From NCBI RefSeq assembly GCF_009914755.1, contig NC_060926.1: a stretch of 64,000 bases of DNA, one strand, 5' to 3'. Positions within the stretch are counted from its first letter, which is position 1; every line of letters begins with the position of its first letter. The stretch is from the human T2T-CHM13v2.0 reference genome, Homo sapiens. Position numbers and translations under genes: made by a program. Below the pieces are notes generated by a model, which saw only the letters and a program-made list of their open reading frames with translations, ran no database searches and was not told the DNA's origin. This document shows positions 1-64,000 of this stretch, piece after piece.

Positions 1-217
1 GCGCCACCATGCCTGGCTAATTTTGTATTTTTAGTAGAGGTGGCGTTTCACCATATTGGTCAGGCTGGTCTCGAACTCCCGACATCAGGTGATCCACCTG
101 CCTTGGCCTCCCAAAGTGCTCGGATTACGGGTGTGAGCCAACACACCTGGCCTAGACATTTTTTAAAGTGTAGTAAATATGTGACATACTGGCAATGTTG
201 CATCACCATATACTTGA

Positions 218-463
<246 letters not shown>

Positions 464-859
464 TAATATTTTGTAGAGACAGGGTTTCACCATGTTGCCC
501 AAGCTGATCTCAAACTCCTGGGCTCAAGCAGTCCAACCATCTCAGCCTCCCAAAGTGCTGGGATTACAGGGGTGAGCCACTGCACCTGGCCTATTTTTAG
601 TTTTTTGAGGAACCTCCAAACCATTCTCTGTAGTAGTTTTATTAATTTACATTCCCACCAACAGTGTATAAGGGTTCCCTTTTCTCCAGACCCTTGCAGC
701 ATTTGTTATTGCCTGTCTTTTGCCATGTTGCCAGGGTTGGTCTCAAACTCCTGGGCTCAAGTGATCCTCCCGCCTTGGCCTCCTAAAGTGTTGCAATTGC
801 AGGCATAAGCCACCATGCCTAGCCCTACAAACATAATTTTTTTTTTTTTTTTTTTTTGA

Positions 860-1045
<186 letters not shown>

Positions 1046-1114
1046 TAGCCAGGATGGTCTTGATCTCCCGACCTCGTGATCTGCCCATCTTGGCCTCCCA
1101 AAGTGCTAGGATTA

Positions 1115-1315
<201 letters not shown>

Positions 1316-1354
1316 TTAGCTGGGCATGGTGGCGCATGCCTGTAATCCCAGCTA

Positions 1355-1462
<108 letters not shown>

Positions 1463-2593
1463 TCAAAAAAAAAAGAAAGAAAATTATACATTGTTGAAAT
1501 AATTTTATTTCATTAGATATGCATAATAATTTTTAGCTCTACAATTTTATGTTCGCTTGTGTTTTTGAGTCTGTAAATCATAATGATGGGCCTATTGGGC
1601 ATTCATTTCAATATAGTATTAGTGTAACAGAGCAAAGAGTATATGAATACTCATGATCCTACCACATTTGGGGATATAGTCTGTAGACCCTTTTTGTGCC
1701 CATGTGCACACACTCACATACATTTTTTTTTTTTTTGAAACAGAGTCTTGCTCTGTTGCTCAGGCTGGAGTGCAGTGGTGCCATCTCAGCTCACTGAGCC
1801 TCTACCTCCCAGGTTCAAGTGATTCTTCCGCCTCAGCCTCCTGAGTATCTGGGATCACAGGCATGTACCTACCACGCCCTGCTAATTTGTGTATTTTTAG
1901 TAGAGACAGGGTTTCACCACGTTGGCCAGGCTGGTCTCAAACTCCCGACCTCAGGATCCACTCACTGCGACCTCCCAAAGTGCTGGGATTACAGGTGTGA
2001 ACCACTGCACCTAGCCATAAATTTTTAAAAATGCAGTTACATTATGCTGGTGTTTAATACGGTCTTTCCCCTCTAAAAATAGATTGTAGATTGGCTGGAT
2101 GTGGTGGCTCACACCTGTAATCCCAGCACTTTGGGAGGCCGAGGTGGGCGGATCATGAGGTCAAGAGTTTGAGACCAGCCTGGCCAACATAGTGAAACCC
2201 TGTCTCTATTAAAAATACAAAAAAATTAGCTGGACATGGTGGCAGATGCCTGTAATCCCAGCTACTTGGGAGGCTGATGCAAGGAGAATCACTTGAACCT
2301 GGGAGGTGGAGGTTGCAGTGATCCAAGATTTCGCCACTACACTTGAGCCTGGGCGATGCTGTGAGACTCTGTCAACAAATCACATCTAAACAATTTTTCA
2401 TGACTGCATAGTATTTTATTTTGGGGTATAGTATGATTTTGACAACCTAAATATATCTATAGAGAACTGATTACTGGCCGGGTGCAGTGGCTCACGCCTG
2501 TAAATCCCAACACTGTGGGAGGCTGAGGTGGGAGGAATCCTTGAACTAGCTTGTGCAAGAGGGCGAGACCCCATCTCTACAAAATGTGTTTTA

Positions 2594-2817
<224 letters not shown>

Positions 2818-3297
2818 TTATACATATTTGTATTTTTTTAATATAAAAATTTGAAAGGGAATGTGGAGTCTTAGGAAGATCCATATTTAAAATTGTTATT
2901 TTATGATGCTCTCCAGGCAGGTTATAGAAAATTATGTAGGTTAAGAATGTTTCTAGGATATTCAAAATTTAGTCCTCTTTTAAGAGTAGGTAATGAGGAT
3001 GGCCACCCATTGCAACATGGGTTGAAAAAATAGAGTCATCCAAAACCATCTCATGGAATTCTTATTTATTTGTTTATGGGTTTATGACTTATATTTACAC
3101 CATTAGAATATAACACCTTAAGGGTAGGTGGGCACTGTCTTATTCCCAGCATTTTTCCTGGTTTAGAATACTGCCGGGCACATAACCCACACCTAATAAT
3201 AAGTATTTGACTTTTTTTTTTGAGACAGAGTGTTGGCCAGGCGCGGTGGCTCAAGCCTCTAATCCCAGCACTTTGGGAGGCCGAGGCGGGCGGATCA

Positions 3298-3730
<433 letters not shown>

Positions 3731-3992
3731 TAGCCAGGATGGTCTCGATCTCCTGACCCCATGATCCGCCTGCCTCGGCCTCCCAAAGTGCTGAGATTAC
3801 AGGCATGAGCCACCGCGCCCGGCCTCTTTAATGACTGATTTTTGTGTAGACTCCAGGATATATAAGCCTCTTAGAGGTTTAAGCGTGGCTTATGTGCTTT
3901 TCTGTGGTTTAGCTGTTGGCTCTGAATTAGGAGAGAACAATATATCTTATTGCTGTTTGGGAAAGCTTGGATTATTTTGTCAGCTTAGAATT

Positions 3993-3993
<1 letters not shown>

Positions 3994-4033
<40 letters not shown>
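3994..4033. repeat. (GT)20 microsatellite
   Basis: Uninterrupted GT run. Confidence 0.95.
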
Positions 4034-4035
<2 letters not shown>

Positions 4036-4075
4036 TTTTTGTTTTAATCAGCTTTTGCTTGTCTTTCTCTTTAGG

Positions 4076-5274
<1,199 letters not shown>

Positions 5275-5371
5275 ACATCAAATTTGAGAACATCCTGAGC
5301 AGGTAGGTACCTTATGAAGATTTTGATCTCTTTCCTACTATGATCTTTCTCTGACATCATGAGAATGCTCA

Positions 5372-5854
<483 letters not shown>

Positions 5855-6468
5855 TTACACTAAATTTTATAGGGACAATTATGTTAGGTTAAGATACTCT
5901 GTTTTTCATATATTTCATAACAGAATTTGTGATACTCTGAAATCCCAGTTGTATTTGTCCTGAGAAGTTTGTGTTCTGGGAAAGGAATACTGTTGCTTCA
6001 GCTATTTAGTTATTTGCCCCATTACTGCAAGGTTCCTGTGTTGTTTATTTTAGATAGTTCATTTTGACATTTAGATAAACCAAAGCCAAACACACAAGCA
6101 TGCCCAGAATTAGTCCCTGAACTTCATTCCAGGGTAAAGATAAGACATTTAGACTTCTCCAGTACAGATAAATATATTACAACTACTGAAAAATGGGTGT
6201 TATGTGACTCTTGTATTTTTAGATACAGAATGACAGTGAAGGTCTTAAAAAATTTCTATCAGTTAAACTTATGGGAAAATTTATATTCACTTATAGATCC
6301 TACTTTTCAATTATAGGTTATGCCTAGGATTCTGTGACTCAATAACACCTTTTAATAACACGAATGAAAAATATTTAAATTCCCCTGAACTATATGTTGT
6401 CCTATTCAGCTCTATATTGTGTCTTGCCTTTGAAAAAATGGACTTCATTGAGGTATAAACTGCATCTA

Positions 6469-7003
<535 letters not shown>

Positions 7004-7749
7004 TAGTAGAGATGCGGTTTCTCCATGTTGGTCAGGCTAGTCTCAACCTCCCGACCTTAGGTGATCCGCCTGCCTCAGTCTCCCCAAGTGCTGGGATTAC
7101 AGTCGTGAGCCACTGCGCCTGGCCAATTCGGTGAGTTTTTATAATTGTATAATAGTCATGAAACTCCCCACCATACTCAACATACAGTACATTTTTATCA
7201 TCCCCCAAAGATTCCTTATGCCCCTTTGTATTCTGTTTGCCCCTTGCCCTTAGCACCAGGCAATGACTGATCTGCTTTAGATTACTTTGTATTCTCTAGG
7301 ATTTCATATGAATGGAATCTATATGCACTTGTGTGTGATGTCTTTTGCTCTGAACAATGTTTTTGATATTTATCCATATTGTTACATAATCTATTCCTTT
7401 TATTGCTGAGTAGTAACTTATATGGATGTATCACATTTTGTTGATCACCAATTTATGAACAGTTGTTTACGTATTGTAAATAAATTGCTATTGTATGAGT
7501 TTTTGTGTGATATATGATTTCATTTTCCTGTTTTGTTTTTGGTTTTCATTAATAAAAAAGATTGGTTCTAGTAGTCAGGCATTGTGGCTTGTGCCTATAG
7601 TCCCAACTATCCAGAGACCAAGGCAGGAGGATCACTTGAGCCCAGGAGTTCAAGTCCAGCCTGGGCAACATAGCAAGACCCTGTCTCTTAAAATAATTGG
7701 TTCTAATAGTTCTTGTTAGTGGCAAAAATTAGGGGAAAGAAGTACATCA

Positions 7750-8260
7750 ATAATTTACTTATTCAATAAATACTTGTTGAATGCCAAGTATAATGCCATG
7801 TGCTTAAAACACAATGGTGAACAAGGACTCAGCCCCTGCTCTTATTTTAGCTTATACTTTAATGAACAAGCTAAGCACATTTACAAGTAGTAAGAATTAT
7901 GGGGATTGTGTGCATAAGTATAGAATGTTATGGAAGTATGTGATAGGGGATCCCGCCTCAGTGGTCTGGGGTAATTAGAGTAGGAGTCTTCAGAGAAATG
8001 TTTAAGAGGAACAGAAAGTAAATAAATGAGGCACTCCAGGTAAAGAGAACAGAATGCATGAAGGCCTTGATGTGAAAAAGAGAATGGTACTTTATGTGTG
8101 CTATCTGGATGAAGCTGGAGGGATTTGGAGTTTCTAGATTATGTAGGTCCTTGTACAACATCTTAAGGATTTTGGAAATTTTCCTGAAGATGGTAGGAAA
8201 TCACTAAAATGTTTCAAGCAAGGACGTGACGTGATCAAATTGTGGATCTTATCATTGCAG
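7750..8260 (-). mobile_element. L2 fragment
   Basis: ATTCAATAAATACTTGTTGAATGCC-type L2 3' end followed by degenerate purine-rich L2-like sequence. Confidence 0.55.
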
Positions 8261-8374
8261 TTTAATATATACTGTCTTTTTTTTTTTGAGTAAATTATTT
8301 ATAGTCCCTTCATTATCAGAAATTCTGCCCATTATTTAAAATTCTATTACTTTTAATAATAATTTTTAGTAATA

Positions 8375-9040
8375 CTAAGTATATACCCAAAAGGAAGGAA
8401 ATCAGTATATCAAAGAGATGTTTGCACTCCCCTGTTTACTTCACCATTGTTCACAATAGCCAAGATTTGGAAGCAACCTAAGTGGCCATCAACAGGTGAA
8501 TGAATAAAGAAAATGTGGTACATATACACAATGGAGTACTATTCAACCATAAAAAAGAATGAGATTCTGTTATTTGCAACAACATGGATTGGAGGACATT
8601 ATGTTAAGTGAAATAAGCTAGGCACAGAAAGACAAATTTTGCATGTTCTTACTTGTTTGTGGGAGCTCAAAATTAAAACAATTGAACTCATGGAGATACA
8701 GAGTAGAAAGATGGTTATCAGAGGCTGAGAAGAATAGTGGCAGAGGGGGTAAGGACAGGGCAGAAGTGGGGATGGTTAATGGGTACAAAAGTATAATTAG
8801 ATGGAATGAATAAGATCTAATATTTGATAGCACAAGGTGACTACAGTCAACAATAATTTATTGTACATTAAAAATAACTAATAGAGTATAATTGGATTGT
8901 TTGTAATACAAAGAATAAATGCTTAAGGGGATGCATATGCCATTTACCCTGATGTGATTGTTAACTCATTGCATGTCTGTATCAGAATATTTCATTTACC
9001 TCATATATACCTACTATGTACCCACAAAAATAAAAAAATT
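8375..9040 (+). mobile_element. L1 3' end (L1MA-type)
   Basis: AAAATGTGGTACATATACACAATGGAGTACTATTC ... ATACCTACTATGTACCCACAAAAATAAAAAAA. Confidence 0.85.
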
Positions 9041-9161
9041 TTTTGTAAGAGATGCTATCAAGAAGGTGAGTAAAATATTGCAGTAAGACTAGGACCACTC
9101 CCCATTTTATTATTTTATTTCTGAATAAGTAAAAAAATTTATTTTTAATTTTTGTTTTTGA

Positions 9162-9441
<280 letters not shown>

Positions 9442-9821
9442 TGAATATGTAGAATTTAAATATGCAGATGCTACTGGAATACTAAAGTTTTAAATTCCCA
9501 TTTATGTAAGAGAAGGCTACTTGCTGGAAGTAAATCGGGGATAAAGCCAAGAGGCCTGGTATTTGATTTTCGGTAACAGTCTATAACCAAGTAACTTACC
9601 TACTAACTTATCTAGTTACTTGTTACTTGTTATCTAGTAACTTGTTACGTTATTGAGCACTCATTTATAGTACTTGCTCTGAGTCTGTGAGGAGGAAGTC
9701 TTTAGGAGAAGCAGGGATTATCAGAACAATTTACAGTTGTGCTTTAATGGACAAAACCAAAACATGATTACAATTTGACAATTTTGTTTATATATAGTGC
9801 TTAGTATATTTATATAAACTC

Positions 9822-10560
9822 TCTAGAGCTGCACTATCTAAAATAGCACTAGAGACACGTGGTTATATTAGTTGGCTTGGACTGCCACAACAAAATACAA
9901 TAGACTCGATGTCTTGAAACAACAGCAATTTATTTTTTCACAGCTCTGGAAGCTGGGAAGTCCAAGATCAAGGTGCTAGATGACTTGGATCCCTGGTAAG
10001 GGCTCTATTCCTGGCTTGCAGATGGCCACCTTCTCTCTGTGTCCTCACATAGCACAGAGAGAGGAAGCAAGCTCTGCAGTGTCTGTTCCTATAGGGTACT
10101 AATCCTATCTCATGACGTCCTTGAAACCTAGTTACCTCCAGAGGCTCCATGTCCAAATAACATCACATTGTGGGTTAGGGTTTCAGTAAGTGAATTTGAG
10201 GGGGACACAATTTTAAGTCTTACAGCAGTGGCTATTTAAATTTACATTGCAATTAATTGAAATTAAAACAATACTAAAAATTCAGTTCCTCAGTCACACT
10301 AACCGTATTTCAAGTGCTTAATATCCAAATAAGGTGACTGAGAGTGATGGTTCACACCTGTAATCCCAGCACTTTGGGAGGCCAAGTTAGGAGGATTGGT
10401 TGAGCCCAGGAAATTGAGACCAGACTGGGCAACATAGCCAGACCCCATCTCTATCTAAAAAATAAAAATAAAAAAATATGACTACTGGTTACTGTATTAG
10501 ACAATGTAGATTATAGAATATTTCCATTTTCACAGAAAATTATATTGGATGGTGCTGATA
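9822..10560. mobile_element. hAT-Charlie MITE (MER33/MER3-like) interrupted by a MaLR MLT1 LTR (~9862-10227) and an Alu monomer
   Basis: AAAATTCAGTTCCTCAGTCACACTA and TAGAATATTTCCAT motifs; MLT1 motifs GGGAAGTCCAAGATCAAGG and GGGGGACACAATT. Confidence 0.65.
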
Positions 10561-10947
10561 TATAGTATATGGAAGTCTGTCATGATAGCTATTGATACAC
10601 AAAAGACGTTAGTCTTATTTTGAGTGAGATACAATGCTGTGATTGTGTCTTACTTGAAGTCTGCTTTCCTCAGTAAAAATCCATTATAATGAACTCCTTT
10701 AAGAAGTGGAGAGTTTTTTGTTTGTGGGGAGTGATTAGTTTTATTTTAAAGTGTTTTTTGGCCCAAAATGGTTAGTTTTATTTTAAAGTGTTTTTGGATT
10801 ATTTTCATGGTATGTTCTTTTGTGTACTTTTTATCTTAAAATTAAAGTAGTATTGCCAGGGGCGGTGGCTCACGCCTGTAATCCCAGCACTTTGGGAGGC
10901 CAAGGTGGGCAGATCATGAGGTCAGGAGATCGAGACCATTCTGGCTA

Positions 10948-11151
<204 letters not shown>

Positions 11152-11239
11152 TTAAGTAGTATTGCTAATTACCTGTTTCAGATCTCATCACAAAGGACAC
11201 TATGTTTTTTTGTTTGTTTGTTTGTTTTTGTTTTTTTGA

Positions 11240-11446
<207 letters not shown>

Positions 11447-11607
11447 TAAACTCCTGACCTCATGATCCGCCCATCTCGACCTTCCAAACTGCTGGGATTA
11501 CAGGCGCGAATCACTGCGCCCGACCGATTGGTTCTATTTATGTAGCACTTTTCTTTCTTTCTTTTTTTTTTTTTTTTTTCCAGAGGGAGTCTCGCTCTGT
11601 CGCCTAG

Positions 11608-11781
<174 letters not shown>

Positions 11782-12590
11782 TGAACTCCTGACCTCAGGT
11801 AATTCACCAGCCTCGGCCTCCTAAAGTGCTGGGATTACAGGTATGAGCCACTGTGTCCAGACTGTATAGCACTTTTCAAAGCCCTTTCATATATCTCTGC
11901 TACTCACAGTGAACCCGAGTGTGGAGATTGCATGTAAACTATACAGTATACATGGCTTCATATGTGGGTGTCTCTTAGAAGACACACAATAGTGTGAACT
12001 CTCCTAATAACTGTATATAAATGTGTAAGTTGAACCTGTATTCTTTCCTTTTTTCACTCCTTTCTTTTTTTTAAAGTGCCTTGGGATTTTTAGAAGGGGA
12101 TATACCTTTCCAATAACCCATATACTATTGTCTGCCAAATTGACCATATTTTCAAAACAGATTTATTATCTATCTACCTACCTACCTACCTATCAATCAT
12201 CTGTCTCTCTATTGAGAGACACTAGTATTAGCATCTGATCCAAAACAATGAATGAGATTAAACCTCATGTAATAAGATTTTGAGTTAGAATAATAAATAG
12301 CCTTATATGTGTTTGGGTTTTGCATACTGTAGCTGTCATATCATGTTTCAGTTATTCATTGCTTCAGATGATTAAGGGTTTTTTTTTTGTGCTCAGCCTT
12401 AATATAGCTCATTTATCATGAACATGATATAATAATTTTTCATGACTATTATCTATTTCTAGTGATTTCTTCATCAATATAGATTTATAATGACTTTTTT
12501 TAGAATGAAAGAAGAAACAGAAAAATGACATAAAGATCAATTATTTTTAGCAAGCAATAATATAAAGATATATTATTTTTAGCAATATTT

Positions 12591-12627
<37 letters not shown>
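12591..12627. repeat. Compound (TA)n(GA)n microsatellite
   Basis: TA run switching directly to a GA run. Confidence 0.93.
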
Positions 12628-12751
12628 TATTATAGATAAGCCATTAAAATCTTTGGAAACCTATGCTAATTTTTCTGTGTCATACTTTCATCTTTTTCCC
12701 CCAACATCATATAGTAGAATGAGACACTTCTACTCAAAGGACAAGACATAG

Positions 12752-13104
<353 letters not shown>

Positions 13105-13315
13105 TAAATGATATGGTAACACATGGACAATTCTGTATAGTGATACTTTTTGTTTAAAGCATTTATTTGCCATATATATAATATTTAAAAAATTTTTGAG
13201 CCAGGTACTGTGGCTCACTCCTGCAATCCCAGCACTTCCGGAGGCCAAGGCAGGAGGATCACTTGAGTCCAGGAGTTTGTGACCAGCCTGGGCAACATAG
13301 CAAGACCTTGTCTCT

Positions 13316-13349
<34 letters not shown>

Positions 13350-14377
13350 GCACACAAAAATTAGCCGGGCTTGGTGGCATGTGCTTGTGGTCCCAGCTAC
13401 TCAGGAGACTTAGGTGGGAGGATCCCTTGAGCCTGAAAGCCGGAGGTTGCAGTGAGCCAAGGTTGTGCCACTGCACTCAAGCTGGGCAATATTACTGAGA
13501 CCCTGTCTCAAAAAAAATTTTTTTTTTTAAATTAAATGCTTAATTCTCTTATAGTCTATCTTTGTTAGTGTGCTCAGTTAGAATTTGGCCTCTGCTGTAT
13601 TCTGTCAAATTGTCCTCTTTATCCTTTCTATAGCTCTGAGTTTAACAGATCTTTAGAATAGATGATAACCAGTGGTGATTGTTTCTTTAATGTGCACATT
13701 TTTCTTTATTCAAAAAGATGGCTTTCTTTTTATTTGACGTGTATTTTTTGCATTCTCTAACCCAATTTTCTTATACATTTGGGACTTCAATTTGTATCTG
13801 CCTATAAGCAAACTTACTTATAATTACAATTTTTATCCCTGCCAAATCTTCCCTGTGTATAAATTGGTTATCATTAGGTTCTAAAAAGTTTTTATAGAGT
13901 TAGTTTGAAAAGCTGTTCTTCATAATTGTGTACAGTTTCTAGAGTTTTACATTTATGGACCTACCTTGCATGCAATATCTTGAAGACAGAAAAAGTGTAG
14001 GCTGTTCTCAAAACGTTGGAGTGAGAAAGTAAGATGTCCTGCTGCCAAATATAAAGTTGTTTTTATACTGTCTCTCTGCTGAAAATCCTTTTTATTTTTC
14101 TCCTTTAAGCCTTCCTCTTTGATTGAGTGCACTCTCTTCTTTTCTAAGGTTTTAGTTTTTTGGATACTTGTTTAACAAACTTTTTGTCAGCTACCATTTG
14201 GCAGCTCACTTTCACAACCCTCACACTCCTCTTTTTACCTACTTTTAGTTGTTTGGCAAACATCTATATTTTTGTACAACTTTGGCAAAAATGATTTATC
14301 AATGTAGCTCCATACCTGTTGAATAAAAATAGTAGAAATTATACATCACAAGAAATAGAACCTTATTAAGAATTTTC

Positions 14378-15371
14378 TTTACATTTAACTTTTAAGTTCA
14401 GGGGTACATGTGCAGGTTTGTTATATATGTAAACTTGTGTCATGGGGGTTTGTTGTACAGATTGTTTCATCACCCAGGTATTAAGCTTAGTATTTCATTA
14501 GTTATTTTTCCTGATCCTCTCCCTCCTCCCACCCTCCACCCTTTGCTGGCCCCAGTGTGTGGGGTTCCCCTCTATGTGTCCATGTGTTTTCATCATTTAT
14601 CTCCCACTTATAATTGAGAACCTGTGGTGTTTGGTTTTCTGTTCCTGTATTAGTTTGCTAAGGATAATGGCCCCAAAACCATACAAATTCTGGAAGACAG
14701 CCTAGGCAATACCATTCTGGACATAGGAACAGGCAAAGTTTTCATGACGATGCCAAAAGCAATTGCAACAAAAGCAAAAGCAAAACAAAAAACAAAAGCA
14801 AAACGAGATTTAATTAAACATAAGAGCTTCTGCATGGCAAAAGAAACTATCAACAGGGTAAACAGACAACCTACAGAATGGGAGTAAATTTTTGCAAACT
14901 ATGCAACTGACAAAGGTGTAATAACCAGCATCTATAAGGAGCTTAAACAAATTTACAAGAAGAAAGCAACCTCGTTAAAAAGTGGGCAAAGGAAATAGAT
15001 AGTTTTCAAAAGAAGACATGCATATGGCCAACAATTATATGAAAAAACGGCTCAGTATCACTGATCATTAGAGAAATGCAAATCAAAGTCACAACGATAT
15101 ATCATCTCACACTGGTCAAAATGGCTATTATCAAAAAGTCAAAAAATAACATATGCCAGGAAGGTTGTGGAGAAAAAGGAACACTTATACACTGTTGGTG
15201 GGAGTCTAAATTAATTCAGCCATTTTGGACACATGCACGTGTATGTTTGTTGCAGCACTGTTCACAATAACAAAGACGTAGAATCAATCTAAATGCCTAT
15301 CAGTGCTAATCTGGATAAAGAAAATGTGGTAAATATACACCATGGAATACTATGCAGCCATAAAAAAGAAT
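14378..15371 (-). mobile_element. 5'-inverted, truncated L1PA element
   Basis: 14378-14672 is an antisense L1 3'UTR. 14672-15371 is sense L1 ORF2-end sequence finishing GCAGCCATAAAAAAGAAT. Confidence 0.85.
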
Positions 15372-16133
15372 TCTTAAAGGTTGATTCTACATCTGAAAAT
15401 TACTTGAAATTAAACTAAAAAAGCCCAGTGTAAATTTTTTGGCATTTGACATTAGAATATCCATGCTATGGAGAAAAAGAAAACTTTAAGAATATTTTTT
15501 AAACAGAGAAGAAGAACATACTGTACTGATATCTTGAAGGATTTCAAGCTAAACTAAAAATTCAATAGAAAAAATAAAATTAGTGCTAAAGGAAGTAAAG
15601 AACAGACATTGTAGTACAAAATTGAATAAGAGGATTGGAAGAACACCTTGAGAAACTCTCACAGAAGCAGAGGAAACAATGAGAACGATAAAAGAGAATG
15701 TGCTGATTTTGGAGACCATGGATCCATAATCATATATCCATAATATAATATGGATCCATGTCATCATTTCCAAAAAAAGACATAAGAAAAATGAATGAAA
15801 ACAGTTAACAGAGCATACATTAATATTATTTTCCTGACCTGAGAAAAGACCAAACTTTTTTTTTTTTTTTTTTAAGAGATAGGGTATCACTCTGTTACCC
15901 AGGATAGGCTACAGTATTGCCCTAGTAACCCAGACTCTAGGGTGCAGTGGTGCGATAGTTCACCATAGCCCTGAACTCCTGGGCTCCAGCTATCCATCTG
16001 CCTCAGCCTCCCAAGTAGCTGGGACTGCAGGCATGCACTACCATATTTAAAAATTTTTTAATTCCTTGTGGTTACCTTACTGTGTTGCCCGGGCTGGTGC
16101 AAACTCCTGGCCTCAAGCAGTCCTTCTGCCTCA

Positions 16134-16549
<416 letters not shown>

Positions 16550-16949
16550 CTAGTATGTTTGTTGAATAAAAGAACATCAATAAGCATGTGTAATTAGTCT
16601 AACCTTCCTAGGTTGTTGAAAAGGAACTAAAATCAAGCTTCACCTCCAAAAATATAATGCTTATAATGACCTGTGCAAACAGTTTTGAACAAAAATGATA
16701 ATTCCAGGAAGAAGGGGAAGCTAGAAAATTGAGAGTTTTAAATCAGAAGCAGCAGTTCAATTGAGAATAAGAATTGACTGGATTCAGTTGTTTAGCTAAT
16801 GATAAGAAAAAAAGAAAAAATGACATCCCTTTGACATTTTCTTAGTTATTCCACAAACATATCTGCATAATTTATATTTTATTGTATTTTTCTTATCTTT
16901 TTAAAGGTAAGAAATCGTAATATACTTTTTTCTTTTTTTATCATTCAAT

Positions 16950-17022
16950 TTCTTTTTTTATTATTATTATACCTTAAGTTCTAGGGTACTGTGCACAACG
17001 TGCAGGTTTGTTACATATGTGT
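16950..17022 (-). mobile_element. Very short L1PA 3' end
   Basis: TTATTATTATACCTTAAGTTCTAGGGTAC..GTGCACAACGTGCAGGTTTGTTACATATG. Confidence 0.8.
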
Positions 17023-17768
17023 GTAGTATACATTTTCTTTGTTGTTTCCCGTATGTGGTTGGGGTAGCATTTTGAAGAGATGGTCTTTCCACCTGCAAAG
17101 CTATTTGTATATTAGAATATTTAATTCTCCTGGGGACTGGACTAAAAGCCAGTGAAAATGCTTCAGGCATTTTGACAGGTAAACCAAAACAAAGTAAAAT
17201 ACCACTTCCACACATTTCCAAATTCTTCTCCCTTGCATGCAGTCCTGCCAAAATTAGGAACCACTATTTTTTTTTTTTTTTTTTGAGATGAAGTCTTGCT
17301 CTGTCGCCCAGGCTGGAGTGCAGTGGCGTGGTCTCAGCTCACTGCCTCCCGGATTCAACTGATTCTCCTGCCTCAGCCTTCTGAGTAGCTGGGATTACAG
17401 GCATGCGCCTGCATGCCCAGCTAATTTTTGTATTTCTAGTGGAGACGGGGTTTCACCATGTTGGCCCGGCTGGTCTCAAACTCCTGACCTCGTGATCTGC
17501 CAGCCTCTGCCTCCCAAAGTGCTGGGATTACAGGCGTGAGCCACCGTGCCCAGGCTAGTAACCACTGTTTATCTATTAATTTGTACTCAGGGTGTTAATA
17601 GAGCACGTTAATTGATTTTTTGAATATTGAACCAGGCTTGCATATCTGGGATAAACCACCCCGTACCTTTTTTTTTTTTTAACTATACTTTTTTTTTAAA
17701 TGCTGAACTATCCACAGGCCCTTATGGTTTTGTTTTTTGTTGTTGTTGTTGTTGTTTTTGTTTTTTGA

Positions 17769-17876
<108 letters not shown>

Positions 17877-18964
17877 TAGCTGGGATTACAGGCGTACACC
17901 ACCATGCCCGGCTAATTTTTTGTATTTTTAGTAGAAACAGGGTTTCACCATGTTAGCCAGGCTGGTCTCGAATGCTGACATCAGTTGATCTGCCTGCCTT
18001 GGCCTCCCAAAGTGCCTGGGATTACAGGTGTGAGCCACTGTGCCTGGCCAACATTGGATTTTTCAGTTGTATTACCAGTTTTATGTTCAAAACTCCTTTA
18101 AGAGGTTCTATTTTTATGCATTGTCTTTACTTAACCCAATCTCTTCATTTATAAATATGTAAATATTATGTATTTAGAAAATATATAATGGTAAAGTTTG
18201 AAAGGATGCCTGAGTAACCAAGAACAGTGGTTTCCTGGGGTGGAAGGAGGGCAACATCGGAATAGACAAATGGGAACAAGGGTATGAGTGAAGCTTTTCA
18301 CTATATAATCATTTATAAAATGGACAGATTGATCGGCTGACACTAAAGTTCTTTTCAGTGTTCTAATCCTATGAATCATGTCTAGAATATTTAAACTATT
18401 GATAAAAGACCAGCATCTACAAAATTTTTAAGTTTTCTTATTATTGTTGGTTAATTTCATCTCCAGAATTTAGTTATTAGTTTTGTTCAGAAACATTATT
18501 TAAATAAATCAGCCTCAGTGCTATGGTGCGTATGAATTAAGCCATACTAAAGGTACACATCCAAAATAAAGAAACAAGTCAGAAGCCCCCAAGGAATATA
18601 TTGGCCAAGTGTATTAGACTATTATTTTAGCTAATCAAACACATTAGGAAAGCCTACTGTAAGAAATGAAATTAAAGATCAGATATTGCTTTCGATAACC
18701 TTTTACTTTAGTATTCTCAGCAATGTTGGTAAATATTTATTAGCTGATAAATTATGTGGCAAATGTTCTACAAAAATTAGTTAAATCGGATTATGTGTGT
18801 GGAGAAAGATTGGCATTAAAAGTACATTAGGTTGTCCTTTTAGGATAAGTCTATTGAGCATTTCTTTTTCTGGTTATTATATTGATAATTTGAATAACAG
18901 AAAGTAATTTTTTTGGTCGTGCATGGTGGCTCACGCCTGTAATCCCAGCACTTTTGGAGGCCTA

Positions 18965-19258
<294 letters not shown>

Positions 19259-19813
19259 TCACTCAATTTAAGTGAACAATTCAGTTATTTTTTTTGCAAA
19301 TGTACACACTTGTGCAATGGTTACCAGTTTAATTTTAGAACATATATATACCCTAAAAAGAAACCATGTACCCATTCATAGTTACTCTTTGTATCATTAG
19401 TTTACCATACCTAATTATGTATGTAACTTTGTATAACTGACTATAAAATATGATAAAAGTAAGTACTATGCAATTTCCAGAATTATTCAGCCTTCTAGGT
19501 TTGTTTTGAAGACTTGGTAATTTTGAACATGGACATTTTCTTTGATGATATTTTTTATTTGGACACCAAAATTATTTAATAGAAGCAAGAGTGGTGAGAA
19601 TAATTTGAGTACGAGGGGATTGCTTTTGGGAAATGAGAATTTTAAAATTTCCTTCTTGTTTGGAGTTTACAAATGAATTCATGAACAGAAGAACGTCATT
19701 GAATGTAAAATTAGAAATTTATGTAAAGATTTCAGTTCAAATAATTTAGTAGGGAAATTTATGAAGTCATTCGGATAAGACAAAGATTTTATATAATATT
19801 TTGAAAACATTAA

Positions 19814-22733
<2,920 letters not shown>

Positions 22734-22979
22734 TAAAGTAACCAACTTTTCTTTGTATTTCCTTTCTCCAAAGATTTGCAAAATATAAAAAAACTTAAAA
22801 AACATTCAAGGTTGAAGCCAGGCGTGATGGCTCATGCCTGTAATGCCAGCACTTTGGGAGGCCGAGGTGGATGGATCACCTGAGGTCAGAGTTTGAGACC
22901 AGCCTGGTGAAATCCCGTCTCTGCCAAAAGTAAAAAATTCGCCGGGCGTAGTGGTAGGCGCCTGTAATCCCGCTACTCA

Positions 22980-23249
<270 letters not shown>

Positions 23250-23991
23250 TCATGCCTGTAATTTCAGCACTTTAGGAGGCCAGAGCAGGAGGAGCACTTG
23301 AGCCCAGGAACTGAAGACCAGCCTGGGCAACATAGTGAGATCCCATCTCTACCAAAACAATAAATAAATTAGCCAGGCGTGGTGGTGCGCATGTGTAGTT
23401 CAGCTATTTGGGAGGCTGAGGTTGGAGATTTGCTTGAGCCTAGGAAGTTGAAGCTGCAGCTATTGTGCCACTGCCCTCTAACCTAGGTGACACAGCGAGA
23501 CTCTGTCTCAAAATAAAATAAAATGTAGTACTTTACAACCTGTATGGAGGGAAATTTGGTTAAGACAACTACATGTGTGCTTACTCTTTCACCTAGCTTT
23601 CATATTTCTTGGAATTTATCTGGAAGATACATCTTCAATAGTACGAATATACATAGACATTGAGTTGTTTACTGCAGTGTTATTTGTAACTGCACAATAT
23701 TAGGAAGTAAATGTCCAAGAATAGGAGATTAGTTGAAATATACTATGGTACATACATGTAATGGAGTACCAACTATACAGCTATAAGAAAAAAATAAGAT
23801 CTCTATGAGCTAGCACAGAGTGATTTTCACCGGTAATATTAGATGCAAAAAGTACATATAGTAGGCTGTCTTGTATAGGACTGGAAGGAAAATAAAAAAG
23901 CCTATCTATTATTGACTTACCTTTAAAAAAAGAAACAAAGAATAAATAGAAAATAATGAACTTGGTTATTTATAAGGGATCCAAGGAATGA

Positions 23992-24436
<445 letters not shown>

Positions 24437-25163
24437 TAAGTACCTAACAATGGAAAGGAGAAAAATTCTTCACAGTATACGCAAACTGAAATAAATGAAC
24501 CCAATTTTATTTTTATTTTATTTATTTATTTTTTTGAGACAGAATCTTGCTTTTGTCACCCTGGCTAGAGTACAGTGGCACGATCCCGGCTCACTGCAAC
24601 GTCCACCTCCCAGGTTCAAGTGATCTCCTGTCTCAGCCTCCCAAGTAGCCAGGATAACAGGTGTCTGCCACCACACCCAGCTAATTGTTGTATATTTAGT
24701 AGAGATGGGGTTTCGCTATGTTGGCCAGGCTGGTCTCAAATTCCCGACCTCAGATGGATGATCCGCCCACCTCGGCCTCCCAAAGTGCTGAGACTACAGG
24801 CCTGAGCCACCGCGCCCGGCCCCAATTGTATTTCATATTACTATAATAACTACCCTGATACCAAAGTTATTGAAAGATAAGGGGGGGGAAAAAAGCCCTG
24901 AAGAGAAAAAGAACTAATTCAAGTGATTTATAAGCACAGTATTTGACTATATACACTCTTGTGCAAGACGTGATATAAAGGATGGAGGAGAATTGCAAAC
25001 AAATACTGAACTCTTTTGAGAAGATTTGTCTTTTAGTAGTGTGGGCAAAGCAATTCTGAAACCATCGTAGATGCATTATAGGATTAAGAAAATAAGTTGA
25101 GGCTGGGTGCAGGGGCTCATACCTGTAATCCCAGCACTTTGGGAGACTGAGGCGGGCAGATCA

Positions 25164-25379
<216 letters not shown>

Positions 25380-25518
25380 TCAAAAGATAAAAATAAAAAA
25401 AAGGAACGAAGCCTTCTTAGAAAAATGATTTATCCCAAGACTGGAGCAGGATAGATACAAGATAAGCCTGGGACATCTTGTAATGTTTTAATAATTTTTG
25501 TAAGAAAGTAAGGAAAGA

Positions 25519-25825
<307 letters not shown>

Positions 25826-25930
25826 AAGAAAGTAAGGAAAGAGCCTGTAATCCCAGCACTTTGGCAGGCCAAGGCAAGAGGACTGCTTGATCCCAGAATT
25901 TCACAACCAGCCTGGGCAACATAGACCTTA

Positions 25931-26092
<162 letters not shown>

Positions 26093-26950
26093 TCAAAAAC
26101 AAAACAAAGCAAAAAAAGGAAGGAAAAGTACCTAAAAATATCATGGAGACTTGTCATAAGGACACAGGAGCCAGCTGGAAGGAACTCCCACTGGCTAAAT
26201 CTGGGTCAATTTGAGTGCTAAACAAGTACATTAATGAACTGTGAACCACTGGAAGGAAAATGAATCATGAGTAGAATGTCAAGTGCCAACTGGTAAATGT
26301 AGGATTGCTGGAGTTGGCAGCTTATCATTCTGCAACCATTGTGTTAAGGATTGGATCAGGCAAGAATCATCAAAGGATCCTAAATCTAGGGGCAGTTTCA
26401 ATGAGGAGCCAGGATATTTGCATGCCTTCCACATATCTCAAGGGAAAAGTTAGTAATTATAAAATGGGAAAAATGGACACCTTGACCAGGTAATAAAAGT
26501 TAACATTATTAAAGAAGGACACATGGAAATCCATGATACCTAGAGAAGGACACATAACTAATATAGTACTATATTCCAGTCAAGAATGCATAACCTGAAT
26601 TTAATCATGAGGTAATATCACACAAACCCCAAATTAGGAATGTTCTGTTACAAAAAGGGGGATCGCATTTTTCAAAAATGCGAATGTCATATAAAACAGA
26701 CTGTGGGAAAGGTCTAGGTCAAAGGAAGCAAAAAAGACTGGACGACTAGGCAGTGCCTGTCTTTTACTGGATGAGAAGAATGTGATAAAGGACATGATGA
26801 TTAGAGAAAAATGTTGTTTCAATGTTAAATGTGCTGAAGCTGATAATACTGTGGTTTTATAAGAGAATAACCATATTCTTAGGAAATAATCTAAGAAGTG
26901 TTTAAGAATAAAGGACCATGATTCTACTGTGTATTGGTTCAAAAAAAGAT

Positions 26951-26977
26951 TGTGTGTGTGTGTGTGTGTGTGTGTGT
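26951..26977. repeat. (TG)13 microsatellite
   Basis: Uninterrupted TG run. Confidence 0.93.
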
Positions 26978-27374
26978 AGAAAGAGGTAATAAAAGCAAAC
27001 AGTAAAATGGTATCAGTAGGTGAATAGGTAAATCTGGGTAAAAGTATATGGTGGATTCTTTGTACTATTCTTGTGACTGTTGTGTAAGGTTTAAATTATT
27101 TCCAAATAAAAATTTTAAACAATTTTTAAAGTTTAAAAAGTTAAAATATAGCACATCTCAAGAATTTTCTTAGTCAACCAATTATAACAGACCATACTCT
27201 AGGATCATCAGTTTTGGATTATTTCCTTTGATTTGTTGATGAAGCACTAAACTGAAAGCAATAGGAAATTTTCTTTATAGCTGTAGTTTCTACCTATTGA
27301 AGGCCATTAGCTTCTATTAGGAGATTGTATTGAATTGGATACATTTATTTTTCACAAACAAAACAAAGTCTCTA

Positions 27375-27725
<351 letters not shown>

Positions 27726-28515
27726 TCATACATATCCTCAAAGATCTTTACAGCTGCCTTACATTTCAGATTGTTACCTAGGTCTTAGTTTAGTTTACTA
27801 TAACCTTTTGACCCAAAAGTAGGAATATTGCCAGCTAGGAATCAGTAATGCTATTGCAATAAAAAGGGAAAGTGTTTTAAGTAAAGCGCTCTAATTTGGA
27901 AGCATTAACTCAATTTATATATTTTGTTCTTGAGACAAAAAAATTGAGTGAAGTTAAAGTTGGCAAACAAGATCAGTTTTGGCTTTTGCACTAACCTCAA
28001 GAAAAATAACTACTGTAATATCAAATGTCAGACATTTAGTCTGCAATTGCTAGGTGTTTAACCAAAATAAAAATAATTTTATTTGTTGAAGTTTAAAGAA
28101 AGAAAATATAAAAATCAGAAACAGAACTTTTGCTCATGGCCATATAACAATAAATAGAAAGTTTGGTGATGGTGAGTTTTTTCTCCTTTAAAATTTTTCA
28201 TTATGGCAGGGCACAGTGGCTCATGCCTGTAATCCCAGCACTTTGGGATCGCTTGATCCCAGGAGTTTGAGACCAGTCTGGGCAACATGGAGAAACCCCA
28301 TCTGTACCAAAAATACAAAAATTAGCTGGGCATAGTGGCGCACACCTGTGATCCCTGCTACTTGGGAGGCTGAGATGGGAGGATCACTTGAGTATGGGAG
28401 GATCACTTGAGTTTGGGAGGCGGAAGTTGCTGTAATCCAAGATTGCGCCAGTGCACTCCAGCCTAGGCTACGGAGTGAGAACCTGTCTTAAAAAAAAATG
28501 AACATAAAAATTTTA

Positions 28516-29279
<764 letters not shown>

Positions 29280-30273
29280 TCAGGAGTTCGAGACCAGCCT
29301 GGCCTATATGACAAAACCCCATTTCTACTAAAAATACAAAAAGTATAGCCAGGTGTGGTGGCATGTGCCTGCAGTCCCAGCTACTCAGGAGGCTGAGGCA
29401 GAATAATCTCTTGAACCTGGGAAGTGAAGCGGAGGTTGCAGTAAGCTGAGATCGTGCCACTGCACTCCAGCCTGGGCAACAGAAAGAGATTCCGTCTCAA
29501 AAAAAACCAAAAACAAAACAAAACAAAAAAGTGGGTAGTGTGGGAAGACTGTGGAAAGGTTATTTTTTATTTTTTTGAGGCGGAGTCTCGCTCTGTCGCC
29601 CAGGCTGGAGTACGGTGGCTCACTCGGCTCACTGCAAGCTCCGCCTCCCGGGTTCACGCCATTCTCCTGCCTCAGCCTCCTGAGTAGCTGGGACTACAGG
29701 CGCCTGCCACCACGCCTGGCTAATTTGTTTTTGTATTTTTAATAGAGACGGGGTTTCACCGTGTTAGCCAGGATGGTCTCGATCTCCTGACCTCATGATC
29801 CGCCCGCCTCGGCCTCCCAAAGTGCTGGGATTACAGGCGTGAGCCACCGCGCCTGCTGGAAAGGTCACTTATTATTCCTATAGTTTTGTATTGTTTGAAT
29901 CTTTAATTTAAAATGAGAATATATTCATGTATTATTTGTGTAACCAATAACCTGCTTGTTTATTTGGAAAAAGAGAAAAATGACATAAGTAGCAAGGAAA
30001 AAAATAATCTCCAATAGTCTCTACACCCATATACAACCATTGTTAATATTTAGAATGTTTCTTTCCAGTCTTTTCTCTTTTATTTTTGCGTAGCTGTATT
30101 TGTAATATACATCCATTTTAGATCCTGCCTTTTTGTTTAACATAAATATTTTCCAGGTTACTATATATGTTTCATAGTTGTCAGGTTTTTGTTTTGTGTT
30201 GTTGTTTTTTGATTCGGTCTCGTTCTGTTGCCCAGGTGGGAGTGCAGGTTTTTTGTATTTGTATTTTTAGTAG

Positions 30274-30396
<123 letters not shown>

Positions 30397-30765
30397 TAGT
30401 GTAACATCTCACGTACCCCATAAATATATATACCTACTATGTACCCACAAAAATAAAAAATTAAAAAATATATATTAATGTAGAAGGCACAGGATAAGAG
30501 AAATATAAGGTTGCATCCTTTAGGAAAATATTAATTCTTTAATGCAGTAGTAACAAAATTCCATTTACACATTATTTATTGTTCATCAGACAGTTTTCAT
30601 TCTGAAGTTTTGCTAGCTCTGCACTTCTGAATGCCAGCCTCTATCCCGTATCTACCCTACCTACCTACCTTGCTCCTCTTCTCTCAAAAAGTAATCCTTT
30701 TTCATGTTGGGGTTTTTAAAATTTTACATTACTTATTTGCCTGATGAACAAAGCAAAACCTGTTA

Positions 30766-31110
<345 letters not shown>

Positions 31111-31540
31111 TCAAGGTTAAAAAAAAAAAAAAAAAAAAAAAAATCTAAGTCCCAAGCATGTATGGTGGAATTGACCAGTGTTTAATAAATATCTTCTGAA
31201 ATACTAGACAGAATTGGTTGCAGACTATGAAATAATTTCCATGTCTTTATTTCAACAACTGCAATTTTTATTGTCTTTTTAGGATTTCCAATTCCATGTG
31301 TGTCCCTCTCTTCCTGCCTTAACTGTGTCTCATTTCCTTATAATGTGCTCTCTGATTACTGAGCATTTTCTGCGTATTTTCATATGCAAAAACTAATTAC
31401 CCATCTAATAATTATTTAGTGGTTTCAGATACAGACGTACTATAATAGAGTCATAGATACATGGAAACATTTAAAATACATTCAAAACCAAGATGAGACT
31501 AGCCATGATTTGAGTAACAAGCATCTTTAAAATAATGTTA

Positions 31541-31972
<432 letters not shown>

Positions 31973-32488
31973 TTAATCAACTGCCAAAAAAAAAAAAAAA
32001 AAGGATAATTTGAGGGAGAGAAGCATAAGGTTTCACTTGATTGTTTGGAATGTTATATAGTGTAATGATTAAGAGCATAGGTCATCAGTCGTAGTGCCTG
32101 GGTTAAAAACCTTGCTGTTAAACTTGCTAAACATAACCTTGAGCAGATTATTTAGCCTCTGTGCATCAATTACTTCATATGCAAAATAATAGTATCCAAT
32201 TTATGTGGGTGTTTAGATTAAACAAGATAATACACTAAAGTGCCCACATAGAGAAGACATTCAATAAATAACAGTTACTTTCTTAGGAAATAACTGTCTT
32301 TAAGTCATTTTAGAAACTATTACAAACATCCTCCCCCATATCATTTTCCTTTTACCATAAAGGATACTTTTCTGCTAATTTTTATTTATTATGTATGAAA
32401 GCCTATATTCTGTGATTTTTTTTTTAATTTGAAGGATTGTTATTGAGTTTCCTATGATATTTGTTGTTTCCTATGTCCTTATACTTGA

Positions 32489-32926
<438 letters not shown>

Positions 32927-32944
32927 TTAGCAATAAGTAAGAGG

Positions 32945-33495
32945 CAGTGGATCCTCATTGTTCCTGAATTCCGTTTTGCCCCCCTTTTACTTGCTAAAAT
33001 GTATTTGTAACCCCAAAACCAATATTCACAGTGCTTTCATGGTTATTCCTAGACATGCACAGAGTGGCAAAAAATTCAAGTCACCCAAGGTGCACGTTCC
33101 TAGCTTAGGTTGAAGAAGGCTATGCTCTGCCTTCTTGTTTCAGTTGTCATACTGTAAACAAGTATCTTTTTCAGTCTATTTAGTGGTATTCTTTTGCATT
33201 TTTATGCTTTTTGTTGCTTTTGTGGTTTGAAATGGCCTGCAAGAGTGGTGCCAAAGTGCTGTCTAGTATTCCAAAGAACAAGAAGGCTGTGATACACCTT
33301 CAGGAGAAATACGTGTGTGAGGTAAAATTCATTCAGGCATGAGTTATAGTGCTGTTGGCCATGAGTTAAGTGTCAATGAGTCAACCATATACAACCATAT
33401 ACAGTATGTTAAATAAGTTGTCTTTAAACAGAAAAACATAAAAGAAGGCTATGTATTTGGAATGGGTTGACAGAACGTTGTGACTTGAGGCTCTT
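32945..33495. mobile_element. MER82-like TcMar-Tigger DNA transposon relic
   Basis: CAGTGGATCCTCATT start; TTTGTAACCCCAAAA, CTCTGCCTTCTTGTTTCAG and GGCATGAGTTATAGTGCTGTTGGCCATGAG motifs. Confidence 0.75.
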
Positions 33496-33819
33496 TTTAA
33501 GTTAACAGGGCATGGTGGCATGTGCCCGTACTTCCAAAGTAGTCCCAACTGTTTGGAAGGCTGAGGTGGGAGGATCATTTGAGCCCAGGAGTTTAAGGCT
33601 ACACTGAGCTATGATCACTCTACTGCACTCCAGGTGGGGCAACAAAGCAAGACCGCTCTAAGAAGGGCCAGGCATGGCAGCTCACACCTGTAATCCCAGC
33701 ATTTTGAGAGCCTGAAGTTGGTGGATCACTTGAGCCCAGCAGTTTCAATAGTAACTTGGGCAACATAGCAAAACCCCGTCTCTACAAAAACAAAACGAAA
33801 TGAAAGAACAAAAAGATTA

Positions 33820-34492
<673 letters not shown>

Positions 34493-34799
34493 TTTTTTTA
34501 ATAAAAAAAAGTAGAGCAGTTTAGGTTGATAGCAAAATTGAGAGGAAAGAAGAGAATTCCCGTTATCTCCCCTCTGCTCCCACACATGCATAGCCTCCCC
34601 CATTATCAACATTCCCACCAGAGTGGCACATAATACAGTTAAGTATTTGTATTTACACATTAAAACCTCCAAACACATGCTTGAGATGGGGTGTGCAGTA
34701 ATAAGCACTACTGTGTTTTAACCTTTGGCAGCTTTTATTCTTTCCTCCCAACTTTCAATTATTTTCTTTTCATTTCCAATTTTTTAACCTTTCTCTACT

Positions 34800-38810
<4,011 letters not shown>

Positions 38811-39382
38811 GTAATTCTTTATTTGGTATTGGAACTTGTTACTCAGGAATGTGTTCTTTTGACCGGGTACAGTGGCTCATGCCTGTAATCCCAATACTTC
38901 AGGAGGCTGAGGTGGGAAAATCATTTGATGCCAGGAACTTGAGACCAGCCTGGGTAATATAGTGAGACCTTGTCTCTGAAAAATAAAAAGAAAAGTTAGC
39001 TGGGCATAGTGGTGCACACCTATAGTCCTAGCTACTCCAGAAGCTGAGGCAGTTGGATCACTTAAGCCTAGGAGTTTGAGGCTGCAGTGAGGTGTGACTG
39101 CACTCAGGCATCATGAGAGAGTATCTTACTCTATATAACTAACCCAGAAGATGATAAAAATTTGAAGTAAGATTTCTATACATTGCTTTTAAGCTATGGT
39201 AAAGTCAAAAAATTTTAAGTCGGGAAGCATCTGTATTTCTCATTTTCAACTGTTACAGGAACTACTTTAAACAGCACAGATATTCTAAACACATCACTTT
39301 GGTTGTTCCCCCAATACTTGTCTGTTGTTTAAAAATCAAGGCTTTGTGTTATAATATGCTGTTCAGTGTCAGTGTCTAATAT

Positions 39383-39435
39383 TTCCTTCCTTCCTTCCCT
39401 CCCTCCCTCCCTTCCTTCCTTCTTTCCTTCCTTCC
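39383..39435. repeat. (CCTT)n/(CCCT)n polypyrimidine repeat
   Basis: TTCCTTCCTTCCTTCCCTCCCTCCCTCCCTTCCTTCC... Confidence 0.88.
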
Positions 39436-39541
39436 GAAAAAAAATAAGGCCGGGCGCGGTGGCTTACGCCTGTAATCCCAGCACTTTGGGAGGCCGAGGC
39501 GGGTGGATCATGAGGTCAGGAGATCGAGACCATCCTGGCTA

Positions 39542-40113
<572 letters not shown>

Positions 40114-40311
40114 TCAAGCAATCCTCCTGACTCGGCCTCCCAAAGTGCTGGGATTACAGACATGAGCCACTGCGCCCAGCCAATGCCCTAATAGTTTCTA
40201 ATTATTTTTGAATAATATAAATGGTAATTAATGCCTCTGTTTTTTAATTATAGAACTTTAAGATGTGTTTAGTGATCCTAAGTATGACTGGTTTTTACCT
40301 GAAACTTTTTT

Positions 40312-40598
40312 TTGTAGGGTTGCCATAATAAATTATCACAAATAGGGTGACTAAAAATAACAGAAATTTGTTCTTGGACAGCTTTGGAGGCCAGCAGTCT
40401 AAAGCCAAGGTATTGGCTGAGTTGGTTCCTTCTGGAGGCTGTAAAGGAGAATCTGTTACATGCCTTGAGATCTCCTAGCTTTGACAGGTTTCAGTAAATC
40501 ATTGGTGTTCCTCGGTTTGTAGCTGCGTAATTCTAATCTCTGCTTCTGCCTTCACATGGCCTTCATCTCTATGTGTCTCAAATCTCCCTTTGCCTTTA

Positions 40599-40629
<31 letters not shown>

Positions 40630-40992
40630 GAGACAGAGTCTCACTCTGTCACCCAGGCTGGAGTGTAGTGGTGTGATCTCAGCTCACTACAGCCTCTGCC
40701 TCCCGGGTTCAACGGATTCTTCTGCCTCAGCCTCCTGAGTAGCTGGGACTACAGTTGCACACGACCATGCCTGCTTATTTTGTATTTTTGGTAGAGTTGG
40801 GCTTTCACCATGTTGACCAGGCTGGTCTCAAACTCCTGACCTCAAGTGATTCGCCCGCCTGGGCCTCCCAAGGTGCTGAGATTACGGGCATGAGCCAGGG
40901 CACCCAGCCCCTTTGCCTTTATCTTATAAGGACATCTGTCCTTGAATTCAGGAACCACCATATGCAGGATGATCTCAAGATCCTTAATTGCT
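40312..40992 (-). mobile_element. MaLR MLT1 LTR with Alu insertion
   Basis: GGTTCCTTCTGGAGGCTGTAAAGGAGAATCTG and CTTATAAGGACA motifs; Alu TSD CCTTTGCCTTTATCTT. Confidence 0.65.
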
Positions 40993-43900
40993 AAGTGAGG
41001 GCTTAGTGCCTAGGGTGAGGGCAAGGGCAGTTCTCTAAAGAACTGCCATTGGCCTTTAGGATAAAACATCAGTTGTACCAGACCATCCCAAGCATTGAAG
41101 GATTTTAAAGTTCCTGGTCTACACTCATTAATGCCAATAGCCCTCTAACCCTAATATGACAATTAAAAAAAATGCCCCCATACACTTTCACATCCCTTTC
41201 CCAGCAGGAGGAGGAATGCTTGTCTTAAGAAAGAAAGGATATTTAGAACATATATTGCCTTACTTCTCCATGCTAATGGAAGGCATAATGTCATACAGAA
41301 AAGTAGAAAACAGACACAGAATTAGTGTCTCTCTTTTGAAATTGTCTACTTACCTATCAACATGAGTTCTGAAATATTTGTATTATTTTGAAATAGCAAA
41401 ATAATGAGACAGGCCGGGCAGGGTGGCTCACGCTTGTAATCCCAGCACTTTGGTGGGGCAAGGCAAGCGGATCACTTGAGGCCAGGAGTTTGAGACCAGC
41501 CTGGCCAACATGGCGAAACCCCATCCCTACTAAAAAATACAAAAAAACTTAGCCTGCCTGGTGGTGCACGCCTGTAGTCCCAGCTACTCAGGCGGCTACA
41601 GCACAAGAATTGCTTGAACTTGGGAGGTGGAGTTGGCAGTGAGCCGAGATCGCATCACTGCACCTGGGCAATAGAGCAAGACTGTCTCCAAAAAAAAAAA
41701 AAAAGACACATTAAAGGCTTATTGCACATGTTCGTAGTCTTATTTCAATTTTTATTCATCTTCAGAATGAATTATATGGACCATTCTACTTAGAATAAAG
41801 AACTTTAAGACTGGGCATGGTGGTTTACACCTATAATCCCAGCACTTTGGCAAGCCAAGGCAGGAGAATTGCTTGAGTCCAGGAGTTCAGGATCAGCCTA
41901 GGCAATATAGTGAGACCCTGCCTCTACAAGAAATTTTTAAAAAAATTAGCTGGGTGTGGTGGTGCACGCCTGTAGTGCCAGCCACTCAGGAGTCTGAGGT
42001 GGGAGGATCACCTGAGCCCCAGGGAGATGGAGGCTACAGTGAGCTGTGTATTCTCATGGGTCTTATATTTTGAAAGAAATTATGCTGTACAAATTATACT
42101 TATTATAATTGATTTCCCCATTTTTATTAATAAAAAAATGCCTGCCTAATAGAGCTTTTTATCCGCATGATAGCAAACTATTTTTTAATTATGTTCTGAA
42201 AATAAAATTTTACTTAAGCAAAGACACCTGGCATATGTAAGCCTATGAAGCTTTATTATGCATAAATAAGTTTGATTTTCAAGAGGTTTTTTTTTCTAAC
42301 ACTGAAAGTAACTTAGTCTGTTTTATAATAGTCATCTAGGAACTTAATGGCTAAAGAAGACCCCAGGTTGGGCACTTCTAATGAATTTGTAGACTGAAAA
42401 TTGAGAATTCTGTATAATGAATCAGATTCATACATCAGAGTTAATACTAACAAGAATTTGAACATAATAATTTTCCTGGAATAGTAAGTAGTTTGTCTTT
42501 ATATCACTAATAAATAATGATCAGATTTCCATGAAACTTGAATTACAGTTAAAAAATCAATAAGATAAAAACGTAGAGGATAATATTTGAGGCTGCTTCT
42601 CTATCACAAATCAATGCAAACGCCAGAACACTGCTATAAAGTCAAGTGTTCTATTCTGAAGGGTTTACTTTGCCTGTATTGCACCACAATCAAGTTATAC
42701 TTTTTGTATTTTTCTGAACTGGTCTGGGTTCAGTTTCCTCGAAGAAAATACCACCTAGCTAGTTTATGTAAGAAAGGACAGCAAATTATTAAAATGATTG
42801 CAGAATTGTTGAGAGCACTTGAATAATGATCCTCAAACTTTAGCATTAATCAGTATCAGTTTGGAGGCCCTTGAAAACAGATTGTTGGCCCCACCCTCAA
42901 GATTTTTTTACTATAGGGGTGCACCACCAACACCCGGCCAATTTTTGTAATTTTAGGAGAGATTGGGTTTCACTATTTTGGCCAGGCTGGTCTTGAACTT
43001 TTGACCTCAGGTGATTAGCATGCCTCACCCTTCCAAAGTGCTGGGATTGCAGGCGTGAGCCTCCGCATGCCACTGCGCCCGGCCTATTTCCAGTATAATC
43101 TTGTCATTAGTGCTCCCCATCATGTATTTATTCATGTATCCATTCATTCATTCAACAGGTATTGAATACACACTATGCATGCAAGCCACTTTCAAATATT
43201 GGCAATAAAGAGGTGAATACGATTTTGTTTCTCATTCTCTTTATTATCCCTATCCGTGAACTCCTGTTGAGGGTATAAGGGTGAATATGTCAGGAAGGAA
43301 TATGGGTAGATTGGAATATTGTAATTATGCCAATAATTACAATATTATGACATAAGTGCTGACAGTATTATAAAGCATTTTATAAATACTGAAAATTGTG
43401 TGAGTTCAGGTGTTTATATGTATATTCTTAATATTTTAAAAATAAAACATCTTTTGAAAAAGGTGAGAACCACCCTTAGACTGTTTTTTAAAATGTGAAA
43501 TTTACTGTCTTAACCTTTTTAAACAAAAAAACAAAAAAACAGAGTCAGGTTCTCACTCTGTCTCCCAGGCTGGAGTGCGGTGGCATGATCATAGCTCACA
43601 GCAGCCTCAAACTCCTGGGCTCAAGTGATCCTCCCACTTCAGCCTCCCTAGTAGCTAGAATCTTTTTTTTAATGTTTTGTAGAGACAGGGTCTTGCTGTG
43701 TTCCTCAGGATGGTCTCAAGCTCCTGGCTTCAAGCAATCCTCCTGCCTCGGCCTCCCAAAGTGCTAGAATTACAGGTGTGAGCCAGCACGCACAGAGTTT
43801 AACCATTTTTAAAAATATAAAATTTACTCTCATAGTAATTTTTAAGTGCACAGTTTAGTAGCATTAAGCACATTCACATTATTGTGTAACCAACCTCCAG

Positions 43901-44020
43901 AACTCTTTTTGTCTTGCAAAACTGAAACTCTATACCCATTAAACAACTCACCAATCTCCCCTGCTCCCAACCCTTGGCAATTACCATTCCACTTTGTGTC
44001 TGATGAATTTTACTACTTGA

Positions 44021-44416
<396 letters not shown>

Positions 44417-45963
44417 TAAATGGAGATATGAAAAAAGAAAAACAAAGTTAAGGGAACAAAAAGCAAGGAATAAGACAATTATAAAAGTAAAGACAGTGGT
44501 GATTAATTTAAGTCACAATAGATGGAATTCCTATATAACCTAGAGAGAAAGTTAGAATATAATTGGACTAAGAAGAAGGTGCTGAAGATAGAAGTAGATT
44601 TAAAGTTGTAGTTTAAGGTTTATACATCTCACAAGTGGTAAATAAATGTTGATCTTTAGGAATATTACATATCTTACCCCACAAAACAACTGAAGTGCTG
44701 TGTTTTAAATAAACAAACATGATTAATTTTAACAGTGTTAAAAATTCATTTTATAGTTAGTAGTGGGATTCTGGGCATTACTTACAGACTCCTTTGTTTG
44801 GATAAAATTTTGTCTACAATTGTGAGAAAAACATGGACAGAATTTTTAGAAAATTGAAAGTTTTATATGTTGACACACACCTACGTAAGATGTTACATGG
44901 GCAGTAGTAGGCATACTAATATATCAGTCAGCTGTTGCTGATAATACTTCATCAGCAAGCCACCCCTAAGCTCAGTGGCTTTAACAACAAGCATTTATTC
45001 TCATAATCATAGGTTTGTAGAACAGCTGGATTTTGGCTGATCTAGGCAGGACTCAGCTTCAGGCTTCAGGATCAATTCATATCTTTTTGTCTGGGACCCA
45101 CGATCAAGGGGCAACATTTACTCAAGCTTCTATCAATAGTGGATTGCCTGCTCATAAGAAGTGCAAACGCAGCTACCCAAGCATATTTTAGATTTCTGCT
45201 CGCCTTATATTTGTCAGCTTCTCATTGGTCTGATCAAGTTATGTGGCCAGATTCAAAGTCAAGGGGCAAGGAGGTACACTCCATCTATCACGAGGCCGTG
45301 GCAGAAGGTGGATATATTTTCATTATAGGGAAGTGACAATTTTAGGAAGTAAAGAGAGTTACCTTCTAAAGTCAAAAGGTATGTACACACACACACACAC
45401 ACGAGGTTGTACTAAATATATAGCTACTCAAAGATATGTATATATACACAAATGCACACACACAAGTATGTATTGGAACCTATACATTTAGTACCACTTA
45501 TTTTTTGTGTATGGTATACATTCATTTCCTTGAAAATGAAAATAAGTTCTTTGCATGTAAGAATGGACATCCAAAATGTACCCACAATGATATAAATAAA
45601 AAATACTTTTCTCACTCTGCTAGCTTTTACTTTTGTCTGTTTTTGTTTTATTTTGTTTTAAAACCAAGATAGAGTTGGATTAAAAATAGAACTTCCTGCA
45701 TATGCCAGAATTTCTCCAGTGCTTCTAAGCAGGACATGTGAATGCCTCTGAGACAGGTTTGCAGACAGAAATATGTACAGGGAGAAAGAAGAGAACATAA
45801 AAGAATAGGAAGGGTAAAGAGTAGGATTAGGGAAAAGAAGTGTCTGTTTTAGAGATCAAGTACCAGCAACAATTAATCTAAACTCCCCTTAGGGTCATCA
45901 GTGCCCTTGATATTGTTACTTCCTTACTCTCACTATATAAGGAGTATGGTTTGTAGGATCTGA

Positions 45964-46245
<282 letters not shown>

Positions 46246-46405
46246 TGAGTAGCTGGGACTACACAGATGCGCCACTACACCCGGCTAATCTTTTAATTGT
46301 TTGTAGAGATGGGGTCTTGGCAGGTTGTCTAGGCTGGTCTTGAACTGCTGGGCTTAAGTGATCCTCCCGCCTTGGGCTCCCAAAGTACTGAGATTGCGGT
46401 CATGA

Positions 46406-46783
<378 letters not shown>

Positions 46784-47532
46784 TAACTCTGGCCTGCCTT
46801 ATTGCTGACTACTGCCTCTAGTGCCAAAAGAGAAACAACTAGAGGATGTACAGCCTATTTGTCTGCTTCATTTAAAATTCTTCTCTTAGCAACAAAATTA
46901 AAGTCCTAAATATAACTAAAAAATCAAATGTATACATTTGTGGAATGTAAAAGGAATTACACACAATGTTCTTTTTATTGTCATTATAGTCCCCAGGCTC
47001 CTTACAAGGAAAAGTAGCTACATTTGTTACATAGAAAAACAGCCCTGAATTATTTTCAGCTACATACAAACACCATGGTTAAATCTTCAAAACATATTAC
47101 TGAACTGAAGAAGCAAGGCACAAAAATTCCATTTATATAAAATTCAGAAATAGGCAAAAAAACTCAGCATTCAGTGATAGTAATACTATTAAGAAAAGCA
47201 AGGAAATGATTACCACAGAAGTCAGAATAGTGACTATTTCTGGGGCAGAGGAAGGATGTTAGGAACAGGTAGGAGCAGGTAGGAGACTTTTGGGACCCTT
47301 GGTGTTGTATTTTGTGGCCTTGGTGCTAGTTACATAAGTGTTTGCTTCATCATGATTCACCAAGCTCTGCATTTTGTATTATAAACATTTTCGTGTATAA
47401 TGCTTATACATTATACACGAAAATGTATATAATTTTGTGGGTTATATTTTGTAAGGTTTAAAAAATGGAAGTCAGGATGGGCGGTTACAAGTGGTGACTC
47501 ACGCTTGTAATCCCAGCACTTTGGTAGGCCTA

Positions 47533-47763
<231 letters not shown>

Positions 47764-49975
47764 TCAAAAAAAAAAAAAAAAAAAAAACCAAAAAAAAAAA
47801 ACAAAAAGGAAATCAGTGTGCGAAGTGGGAAAGCTAGAGCAAGGGAAACAACTAGGAAACAGACCAGGAGAAATTTAATGGGGAAAAAAAGTTATTTGTT
47901 TTTCTCCAAATATCTATCTTGTTTTCCTTATAAGAGAGCAAAGGTTACTATGATAATTAAAATAACATAAAATGAATTGAGGGAGTTGCCTGCTGATGTG
48001 ATTCATATTTTGTTGTTCAATCAGTAAATAACTGGAAGATACAGCTTTCACTTTGATAGTCAAATTAGTTCATGGTCATTTTCTGAAAACAGTTCTTGAG
48101 TATGGATTCTGAATTTAGAACTGTCATTTTGTAGAGCAGTTAGGAAAATTGACGAGGGATCTTTGAGTGACATAGTCTTTGGTTTAGTTCTATATTGTGA
48201 GTCTCGTGAATTTTCTGTATTGTGAATTTTATTTTTAATTTGTTTTGTTTTAAATAATGACTATTATAGTGACTAGGTTTCCATTTTTCTAGTGGTAACT
48301 TTAGGCTTAAATGGACATTTCTTACTCAATTAGGTTATTGGTGTTTTCTAAGAATCATTAAATACTTTTTTTTTAAAGTTGTATAGAGTAACAGACTCTG
48401 TTCTATCATATCTAAAAAGTACAATCTTAGTACAATAGAGGTAATTAAAGTAGAATTATACCAAAAATACTTTGAGAGCATATTTAATGGTGTTTTCTTT
48501 ATTCTTCGATGAAATGTTTTGATGTACAATGGTCTGCAAATTAATTCTTCTATTTTTCTTGTATTTTTAAAATTCCTAGTCTGTTTACTTAAATGTGATC
48601 TTTCCATTTTTTATTTAATGATTTTATTCCAATCAAATATAATTAACTGTTTTAATTCATTCTTTAATAAAATAAACAAATTGCTGAAATTGTCTCTCCT
48701 AATCATAAAATAGCTATTTAAAATACACTCTAAAGAAATTAAAATTGTAAATACTTATGGAGCTAAAAGTTAAGGAGGAGGGGCACTGAATGTTTTTCCC
48801 ATTTTTTCATGTCTTTTCTAACCTTTTGGCGGGGGTGGAATTTAACTTTAGACTGTTATTTCTCTCTCTTCTTCAGTTTTTCACTGTTTCTTTCATAATT
48901 CACTCATCGAATGCCTTGATTCAATTAGCCAAGTATGGGCTATTTTTTTTGTTGTTATTTTTTGCTTTTTCTTCCAAGCTAGATCTATTCAAAATGATTA
49001 ACAAGTTAAATTTAAACCAGTCTTTCATATTCAGTATTAACTACTTGTTTGAAAAAACAAGAAATCTGCCCCCTCTCAATTTTTTAGGGCATTAAATGTA
49101 AACATTAGTCTGATTATGATTACTGCCATTCCAAACATATTAATTAAAAGCAATGTTTATTTCCTATAAAAACATTTGTTCAAAACATTGAGCTCCACAA
49201 TAAATCATAGTACAGAAACAATATCATAACAATTTGGATTATTTTGCTAATGAATTCACTTAACTGATCACATCGTTTTGGATTTAAATGTTTTTCTCTA
49301 CTTGTATGAAAGCTACATTGCTTGAAAACTACAAAAACTAATCCCCAATTTGCCTTTCTACACAGTGGTAAAAGATTAAGGAGCTGACATAACCACTAGT
49401 GTGTTATATTTAAGCTTCCCTTTGCTGCTTGCTGCACATGTTACAATGTTGTTCTTTCTTTGACACAGACCCAGACAAAAGCTGAGTGTAGCAAGGAAAC
49501 AGACAGAACGCCTCCAGTAGTGGCCCCCGCCTGGCTCCAGGATTTGTAAACAGAAACATCCCAGGCTCCAATGAGACAGACAGAGGTTCCCTGTCTGTTC
49601 TGCATTCAGGAAGTGTTTGCTTGTATAAGCCCAACTATTGCACAGGCATACATAGTAGTGTTTACATTTGGCTGAGTATTTAACTGAGAAAACTTAATAG
49701 GGAAGAAAAAGAGGGTTTATTAGAGGTAGGAGAACAAGACAATTCAGGTATAACATAGATGTAGCATATGTTATGTAAAAAGGTTTTTTTATTTTGAAGA
49801 AATAGACAACAAAAAATAGGAGTTTTCTAGTTAAAGGCCTCTTTTGCACGTACACGTGAATACACATATTGAAATATTTTTCCTGGCAGTTTTTCAGGGA
49901 TCTCATATTTTTAGACCATGTGACAGAGGCTTGGAAAGTTTTTATTTGAAATTTAACCAATCATATGGTTTATAA

Positions 49976-50793
49976 TGAAATGGGAAAAGTTCCCTTGTCC
50001 TGACAGGGTGCGTGATGCGGGGTGTGGCTCACTTCTTAAGTGCCCCGCTGCTCAGACCTCTAGGGGACCATACAGACAGGTAGGCTGTGGGGCTCCGACC
50101 TCACAACAGTGTCTAGGAGTGAATGTTTACAGCTCCTGAATCCGCAGTGGGCGTGTGTTACAGGGTGCTCTTTTAGTTTGCCATCTATAGGCGGCTTGTG
50201 TTAGCTCAATTAGACCCCCTTCCTTATCACAAGGACAGAGGGATTTCTGTATCCCAGGGTTTCCTGCCTTGGTGTACGGGAAGAGTCGGCTCACACCTGG
50301 GCTTGGAGAATGAGTGCAAGGTTTATTAGTAGAAGTAGCTCTCAGCAGATGGGGGAACCAGAAGGGAGATGGTTTTCTCCTGGAGTTGGGCCGCTTGGTG
50401 GCCAGGGCTCTCCTCCGTCTGCCCCAGCCAAACTCCGCGTCGTTGTCGTTCTGTCGACGGCCTGCCGGCATGCGGGTGCCTATCGTTGTGCTCTTCTGCT
50501 GGCGTGCTCCTCTCGACGACCAGCCACTTTCTTCCGCCGATGTGCTCCTCTTTACGTCTGGCCGCCTGTGTGTCTGCCTGCTAGGGTCTCGGGTTTTTAT
50601 AGGCCCAGGATGGGGACATGGCGGGTCCGGGTGGTCTTGGAAATGCAACATTTGGACGGGAAAGCAGGAGTGCCTGTCCTCACCTAGGTCTGTTGGGGTG
50701 GAGCCCTAGTCAGGGACGCACCTTTCTCTACCCATTACTTACCTCCCCACTTCCGTGTCATTTAAGGAGGGCACACTGTTCCCTTCCCAGCAC
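49976..50793 (-). mobile_element. Solo ERV1-class LTR, probably LTR1 family, antisense to BMPR2
   Basis: Minus strand has TATAAAAA (50594-50601), AATAAA (50322-50327) and a CA end at 49976. Flanked by direct repeat TATAA (49971-49975, 50794-50798). Family assignment is from recalled consensus. Confidence 0.72.
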
Positions 50794-51403
50794 TATAACA
50801 TGTTTAAAATGTTTTAAAACTTTTTTCATTCTCTCCAATATATGAATTAATAATCCATTTCAGATTTTGAATTAATGAATGTTTAATGTAAAAGTTTTGT
50901 TAAATTTTCTTTTATAAATTTGAGAATAAAAGCAAAGAATGCTGAGCCTTCAAAAAACTGTATGAGAAGACTCATTATACAGAGTTTTGGAAGTAGGAGG
51001 ACCTTAAAAGTCACTTACAAGATCACTTATTTTTATTTTATAGTTTAATGTATTTTAGTAACAAACAGGAACAGCAAAAAGACAGCATTAAAAACGTGCT
51101 TGAATGTAGGACAACTCAAAAAAGTAGAGTGAACAGATGGAACCTACTCTATGATTAAAATGCTGCAAACATCATTTAGTTGCTGTCAATAAGAAATTTA
51201 CTTATTTTCCAAAAATCCAAATGCAGGCATTATCCAGAAAAATTTAACAGGTTTATTTATAATTGTTATGGCCAGGCATGGTGGTTTATGCTTGTAATTC
51301 CAGCACTTTGGGAGGCCAGGACAGGCAGATTGCTTGAGCCCGGGAGTTTGAGACCATCCTGAGCAACATGGTAAAACCCTGTCTCTACAAAAAATAAAAA
51401 TTA

Positions 51404-51562
<159 letters not shown>

Positions 51563-51792
51563 TCAAAAGAACAAATTAAATAATTGTTATGAAGTTGAAC
51601 TTCTAAAACTTGTTCACTGAAATGTTTTGACCCGCATTAATGCTTTATGTCCCACATTTATATTGAAAATCCACATGCAAATAAAAATGGAAAAACCACC
51701 AATACCTCATTTCTGTTCCTTATTTTTTCACTTACAATCTTATACTTAGGTGCCTTTTGACCCTATGGGGAAAAAATAATGTTCAGAACTAC

Positions 51793-52332
51793 TGAGAGGT
51801 GACAGCGTGCTGGCAGTCCTTACCGCCCTCGCTCGCTCTCAGCGCCTCCTCTGCCTGGGCTCCCACTTTGGCAGCACTTGAGGAGCCCTTCAGCCCACCA
51901 CTGCACTGTGGGAGCCACTTTCTGGGCTGGCCGAGGCCGGAGCCCACTCCTTCAGCTTGCAGGGAGGTGTGGAGGGAGAGGCGCGAGCAGGAACCAGGGC
52001 TGCGTGCCACGCTTGTGGGCCAGCTGGAGTTCCGGGTGGGCATGGGCTTGGCGGGCCCCGCACTCGGAGCAGCCGGCCAGCCCTGCCGGCCCCAGGCAAT
52101 GAGGGGCTTAGCACCCGGGCCAGCGGCTGCGGGGGGTGCACTGGGTCCCCCAGCAGTGCCAGCCAACCGGCACTGCTCTTGATTTCTCACCGGGTCTTAG
52201 CTGCCTTCCCGCGGGGCAGGGCTCGGGCCTGCAGCCCGCCATGCCTGAGCCTCCCACCCCCTCCATGGGCCCCTGTGCGGCCCGAGCCTCCCCGATGAGT
52301 GCCGCCCCCTGCTCCACGGCGCCCAGTCCCAT
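51793..52332 (+). mobile_element. Truncated 5' LTR12C (GC-rich proximal U3 only)
   Basis: Colinear with 3' LTR 58269-58793 up to CCCAGTCCCAT, then joins directly to ERV9 leader (GCCAAGCGGTGAGAC). No CCAAT repeats, R, U5 or PBS. Confidence 0.92.
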
Positions 52333-53413
52333 TGCCAAGCGGTGAGACAATCGCTGAGCGGTGAGAGCATCACCTATCCGCAAGCAGTGAGTACCATCGG
52401 ACCCCTTTCGCTTGCTATTCTGTCCTGTCTTTCCTTAGAATTCGGGGGCTAAATACCGGGCACCTTATTGGCCAGTTAAAAGTGACTAGCGCAGCTGCCA
52501 GAGTAAAGACACGGGTGTCAGGCTTTCTGGGAAAGGGCTCTCTAACAACCCCCGACTCTTCGGAGTTGGGACCATTGGTTTGCCTAGAACCAGCTTCCGC
52601 TTTTCCTGTACTTCTGGACTGAGTCAAGGGTTGACAAAGAGGAAAGCCATGCAGCTCCGGGGTCCCAACAACAAGTTGGTTGACCCTGCGGCCATGGGCA
52701 GAACTCTCAAAGGCATGTCGCCCAAGTGAGACTTGCCCATCTATCCTATCTATCCTGACCCTTGCCCCCTGGGTCCTAATGCCTGCCAGACAAACTTCCT
52801 CTCACCTCTTTTCTCTGAGGCTAATTAGACCCACTTCTAAAAATTGCTACCTGTCTCTGGTGCTTTTCTAGTTTCTCCTATAAGAATGATTTCTAGTATA
52901 AACTCCAGGACTCTGTTACCTTCTTTAGGCACCTGGGCTCACCAATCAGAAAGACATAATTTTTGCCCAAAGCCCTGTCACAGTGGGGACTACCTGGAAT
53001 TTTAGGATCCCTCCTCAGACTAACAGGCCTAACAAAAGCTATTCCTGAAGCTAGGATATGGGGAGCCTTAGAAATTGTATCCTTCCTATTCATATAAGTG
53101 AGGACAAAAGGTGTCACTCTTCCAACCCTGGAGATCCCTTCCCTCCCTCAGGGTGTGGCCCTCCACTTCATTTTTGGGGCATAACATCTTTATAGGACAG
53201 GGGTAAAGTCCCAAGACTAACAGGAGAATGCTTAGGACTCTTAACAGGTTTTTGAGGATGCGTTGGTAAGGGCCACTAAATCTGATTTTTCTCAGTCGGT
53301 CCTCCTTGTGGTCTAGGAGGACAGGCAAGGGTGCAGGTTTTCAAGAATGCGTCGGTAAGGACCACTAAATCCGACCTTCCTCCGTCCTCCATGTGGTCTG
53401 GGAGGAAAACTAG

Positions 53414-53652
53414 TGTTTCTGCTGCTGCGTCAGTGAGCGCAACTATTCCGATCAGCAGGGTCCAGGGACCGTTGCAGGTTCTTGGGCAGGGGTTGTTTCT
53501 GCTGCTGCATTGGTGAGCGCAACTATTCCGATCAGCAGGGTCCAGGGACAGTTGCATGTTCTTGGGCAGGGGTTGTTTCTGCTGCTGCGTCGGTGAGCAC
53601 AACTATTCCGATCAGCAGGGTCCAGGGACCGTTGCGAGTTCTTGGGCAGGGG
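53414..53652 (+). repeat. Three tandem 80-bp repeats in the proviral leader
   Basis: Unit TGTTTCTGCTGCTGC...AACTATTCCGATCAGCAGGGTCCAGGGA...TTCTTGGGCAGGGG starts at 53414, 53494 and 53574. Confidence 0.95.
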
Positions 53653-53696
53653 GAGAAACAAAACAAACCAAAACCACGGGCGGTTTTGTCTTTCAG

Positions 53697-55157
53697 ATGG
53701 GAAACACTCAGGCATCAACAGGCTCACCCTTGAAATGCATCCTAAGCCATTGGGACCAATTTGACCCACAAACCCTGAAAAAGAGGCGGCTCATTTTTTT
53801 CTGCACTACGGCTTGGCCCCAATATTCTCTTTCTGATGGGGAAAAATGGCCACCTGAGGGCAGTACAAATTACAATACTATCCTGCAGCTTGACCTTTTC
53901 TCTAAGAGGGAAGGCAAATGGAGTGTCTTACCTTATGTTCGAGCTTTCTTTTCATTGAGGGAGAATATACAACTATGCAAAGCTTGCAATTTACATCCCA
54001 CAGGAGGACCTCTCAGCTTACCACCATATCCTAGCCTCCCTATAGCTCCCCTTCCTATTAATGATAATCCTCCTCTAATCTCCCCTGCCCAGAAGGAAAT
54101 AAGCAAAGAAATCTCCAAAGGACCACAAAAACCCCCGGGCTATCGGTTATGTCCCCTTCAAGCTGTAGGGGGAGGGGAATTTGGCCCAACCTGGGTACGT
54201 GTCCCCTTCTCCCTCTCTGATTTAAAGCAGATCAAGGCACACCTGGGGAAGTTTTCAGATGATCCTGATAGGTACATAGATGTCCTACAGGGTCTAGGGC
54301 AAACCTTTGACCTCCCTTGGAGAGATGTCATGCTACTGTTAGATCAAACCCTGGCCTTTAATGAAAAGAATGCCGCTTTAGCTGCAGCCCGAGAGTTTGG
54401 AGATACCTGGTATCTTAGTAAAGTAAATGATAGAATGACAGCTGAAGAAAGGGACAAATTCCCTACTGGTCAGCAAGCCATCCCCATTATGGATCCCCAC
54501 TGGGACCTTGACTCAGATCATGGGGACTGGAGTCGTAAACATCTGTTGACCTGTGTTTTAGAAGGACTAAGGAGAATTACAAAAAAGCCCATGAATTATT
54601 CAATGATGTCCACCATAAATCAGGGAAAGGAAGAAAATCCTTCTGCCTTCCTCGAGCGGCTACGAGAGGCCTTAAGAAAATATACTCCCCTGTCACCTGA
54701 ATCACTTGAGAGTCAATTGATTCTAAAAGATAAGTTTATTACCCAATCAGCCACAGATACCAGGAGAAAGCTCCAAAAGCAAGCCCTGAGCCCTGAACAA
54801 AAATCTAGAGGCATTATTAAACCTGGCAACCTCGGTGTTCTATAATAGGGACCAAGAGGAACAGGCCCAAAAGGAAAAGCGAGATCAGAGAAAGGCCGCA
54901 GCCTTAGTCATGGCCCTCAGACAAACAAACCTTGGTGGTTCAGAGAGGACAGAAAATGGAGTAGGCCAATCACCTGGTAGGTCTTGTTATCAGTATGGTT
55001 TACTAGGACACTTTAAAAAAGATTGTCCAATGAGAAAGAAGCTGCCCCCTCATCCATGTCCACTATGCCGAGGCAATCGCTAGAAGGTGCACTGCCCCAG
55101 AGGACGAAGGTTCCCTGGGTCAGAAGGCCCAACCAGATGATCCAACAACAGGACTGA
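53697..55157 (+). pseudogene. gag: HERV9 gag: MA-CA open for ~368 codons, +1 frameshift at 54799-54803, degenerate NC
   Basis: MGNTQAS start and MHR-like [23 protein letters not shown]. An A5 run breaks [23 protein letters not shown]. Zinc knuckle reads CYQYGLLGHFKKDC (Cys>Tyr); TAG at 55081-55083; gag stop TGA at 55155-55157. Confidence 0.93.
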
Positions 55158-57410
55158 GGGTGCCCGGGGCAAGTGCCAGCTCATGTCATCACCCTCACTG
55201 AGCCCCGGGTATGTTTAACTATTGAGGGCCAGGAAATTGACTTCCTCCTGGACACTGGCGCAGCCTTCTCAGTGTTACTCTCCTGTCCTGGACGACTGTC
55301 CTCAAGGTCCGTTACCATCCGAGGAATCCTGGGACAGCCTGTAACCAGGTATTTCTCCCACCTCCTCAGTTGTAATTGGGAGACTTTGCTCTTTTCACAT
55401 GCCTTTCTTGTTATGCCTGAAAGTCCCACACCGTTATTAGGGAGGGATATATTAGCCAAGGCTGGAGCTATTATCTACATGAATATGGGGAACAAGTTAG
55501 CCATTTGTTGTCCCCTACTTGAGGAGGGAATCAACCCTGAAGTCTGGGCATTGGAAGGACAATTTGGAAGGGCAAAAAATGCCCGCCCAGTCCAAATCAG
55601 GTTAAAAGATCCCACCAGTTTTCCTTATCAAAGGCAATATCCCTTAAGGCCTGAAGCTCATACAGGATTACAGAATATTGTTAAACATTTGAAAGCTCAA
55701 GGCTTAGTAAGGAAATGCAGGAGTCCCTGAAACACCCCAATTCTGGGAGTACAAAAACCAAACGGTCAGTGGAGTCTAGTGCAAGATCTTAGACTCATTA
55801 ATGAGGCAGTAATTCCACTATATCCAGTTGTACCCAACCCCTATACCCTGCTCTCTCAAATACCAGAGGAAGCAGAATGGTTCACGGTTCTGGACCTCAA
55901 GGATGCCTTCTTCTGTATTCCCCTGCACTCTGACTCCCAGTTTCTCTTTGCTTTTGAGGATCCCACAGACCACACGTCCCAACTTACATGGATGGTCTTG
56001 CCCCAGGGGTTTAGGGATAGCCTTCATCTGTTTGGTCAGGCACTGGCCCAAGATCTAAGCCACTTCTCAAGTCCAGGCACTCTGGTTCTTCAATATGTGG
56101 ATGATTTACTTTTGGCTACCAGTTCGGAAGCCTCGTGCCAGCAGGCTACTCTAGATCTCTTGAACTTTCTAGCTAATCAAGGGTACAAGGTGTCTAGGTC
56201 GAAGGCCCAGCTTTGCCTACAGCAGGTTAAATATCTAGGCCTAATCTTAGCCAAAGGGACCAGGGCCCTCAGCAAGGAACGAATACAGCCTATACTGGCT
56301 TATCCTCGCCCTAAGACATTAAAACATTTGAGGGGGTTCCTTGGAATTACCGGCTTTTGCCGACTATGGATCCCTGGATACAGCGAGATAGCCAGGCTCC
56401 TCTATACTCTAATCAAGGAAACCCAGAAGGCAAATACTCATCTAGTCGAATGGGAACCAGAAGCAGAAACAGCCTTTAAAACCTTAAAGCAGGCTCTAGT
56501 ACAAGCTCCAGCTTTAAGGCTTCCCACAGGACAGAACTTCTCTTTATATGTCACAGAGAGAGCTGGGATAACTCTCGGAGTCCTTACTCAGACTCGTGGG
56601 ACAATCCCACAACCAGTGGCATACCTAAGTAAGGAAATTGATGTAGTAGCAAAAGGCTGGCCTCACTGTTTAAGGGTAGTTGCAGCAGTGGCCATCTTAG
56701 CATCAGAGGCTATCAAAATAATACAAGGAAAGGATCTCACTGTCTGGATTACTCATGATGTAAATGGCATACTAGGTGCCAAAGGAAGTTTATGGCTATC
56801 AGACAGCCACCTACTTAGATACCAGGCACTACTCCTTGAGGGACTGGTGCTTCAAATGCGCATATGCGTGGCCCTCAACCCTGCCACTTTTCTCCCAGAG
56901 GATGGGGAACCAATCGAGCATGACTGCCAACAAATTATAGTCCAGACTTAGGCCGCCCGAGATGATCTCTTAGAAGTCCCCTTAACTAATCCTGACCTTA
57001 ACCTATATAACGATGGAAGTTCATTTGTGGAGAATGGGATACGAAGGGTAGGTTACACCATAGTTAGTGATGTAACCATACTTGAAAGCAAGCCTCTTCC
57101 CCCAGGGACCAGTGCCCAGTTAGTGGAACTAGTGGCACTTACCTGAGCCTTAGAACTGGGAAAGGGAAAAAGAATAAATGTGTATACAGATAGCAAGTAT
57201 GCTTATCTAATCCTACATGCCCATGCTACAATATGGAAAGAGAGGGAGTTCCTAACCTCTGGGGGAACCCCTATTAAATACCACAAGGAAATTATAGAGT
57301 TATTGCACACAATGCAAAAACACAAAGAGGTGGGAATCTTACACTGACAAAGCCATCAAAATGGGAAGGAGAGGGGAGAACAGCAGCATAAGCAGCTGGC
57401 AGAGGCAGCA
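55158..57410 (+). pseudogene. pol: HERV9 pro-pol (protease, RT, RNase H) with nonsense codons; integrase absent
   Basis: Protease motifs FLLDTGA and LLGRDIL; RT motifs LPQGF and YVDD; RNase H motifs YNDGSS and VYTDSKY. One reading frame throughout, with stops at 55728, 56949, ~57144 and ~57345. Confidence 0.93.
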
Positions 57411-57570
57411 GAAAGGAAAGAAAGGGACAGGAAGTCAAAGAAAGAGACAGAGAAGAGACAAAGAAGTCAGAAAGAGGAACAGACACAGAAAGAGAGTTAA
57501 AAAGAGAGGAAGAGACAAAGAAGAAGTTGAAGAGAAAGAAAGAGAGATGGAAGTAGTAAAGAAAAAACAG
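57411..57570 (+). repeat. AG-rich low-complexity tract at the pol/env deletion region
   Basis: Almost pure purine run (GAAAGGAAAG...AGAGAAAGAAAGAGAG) following RNase H. Confidence 0.8.
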
Positions 57571-57659
57571 TATACCCTATTCCTTTAAAAGCCAGGGTAA
57601 ATTTCTATCTACCCAGCCAAGGCATATTCTACTTATGTGGATCTTCAACCCGTATCTAC

Positions 57660-58100
57660 CTCTCAAACAGTTTGCAAGAAATAACAAAATCTATCCTTAC
57701 TGTATAATCCCAAATAGACTCTTTGGCAGCAGTGACTCTCCAAAACCGCCGAGGCCTAGACCTCCTCACTGCTGAGAAAGGAGGACTCTGCACCTTCTTA
57801 GGGGAAGAGTGTTGTTTTTACACTAACCAGTCGGGGGTAGCACAAGATGCCACCCAGCGTTTACAGGAAAAGGCTTCTGAAATCAGACAACGCCTTTCAA
57901 ATTCTTATACCAGCCTCTGGAGTTGGGCAACATGGCTTCTCCCCTTTCTAGGTCCTGTGGCAGCCATCTTGCTGTTACTCGCCTTTGGGCCCTGTATTTT
58001 TAACCTTGTCAAATTCGTTTCCTCTAGAATCGAGGCCATCAAGCTACAGATGGTCTTACAAATGGAACCCCAAATGAGTTCAACTAACAACTTCTACTGA
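57660..58100 (+). pseudogene. env: HERV9 env TM-subunit remnant (SU deleted)
   Basis: Immunosuppressive-domain motif LQNRRGLDLLTAEKGGLC, CX6CC motif CTFLGEECC and hydrophobic anchor WLLPFLGPVAAILLLLAFGPCIF. In-frame TAA near 57705 upstream of these. Confidence 0.92.
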
Positions 58101-58257
58101 GGACTCCTGGACCGACCCTCTGGCACTTCCCCTGGCCTAGAGAGTTCCCCTCTGAAGGACACTACAACTGCAGAGCCCCTTCTTTGCCCCTATCCAGCAG
58201 GAAATAGCTAGAGCGGTCATTGGCCAAATTCCCAACAGCATTTGGGGTGTCCTGTTT

Positions 58258-58268
58258 AGAGGGGGGAT
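58258..58268 (+). other. Polypurine tract
   Basis: AGAGGGGGGAT immediately before the TG of the 3' LTR. Confidence 0.88.
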
Positions 58269-58929
58269 TGAGAGGTAACAGCGTGCTGGCAGTCCTCACA
58301 GCCCTCGCTCACTCTCAGCGCCTCTGCCTGGGCTCCCACTTTGGCGGCACTTGAGGAGCCCTTCAGCCCACCACTGCATTGTGGGAGCCCCTTTCTGGGC
58401 TGGCCAAGGCCGGAGCCCACTCCCTCAGCTTGCAGGGAGGTGTGGAGGGAGAGGCGCAAGCAGGAACCGGGGCGGCGTGCCGCGCTTGCGGGCCAGCCGG
58501 AGTTCCGGTTGGGCATGGGCTTGGCGGGCCCCGCACTCGGAGCAGCCAGCCCCAGGCAATGAGGGGCTTAGCACCCAGGCCAGCAGCTGCGGAGGGTGTA
58601 CTGGGTCCCCCAGCAGTGCCAGCCCACCGGCGCTGCTCTCAGTTTCTCACTGGGTCTTAGCTGCCTTCCCACAGGGCAGGGCTCGGGACCTGCAGCCCGC
58701 CATGCCTGAGCCTCCCACCCCCTCCATGGGCCCCTGTGCGGCCCGAGCCTCCCTGATGAGTGCCGCCCCCTGCTCCACGGCGCCCAGTCCCATCAACCAC
58801 CCAAGGGCTGAGGAGTGTGAGCGCACGGTGTGGGACTGGCAGGCAGCTCCACCTGCAGCCCAGGTGTGGGATCCACTGGGTGAAGCCAGCTGGGCTCCTG
58901 AGTCTGGTGGGGACATGGAGAACCTTTAT

Positions 58930-59270
58930 GTCTAGCTCAGGGATTGTAAATACACCAATAGGCACTCTGTATCTAGCTCAAGGTTTGTAAATACACCAAT
59001 CAGCACCCTGTGTCTAGCTCAGGGTTTGTGAATGCACCAGTAGACACTCTGTATCTAGCTACTCTGGTGGGGCCTTATAGAACCTTTGTGTCGACACTCT
59101 GTATCTAGCTAATCTGGTGGGGACGTGGAGAACCTTTGTGTCTAGCTCAGGGATTGTAAACGCACCAATCAGCGCCCTGTCAAAACAGACCACTCGGCTC
59201 TACCAATCAGCAGGACGTGGGTGGGGCCAGATAAGAGAATAAAAGCGGGCTGCCCGAGCTAGCAGTGGTA
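58930..59270 (+). promoter_or_regulatory. LTR12 U3 enhancer/promoter (NF-Y CCAAT array, GATA, AATAAAA TATA-like box)
   Basis: CCAAT at 58955, 58996, 59165 and 59203; AGATAA at 59229-59234; AATAAAA at 59238-59244. This matches the known ERV9 LTR promoter layout. Confidence 0.8.
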
Positions 59271-59323
59271 ACCCGCTTGGGTCCCCTTCCACACTGTGGA
59301 AGCTTTGTTCTTTAGCTCTTTGC

Positions 59324-59329
59324 AATAAA
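59324..59329 (+). terminator. LTR polyadenylation signal AATAAA, sense to BMPR2
   Basis: TTGC-AATAAA-TCTTGC in the R region, followed by T/GT-rich sequence (CTCTTTGGGT, CTGTTTTTATG). Confidence 0.75.
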
Positions 59330-59692
59330 TCTTGCTACTGCTCACTCTTTGGGTCCATACTGTTTTTATGAGCTGTAACACTCCCCGCAAAGGTCTGCAG
59401 CTTCACTCCTGAAGCCAGCGAGACCAGGAGCCCACCAGGAGGAATGAACAACTCCAGACACGCCGCCTCAAGAGCTGTAACACTCACCGCGAAGGTCTGC
59501 AGCTTCACTCCTGAGCCAGCGAGACCACAAACCCACCAGAAGGAAGAAACTCTGAACACATCCGAACATCAGAAGGAACAAACTCCAGACGCACCACCTG
59601 AAGAGCTGTAACACTCACTGCGAGGGTCCGTGGCTTCATTCCTGAAGTCAGTGAGACCAAGAACCCACCAATTCCGGACACACTACCAATAA

Positions 59693-60023
<331 letters not shown>

Positions 60024-61035
60024 TGAGCCACCATGCCTGACCCATCATAGTAGATTCTTAAGGATGCTTTCTACAAATGCATTGTGCTAGTTGGATATCT
60101 TTTGGCATGATTGTTACACGTTTGGCATGGATAACATACAGGTTAATGTCTTCAAAAAGGCCAACCAGATAGGCCTACTGAACCAAAGAGATAGCTATTT
60201 TCAAAATACCAATAGCTGTACTCTAGATGTGCCAATCTATTTTGAAGTCCCAAACAATTTCTCACCTCAGACACTGGAAGAAAATTTGCCAATCAGAAGT
60301 TCAGGGGACTTCTGATTAGGACTTATTACAGAGTGCCTCGCAAATAGGTCTGTAATTCTGAGGTTTCTTCACCTATCCTGTAGAGGACACTCTCTTAGGA
60401 GCAGCTTTTTTTTTTTTTTTTTTTTTAATAAATTTTGGAAACAGGATTTTACTCTGTCTTCTAGGCCGCAGTGTAGTGGCGCAATCATAGTTCACTGCAG
60501 CCTGCAACTCCTGAGCTCAAGCAACCCTCCCAACTCAGCCTCCTGAGTAGCTGGGATTACAGGTGTGAGCACTGTGCTTGGTCTCTTATGAGCAACTTTT
60601 GTAACCACTTGCTTACTGGATGCTTTACTTCCAGTTGATTTATGGACATTGTTGTGCCTTTTATGAGCCATGGTATAGAGACCTCCTTACTTACTCTCCT
60701 CCTTTGGCTGGAGCTTGGCAAGCTAGAGGTGGTGCTGGCACTCTATAACCACTTTATTTTATGGATAAAGAAGTAAGAGCCTAGAAAAATTATATAATTT
60801 GTCCACAGTGGCTAAAGTGGGACTAAAACTTATGAGCTCTTTTCACTAAACTACTTTACCACTGTTACCTGAAATATTTTGGGAGTGTAATATTATCAAT
60901 AATAGACTACTTATTTCCTAACAACTGGTTGTTAATGATAATGTTAAATTATAGTTAAATTTTGAAGTTAAATCACTGTTCGTCATGGTTGCTAATATTT
61001 GATGTAATGCCTTAGGACAAATTTTCCTACCTAGG

Positions 61036-61684
<649 letters not shown>

Positions 61685-61702
61685 GCCGGGTGCGGTGGCT
61701 CA

Positions 61703-61988
<286 letters not shown>

Positions 61989-62687
61989 TTAGCCGGGCAT
62001 AGTGGCGTGCACCTGTAATCCCAGCTACTCGGGAGGCTGAGGCAGGAGAATTGCTAGAGCCTGGGAGACGAAGGTTGTAGTGACCCGAGATCGTGCCATT
62101 GGACTCCAGTGTGTGCAAGAGAGTGAGACTCTGCCTTAAAAAAAAAAAAAAAAAAAGGAATTCATTAAATGTTCAGCTGTTTCTTCCTCCTCACATGTAC
62201 AGTGGTGTCCTCCTCCACTCACTGCTTTACCTAGGATAAGAGCAGCCTTGGGTCTCTTCACTCTTGGAAGAGTCTTTTCATATTCTACTTTTAAATCCAT
62301 TTAGTTTCCTTTTGTCCTTAGATCTTATTTTTAAAGAAAAGGTTATGATTTTTAGGTTTTCTGACTTGTTATCAGGGAAGTGTTTTGGCTTGTTACTAAG
62401 ATGGGAATAAAATTCTTTGCATCTTTGTATACTCTAAGCAGAAGTGGGAGTCACTTTTTTTCACATTGGTCGAGACAGCATCTTGCTCTGTCACCCAGAC
62501 TGGAGTGTGGTAACACAATTATGGCTCACTGCATCCTCGAACTGCTGGGCATGAGCAGTCCTCCTGCCTCAGCCTCCCAAGTAACTGGGACTATAGGCAT
62601 GCACTACCACACCCAGCTAATTTTTTATTTTTTGTAGAGACAAAGTCTTGCTCTATCACCCAGGCTGATCTCAAGCTCCTGGCCTAA

Positions 62688-62999
<312 letters not shown>

Positions 63000-63002
63000 T
63001 GA

Positions 63003-63431
<429 letters not shown>

Positions 63432-63599
63432 TGAGCCACTGCACCCAGCTGAGTCTATTATTTCCTTATCACCAAGAAAAAGAAATACCATCAAGTAATT
63501 TTACAATGCCACAAATATGATATATCCCACTGTAGGAGATTTTAAGGTGTGATCAATGTATGTATTAAAATTGATGAAATATGGGAGTTGTCACCTATG

Positions 63600-64000
63600 T
63601 AAATGTGAACTTGATTGTTAACTCTGGCAGAATGTCCACTCAGCAGCAACCCTTCAGTGTTTCTGTCAACAAACCATATGAGAAGTCAGATGAGTTGTAT
63701 TGTTTGAAAATGTTTCATTGGATAACAAAATGTTGATGGTTGCTAACGCTTAGTGATGGGCATTTGGAATTTGTATGTACACTCCACTTCTGTATATAGT
63801 AGTAAGTTTTTTATAATAAAAAGATTAAAACTAGAACAAGCAACCTTCCATTGGCACTTTCTGGCATGATCAAGAAAGCATCTGCATTAAAATTTTCAGT
63901 GTCGTGTTAGTGGATGGAAAGAAAATTCCAGAGACAAAAGTCAAAAGAATGTTTTAAAGAAATGTTGGGTTATGATCTCAGTGATGTTTTTAATGACACA
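63600..64000 (+). mobile_element. Degenerate pogo/Tc2-like (Kanga-type) transposase relic
   Basis: CAGCAACCCTTCAGTGTTTCTGTCAACAAACCA resembles the LQPLDVSVNKPF DDE motif; later WKKIPET and FKKC-like stretches. Confidence 0.5.

What the first reader, a model, noticed from the sequence alone, without database searches (positions are those of the whole stretch)
53680..59345. Sense provirus as a gene trap: predicted soluble BMPR2 ectodomain isoform
Seen: a strong acceptor TTTTGTCTTTCAG|ATGG at 53696/53697 and an intact sense AATAAA at 59324. Splicing exon 3 (phase 1) here gives BMPR2 1-139 plus [22 protein letters not shown], then TGA at 53762-53764. Established: exons 1-3 encode the signal peptide and the ligand-binding fold, while the TM and kinase lie downstream, and BMPR2 is dosage-sensitive in pulmonary arterial hypertension. 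Inference: ERV-driven intronic termination could both lower full-length receptor and secrete a BMP/activin trap.
Basis: partly seen in the sequence, partly recalled or inferred. Interest (0 to 1): 0.85.

Follow-up and report, generated by a model that had tools for sequence, protein, structure and literature searches.

The report
Old defective provirus in BMPR2 intron
A roughly 15-25-million-year-old, damaged retrovirus copy sits in the same direction as BMPR2 inside its third intron and carries a splice-acceptor-like site and a poly(A) signal that could cut the receptor short, but nothing here shows that this happens.

Summary
Exon 3 ends in phase 1 at 22728. An AG lies at 53695-53696 directly before the gag ATG. 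Splicing there gives [22 protein letters not shown], then TGA at 53762-53764. AATAAA lies at 59324.

The element is a 7.9-kb HERV9-like provirus, 51793-59682, flanked by a CTAC target-site duplication. Its 5' LTR has lost promoter, R, U5 and the primer-binding site. Integrase and most of env are missing.

The acceptor is not special to BMPR2. The exact 30-mer occurs 93 times in this genome. It is probably the family's native pre-gag intron acceptor (PMC6995185). A crude matrix ranks it 234th of 4474 AGs in the window, and at least 25 AGs inside the provirus score higher.

The general idea, that sense HERV9 disrupts genes, was published in 2006 (PMC1794541). Seven BMPR2-centred literature searches found nothing on this locus. 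No RNA data could be consulted.

LTR divergence of 6.3% implies long fixation in a dosage-sensitive gene, so trapping is most likely weak or negligible. This is a plausible but unproven latent gene trap of low to moderate interest.

The parts
22558..22728 (+). BMPR2 exon 3. It ends in phase 1 (..CTC A|gtaagt) and would supply the donor for the hypothetical junction.
   Evidence: sequence; 22560-22727 translates to 56 residues identical to BMPR2 ectodomain chains 7ppc, 7ppa, 7u5o and 2hlq. Exon coordinates come from the hub's gene table.
51789..51792 (.). 5' copy of the 4-bp target-site duplication CTAC.
   Evidence: printout of flanks.
51793..52332 (+). Remnant of the 5' LTR, holding only the 5' part of U3. 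The rest of U3 (with the promoter), R with its poly(A) signal, U5 and the primer-binding site are deleted.
   Evidence: families D9, D12, D16, D17 pair it with 58269-58793; 502 of 536 aligned bases identical, and homology stops at 52332; sister copy L011 shows the U5, primer-binding site and leader that are absent here.
52333..53696 (+). Leader (pre-gag) region. It holds donor-like GCG|gtgaga sites at 52341/2 and 52360/1, the latter conserved in L011, and three 80-nt tandem repeats at 53414-53652.
   Evidence: The pre-gag-as-intron idea comes from PMC6995185.
53684..53696 (+). Pyrimidine tract plus AG. This is the candidate 3' splice site directly before the gag ATG and is probably the family's native pre-gag intron acceptor.
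   Evidence: 93 exact copies of the 30-mer in the genome. PMC6995185.
53697..53764 (+). Predicted out-of-gag-frame tail of 22 residues ([22 protein letters not shown]) and the TGA at 53762-53764, if exon 3 were spliced here.
   Evidence: script translation.
53697..54845 (+). gag open frame of 382 residues (matrix and p30 capsid). The nucleocapsid part continues in another frame, 54790-55083.
   Evidence: Gag_p30 E 8.7e-25; Gag_MA E 7.4e-4, below the curated cut-off.
55158..57347 (+). pro-pol, read through in-frame stops: protease 55158-55730, reverse transcriptase 55731-56951, RNase H in two pieces 56952-57347. No integrase was found.
   Evidence: RVP 3.8e-12, RVT_1 7.8e-24, RNase_H 8.1e-7.
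57173..57178 (+). Internal AATAAA, one of four poly(A) hexamers (also ATTAAA at 54816, 56318 and 57273) that lie between the acceptor and the 3' LTR.
57409..57523 (+). Purine-rich low-complexity repeat at the place where integrase and most of env are missing.
57708..58100 (+). C-terminal (transmembrane subunit) part of env. This is the only env piece left.
   Evidence: TLV_coat positions 449-559 of 560, E 1.9e-36.
58269..59682 (+). Complete 3' LTR. It holds 41- and 50-nt U3 repeats, a promoter-proximal AATAAAAG at 59238, the poly(A) signal, and about 100-130-nt U5 repeats. The name LTR12 is recalled, not tested.
   Evidence: (families D10, D14, D18).
59324..59329 (+). AATAAA poly(A) signal of the 3' LTR. 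The downstream 50 nt are 34% T.
59683..59686 (.). 3' copy of the target-site duplication CTAC.

Best explanation
This is an old, fixed, replication-dead HERV9-like provirus (51793-59682) lying in the sense direction in BMPR2 intron 3. Its own promoter is gone, so its internal region is transcribed only passively, as part of the BMPR2 pre-mRNA, and is normally removed with the intron.

It still carries two inherited viral signals: the acceptor at the end of the pre-gag leader (AG 53695-53696) and the 3' LTR poly(A) signal (59324).

I infer that the trap is used rarely or not at all. The likely reasons are a middling acceptor without a canonical branch point, no partner donor within 497 nt, and a poly(A) site 5.6 kb away. 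Many U1-type donor motifs lie upstream of that poly(A) site and would be expected to suppress intronic cleavage (telescripting, a recalled concept). Selection would also have removed an efficient trap from a haploinsufficient gene.

Shown here: the anatomy, the motifs, the frame, their family-wide nature, and the age proxy. Inferred: the low level of use.
For: - Anatomy. Paired LTR segments, a CTAC duplication on both sides and 502/536 LTR identity, and gag, protease, RT, RNase H and env-TM domains with no integrase.
- Lost promoter. The 5' LTR lacks promoter, R, U5 and the primer-binding site when compared with sister copy L011.
- Family trait. The acceptor is inherited and not locus-specific: 25/30 and 28/30 copies, and 93 exact 30-mers in the genome.
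- Motif strength. The acceptor ranks 234 of 4474 AGs. At least 25 AGs in the provirus score higher.
- Exon definition. The first donor that scores as well as the real exon-3 donor lies 498 nt downstream.
- Competing or suppressing signals. Donor-like sites lie at 58863, 58906, 59066 and 59116 upstream of the poly(A) signal. Other poly(A) hexamers lie at 54816, 56318, 57173 and 57273.
- Age. LTR divergence is 6.3%, Jukes-Cantor distance 0.066. At recalled rates of 0.13-0.2% per My per lineage this gives about 16-25 My.
- Annotation. The hub's RefSeq table shows no exon between 22728 and the window end.
- Print. None of the seven BMPR2-centred searches returned a paper on this locus, nor did a search on locus-style names.
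Against: - The architecture is what a working trap would need.
  - The acceptor is probably a real viral one. [quoted passage not shown]
  - Deletion of the 5' LTR poly(A) signal leaves the only LTR poly(A) signal downstream of the acceptor.
  - The stop would lie in the last exon and so escape junction-dependent decay.
  - No nearby donor competes for an internal-exon fate.
- My acceptor and donor scores come from crude, recalled matrices. The real exon-3 acceptor scores worse than the candidate, so motif rank is a weak argument.
- I saw no RNA data at all, so low use is an inference and not an observation.
- The age estimate is inflated by CpG transitions (25 of 34 differences are transitions) and rests on 536 bases.
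Confidence: 0.7

Rival explanations
1. Exon 3 is spliced to 53697 and the transcript is cleaved after the 3' LTR poly(A) signal at a meaningful level, in some tissue or under stress or drug treatment. This would yield a secreted BMPR2 1-139 plus a 22-residue tail and lower the full-length receptor.
For: - Frame, stop and poly(A) signal are confirmed.
- The acceptor is probably the native viral one (PMC6995185).
- No competing donor lies within 497 nt.
- The 5' LTR poly(A) signal is deleted.
- The ectodomain fold is complete by the end of exon 3.
- BMPR2-Fc traps BMP10 (PMC9234707).
- There is a precedent in sPD-L1, made from an intronic L2A element (PMC6877088, abstract).
Against: - No transcript evidence was seen, and the hub's RefSeq table has no exon here.
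- The acceptor is unexceptional.
- The terminal exon would be 5.6 kb long and contains four earlier poly(A) hexamers.
- The same acceptor exists in at least 93 copies without HERV9 being known as a general terminator. The 2006 simulation predicts internal exons instead.
- The provirus has long been fixed in a dosage-sensitive gene.
- BMPR2-Fc did not inhibit activin A or B. A monomeric ectodomain should trap more weakly than the Fc dimer (inference).
Confidence: 0.08
2. When the provirus is spliced at all, it yields internal 'poison' exons with both splice sites inside the element, for example 53152-53354 or 56899-57047. These carry premature stops, so the products are degraded by NMD. Any effect is a small loss of BMPR2 mRNA and no secreted protein.
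For: - The 2006 simulation put 83% of sense-HERV9 disruption in exons lying wholly inside the internal region. It also found 12 sense splice events in human mRNAs (PMC1794541).
- My crude scan finds acceptor-donor pairs with better scores and normal exon sizes: 203 nt (acceptor 7.6, donor 4.2) and 149 nt (acceptor 8.9, donor 4.2). Both are out of frame, with stops after 14 and 17 codons.
Against:
- The matrices are crude and recalled.
- The paper's supplementary list of HERV9 splice positions could not be opened, so I cannot say whether these sites, or the gag acceptor, are among the 12 events.
Confidence: 0.15
3. The functionally relevant part is the intact 3' LTR acting as a sense-oriented alternative promoter. 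This would occur in germ line, or after DNMT or HDAC inhibition. Transcripts would run into exon 4 onward and encode, at best, a receptor without signal peptide and ligand-binding domain.
For: - The 3' LTR is complete, with U3 repeats and a promoter-proximal AATAAAAG upstream of the poly(A) signal.
- LTR12 elements are described as drug- and infection-inducible promoters (titles and abstracts in the listing: PMC5085097, PMC7641743, PMC8767690).
Against: - No donor scoring 3 or more lies in R-U5. The first ones downstream are at 60562 and beyond, in neighbouring repeats.
- Those three LTR12 papers show 0 occurrences of BMPR2.
- The name LTR12 and the promoter layout are recalled, not tested.
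Confidence: 0.07

Closest known systems
Sense-oriented intronic ERVs as transcript disruptors (van de Lagemaat, Medstrand and Mager 2006, PMC1794541; passages and two sections read)
   Same: A full-length sense HERV9 in a gene intron whose internal acceptor, combined with a donor or a poly(A) signal, is predicted to disrupt the host transcript. The general hypothesis, including the central role of the acceptor, is already in print.
   Different: That work is family-wide and based on a consensus and a simulation. It predicts mostly internal exons for HERV9 and does not name BMPR2 in the passages I read.
Pre-gag leader intron of the HERV-W / HERV-9 / HERV-30 group (Grandi et al. 2020, PMC6995185; passages read)
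   Same: An AG at the 3' end of the long leader, just before gag, preceded by a pyrimidine tract. The window's copy also keeps a donor-like GCG|gtgaga near the leader's 5' end.
   Different: - Direct evidence (processed pseudogenes lacking pre-gag) exists for HERV-W only. For HERV-9 the paper gives 'data not shown'.
- My search for copies with a non-A base in front of G-ATG found only 4, and all read GG. One of these is the same place as L010, an unspliced copy whose AG reads GG. I did not read the flanks of the other three.
- No CTRAY-type branch motif lies within 45 nt of this AG (printout).
Soluble PD-L1 from exaptation of an intronic L2A element in CD274 (Ng et al. 2019, PMC6877088; abstract read)
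   Same: An intronic retroelement supplies an alternative terminal exon that omits the transmembrane domain. The result is a secreted ectodomain that modulates signalling.
   Different: That isoform is documented by transcripts and protein and is conserved in hominids. It uses a LINE-2 fragment, not a provirus. For BMPR2 there is no transcript or protein evidence.
Engineered BMPR2 ectodomain-Fc ligand trap (PMC9234707; passages read)
   Same: The same ligand-binding domain without the membrane anchor. It inhibits BMP10 signalling (34.7 nM against 5 nM BMP10).
   Different: It is an artificial Fc dimer, and it did not inhibit activin A or B. The hypothetical natural product would be a monomer with a 22-residue foreign tail.

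Membership tests
Endogenous gammaretrovirus-like provirus (HERV9 / ERV9 group) | Two LTRs in direct orientation flanked by a short target-site duplication | tested here: met
   pairs 51793-52332 with 58269-58793. One search shows TG...CA termini and CTAC on both sides. The 5' LTR is only a remnant.
Endogenous gammaretrovirus-like provirus (HERV9 / ERV9 group) | gag-pro-pol-env order with retroviral domains | tested here: met
   Gag_p30, RVP, RVT_1, RNase_H and the TLV_coat C-terminus, in that order. Integrase and the env surface subunit are absent, and the frames are broken.
Endogenous gammaretrovirus-like provirus (HERV9 / ERV9 group) | Primer-binding site of the arginine-tRNA type after U5 | tested here: not met
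   It is deleted in this copy. Sister copy L011 has an 18-nt site directly after U5. Its assignment to tRNA-Arg is recalled, and PMC6995185 says W-type and R-type sites both occur in HERV-9.
Endogenous gammaretrovirus-like provirus (HERV9 / ERV9 group) | Assignment to HERV9/LTR12 by comparison with reference repeat libraries | not testable with these tools
   No Repbase or Dfam library is on hand. The name rests on my recall of LTR12 U5 and U3 repeats. Supporting facts are a multi-copy family at 94-97% identity (368 first-look candidates, 40 scored) and a long pre-gag leader as described for the W/9/30 group.
Retroelement-terminated soluble receptor isoform (gene-trap type, as for sPD-L1) | Sense retroelement in an intron upstream of the exon that encodes the transmembrane segment | tested here: met
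   The provirus is on the plus strand, 29 kb downstream of exon 3. That exon 4 encodes the transmembrane segment is recalled.
Retroelement-terminated soluble receptor isoform (gene-trap type, as for sPD-L1) | Usable 3' splice site and poly(A) signal in the element, with an early in-frame stop | tested here: inconclusive
   The motifs and the stop are present. The acceptor rank is middling, and there are four competing poly(A) hexamers before the LTR. MaxEntScan and SpliceAI were not available.
Retroelement-terminated soluble receptor isoform (gene-trap type, as for sPD-L1) | Transcripts that join the host exon to the element and end there | not testable with these tools
   No RNA-seq, EST, 3'-end or long-read data are on hand. 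The hub's RefSeq table has no such exon. Searches found no report.
Retroelement-terminated soluble receptor isoform (gene-trap type, as for sPD-L1) | Secreted protein product | not testable with these tools
   Soluble BMPR2 has been measured by immunoassay, going by the title of PMC8533551 in the listing (listing only). I did not see its molecular origin, and shedding is an alternative source.

The most novel reading that the evidence does not exclude
The native pre-gag acceptor of this HERV9 copy and its 3' LTR poly(A) site are used in a regulated way, for example in testis or placenta, or when U1 snRNP or splicing fidelity drops. The result would be a hominoid-specific, NMD-immune mRNA for a secreted BMPR2 ectodomain. 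That product would act as a BMP9/BMP10 decoy while lowering full-length receptor, and so could modify the penetrance of BMPR2-linked pulmonary arterial hypertension.
Probability: 0.04. Interest if true: 0.8.

Novelty: new member of a known kind. Interest (0 to 1): 0.25.

Why it matters
BMPR2 haploinsufficiency underlies most heritable pulmonary arterial hypertension, and its penetrance is incomplete. An intronic element that diverted even a modest share of transcripts into a truncated, secreted ectodomain would be a candidate modifier and a drug target, for example through acceptor-blocking oligonucleotides.

On present evidence, though, this is an ordinary old intronic provirus. Its inherited splice and poly(A) motifs are shared with at least 93 other copies in the genome. 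The value of this check is to show three things:
- The arithmetic is right.
- The acceptor is a family feature with a plausible viral origin.
- The functional claim rests wholly on RNA evidence that is still to be gathered.

Tried and rejected
- **Supplements of PMC1794541.** These list the mapped HERV9 splice positions and might show whether the gag acceptor is among the 12 mRNA-supported events. They were closed.
- **Fossil evidence that the acceptor was used by the family.**
  - I searched for copies whose gag start is preceded by something other than AG, with a 19-nt pattern and no mismatch allowed.
  - There were 4 hits and all read GG. One is the same place as L010, an unspliced copy with a mutated AG.
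  - No CG or TG junction turned up. That gives no support for past use, but an exact-match test is a weak one.
- **Conservation of the AG.** 28 of 30 copies keep it. This is about what roughly 95% identity among dead copies gives, so it is not evidence of selection.
- **Literature.**
  - BMPR2 with LTR12 (1 paper, unrelated).
  - BMPR2 with intronic polyadenylation (4 papers; the one I opened cites BMPR2 only in its reference list).
  - BMPR2 with HERV (295 papers; the 20 listed concern HERV-K or appear to match a surname).
  - 'Soluble BMPR2' (4 papers).
  - BMPR2 with HERV9, ERV9 or HERV-9 (30 papers, none of the 25 listed holds BMPR2).
  - BMPR2 with deep intronic (26 papers, 12 listed; none of the 12 titles concerns this provirus, and none was opened).
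  - Locus-style names for 2q33 (0 papers).
  - BMPR2 with exonization (5 papers; the relevant one is an Alu insertion elsewhere in the gene).
- **Multi-exon trap.** I considered a route through acceptor-like sites in the U3 remnant and the viral donor. All 8 combinations tried stop inside the first exon, so this was not pursued.
- **Not run.** MaxEntScan, SpliceAI, repeat-library classification and primate orthology could not be run with the tools on hand.

Full report
**Observation**

- Bases 22560-22727 translate to 56 residues identical to BMPR2 ectodomain chains in the PDB.
- The last exon base, 22728 (A), therefore opens a split codon, and the intron begins gtaagt.
- At 53684-53696 the sequence reads ttttgtctttcag. 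Base 53697 is the A of an ATG that opens a 382-residue gag frame.
- Placing the exon-3 A in front of 53697 gives [22 protein letters not shown] and then a stop at 53762-53764.
- AATAAA lies at 59324-59329, with a T-rich stretch behind it.
- The residue number 139 depends on an exon-1 coding length that I recall and did not test.

**What the element is**

- It has TG...CA termini and the 4-bp duplication CTAC on both sides.
- The 3' LTR (58269-59682) is complete.
- The 5' LTR is only a 540-nt remnant of U3 (51793-52332) that matches the 3' LTR at 502 of 536 aligned bases.
- A sister copy (L011) reads U5, an 18-nt primer-binding site, then the leader. Compared with it, this copy has lost the rest of U3, R, U5 and the primer-binding site.
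- It therefore has no promoter of its own in front of gag, and no upstream LTR poly(A) signal.
- Pfam finds Gag matrix and p30, protease, reverse transcriptase, RNase H in two pieces, and only the last 110 positions of the envelope model. There is no integrase. The frames are interrupted.
- A purine-rich repeat sits at the deletion site.
- The names HERV9 and LTR12 are recalled. No repeat library was available.
- The family is large: 368 first-look candidates, of which 40 were scored at 94-97% identity.

**The acceptor is a family feature**

- Of 30 sampled copies, the window's own included, 25 carry the exact 17-mer and 28 keep YAG|ATGGG.
- The exact 30-mer across the junction occurs 93 times in the genome, against 0 for the reversed control.
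- Among dead copies about 95% alike, this reflects descent and not selection.
- Grandi et al. 2020 (PMC6995185, passages) argue that the long pre-gag leader of HERV-W is an intron.
  - Some processed pseudogenes lack it exactly between GT and AG.
  - They add that conserved donor and acceptor sites were also identified at the ends of the HERV-9 pre-gag, as data not shown.
- The AG at 53696 lies at that 3' end. A donor-like GCG|gtgaga at 52360/1, conserved in L011, lies near the 5' end.
- The acceptor is therefore probably a real viral one.
- My own test for family members that had lost the leader found none. There were 4 hits and all read GG. One is the same place as L010, an unspliced copy with a mutated AG.

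**How good are the signals**

The splice-site scores come from a crude matrix built from recalled frequencies. It is not MaxEnt and serves for ranking only.
- The acceptor ranks 234 of 4474 plus-strand AGs in the window.
- In the intron-3 part, 160 of 2976 AGs score at least as high.
- At least 25 AGs inside the provirus score higher.
- The real acceptors of exons 2 and 3 rank 61 and 726. The site is therefore within the range of real acceptors but is not distinctive.
- The pyrimidine tract is 11 nt long. The 30 nt upstream of it contain no T, so no canonical branch motif. The nearest upstream AG is at -43.
- Downstream, the first donor scoring as well as the real exon-3 donor is 498 nt away. 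This argues against a short cassette exon starting at 53697.
- The LTR poly(A) signal is 5.6 kb away.
- ATTAAA at 54816, 56318 and 57273 and AATAAA at 57173 lie in between. A further, promoter-proximal AATAAA lies at 59238 inside the LTR.
- Donor-like sites at 58863, 58906, 59066 and 59116 precede the poly(A) signal. By the telescripting concept (recalled), such sites would damp intronic cleavage.

**Rival splice products**

- Two better-scoring acceptor-donor pairs define exons of normal size: 53152-53354 (203 nt) and 56899-57047 (149 nt). Both are out of frame, with stops after 14 and 17 codons.
- This fits van de Lagemaat et al. 2006 (PMC1794541; passages and sections 10-11 read).
  - Their simulation put 83% of sense-HERV9 disruption in exons lying wholly inside the internal region.
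  - They found 12 sense splice events in human mRNAs.
- That paper already states the general hypothesis: a sense ERV acceptor followed by a donor or a poly(A) signal disrupts host genes.

**The protein, if made**

- PDB ectodomain constructs of 100-125 residues end inside exon 3, so exons 1-3 suffice for the ligand-binding fold.
- BMPR2 ectodomain-Fc inhibited BMP10 (34.7 nM against 5 nM ligand) but not activin A or B (PMC9234707, passages).
- A BMP10-type trap is therefore plausible in principle, and an activin trap is not supported.
- A monomer should be weaker than the Fc dimer (inference).

**Age and selection**

- The LTR remnant differs from the 3' LTR at 34 of 536 sites. Of these, 25 are transitions in a CpG-rich stretch. 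The Jukes-Cantor distance is 0.066.
- At recalled rates of 0.13-0.2% per My per lineage, this gives about 16-25 My, probably an overestimate.
- An element fixed that long in a haploinsufficient gene is unlikely to divert a large share of transcripts (inference).

**Print and annotation**

- The hub's RefSeq table lists only exons 2 and 3 in the window.
- Searches returned no paper linking BMPR2 to this provirus, to intronic polyadenylation or to an ERV-derived isoform. Papers opened were unrelated.
- The closest documented analogue is soluble PD-L1 from an intronic L2A element (PMC6877088, abstract).

**Verdict**

- The element is an ordinary, old, defective sense provirus whose inherited acceptor and poly(A) signal make a latent gene trap.
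- Whether the trap fires cannot be told without RNA data.

| Reading | My estimate |
|---|---|
| Passive intron cargo with at most trace use | about 0.7 |
| Trace poison exons | about 0.15 |
| 3' LTR promoter use | about 0.07 |

- The kind of system is known, and this locus would be a new, unproven member. Interest is 0.25.

Noticed in passing
window 20016-20024: The annotated end of BMPR2 exon 2 (20018) is followed by gcaagt, not gt. Going by the hub's coordinates, intron 2 would be a GC-AG intron.
   Followed up: no
window 53414-53652: Three head-to-tail 80-nt units (93% matches) lie in the pre-gag leader, ending 44 nt before the acceptor. Each unit contains a donor-like TCG|gtgagc-type motif, one of which is at 53592. 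I did not check whether the copy number varies among family members.
   Followed up: partly
window 52341-52366; L011 280-320: Two donor-like GCG|gtgaga motifs lie 19 nt apart, right after the deletion joint of the 5' LTR. In sister copy L011 only the second has GT. This is the likely native major splice donor of the family.
   Followed up: partly
window 57409-57523: A purine-rich, imperfect 20-30-nt repeat sits between the RNase H remnant and the env remnant, where integrase and most of env are missing. Its origin is unknown.
   Followed up: no
window 59688-59760: Directly after the 3' target-site duplication comes another AATAAA (59688), then a poly-T run and an Alu-like repeat. The surrounding 46-64 kb stretch is dense with Alu-like copies (families D1-D8).
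   Followed up: no
G000 contig C24: Many copies of the family's gag start lie on contig C24. They include near-identical groups (L032-L034 share the same AG-to-GG change), which suggests copies multiplied by segmental duplication rather than by separate integrations.
   Followed up: no

What the first reader, a model, noticed from the sequence alone, without database searches (positions are those of the whole stretch)
58930..59682. Intact LTR12C promoter pointing at the downstream BMPR2 exons
Seen: four CCAAT boxes, a GATA site and the AATAAAA box are retained in sense orientation within intron 3. Established: LTR12C elements act as NF-Y-dependent promoters in testis and are strongly induced by DNMT/HDAC inhibitors, splicing into host exons. 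Inference: transcripts starting near 59260 could yield ectodomain-less BMPR2 (TM/kinase) or interfere with elongation.
Basis: partly seen in the sequence, partly recalled or inferred. Interest (0 to 1): 0.7.

Follow-up and report, generated by a model that had tools for sequence, protein, structure and literature searches.

The report
Old retroviral LTR inside BMPR2 intron
The flagged stretch is the promoter end of the right-hand LTR of an old, broken HERV9 provirus lying in the same direction as BMPR2 in its third intron; it is a catalogued, normally silent repeat copy with no evidence so far that it makes a shortened BMPR2.

Summary
The motifs are real: four sense CCAAT boxes, AGATAA and AATAAAA at 58955-59244. 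The unit is larger than flagged. It is a 1414-bp LTR (58269-59682), the 3' LTR of a 7.9-kb defective HERV9 provirus (51793-59682, 4-bp duplication CTAC). That provirus's 5' LTR has lost its promoter, R, U5 and primer-binding site.

Both are already catalogued. The provirus is HERV9 no. 790. The LTR is 'LTR12C chr2:203367926-203369340' (hg19) in a published table.

"Intact" is overstated. The 12-nt initiator departs at two places from the motif of active copies. It is the only double variant among the first 100 listed of 232 genomic matches.

In the published table the copy is silent at baseline and unmoved by 5-aza-CdR in HEK293T. It is weakly switched on by dCas9-VP64, gains H3K27ac but not H3K4me3, and BMPR2 is absent from the affected-gene list.

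An in-frame LTR-exon 4 product with transmembrane segment and kinase is possible on paper, but only through a weak donor that 26 of 40 copies share.

Verdict: an ordinary, known repeat copy. A BMPR2 chimera is untested and unlikely.

The parts
51789..51792 (+). left target-site duplication CTAC
   Evidence: Read directly. The same 4 bases follow the 3' LTR at 59683-59686.
51793..52332 (+). 5' LTR remnant (540 bp): only the '5' extension' part; U3 repeats, promoter, R, U5 and the primer-binding site are missing
   Evidence: Matches 58269-58793 at 91.3% over 541 columns. The MAFFT alignment has 30 mismatches in 524 aligned positions and 4 indel events. After 52332 the sequence continues in HERV9 leader. 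In complete copies (L050, L051) that leader starts about 33 nt after the LTR end, behind a TTTTGGCGACC... primer-binding stretch.
52333..58268 (+). internal region of the HERV9 provirus: leader, gag, protease, RT/RNase H, purine-rich stretch, C-terminal (TM) part of env, polypurine tract
   Evidence: Pfam hits: Gag_p30 1.3e-24 and weak Gag_MA (53517-54845); RVP 3.8e-12 (55158-55730); RVT_1 7.8e-24 plus RNase H-like domains (55731-56951); RNase_H (56952-57347); TLV_coat 1.9e-36 covering only profile positions 449-559 of 560 (57708-58100). No integrase-core or SU match in the 8 ORFs scanned. All frames are interrupted. AGAGGGGGGA at 58258-58267 lies just before the LTR.
58269..59682 (+). complete 3' LTR, LTR12C type, 1414 bp (TG...CA)
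   Evidence: The boundaries come from the 5'/3' LTR match, the duplication and the full-length colinear alignment with the KCNN2 LTR12C. The interval is identical to 'chr2 203367926 203369340 LTR12C' (hg19) in Ohtani 2024 Table S1, using the offset fixed by Vargiu 2016.
58269..58902 (+). GC-rich 5' extension of the LTR (the region reported as ZNF676 target in LTR12C/D/E)
   Evidence: GC is 0.69-0.72. The review and Iouranova 2022 describe a ~600-nt 5' extension in LTR12C/D/E bound by ZNF676. Binding at this copy was not tested.
58903..59215 (+). U3 enhancer repeats with 4 CCAAT (58955, 58996, 59165, 59203), 3 GTATCTAGC (GATA-type) and 2 GTGGGGA (MZF1-type) motifs
   Evidence: TRF finds period 41 x3.2 and period 50 x2.0.
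59219..59244 (+). core promoter: GGGTGGGG (Sp1-like) 59219-59226, AGATAA 59229-59234, AATAAAA (TATA-like) 59238-59244
   Evidence: Spacing from the last CCAAT to AATAAAA is identical to that in the KCNN2 LTR12C.
59258..59269 (+). initiator element, here GCTAGCAGTGGT: two substitutions (59260, 59269) relative to the GCCAGCAGTGGC motif of active LTR12C
   Evidence: The motif and its importance come from the review, section 5. Of the 39 closest copies, 37 carry the other base at 59260 and all 39 at 59269. It is the only T/T variant among the first 100 listed of 232 genomic matches to GAGCYAGCAGTGGYAACCCGC.
59324..59330 (+). AATAAAT: retroviral poly(A) signal in R, also the 'TATA II' of LTR12C copies that start about 90 bp further downstream
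   Evidence: The role as second TATA/initiator pair in the GBP2 and GBP5 LTR12C copies comes from PMC7641743.
59368..59398 (+). only AUG before the first donor-like site (ATG 59368) and that site, AAG|GTCTGC (exon end 59392)
   Evidence: The 25 nt leave phase 1, which fits the phase-1 acceptor of BMPR2 exon 4. The same 25-nt arrangement occurs in 26 of 40 copies examined.
59370..59670 (+). U5 with three copies of the ~70-nt 'B' repeat
   Evidence: Repeat family D2: copies at 59370, 59472 and 59603.
59683..59686 (+). right target-site duplication CTAC
   Evidence: read directly.

Best explanation
The flagged stretch is the enhancer/promoter, R and U5 part of a 1414-bp LTR12C. That LTR is the 3' LTR of a fixed, defective HERV9 provirus (51793-59682) that integrated in the sense direction into BMPR2 intron 3 roughly 10-15 million years ago. 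The provirus has lost the promoter half of its 5' LTR, its primer-binding site, integrase and most of env, so the 3' LTR holds its only remaining promoter. That promoter keeps the NF-Y, Sp1-like, GATA and TATA-like sites but has an altered initiator. Like most of the ~2450 LTR12C copies it is kept silent (inferred: DNA methylation and KZFP/KAP1 repression). It can be forced into weak transcription with an enhancer-type mark (H3K27ac without H3K4me3). It makes no regular contribution to BMPR2 products. Any LTR-to-exon 4 transcript would be rare and conditional.
For: Anatomy. The two LTRs match, CTAC flanks both ends, and retroviral domains lie in the order gag-PR-RT-RNaseH-envTM. The 5' LTR is cut at 540 bp and no primer-binding site remains. 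Independent catalogues. RetroTector provirus no. 790 is a canonical HERV9 with 95% best match to pHE.1, and the LTR12C label sits on exactly this interval. Age. LTR-LTR divergence is 30/524, with 18 mismatches in CpG context. CpG count is 50 against a median of 60 in 37 relatives, with only 4 of 37 at or below it, which fits long germline methylation. Promoter state. The motifs are retained but the initiator is altered in both arms. Published data on this copy (Ohtani 2024 Table S1): baseline reads are 0-6 in four cell lines; HEK293T 5-aza-CdR gives 5,3,3 against PBS 4,2,1. dCas9-VP64 gives 13,13,19 against 2,3,2 in HEK293T (RPKM about 0.25-0.35), 91,95,83 against 0,1,1 in A2780, 17,32,19 against 2,4,4 in MCF7, and 30,13,27 against 1,0,1 in HCT116. 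H3K27ac is yes and H3K4me3 is blank. The paper states that only the ~20% of copies with both marks give long read-through transcripts. BMPR2 has 0 occurrences in the whole supplement, including the upregulated-gene table. The RefSeq table given with the task lists no functional element or TSS there.
Against: The core promoter is largely conserved and the copy belongs to the short length class. It also lies within a transcription unit. One study associated both features, together with a TATA box, with induction. LTR12C copies with a mutated initiator (GBP2) or a deleted TATA box (GBP5) still act as promoters from a start about 90 bp downstream, and that second AATAAAT/initiator pair is kept here. 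The copy does respond to targeted activation in 4 of 4 cell lines. Brocks 2017 is not held, and the large tables of Goyal 2023 and the RAMPAGE atlas supplement could not be read. Gene-level tables would not reveal a minor LTR-driven isoform of an already expressed gene.
Confidence: 0.75

Rival explanations
1. On derepression (male germ line, DNMT/HDAC inhibitors, infection) the LTR fires near 59260-59360 and splices into BMPR2 exon 4. This gives an ectodomain-less receptor (TM plus kinase) or a kinase-only protein.
For: The orientation is sense, 9095 bp upstream of exon 4, whose acceptor has a good pyrimidine tract. The only AUG before the first donor-like site (59368) is in frame through AAG|GT at 59392 and would give MSCNTPRKG followed by the exon 4 juxtamembrane and TM residues. 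The copy is inducible by dCas9-VP64. Precedents exist: sense intronic LTR12 and LTR12D elements drive 5'-variant or N-truncated ELMO1 transcripts, LTR12C elements serve as alternative promoters of KCNN2 and short CADM2, and treatment-induced LTR12C transcripts splice into coding exons.
Against: The initiator is altered in both arms. H3K4me3 is absent after activation and 5-aza-CdR has no effect in HEK293T. The donor AAG|GTCTGC scores about 0 on a rough matrix built from recalled frequencies, against 1.9-3.9 for BMPR2 exon 3 and 4 donors. The next donor-like sites (59494, 59626) put stop codons in frame. The AUG context is poor (T at -3, A at +4), and the AUG would be about 10 nt from the cap if the downstream start is used. 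The ATG/donor arrangement is generic to the family (26 of 40 copies), not a feature of this locus. The review states that LTRs do not usually contain splice sites. No BMPR2 link was found in any text or readable supplement.
Confidence: 0.1
2. The LTR works as a conditional enhancer or chromatin element for BMPR2 or a neighbour, through NF-Y/GATA-2/MZF1 binding, rather than as a promoter.
For: After CRISPRa it gains H3K27ac without H3K4me3. The U3 repeats carry CCAAT, GATA-type and MZF1-type motifs as in the beta-globin LTR12C enhancer. Ohtani 2024 proposes enhancer activity for such single-marked copies.
Against: BMPR2 is not among the 78 upregulated coding genes, 43 with a proximal activated LTR12C and 35 without. 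The copy has only 4 CCAAT boxes against a median of 6 in relatives. There are no binding data for this copy.
Confidence: 0.1
3. The sense-oriented provirus acts on BMPR2 pre-mRNA as a weak trap. A cryptic acceptor in the provirus, together with the LTR poly(A) signal at 59324, would end some transcripts after exon 3, giving an ectodomain-only message.
For: A canonical AATAAA followed by a T/GT-rich stretch lies in sense. Sense ERVs in introns are reported to be under negative selection (abstract of PMC1794541 in listings 33 and 49), and 12 ERV9 sense splice events are reported.
Against: The element has been fixed for millions of years in an essential, dosage-sensitive gene. Most of env, where the retroviral acceptor would lie, is deleted. 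The review knows of no LTR12 used as a poly(A) site. No such transcript appears in the RefSeq table supplied.
Confidence: 0.05

Closest known systems
LTR12C alternative promoter of KCNN2 (review Table 1, hg38 chr5:114432500-114433929; found here as G000 C5:114945388-114946817)
   Same: Both belong to the short length class (1430 versus 1414 bp). They are colinear end to end at 90.9% identity. The spacing of CCAAT, GGGTGGGG, AGATAA and AATAAAA is identical. Both lie on the sense strand of their host gene.
   Different: The KCNN2 copy has the canonical GCCAGCAGTGGC initiator and is documented as a promoter. The BMPR2 copy has two substitutions there, is attached to a provirus, and has no documented host transcript.
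LTR12-i1 and LTR12D-i13 in ELMO1 (PMC12147996)
   Same: These are sense-oriented ERV9-family LTRs in introns that start transcripts joining the next downstream exon. One encodes an N-terminally truncated protein with a short novel leader.
   Different: They belong to other subfamilies, and their transcripts are deposited or annotated. Nothing comparable is known for BMPR2.
LTR12C promoters of GBP2 and GBP5 (PMC7641743)
   Same: They also depart from the canonical TATA/initiator pair and keep the second AATAAAT/initiator pair.
   Different: They are solo LTRs upstream of their genes, with promoter activity shown by reporter assays and RNA-seq.
Treatment-induced LTR12C transcripts (TINATs/TINPATs; Brocks 2017 as cited, Goyal 2023)
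   Same: Same subfamily and same proposed mechanism: a derepressed LTR12C start site splicing into coding exons.
   Different: Membership needs a measured start site at this copy. None could be found or checked here.
Canonical HERV9 proviruses (pHE.1-like; Vargiu 2016 catalogue)
   Same: It is listed as no. 790, canonical HERV9, with a 95% best match to pHE.1 and gag-pro-pol recognised.
   Different: RetroTector found no LTRs or primer-binding site. Here both LTRs, the 4-bp duplication and the 5' LTR/PBS deletion are defined.

Membership tests
LTR12C (ERV9 LTR subfamily) | About 600-nt 5' extension upstream of the U3 repeats (LTR12C/D/E only) | tested here: met
   58269-58902 is GC-rich, present in both LTRs and colinear with the KCNN2 LTR12C. 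The feature is described.
LTR12C (ERV9 LTR subfamily) | U3 tandem 'E' repeats (~41 bp) carrying CCAAT, GATA-type and MZF1-type motifs | tested here: met
   TRF finds period 41 x3.2 and period 50 x2.0. There are 4 CCAAT, 3 GTATCTAGC and 2 GTGGGGA.
LTR12C (ERV9 LTR subfamily) | AATAAAA about 30 nt upstream of the start site; short R with AATAAA; U5 'B' repeats | tested here: met
   AATAAAA at 59238, initiator at 59258-59269, AATAAA at 59324, and three B-type repeats.
LTR12C (ERV9 LTR subfamily) | Full-length similarity to copies labelled LTR12C; RepeatMasker label | tested here: met
   90.9% identity over 1-1414 with the KCNN2 LTR12C. Ohtani 2024 Table S1 lists exactly this interval as LTR12C. 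Caveat: the segment-wise best matches in Vargiu 2016 were LTR12C, a gibbon ERV9 LTR and LTR12E. No Dfam or Repbase library was available to score subfamilies directly.
Transcriptionally competent ('intact') LTR12C promoter | GCCAGCAGTGGC initiator with inverted repeat GCCANNNNTGGC, reported essential for correct start-site use | tested here: not met
   The element here reads GCTAGCAGTGGT. Both arms are changed, and it is the only such double variant among the first 100 listed of 232 matches.
Transcriptionally competent ('intact') LTR12C promoter | NF-Y site at fixed distance from TATA-like box, Sp1-like site, TATA-like box | tested here: met
   CCAAT at 59203, GGGTGGGG at 59219 and AATAAAA at 59238, with the same spacing as in the KCNN2 copy.
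Transcriptionally competent ('intact') LTR12C promoter | Measured start sites, H3K4me3 or NF-Y occupancy at this copy | not testable with these tools
   Published table only: weak RNA increase with dCas9-VP64, H3K27ac yes, H3K4me3 blank, 5-aza-CdR without effect in HEK293T. No CAGE or NF-Y data were accessible.
LTR-driven chimeric host transcript (alternative promoter / TINAT) | Splice junction from the LTR to a BMPR2 exon | not testable with these tools
   No RNA data were available. An in-frame junction 59392 to 68778 is possible on paper. There is no mention in the texts or readable supplements searched.
HERV9 provirus | Two LTRs flanked by a short target-site duplication | tested here: met
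   5' LTR remnant 51793-52332, 3' LTR 58269-59682, and CTAC on both sides.
HERV9 provirus | gag-pro-pol-env in order, primer-binding site, polypurine tract | tested here: inconclusive
   gag, PR, RT, RNase H and env-TM are present and a polypurine tract lies at 58258-58267. The primer-binding site is deleted. No integrase-core or SU match was found in 8 ORFs, although RetroTector lists an IN motif.

The most novel reading that the evidence does not exclude
The sense-oriented provirus has lost its own 5' promoter, so the 3' LTR12C is a free-standing latent promoter inside BMPR2. In male germ cells, the early embryo or under DNMT/HDAC-inhibitor therapy it might fire from its second start site. 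It could then use the U5 donor at 59392 to make an 8-residue-leader/TM/kinase BMPR2 without a ligand-binding domain, or simply interfere with elongation. Either effect would modulate BMP signalling in a dosage-sensitive gene that underlies heritable pulmonary arterial hypertension.
Probability: 0.05. Interest if true: 0.6.

Novelty: already known. Interest (0 to 1): 0.2.

Why it matters
BMPR2 is dosage-sensitive; its role in heritable pulmonary arterial hypertension is recalled knowledge, not checked here. A drug-inducible internal promoter that made an ectodomain-less receptor, or that disturbed elongation, would therefore matter for epigenetic therapies. The evidence gathered points the other way. 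This is one of thousands of LTR12C copies, already catalogued, silent at baseline and only weakly activatable. It shows an enhancer-type rather than a promoter-type mark, has an altered initiator, and has no recorded effect on BMPR2. The useful outcome is a corrected anatomy and one precise junction to look for: a provirus rather than a solo LTR, exact boundaries, and the hypothetical junction 59392 to exon 4.

Tried and rejected
1. Tying close copies to named loci. L002 is not the KCNN2 LTR: the SK-channel exons lie about 0.9 Mb away. L042 is not the ZNF80 LTR: there are 0 ORFs of 150 aa or more in the 9972 bp downstream. The KCNN2 copy was then found through the pattern search.

2. Literature on a BMPR2 link. 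LTR12C + BMPR2 returned 1 paper, an unrelated review seen only in the listing. Two broader searches (any 2 of 5 terms) listed 25 of 90 and 15 of 136 papers, none holding BMPR2 among those listed; the unlisted ones were not seen.

3. Supplements searched for BMPR2.
- Ohtani 2024: 0 occurrences.
- Iouranova 2022: 0 occurrences.
- Kronung 2016: 0 occurrences.
- Goyal 2023: one row only, in 'Known_Proteome' (logFC 0.07, adj. P 0.41), which says nothing about LTR transcripts.
- Goyal 2023's transcript-level files are too large or unreadable.

4. Papers and supplements not available. Brocks 2017 and La Mantia 1992 are not held. Strazzullo 1994 was not seen; its claim is taken from the review. Its main text has no BMPR2 or LTR12C.

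5. Rfam on 57500-61000 gave 0 matches at gathering score.

6. Donor scoring used a rough matrix with recalled frequencies. It serves for ranking only and mis-scores the GC donor of exon 2.

Full report
OBSERVATION. CCAAT lies at 58955, 58996, 59165 and 59203, with a fifth at 59668 and none on the minus strand of the LTR. AGATAA is at 59229 and AATAAAA at 59238. Four CCAAT in 58930-59260 compare with a mean of 0.3 in 5000 mononucleotide shuffles, none of which reached four. The cause is descent, not chance. The boxes sit in tandem units of 41 and 50 bp. All 40 scored genomic candidates, out of 4480 first-look candidates and with one being the locus itself, match the 753 bp essentially end to end. 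The 39 others match at 93-94% identity.

REAL EXTENT. The flagged start is mid-element.
- A self-comparison shows that 58269-58793 is repeated at 51793-52332, at 91.3% over 541 columns.
- Both repeats begin TGAGAGG.
- The four bases CTAC flank both ends, at 51789-51792 and 59683-59686.
- Between the repeats lie, in order, Gag_MA/Gag_p30, retroviral protease, reverse transcriptase, RNase H and only the C-terminal transmembrane part of an env (TLV_coat profile positions 449-559 of 560). All frames are interrupted. None of the 8 ORFs scanned matched an integrase core or a surface unit.

The unit is therefore one integration: a 7890-bp defective gamma-type provirus, 51793-59682. The flagged stretch is the 3' 53% of its 1414-bp 3' LTR.

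The 5' LTR is only 540 bp long. After 52332 the sequence jumps into the leader. In complete relatives (L050, L051) that leader begins about 33 nt behind the LTR end, after a TTTTGGCGACC... primer-binding stretch. The 5' LTR has thus lost its U3 repeats, promoter, R, U5 and the primer-binding site, about 0.9 kb in all. The 3' LTR carries the only retroviral promoter left at this locus.

The two LTRs differ at 30 of 524 aligned positions, 18 of them in CpG context, plus 4 indel events. With commonly used rates (recalled: about 0.1-0.2% per million years per lineage) this gives roughly 10-15 million years. That fits the ERV9 expansion period described in the review.

WHAT FAMILY. The architecture matches the description of LTR12C/D/E in the review and in Iouranova 2022. 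It has the following features:
- a GC-rich ~630-nt 5' extension;
- E repeats with CCAAT, GATA-type and MZF1-type motifs;
- AATAAAA about 20-30 nt before an initiator at 70% of the length;
- a short R with AATAAA;
- three B repeats in U5.

Three independent anchors confirm the assignment.
1. The RetroTector catalogue of Vargiu 2016 lists provirus no. 790 at hg19 chr2:203363355-203368910 as canonical HERV9, with a 95% best match to pHE.1. Its protease start maps exactly to window 55158, which fixes hg19 = window + 203,309,658.
2. Table S1 of Ohtani 2024 contains the row 'chr2 203367926 203369340 LTR12C'. This is precisely 58269-59682.
3. The LTR12C named in the review as alternative promoter of KCNN2 is 1430 bp long. 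A copy of exactly that length was found in this assembly downstream of the SK-channel exons. It aligns with this LTR end to end at 90.9% identity.

One caveat: the segment-wise labels in Vargiu 2016 for the LTR part were mixed (LTR12C, a gibbon ERV9 LTR, LTR12E). No repeat library was available to score subfamilies directly.

STATE OF THE PROMOTER. The following elements are retained:
- the NF-Y site nearest the TATA-like box, with the same spacing as in the KCNN2 copy;
- GGGTGGGG, AGATAA and AATAAAA;
- the second AATAAAT/initiator pair that the GBP2 and GBP5 LTR12C copies use.

Among 37 relatives whose whole LTR could be recovered (of 40 tried), this copy belongs to the short length class of about 1410-1438 bp; the long class is about 1540-1660 bp. 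It has 4 CCAAT in U3 against a median of 6 (range 3-10). It has 50 CpG against a median of 60, and only 4 of 37 relatives have as few or fewer.

The initiator is not retained. According to the review, active LTR12C copies start within GCCAGCAGTGGC, whose inverted repeat was reported essential for correct start-site use. That claim rests on Strazzullo 1994, which I did not see. This copy reads GCTAGCAGTGGT at 59258-59269. Of the 39 closest copies, 37 carry the other base at 59260 and all 39 at 59269. A genome-wide pattern allowing either base at both places has 232 matches. Of the first 100 listed, 92 are canonical, 7 differ at one place, and only this locus differs at both; the other 132 were not listed. 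'Intact' is therefore too strong. The defect is not decisive either, because GBP2's copy has an initiator mutation and still works from about 90 bp downstream.

DIRECT DATA ON THIS COPY. [quoted passage not shown]

| Cell line and comparison | Control reads | Treated reads | RPKM |
|---|---|---|---|
| HEK293T, PBS vs 5-aza-CdR | 4,2,1 | 5,3,3 | not quoted here |
| HEK293T, non-targeting vs LTR12C-targeting dCas9-VP64 | 2,3,2 | 13,13,19 | 0.04-0.06 to 0.25-0.35 |
| HEK293T, non-targeting vs LTR12C-targeting dCas9-p300 | 6,3,3 | 2,2,5 | not quoted here |
| A2780, dCas9-VP64 | 0,1,1 | 91,95,83 | treated 2.7-2.9 |
| MCF7, dCas9-VP64 | 2,4,4 | 17,32,19 | not quoted here |
| HCT116, dCas9-VP64 | 1,0,1 | 30,13,27 | not quoted here |

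In HEK293T the ChIP columns read: dCas9 binding yes, H3K27ac yes, H3K4me3 blank.

Against the 13 other rows visible, the response of this copy is mid-range in A2780 and in the lower part in the other three lines. The paper states that 610 copies were transactivated in HEK293T. It also states that only about 20% carried both marks, and that those gave the long read-through transcripts. BMPR2 occurs nowhere in the supplement, including the list of upregulated coding genes. A minor isoform of an already expressed gene would not show in such a list.

WHAT A TRANSCRIPT COULD ENCODE. Exon 3 ends in phase 1. Exon 4 was located outside the window at extended coordinates 68778-68888. It is 111 bp long, has a phase-1 acceptor behind a good pyrimidine tract, and encodes the juxtamembrane and transmembrane residues. 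It lies 9095 bp downstream of the LTR.

Consider a transcript starting at about 59262 and using the first donor-like site (AAG|GTCTGC, exon end 59392). Its first AUG is at 59368 and is in frame.

Five points weigh against this product.
- The donor scores about 0 on a rough matrix built from recalled frequencies, against 1.9 and 3.9 for the exon 3 and 4 donors.
- The AUG has T at -3 and A at +4. It would lie about 10 nt from the cap if the downstream start is used.
- The next donor-like sites (59494, 59626) put stops in frame. The next in-frame AUG then lies after the membrane segment.
- The same 25-nt ATG-to-donor arrangement is present in 26 of 40 copies examined. It is a family trait, not an adaptation of this locus.
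- The review notes that LTRs do not usually contain splice sites.

MOST LIKELY MECHANISM. What is shown: a fixed, old, defective HERV9 provirus in sense orientation in intron 3. Its 3' LTR12C keeps most promoter motifs, has an altered initiator, is silent at baseline, and can be forced into weak transcription with an enhancer-type mark.

What is inferred: silence is maintained by DNA methylation and KZFP/KAP1 repression. The LTR is CpG-poorer than most relatives, and the 5' extension, present twice at this locus, is the reported ZNF676 target. It is also inferred that the LTR makes no regular contribution to BMPR2 products.

Three rivals remain: a conditional alternative promoter giving truncated BMPR2 (about 0.10), a conditional enhancer (about 0.10), and a weak splice/poly(A) trap using AATAAA at 59324 (about 0.05).

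COMPARISON AND NOVELTY. The kind is well known. LTR12C alternative promoters are documented for KCNN2, CADM2, TP63 and GBP2 among others. Sense intronic LTR12-family promoters drive ELMO1 variants. Treatment-induced LTR12C transcripts are also described. The element itself is already catalogued twice.

A link to BMPR2 was not found in the texts and supplements I could search. The most relevant tables could not be read: Brocks 2017, the transcript-level files of Goyal 2023, and the RAMPAGE atlas supplement. Absence from print is therefore not established.

VERDICT. This is an ordinary, already annotated repeat copy of low interest. A small residual chance of a conditional BMPR2 isoform remains, and one database look-up of 5'-end data could settle it.

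Noticed in passing
window 59729-60059: An Alu in minus orientation (poly-T head from about 59746, body to about 60042) lies 46 bp after the provirus. It is flanked by a 17-18 bp direct duplication (CATCATAGTAGATTCTT at 59729-59745 and 60043-60059). The annotated H3P8 span starts right at its end.
   Followed up: partly
window 60042-60739, minus strand: H3P8 is recognisable only as fragments on the minus strand. One example is the 38-aa frame 60058-60174, which resembles a histone H3 C-terminus as I recall it. A T-run and an Alu-like piece at about 60400-60590 interrupt the fragments.
   Followed up: partly
window 20016-20024: The donor of BMPR2 exon 2 reads AAG|GCAAGT. Intron 2 therefore begins with GC rather than GT.
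   Followed up: no
window 57360-57560: A purine-rich, low-complexity stretch (GAAAGA/GAGA-type, open for 96 aa with no Pfam match) lies between the RNase H remnant and the env TM remnant of the provirus. This is where integrase and env SU would be expected. I did not determine whether it is proviral or a filler at a deletion.
   Followed up: no
window 52079-52091 versus 58539/58540: The 5' LTR remnant carries 13 extra bases (GCCGGCCAGCCCT) relative to the 3' LTR, in a locally repetitive GC-rich context. This is one of 4 indel events between the two LTRs.
   Followed up: no
G000 C12:8771266-8772609 and C2:47105314-47106678 (L034/L051, L033): At least two of the closest LTR relatives are 5' LTRs of HERV9 proviruses. 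Their leader match begins 34-52 bp after the LTR match, so they are proviral LTRs rather than solo LTRs.
   Followed up: partly
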